Virus record (IMG/VR): IMGVR_UViG_2671180433_000007
Length of the DNA stretch: 4,772 bases
Source: a virus
Taxonomy: Duplodnaviria > Heunggongvirae > Uroviricota > Caudoviricetes
Strand: one strand, 5' to 3'
Shown: in pieces, positions 1 to 4,772 of the stretch
Layout of the letters: each line of letters begins with the position of its first letter
How positions within the stretch are numbered: position 1 is the first letter of the stretch
Notes under the pieces: model-generated
Database searches by the model: none
Seen by the model: the letters and a program-made list of their open reading frames with translations, nothing else
What the model was told of the DNA's origin: nothing
Made by a program: the position numbers and the translations under genes

Positions 1-150
1 GCTTTCTACTGGCGGTTTGTGGAAATGGGGACCGTGAATATGCCACCGCACCCGTTTGTGCGTCCGGCGTTTGATGTGCGCAGTGAACAGGCAGCTCAGG
101 TGGCGATTGCGCGGATGAACCGGGCCATTGATGAGGTACTGAGACGATGA
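1..150 (+). CDS. 3-prime end of an upstream phage tail/neck gene (possibly HK97 gp10-like family), 5-prime truncated by window edge
   Basis: Frame 1 is open from position 1 to TGA at 148-150 and translates to AFYWRFVEMGTVNMPPHPFVRPAFDVRSEQAAQVAIARMNRAIDEVLRR. The stop overlaps the next start (ATGA at 147-150). Family assignment rests on position in the tail operon and recall of motifs, not a search. Confidence 0.6.
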   Translation, partial: AFYWRFVEMGTVNMPPHPFVRPAFDVRSEQAAQVAIARMNRAIDEVLRR

Positions 151-491
151 CGGAGGCGGATTTGTATCCTCATCTGGCGCATCTTGCCGGCGGGCAGGTG
201 TACCCGTATGTGGTCCCCCTGCTGGATGGCAGGCCGTCGGTGGCGCTTCCGTGGGTGGTTTTCAGCCTGATTTCATCGGTGTCAGCGGACGTGATGGGCG
301 GGCAGGCGGAGTCCTCAGTGTCGGTGCAGATCGACGTTTATGCCGGGACAGTGACGCAGGCGCGTCAGATACGTCAGGACGCCCGTGAAGCCATAATGCT
401 GCTGGCCCCGGGATCCGTCAGTGAAATGCAGGACTATATTCCGGAAAACCGCTGTTACCGTGCAACCCTGGAGTTTCAGGTCACGGTGTGA
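147..491 (+). CDS. tail completion / tail terminator-like protein (114 aa), functional analogue of the gene immediately upstream of the major tail gene in lambdoid phages
   Basis: Complete ORF in the track (MTEADLYPHLAHLAGG...EFQVTV). ATG overlaps the upstream stop (ATGA), indicating translational coupling. It sits directly upstream of the major tail gene and is of typical size. Function is inferred from synteny. Confidence 0.8.
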   Translation: MTEADLYPHLAHLAGGQVYPYVVPLLDGRPSVALPWVVFSLISSVSADVMGGQAESSVSVQIDVYAGTVTQARQIRQDAREAIMLLAPGSVSEMQDYIPENRCYRATLEFQVTV

Positions 492-519
492 CTTTTTCTT
501 TTTTTCTACAAAACCCATA

Positions 520-541
520 CCCCGCCGCGTGCGGGTTTTTT
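520..541 (+). terminator. putative intrinsic terminator / RNA hairpin between tail completion gene and major tail gene
   Basis: GC stem CCCGC (521-525) pairs with GCGGG (531-535) around loop CGCGT, followed by T-tract 536-541. The major tail RBS AGGAGG (548-553) and ATG 558 lie just downstream. Confidence 0.5.
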
Positions 542-557
542 ATTATCAGGAGGCAGA

Positions 558-1274
558 ATGTCTGCTTTGTATGAACGCTCACAGCTGACGCAGGTGATGA
601 TTTCATCTGCCCCGGCGACTGCTGAAACTATGGATAAGGCGGAATATCTGCGCCTGGACTGCACCATCAAGGAAGTGCAGTTCACCGCCGGGCAGAAACA
701 GGATATTGATGTGACCACGCTCTGCTCCACAGAGCAGGAGAACATCAACGGTCTGGGGGCGTCGTCCGAGATTTCCATGTCGGGTAATTTTTATCTGAAT
801 CAGGCCCAGAACGCCCTGCGTGATGCCTATGACAATGACACGGTGTATGCGTTTAAGGTGCAGTTTCCGTCCGGTAAGGGCTTTAAGTTCCTGGCGGAAG
901 TGCGTCAGCACACCTGGTCATCCGGTACCAACGGCGTGGTGGCTGCAACGTTCTCACTTCGCCTGAAGGGTAAACCGGTGTCCTATGTGGTACCGCTGGC
1001 GTTTGTGAAAAATCCGGAGAAGACACTTACCGTGAATACCGGTGCGCTGCTGACAATGTCAGTCAGTGTCAACGGGGGAACGCCGCCTTATAAACACGCC
1101 TGGAAGAAGGATGGTCAGCCGGTAGAGGGACAGACTACTGACACTTTCAGTAAAGCCAATGCGCAGTCAGGTGATAAGGGGGCTTATACCTGCGAGGTAA
1201 CGGATTCTGCAGAACAGCCGCAGAGCATTACCTCTGATGCGTGTACAGTAACGGTTAATGGTGCGGGCGGATAA
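558..1274 (+). CDS. major tail (tube) protein, lambda gpV-like N-terminal domain plus C-terminal Ig-like domain
   Basis: 238-aa ORF preceded by AGGAGG at 548-553. The segment DTVYAFKVQFPSGKGFKFLAEVRQHTWSSG resembles the lambda gpV core motif (AYKIRFPNG...). The C-terminal ~80 aa carry Ig-like hallmarks (W in KHAWKKDG; Y-x-C in GAYTCEVTD). Confidence 0.9.
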   Translation: MSALYERSQLTQVMISSAPATAETMDKAEYLRLDCTIKEVQFTAGQKQDIDVTTLCSTEQENINGLGASSEISMSGNFYLNQAQNALRDAYDNDTVYAFKVQFPSGKGFKFLAEVRQHTWSSGTNGVVAATFSLRLKGKPVSYVVPLAFVKNPEKTLTVNTGALLTMSVSVNGGTPPYKHAWKKDGQPVEGQTTDTFSKANAQSGDKGAYTCEVTDSAEQPQSITSDACTVTVNGAGG

Positions 1275-1279
1275 GGCTT

Positions 1280-1654
1280 ATGGCAAAAGATCTGAAAACA
1301 CTGGCGCTGGCCAGACTGTCGGGGTTCCGTCATAAAACGGTGAAGGTGCCGGAATGGGGAAATGTCAGCGTGGTGCTGCGGGAGCCTTCGGCAGAGGCCT
1401 GGTATCTGTGGCAGGAAGTGCTCAATGGTGATGGAGAGGATGACGATACCCTGTCGGTGGTGGCGAAAACCCGCCGTAACCTGGAAGCGGATGTGACGCT
1501 GTTCTGCGATGTCCTGTGTGATACGGATCTGCAGCGGGTGTTCACTCCGGACGACCGTGAGCAGGTGCTGGCCGTCTATGGTCCGGTACATGCCCGGTTG
1601 CTGCGTCAGGCACTGGAACTGATCGCTGATGCAGAGTCGGCCAGAAAAAAGTAG
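1280..1654 (+). CDS. tail assembly chaperone (lambda gpG functional analogue)
   Basis: 124-aa acidic ORF immediately after the major tail gene. It ends ...ESARKK with the slippery heptamer A_AAA_AAG at 1645-1651 directly before its TAG stop (1652-1654). This is the conserved G/GT arrangement between major tail and tape measure genes. Confidence 0.88.
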   Translation: MAKDLKTLALARLSGFRHKTVKVPEWGNVSVVLREPSAEAWYLWQEVLNGDGEDDDTLSVVAKTRRNLEADVTLFCDVLCDTDLQRVFTPDDREQVLAVYGPVHARLLRQALELIADAESARKK

Positions 1655-1959
1655 CCCGCCCGGAAATTCGCTTTCTGATGCGACTTGCACTCCGTCTGGG
1701 GCGCACCTTATCCGAACTGGGCCACAGTCTGAGTGCGAGCGAGGCGATGATGTGGATGGAGTTCGACAGGGTGTCTCCGCTGGGCGATGAGCGCGGGGAT
1801 ATCCGTAATGCGCAGATCGTGAAAGCGGTTTTCGGGGCGCAGGGGATGAATGTTGCACTGGAGGACGCCATGCTCTGCTGGGGCGAGGATGAGGACAAGC
1901 CGGAGGTGGATCCGTTTGCGGCGCTGGAAGACGCGCTGAGCCTTGCAGCAATGTCATAA
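1280..1959 (+). CDS. tail assembly chaperone G-T fusion made by -1 frameshift at 1645-1651 (predicted ~226 aa)
   Basis: Predicted junction peptide is ...ESARKK-VARPEIRFL-MRLALRLGRTLSEL... The -1 frame is open from the slip site to TAA at 1957-1959. The T segment (track ORF 1678-1959) has no convincing RBS of its own. Confidence 0.7.
1645..1651 (+). promoter_or_regulatory. -1 programmed ribosomal frameshift slippery heptamer A_AAA_AAG
   Basis: Zero-frame codons are AAA (1646-1648) and AAG (1649-1651). A -1 slip puts ribosomes into the frame that is open through the T ORF to the stop at 1957-1959. G is in frame 2 and T in frame 1, i.e. exactly -1. Confidence 0.75.
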
Positions 1960-1968
1960 ATAATGATG

Positions 1969-1994
1969 AAAACCTGCTGTGGCAGGTTTTTTTT
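1969..1994 (+). terminator. putative intrinsic terminator between T segment and tape measure gene
   Basis: Stem AAAACCTGC (1969-1977) pairs with GCAGGTTTT (1982-1990) around loop TGTG (1978-1981), followed by a run of 8 T (1987-1994). RBS GGAG (1999-2002) and ATG 2011 follow. Confidence 0.6.
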
Positions 1995-2010
1995 GCCCGG
2001 AGAAAGGTGA

Positions 2011-2808
2011 ATGGCGACGTTACGTGAACTGATTATCAAAATTTCGGCAAATTCGCAGTCATTCCAGTCGGAGATCCAGCGGGCTTCCCGTATGGGCAGT
2101 GAATATTACCGGACCCTGCAGAATGGCGGGCGTCAGGCCGCTGCGGCAGCCCGGGAGCAGCGACGTGCCCTGGCAGAACTGAACAGCCAGTTGACGGAAA
2201 TTCGCGCTTCGGCTGTCGGAATGGCTGGCGCATTTGCCGGTGCCTTTGCCACCGGACACCTGATTTCACTGGCTGATGAGTGGAGTTCCGTGAATGCCCG
2301 TCTGAAACAGGCATCACAGTCATCCGATGAATTTTCGTCATCACAGAAAGTGCTGATGGATATCAGTCAGCGGACAGGTACCGCTTTTTCGGATAATGCG
2401 GCCCTGTTTGCCCGTTCGGCTGCCTCGATGCGTGAATATGGTTACAGTGCTGATGATGTGCTGAAGGTGACGGAGGCCATTTCCACGGGGCTGAAAATCT
2501 CCGGTGCCAGTACGGCTGAGGCGGGTTCGGTGATCACCCAGTTCAGCCAGGCGCTGGCACAGGGTGTGTTGCGCGGTGAGGAATTTAATTCGGTCAATGA
2601 AAGCGGAGACCGGATCATTCGTGCACTGGCTGCGGGTATGGGCGTGGCCCGTAAAGACCTTAAGGCGATGGCGGACGACGGCAAACTGACGGCGGATAAA
2701 GTCGTGCCCGCGTTAATCAACGGGTGTTCACTCCGGACGACCGTGAGCAGGTGCTGGCCGTCTATGGTCCGGTACATGCCCGGTTGCTGCGTCAGGCACT
2801 GGAACTGA
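2011..2808 (+). CDS. truncated duplicate of tape measure protein N-terminus with chimeric out-of-frame tail; probable pseudogene or remnant
   Basis: Start and RBS are identical to the downstream tape measure gene at 3197. The first ~236 codons (to ...KVVPALI, about 2718) match it exactly. At the duplication junction (2720/2721) translation enters the duplicated G segment out of frame, giving 29 unrelated residues (NGCSLRTTVSRCWPSMVRYMPGCCVRHWN) before the stop at 2806-2808. Confidence 0.6.
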   Translation: MATLRELIIKISANSQSFQSEIQRASRMGSEYYRTLQNGGRQAAAAAREQRRALAELNSQLTEIRASAVGMAGAFAGAFATGHLISLADEWSSVNARLKQASQSSDEFSSSQKVLMDISQRTGTAFSDNAALFARSAASMREYGYSADDVLKVTEAISTGLKISGASTAEAGSVITQFSQALAQGVLRGEEFNSVNESGDRIIRALAAGMGVARKDLKAMADDGKLTADKVVPALINGCSLRTTVSRCWPSMVRYMPGCCVRHWN

Positions 2809-2840
2809 TCGCTGATGCAGAGTCGGCCAGAAAAAAGTAG
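2721..2840 (+). pseudogene. start-less duplicate of tail assembly chaperone G C-terminus (last 40 codons) with second slippery site at 2831-2837
   Basis: Frame 3 encodes RVFTPDDREQVLAVYGPVHARLLRQALELIADAESARKK followed by stop, identical to the G C-terminus. That frame has a TAA at 2697-2699 and no ATG between it and the fragment, so there is no evident initiation. Confidence 0.6.
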
Positions 2841-2863
2841 CCCGCCCGGAAATTCGCTTTCTG

Positions 2864-3145
2864 ATGCGACTTGCGCTCCGTCTGGGGCGCACCTTATCCG
2901 AACTGCGGCACAGCCTGAGTGCGAGCGAGGCGATGATGTGGATGGAGTTCGACAGGGTATCCCCGCTGGGTGATGAGCGCGGGGATATCCGTAATGCACA
3001 GATCGTGAAAGCGGTTTTTGGGGCACAGGGGATGAATGTTGCACTGAAGGACGCCATGCTCTGCTGGGGCGAGGATGAGGACAAGCCGGAGGTGGATCCG
3101 TTTGCGGCGCTGGAAGACGCGCTGAGCCTTGCAGCAATGTCATAA
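2864..3145 (+). CDS. orphan second copy of T segment (93-aa ORF); expression doubtful
   Basis: Intact ORF, 91 of 93 residues identical to the T segment at 1678-1959 (G15R, E62K). It lacks an upstream in-frame G to fuse with and has no recognisable RBS. Confidence 0.4.
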   Translation: MRLALRLGRTLSELRHSLSASEAMMWMEFDRVSPLGDERGDIRNAQIVKAVFGAQGMNVALKDAMLCWGEDEDKPEVDPFAALEDALSLAAMS

Positions 3146-3154
3146 ATAATGATG

Positions 3155-3180
3155 AAAACCTGCTGTGGCAGGTTTTTTTT
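3155..3180 (+). terminator. putative intrinsic terminator, duplicate of 1969-1994
   Basis: Identical hairpin plus T-tract at offset 1186; precedes RBS and ATG 3197 of the tape measure gene. Confidence 0.6.
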
Positions 3181-3196
3181 GCCCGGAGAAAGGTGA

Positions 3197-4772
3197 ATGG
3201 CGACGTTACGTGAACTGATTATCAAAATTTCGGCAAATTCGCAGTCATTCCAGTCGGAGATCCAGCGGGCTTCCCGTATGGGCAGTGAATATTACCGGAC
3301 CCTGCAGAATGGCGGGCGTCAGGCCGCTGCGGCAGCCCGGGAGCAGCGACGTGCCCTGGCAGAACTGAACAGCCAGTTGACGGAAATTCGCGCTTCGGCT
3401 GTCGGAATGGCTGGCGCATTTGCCGGTGCCTTTGCCACCGGACACCTGATTTCACTGGCTGATGAGTGGAGTTCCGTGAATGCCCGTCTGAAACAGGCAT
3501 CACAGTCATCCGATGAATTTTCGTCATCACAGAAAGTGCTGATGGATATCAGTCAGCGGACAGGTACCGCTTTTTCGGATAATGCGGCCCTGTTTGCCCG
3601 TTCGGCTGCCTCGATGCGTGAATATGGTTACAGTGCTGATGATGTGCTGAAGGTGACGGAGGCCATTTCCACGGGGCTGAAAATCTCCGGTGCCAGTACG
3701 GCTGAGGCGGGTTCGGTGATCACCCAGTTCAGCCAGGCGCTGGCACAGGGTGTGTTGCGCGGTGAGGAATTTAATTCGGTCAATGAAAGCGGAGACCGGA
3801 TCATTCGTGCACTGGCTGCGGGTATGGGCGTGGCCCGTAAAGACCTTAAGGCGATGGCGGACGACGGCAAACTGACGGCGGATAAAGTCGTTCCTGCGTT
3901 AATCAGCCAGCTGGGGACATTGCGTGATGAATATGCCGCCATGCCGGAAACGGTTTCCAGTAGTATCACGAAGGTGGAAAACGCCTTTATGGCCTGGGTG
4001 GGCGGTGCGAATGAGGCCAGCGGGGTGACGAAAACGCTCTCCGGTGCGCTGAACGGTGTTGCCGGCAATATTGATAATGTGGCCGCGGCAGCAGGTGTGC
4101 TGGTTGCTGTCGGGGTTGCACGCTACTTTGGCAATATGGCCTCCGGAGCGATGTCTGCCACGGCAGGACTTGTGACGGCTGCACGTAATGAAGTTGCACT
4201 GGCGGAAGCACAGTTCAGGGGAACGCAGATTGCCACGGCGCGGGCAAGGGCAGCCGTGTACCGTGCTCAGCAGGCCGTGGCGGCAGCCCGCGGGACGGAG
4301 ATGCAGATTGCAGCAGAGGCCCGTCTGGCGGCCACACAGGAACGCCTGAACAGAAATATTGCTGCCAGAACCGCCGCCCAGAATGCGCTGAACAGTACAA
4401 CGGCGGTGGGCTCACGTCTGATGAGCGGTGCGCTGGGACTGGTTGGAGGCGTACCCGGACTGGTGATGCTGGGAGCTGCCGCATGGTACACGCTGTACCA
4501 GAATCAGGAACAGGCCAGGGAGTCTGCGCGCCAGTATGCACTGACGATAGATGAAATCGCGCATAAAACGCCATCAATGTCTCTGCCTGAAGCCTCAGAT
4601 AACGAAGGGCGAACACGGGAGGCGCTGACAGAGCAAAACCGGCTGATTGATGAGCAGGCCAGCCGGGTGAAATCCCTGCAGGAAAAAATCGCCGGGTATC
4701 AGTATGTGCTGGCGAACCCGGGCTGGACGACCGGTGACGGATTCATGATAAACCATCTGACCTCGGTGAAGA
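3197..4772 (+). CDS. tail tape measure protein, 3-prime partial (runs off window end)
   Basis: ATG 3197 is preceded by GGAG. Codon-by-codon reading shows frame 2 open to position 4772 (over 525 codons). The product is Ala/Gln/Arg-rich with long helical segments and two hydrophobic stretches, typical of tape measure proteins, and sits directly after G/GT. Confidence 0.9.
   Translation, partial: MATLRELIIKISANSQSFQSEIQRASRMGSEYYRTLQNGGRQAAAAAREQRRALAELNSQLTEIRASAVGMAGAFAGAFATGHLISLADEWSSVNARLKQASQSSDEFSSSQKVLMDISQRTGTAFSDNAALFARSAASMREYGYSADDVLKVTEAISTGLKISGASTAEAGSVITQFSQALAQGVLRGEEFNSVNESGDRIIRALAAGMGVARKDLKAMADDGKLTADKVVPALISQLGTLRDEYAAMPETVSSSITKVENAFMAWVGGANEASGVTKTLSGALNGVAGNIDNVAAAAGVLVAVGVARYFGNMASGAMSATAGLVTAARNEVALAEAQFRGTQIATARARAAVYRAQQAVAAARGTEMQIAAEARLAATQERLNRNIAARTAAQNALNSTTAVGSRLMSGALGLVGGVPGLVMLGAAAWYTLYQNQEQARESARQYALTIDEIAHKTPSMSLPEASDNEGRTREALTEQNRLIDEQASRVKSLQEKIAGYQYVLANPGWTTGDGFMINHLTSVK

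Follow-up and report, generated by a model that had tools for sequence, protein, structure and literature searches.

We find that the apparent 1186-bp tandem duplication in this window (the whole stretch of DNA analysed here, 4,772 nt) is very probably an artefact of assembly, belonging to the class known as 'duplicated overlapping contigs', and that the real locus is most likely an ordinary single-copy module of tail completion protein, major tail protein, G/G-T and tape measure. An N at the junction between the two copies, allelic differences between those copies, and colinearity with single-copy relatives once the overlap is merged are all observed directly. A genuine duplication would be marked by a sequenced novel junction, or by the same junction in independent genomes or assemblies; neither was found in the records examined.

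The window is the entire 4772-bp draft-assembly contig CYBE01000142.1 (NCBI GCA_001286205.1; locus label L012). In a whole-contig comparison, the two sequences have a sole mismatch: at position 2720 the public record has N, whereas the window has A. This N is the only one in CYBE01000142.1 and lies 1 base off the repeat boundary; for an N placed at random, the chance of landing within 1 base of that boundary is about 3/4772. The equivalent position is G in 21 of the 21 aligned natural loci with sequence there, so the A at 2720 fits no allele. Because 2720 is N in the public record, the head-to-tail junction has not been sequenced, and the N further suggests that reads spanning the junction were absent. 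NCBI counts a lone N as an ambiguous base rather than a gap, which is why the join persists inside one deposited 'contig'. The features of the window, with X and Y denoting the two members of the join, are as follows.

1–2719, + strand: contig X, left member of the join, comprising all sequence left of the N, from the 3′ end of an HK97-gp10-like gene to tape measure nt 709
147–491, + strand: tail completion protein (gp17 family), by PF11367 on the L012 gene, with concordant RefSeq annotation of homologous loci
558–1274, + strand: major tail subunit with C-terminal Ig-like domain, by weak Ig family matches and the annotation of homologues
1280–1654, + strand: tail assembly chaperone G, by PF06222 (Phage_TAC_1) and the L001 annotation 'phage tail assembly chaperone'
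1535–2719, + strand: overlap, first representation (1185 bp, in X), with the L005/L010/L011-type T allele at 11 sites and G/C at 2706/2709
1644–1650, + strand: slippery heptamer A AAA AAG, putative site of −1 frameshifting for G-T, read off the sequence within the G/T overlap
1678–1959, + strand: T (the T part of G-T), X allele, by PF06223
1969–1990 and again 3155–3176, + strand: hairpin AAAACCTGC-TGTG-GCAGGTTTT with a T run after it, downstream of T and ahead of the tape measure gene
2011–2808, + strand: very probably artefactual ORF of 236 real tape measure codons, a placeholder codon and 28 out-of-frame G codons, crossing the N at 2720
2720–2720, no strand: placeholder (scaffold or gap), N in CYBE01000142.1 and A in the window
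2721–3905, + strand: overlap, second representation (1185 bp, in Y), with the commonest T allele and T/T at the equivalents of 2706/2709
2721–4772, + strand: contig Y, right member of the join, comprising all sequence right of the N, starting at G nt 256, spanning T and ending within the tape measure gene, which the contig end cuts off
2864–3145, + strand: T again, Y allele, by PF06223; a second representation rather than a second gene
3197–4772, + strand: tape measure protein gene, first 1576 nt, by PF20155 (TMP_3) and PF06120, running off the contig end

The repeat itself is not in question. Ungapped self-comparison at an offset of 1186 gave an identity of about 0.25, the chance level, outside the repeat and of about 1.0 over 1535–2721, far above chance, and repeat finding on the window returned the same 1186-bp spacing. 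Tandem Repeats Finder, whose longest period of 500 is below the 1186-bp unit, reported nothing on the window. The self-comparison thus bore out the geometry given in the preliminary description of this DNA: a unit of 1186 bp (1 mod 3), present at 1535–2720 and 2721–3906 with 98.8% identity. The copies have 14 mismatches. Eleven of these cluster at 1689–1861, in gene T, and the others are at 2706, 2709 and 2720; the 844 bp from 1862 to 2705 hold none. This layout of two patches of mismatches separated by 844 identical bp is unlike the mutational decay of a duplication.

Leaving out the N position, 2720, the copies differ at 13 called positions, and in alignments all 13 differences proved to be alleles already present in natural single-copy loci of related E. 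coli lambdoid prophages. At the 11 T sites, copy 1 equals seven of these loci (L005, L006, L008, L010, L011, L013 and L014) and copy 2 equals two others (L003 and L021). At 2706/2709, natural loci carry either G/C, as in copy 1, or T/T, as in copy 2 and in L002, L003 and L024. In copy 2, the T allele matches the commonest one at 100% identity, and 1125 E. coli records reach at least 99%; the complete genome 2014C-3050 carries both T allele classes, in separate prophages. The copy differences are therefore older prophage alleles rather than new mutations. The preliminary description had offered three possibilities, namely a recent event, ongoing selection or an assembly artefact, of which the third is the reading preferred here.

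Removing either copy leaves 3586 bp, and these are colinear throughout with the 19 loci fetched that span the module. A span of approximately 3585 bp matches the de-duplicated module in 1242 complete E. coli genomes and 92 phage records, and all phage and genome matches span this length. Over its whole length, the de-duplicated window is 97–98% identical to prophages of O103, O111, O157 and O26 strains and, likewise, to Stx1a-, Stx2a- and Stx2c-converting phages; related genomes hold as many as 7 such modules apiece. With 2641–2800 as a query against 5426 complete E. coli genomes, 0 of 3806 matching places covered at least 80%, and the junction was not found; nor did the exact 28-nt junction occur in genome, viral or metagenome contigs, although this result is uninformative, as the query had A where the record has N. 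The chimeric 265-aa product of ORF 2011–2808 has no record in the collection, and neither an identical record nor a doubled segment was present in the E. coli genome and phage collections searched. The comparison with related tail modules proposed in the preliminary description thus yields a colinear module once it is de-duplicated, and the junction in 0 of 5426 complete E. coli genomes.

The genes are those of an ordinary lambdoid tail module, and without the artefactual copy nothing else about them is unusual. The ORFs listed in the preliminary description all exist (G at 1280–1654, T at 1678–1959, the fusion at 2011–2808, the second T at 2864–3145 and the tape measure from 3197), and domains, annotation and sequence agree with its assignment of G, the G-T frameshift site, T, the hairpin and the tape measure N-terminus. 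The domain order PF06222, PF06223, PF20155/PF06120 corresponds to a TAC gene, a −1-frame Phage_tail_T and a tape measure directly downstream. The −1 frame stays open across 1630–1959, T included, and from the sequence, −1 frameshifting at 1644–1650 would be predicted to yield G-T. A further 21 contigs encode the exact protein of the X allele of T, and every one of the matches listed lies in a single-copy module; the exact protein of the major tail subunit is present in 5340 blocks of the collection. The hairpin occurs in two allele classes, its stem preserved via compensatory changes, and complete homologous tape measure genes are 3243 nt long.

The most probable course of events would be the following. 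The source strain was presumably an E. coli with, we infer, at least two near-identical lambdoid prophages, and its short-read assembly would have yielded many contigs, of which the window is contig 142. Both X and Y would have been built from the multi-copy tail module, each covering the interval from G nt 256 to tape measure nt 709. A point against this course is that de Bruijn assemblers normally output each node once, and a repeat-resolution or gap-extension step has to be assumed to give two contigs 844 identical bases in common. A scaffolding or gap-filling step would then have put X ahead of Y; a short perfect end overlap would have gone undetected, a lone N would have been inserted and the 1185-bp overlap left unmerged. 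SSPACE may write a single 'n' for an overlap that is predicted but undetected. Runs of N arise from read-pair joins, and both SSPACE and GapFiller are greedy and capable of false joins (Page et al. 2016, PMC5320598). Finally, the N would have become A during preparation of the window, by which the join mimics a sequenced junction.

The preliminary description, to which the N was invisible because the window displays A at 2720, took the repeat for a physical tandem duplication with functional-looking outer genes around an inner set of remnants. The copies are linked only by the N, and we consider it very unlikely that one prophage truly carries the 1186-bp unit in tandem and that the N marks no more than a poorly supported base call where the copies meet. 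Such a duplication would have arisen by illegitimate recombination between tape measure nt 709–711 and G nt 256, perhaps between co-resident lambdoid prophages, and the prophage would then encode an extra truncated N-terminal fragment of the tape measure and an orphan T. Bacterial chromosomes are known to undergo tandem duplication, and the boundary sequence is compatible with a microhomology junction: CAGC stands at the breakpoint in both parental contexts, a possible 4-bp microhomology, with CA before the N in both and the C after it fitting both. Different natural alleles on the two copies could also be obtained by exchange between two prophages. However, the record's only N lies 1 base from the repeat boundary, and with G in both parents there is no reason for an ambiguous call at a real junction. 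Short-read (de Bruijn) assemblers tend to collapse real 1.2-kb tandem repeats, not to expand them, the junction occurs in no other genome or phage record searched, and X by itself follows a natural haplotype without a break up to its final base (99.49% identical to the single-copy haplotype L005 over all 2719 nt). Two elaborations were also set aside: patchy gene conversion from co-resident prophages after a real duplication, considered for the clustered alleles, was dropped in view of the N at the junction, and a 'CAAC' junction as a mutated form of the CAGC microhomology was rejected because its A is the substituted N.

Least probable of all, in our estimation, is that X and Y come from different prophages or chromosomal sites, with the N standing for a gap of possibly very large size. 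The part of Y right of the repeat (3906–4772) is nearest to haplotype L024, at 98.7%, whereas X matches the L005 type; the copies differ at prophage-allelic sites, and as many as 7 such modules occur in a related genome. Against this, both copies share 6 differences from L005 within the 844 identical bp, which suggests that a common pool of reads fed both X and Y, with incomplete separation by prophage. A join of this type would in any case be a variant of the artefact explanation with the same outcome, that there is no tandem duplication.

With overlapping contigs left unmerged as the preferred reading, the repeat has no biological significance, the locus being an ordinary lambdoid tail module, and its value is as a caution. 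Scaffold joins across a lone N in deposited 'contigs' can mimic recent tandem duplications, gene fragments and chimeric ORFs, and substitution of a real base for the N during window preparation erases the only clue to such joins. Scans for recent duplications should flag repeats with a boundary at an N in the source record, as well as repeats in short contigs of multi-copy prophage sequence.

Compared with known systems, the window resembles the lambda gpG/gpGT/gpH region in its order of major tail protein, TAC_1 chaperone, Phage_tail_T and tape measure, and likewise has a slippery heptamer near the end of gene G and a T open in the −1 frame; the heptamer itself is A AAA AAG, versus G GGA AAG in lambda. 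Its de-duplicated module is like those of the Stx-converting and the Sakai-type lambdoid prophages found in enterohaemorrhagic E. coli, in which the segment that is doubled in the window is single. The closest parallel to the doubling itself is in the duplicated overlapping contigs, set adjacent via mate links, described by Kelley and Salzberg (2010, Genome Biol 11:R28, PMC2864568; for false duplication from adjacent overlapping contigs, see also Ko et al. 2022, PMC9516828). In those cases, as in the window, similar but non-identical contig ends lie adjacent across a placeholder and mimic a recent tandem or segmental duplication, the copy differences are allelic, and merging regains a normal locus. 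The published cases involve two haplotypes of a diploid genome, whereas the window most likely involves a paralogous multi-copy prophage module in a haploid bacterium, and, unlike in the published cases, the gap here is a single N and the join hence lies within one deposited 'contig'.

The claimed 1186-bp repeat is present in the window as supplied: self-comparison at an offset of 1186 gave almost complete identity over 1535–2721 and chance-level identity elsewhere, and a repeat search returned the same spacing. The two head-to-tail copies differ at 14 positions within the unit (98.8% identity), 11 of which are packed into a 173-bp patch at 1689–1861; none falls in the 844 bp from 1862 to 2705, and the remaining three lie at the extreme end of the unit, at 2706, 2709 and 2720. 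The unit is 1 mod 3 in length. The preliminary description had read 1535–3906 as a tandem duplication with an outer functional-looking gene set and an inner remnant set, and the open reading frames that it listed were all recovered, those of the inner set being:

2011–2808, truncated tape measure ORF, which would comprise 237 tape measure codons and then an out-of-frame fusion to the 3′ part of the tail assembly chaperone gene G
2721–2840, G fragment
2864–3145, orphan T, the tail assembly protein T gene

The source record, ncbi:GCA_001286205.1:CYBE01000142.1, came up when the T protein of copy 1 was looked up; it is 4772 bp long and the locus covers 1–4772 of it, and the window is therefore the entirety of a small contig from a fragmented draft assembly. 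Our literature search found no mention of the assembly's accession. Compared base by base, record and window differ only at 2720, where the public record has N and the window A; this N is the sole one in the record. Preparation of the window had swapped the ambiguous base for A, hiding the scaffold join. Position 2720 is the penultimate base of copy 1; A there breaks an otherwise shared CAGC, and 21 of 21 natural loci with sequence at the equivalent position carry G. Because 2720 is N in the source, the head-to-tail junction was never sequenced, and the N is a placeholder between a left member, X (1–2719), and a right member, Y (2721–4772), whose ends overlap by 1185 bases. Over its whole length X is 99.49% identical to the natural single-copy haplotype L005, one of the related prophage loci fetched for comparison; to the right of the overlap, the nearest haplotype to Y is another one, L024 (98.7%).

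The underlying biology of the locus is ordinary and already known. The window is 97–98% identical to the tail module of E. coli lambdoid prophages, a kind that includes Stx-converting phages, and at least 80% of it is covered in 1242 complete genomes and 92 phage records. In every match listed, the span on the record was about 3585 bases, in two pieces, one repeat unit short of the full window. Once either copy is deleted, the remaining 3586 bp are colinear from end to end with the 19 fetched loci spanning the module. In RefSeq, one such locus is annotated, in order, as tail completion gp17, major tail subunit, tail assembly chaperone, tail assembly protein T and tape measure protein, and the Pfam families recorded for the genes of the window itself are consistent with this. 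The −1 frame, that of T, is open from 1630, and one further element was read from the sequence:

1644–1650, slippery heptamer A AAA AAG at the end of G

This layout is the classical G/G-T arrangement, with A AAA AAG, which is also the dnaX heptamer, in place of the G GGA AAG of lambda.

Among complete E. coli genomes, 0 of 3806 matching places cover at least 80% of the junction-crossing interval 2641–2800, and a chimeric protein across the junction is not on record. A junction 28-mer had no match in three collections, a result that is uninformative because the pattern carried the substituted A.

We aligned 23 related loci with the window in both of its de-duplicated forms. At all 11 clustered T sites, copy 1 has the allele of L005, L006, L008, L010, L011, L013 and L014, and copy 2 has the commonest T allele, 100% identical in many genomes; natural loci differ at 2706 and 2709 too, some having G/C and others T/T. 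A single complete genome holds both T allele classes, in different prophages. The copies therefore represent two variants that a multi-copy element already had, identical over the intervening 844 bp, and their differences are not the outcome of mutation. Duplication followed by mutational decay was rejected, the differences being natural alleles in patches with 844 identical bp between them.

T and the tape measure gene are separated by a hairpin, AAAACCTGC-TGTG-GCAGGTTTT, with a T run after it (1969–1990, and again at 3155–3176). Across 24 related loci its stem is kept by compensatory changes in two allele classes, CCTGC/GCAGG versus ACCGC/GCGGT, which suggests a conserved terminator-like or regulatory element inside the late operon. 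Two further terminator-like hairpins with T runs, at 478–494 and 521–535, lie between the tail completion and major tail genes, the window as a whole having no more such sites than shuffled sequence. Upstream of the module, the portal gene is annotated as frameshifted (pseudogene) in four of four prophage copies taken from complete genomes, and other gene calls divide it into a portal ORF of 454 aa and a second ORF without a family match. Because the frameshift is so consistent, it may reflect a programmed frameshift or a fused gene and not decay. In the window, as in many other loci, the major tail subunit (238 aa) is intact. The annotated defects are:

L001 2440–5024, portal gene, frameshifted
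L002 1–1345, portal gene, frameshifted
L003 1–1346, portal gene, frameshifted
L004 1–1024, portal gene, frameshifted
L001 6558–7273, major tail subunit, frameshifted
L002 2880–3596, major tail subunit, with internal stop

The repeat is very probably a scaffolding or gap-filling artefact and not a real feature, masked in the window by the N-to-A substitution. Assembly artefact was one option named at the outset, and the N at the junction together with the natural alleles in the copies favours it. Contigs X and Y would have been set adjacent across one placeholder, and the variants between the copies would represent paralogous prophages and not the two haplotypes of a diploid. That the duplication is real and the N at its junction a poor base call is highly unlikely: the record's only N would have to lie within one base of the boundary by coincidence (a chance of about 3/4772) and also at a base shared by both parental sequences, and real 1.2-kb tandem repeats tend to be collapsed, not expanded, by short-read assemblers. 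We give still less credence to a wrong linkage of X and Y, one from each of two prophages located apart on the chromosome, an account that ends in the same conclusion, namely that there is no tandem duplication. With no real duplication, the questions of RecA instability, selection and tail length effects do not arise, and the supposed inner remnants are either the same genes represented a second time or readings across the N placeholder.

Known assembly behaviour offers parallels for an artefactual join. SSPACE writes a single 'n' where an overlap is predicted but undetected. A widely used bacterial pipeline of the same period made read-pair joins with runs of N and then attempted to fill them; its authors describe its tools as greedy, with false joins possible (PMC5320598). 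The present case is very probably the 'duplicated overlapping contigs' error, in which two contigs with similar, non-identical ends are set adjacent through mate links, giving the illusion of a recent duplication (Kelley and Salzberg, PMC2864568). It differs in that the variants here would be those of paralogous prophages.

Follow-up and report, generated by a model that had tools for sequence, protein, structure and literature searches.

The window analysed here, a stretch of 4,772 nt, carries a lambdoid tail module of the Stx-phage type on its plus strand, in which a unit of 1186 bp seems to occur twice in direct succession. The question raised by this locus is whether a phage has duplicated this part of its tail genes in tandem, so that two diverged copies of the tail gene T stand side by side, or whether this order was made in the course of assembly. 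It is proposed that the "tandem duplication" of 1186 bp arose in assembly, as an unmerged contig overlap of 1185 bp, a reading to which we assign a probability of about 90%.

The gene calls and other features are collected in Table 1. A G/T pair of tail chaperone genes is recognised by adjacent PF06222 and PF06223 open reading frames located between the major tail and tape measure genes. The 3' end of G reads AGA AAA AAG TAG, and inspection of the open reading frames revealed that the −1 frame has no stop codon from 1651 to 1959, i.e. into T. The slippery heptamer together with this open −1 frame makes up the classic G/GT arrangement, from which a G-T fusion product would be predicted. Among 99 related loci, 98 preserve the heptamer A AAA AAG. 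In the exception, the IMG/VR locus L024, one A is missing from the slippery run at the equivalent of 1645, which may either create an in-frame G-T fusion made without frameshifting or be a homopolymer sequencing error. When about 100 related loci are compared, the hairpin and T run downstream of T take one of two sequences, AAAACCTGCTGTGGCAGGTTTT or GAGAACCGCTGAGGCGGTT. Either is able to form the stem, and this suggests a conserved stem-loop or a terminator within the late tail operon. The diversity hot spot of the module is 1101-1300 (the Ig-like C-terminus of the major tail protein and the V/G boundary), with a pi of 0.10-0.16 versus 0.01-0.06 elsewhere; L084 and L103 have an entirely different version of this region. 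The 1,080-aa tape measure gene is found in two open reading frames in L082, L084, L089 (744 + 281 aa), L083 (479 + 590 aa) and L097, which suggests decaying prophage copies or sequencing errors.

Table 1. Coordinates of the genes, contigs and sequence features discussed in the text, in positions of the window.
Feature	Position	Strand	Basis
Contig A of the scaffold	1-2719	+	Record with N at 2720
Tail completion gp17-like gene	147-491	+	Gene calls and Pfam families, L088
Major tail gene with C-terminal Ig-like domain; Phage_TTP_11/Ig protein	558-1274	+	Gene calls and Pfam, L088
Chaperone G	1280-1654	+	PF06222, L088
Contig A 3' terminal 1185 bp, overlapping the start of contig B ("copy 1")	1535-2719	+	Offset comparison
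Slippery heptamer A AAA AAG, directly before the G stop codon	1645-1651	+	Read from the sequence
T (allele 1), −1 frame relative to G	1678-1959	+	PF06223, L088
T allele 1 patch, rare lineage, G15 and E62	1689-1861	+	Exact on seven contigs
GC-rich hairpin, then T run, between T and the tape measure gene	1969-1996, again 3155-3182	+	Sequence
Tape measure gene, 5' part, contig A	2011-2719	+	TMP_3 tape measure protein, L088
Tape measure codons 232-233 (Val232, Pro233)	2706-2709	+	GTG CCC in contig A; GTT CCT at 3892-3895 in contig B
Scaffold gap, one base	2720	.	N in the record, rendered A in the window
Contig B of the scaffold	2721-4772	+	Record with N at 2720
Contig B 5' terminal 1185 bp, overlapping the end of contig A ("copy 2")	2721-3905	+	Offset comparison
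G 3' end (last 40 codons), contig B	from 2721	+	Open reading frames, L088
T allele 2 open reading frame, contig B	2864-3145	+	Open reading frames; called 69 aa in the public record
T allele 2 patch, common allele, R15 and K62	2875-3047	+	IMG/VR and complete E. coli matches
Tape measure gene, contig B, from its start to the record end	3197-4772	+	Open reading frames, L088

Direct comparison at an offset of 1186 sets 1535-2720 against 2721-3906 with 14 mismatches, of which 11 lie in T (1689, 1720, 1722, 1728, 1773, 1776, 1785, 1812, 1833, 1839 and 1861) and three near the end of the unit (2706, 2709 and 2720, the last being A versus G at 3906); the sequences between are identical over 154 bp (1535-1688) and 844 bp (1862-2705). 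The period, the 11 mismatches within 1689-1861, the three near the unit end, and the identity over 154 bp and about 840 bp had all been described in an initial annotation of this DNA made from its letters alone, and all are reproduced here. When the comparison is confined to the overlapping ends (1535-2719 and 2721-3905), the two sequences are 98.9% identical with 13 differences in 1185 bp, ten of them transitions. The differences are strongly clustered: none of 200,000 uniform placements brought 11 of the 13 into 173 bp (P<5e-6), nor did any of 200,000 such placements reach an 844-bp clean run, and the copies differ by 6.4% in T and by nothing over 844 bp. In the T open reading frame nine differences are synonymous and two are non-synonymous (dN/dS 0.06 by the Nei-Gojobori method; binomial P = 6e-5), the only amino-acid changes being G15R (GGC to CGG) and E62K, which confirms the count of the initial annotation. 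The changes at 2706 and 2709 fall on third codon positions in the tape measure gene and are synonymous, and are thus the same kind of variation as that in T. All 13 states of both copies are present as complete haplotypes in independent records.

The public source of the window was found by an exact-protein look-up with T allele 1. It is the complete draft-assembly record CYBE01000142.1 of NCBI assembly GCA_001286205.1 (L088), 4,772 bp long and matched over its range 1-4772, and it agrees with the window in 4,771 of the 4,772 letters; the sole difference is at 2720, where the record has N and the window A. The record reads gcgttaatca n cgggtgttca around this position, with GCGTTAATCA on the left and CGGGTGTTCAC on the right of the one base at 2720, and the N is the exact boundary of the repeat, at which unit 1 ends with 2719 and unit 2 starts with 2721. 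This N indicates a scaffold of two contigs, designated A and B, implying that no sequenced junction from the tape measure gene to G exists and that the 2720/3906 "mismatch" is no base call at all. The filling of the N as A had concealed the scaffold join from the initial annotation. An A at 2720 belonging to a "CAA" G allele of copy 2 was considered, as the G allele matches from 2718 and 1534 is polymorphic for A and G, and was rejected on the N of the record. The 265-aa open reading frame at 2011-2808, which consists of the tape measure N-terminus and 28 out-of-frame residues, and the second T open reading frame (2864-3145) are products of the artefactual join, and both are likely annotated as genes in the public record. 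No paper that mentions the accession GCA_001286205.1 was found in the literature.

The arrangement was sought in related sequences. Each match, whether in the 1,299 E. coli genomes or in the 94 phage records, covers about 3,586 bp, that is 4,772 minus 1,186, and merging of contigs A and B likewise gives 3,586 bp and restores the gene order seen in all relatives. All 80 of the 80 IMG/VR loci are colinear with the de-duplicated sequence, as are 19 further loci obtained by exact-protein look-ups (L088 excepted), and the duplication is carried by none of the 1,299 E. coli genomes, 94 phages, 80 IMG/VR loci and 19 exact-protein loci. A 160-bp query over the join found no place covered to at least 80% in 5,426 E. 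coli genomes, a 25-mer over the join does not occur in the GTDB representative genomes, IMG/VR or the JGI metagenome contigs, and a search for the 265-aa chimeric open reading frame gave no match. The module is present in a median of one and a maximum of seven copies per E. coli genome having it, with four to seven in many EHEC genomes, and is thus the kind of repeat where short-read assemblies break. A tandem duplication was to be recognised by a called junction base and by the same arrangement in an independent record, and neither was found. The three signs of a scaffold join, namely a gap character at the boundary, an overlap of contig end and contig start whose merging restores the gene order, and a location in a repeat region, are all present.

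The two T alleles differ greatly in frequency. Exact copies of the T allele 2 patch are present at 11 or more of the 80 IMG/VR loci, and identity to it is 99% or higher in 1,036 complete E. coli records. For T allele 1, the best identity is 98.0-98.4% over the 5,426 complete E. coli genomes and 96.3% over 50,697 phage records; none of these contains it exactly, and its nearest IMG/VR loci are L066 (three differences) and L001 (six). The T allele 1 haplotype, including 1689A and 1776T, is exact on L081, L082, L084, L086, L087, L089 and L090, seven independent draft or metagenome contigs that all have the normal G-T-tape measure order; in natural loci it forms a patch of about 170 bp, with a dS of about 0.25, in an otherwise consensus-like background. 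Judged from these sequence comparisons, both T alleles are real natural alleles, whose divergence took place under purifying selection and whose matches lie in different lineages. T allele 1 is exact on 21 draft or metagenome contigs, and its lineage appears to be under-represented among finished genomes. A T-protein scan of species-representative genomes yielded 600 pattern stretches, none of which was confirmed by tblastn; this outcome is odd given how common the T gene is in E. coli, and may reflect a limitation of the method.

The distribution of polymorphism in the population bears on the nature of the 844 identical bases. Across 80 related loci, polymorphism within the unit peaks in the tape measure 5' end (pi 0.057; 152 segregating sites in 695 bp), and T ranks with the least variable parts (pi 0.0125), a pattern that the two contig ends reverse, with T divergent and the tape measure 5' end identical. 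Among 3,916 natural pairs, 46 are identical over 1862-2705 and these have zero to three differences in the T patch; pairs with at least 11 T differences have at least seven (median 57) differences in 1862-2705. The combination of 11 T differences with none in the adjacent 844 bp is found in no pair of the 3,916. Because no natural pair shows the pattern of the contig ends, the 844 bp are most readily understood as a single shared or collapsed block present in both contigs, rather than as independently evolving copies.

Contig A has counterparts elsewhere. L081 and L087 are identical to the window over 1535-2603, and the loci nearest to the 844-bp block are L081, L086 and L087 (six differences), all of which carry T allele 1 and GC at 2706/2709, indicating that the contig A haplotype (T allele 1, tape measure 5' end and GC) exists in other samples; the GC and TT states at 2706/2709 are both common in the population. 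The linkage of contig B, T allele 2 with a tape measure block of the contig A type, is found in none of 103 loci, and a 75-mer searched against IMG/VR and the JGI metagenomes did not recover it either, the matches, L101-L103, diverging from 1918 onward. Contig B is either a strain-specific inter-prophage recombinant or a chimera produced by greedy extension. Its start lies one base past 1534, where A and G are both common among the loci (60:36), which fits an extension halting at this ambiguous site; the end of contig A at 2719 adjoins no polymorphic site in the population sample. Along the window the nearest neighbour shifts segment by segment.

The events behind the record are reconstructed as follows. 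The window is the whole of a short scaffold from a draft short-read assembly, lying entirely inside a lambdoid prophage tail module, in which contigs A and B were linked by read pairs and written with a one-N gap, and never merged. Contig A ends, and contig B begins, with 1185 bp that represent the same stretch, from the 3' end of G through T into the 5' part of the tape measure gene. The 13 real differences between these ends are natural allelic variants: A has the rare form of T and B the common one, and two further sites in the tape measure gene differ synonymously. The presence of both alleles in one assembly points to a strain that probably had two or more related prophages, which the assembler presumably could not phase over the 844 bp that they share or that were collapsed. 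In a widely used pipeline, SSPACE and GapFiller are greedy programs for which false joins are possible, and joins are written as N gaps (PMC5320598). GapFiller extends base by base from both gap edges, and gap closure requires an overlap of 10 nt or more between the extensions and a filled length no more than 50 nt off the estimate (PMC3446322); scaffolders are also known to put gaps between overlapping contigs (PMC5368935). We infer that a pipeline of the SSPACE/GapFiller type may have been the origin of the CYBE01 join. A more specific model, in which contig B is a GapFiller 30-mer majority-vote walk that starts in a prophage X and passes to the common allele, fits the stop at 1534 and does not fully reproduce contig B: the equivalent of the rare 1896C is kept, 34 nt from the switch of T allele.

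The opposing explanation is a real 1186-bp tandem duplication, brought about by illegitimate or unequal recombination of two related phages, with the N being an ambiguous base that fell there by chance. The natural T alleles that match different lineages would agree with such an event, and so would the join itself if N is G, since CAGC, shared by the two parent sequences, would then provide 4 bp of microhomology at the junction, the one feature that resembles real illegitimate recombination; the three known bases flanking the N would match by chance in about 1.6% of cases. Together with the non-polymorphic end of contig A, the microhomology leads us to keep a small probability, a few per cent, on a real duplication. 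The single N in 4,772 bases sits on the junction, whereas a true junction would have reads and a base call; moreover, the junction is absent from the 5,426 E. coli genomes, the GTDB representatives, IMG/VR and the JGI metagenomes, no relative has the duplicated arrangement, and the product would truncate the tape measure gene out of frame. We therefore consider a real duplication very improbable, and illegitimate recombination of two different phages X and Y was considered and rejected as the main reading on the N and the natural-pair comparison. The narrower form of this idea, that the N conceals a true G'-T-TMP' tandem duplication formed across CAGC between co-resident prophages, is slightly less probable still. 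If it were true, the prophage would have two T genes of different allele and, ahead of an intact tape measure gene, a copy truncated out of frame.

The least credible explanation is that of a recent duplicate decaying in situ, or of sequencing or consensus errors, for which nothing specific speaks beyond the contig being short and from a draft assembly; the clustering of the differences, the excess of synonymous changes in T and the proportion of transitions are against it, and the exact haplotype matches in other samples already refute it. A further alternative accepts that the join is artefactual and assigns the second allele to a mixed culture or to contaminating E. coli reads. It would accommodate the contig B linkage that is missing from the 103 loci and from the 75-mer scans, and minority reads could feed a greedy extension. 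Co-resident prophages are nevertheless the simpler source, several copies of the module being common in E. coli, and contamination is without direct evidence, so this alternative is unlikely, if less so than a real duplication. The unmerged contig overlap is retained as the preferred reading.

Taken together, the interpretation given in the initial annotation is partly supported. Its proposal that the alleles diverged under purifying selection in different phages, and not by in-situ decay of a recent duplicate, agrees with both haplotypes being intact in independent samples and with the clustering, and the separate matching of each T allele that it had suggested did yield distinct lineages, one common and one rare. 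Its further proposal that recombination brought the alleles together in a tandem repeat is not supported, the join being N in the record and the tandem order having been made by the scaffolder. Assembly noise, which it had itself named as a danger to its reading, does account for the arrangement but not for the SNPs, which recur as exact haplotypes elsewhere. The lambdoid mosaicism that it had invoked holds for the remaining signal, which is allelic mosaicism of the ordinary kind in the tail module of a lambdoid prophage. The real remainder, a rare and a common T allele with mostly synonymous differences, is ordinary for lambdoid prophages. The case carries a warning, in that one N filled with a base made a scaffold join resemble a tandem duplication with "selected allelic variation"; claims on a duplicated T, a truncated tape measure gene or recombination in the phage would be spurious.

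Among known systems, the closest parallel is the artificial duplication that flanks a scaffold gap in assemblies of the SSPACE/GapFiller type. As in such cases, the end of contig A matches the start of contig B with a minimal N gap between them, the merged version fits the relatives, and the scaffold lies within a multi-copy repeat. The overlap of 1185 bp, by contrast, is long for such artefacts, and the 13 mismatches may have prevented the merging of the two contigs.

The gene content itself resembles that of phage lambda, in which the tail assembly chaperones gpG and gpGT are made by a programmed −1 frameshift. This system is reportedly described by Levin, Hendrix and Casjens in 1993 and by Xu, Hendrix and Duda in 2004. 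The same order of major tail, G, T and tape measure genes is found here, with a PF06222 G, a PF06223 T in the −1 frame and the heptamer before the G stop; the sequences differ in belonging to Stx-phage-type and HK97-like tail modules, and the frameshift is a prediction from the sequence. With regard to the alleles, lambdoid prophage mosaicism and inter-prophage recombination in E. coli are said to have been treated by Asadulghani et al. in 2009 for the O157 prophage pool. Unlike in that pool, the juxtaposition of alleles in the present case was made by assembly, and no recombination event is shown in the strain; what the two have in common is the segment-wise change of nearest neighbour and, in natural loci, a T allele 1 patch set in a consensus-like background.
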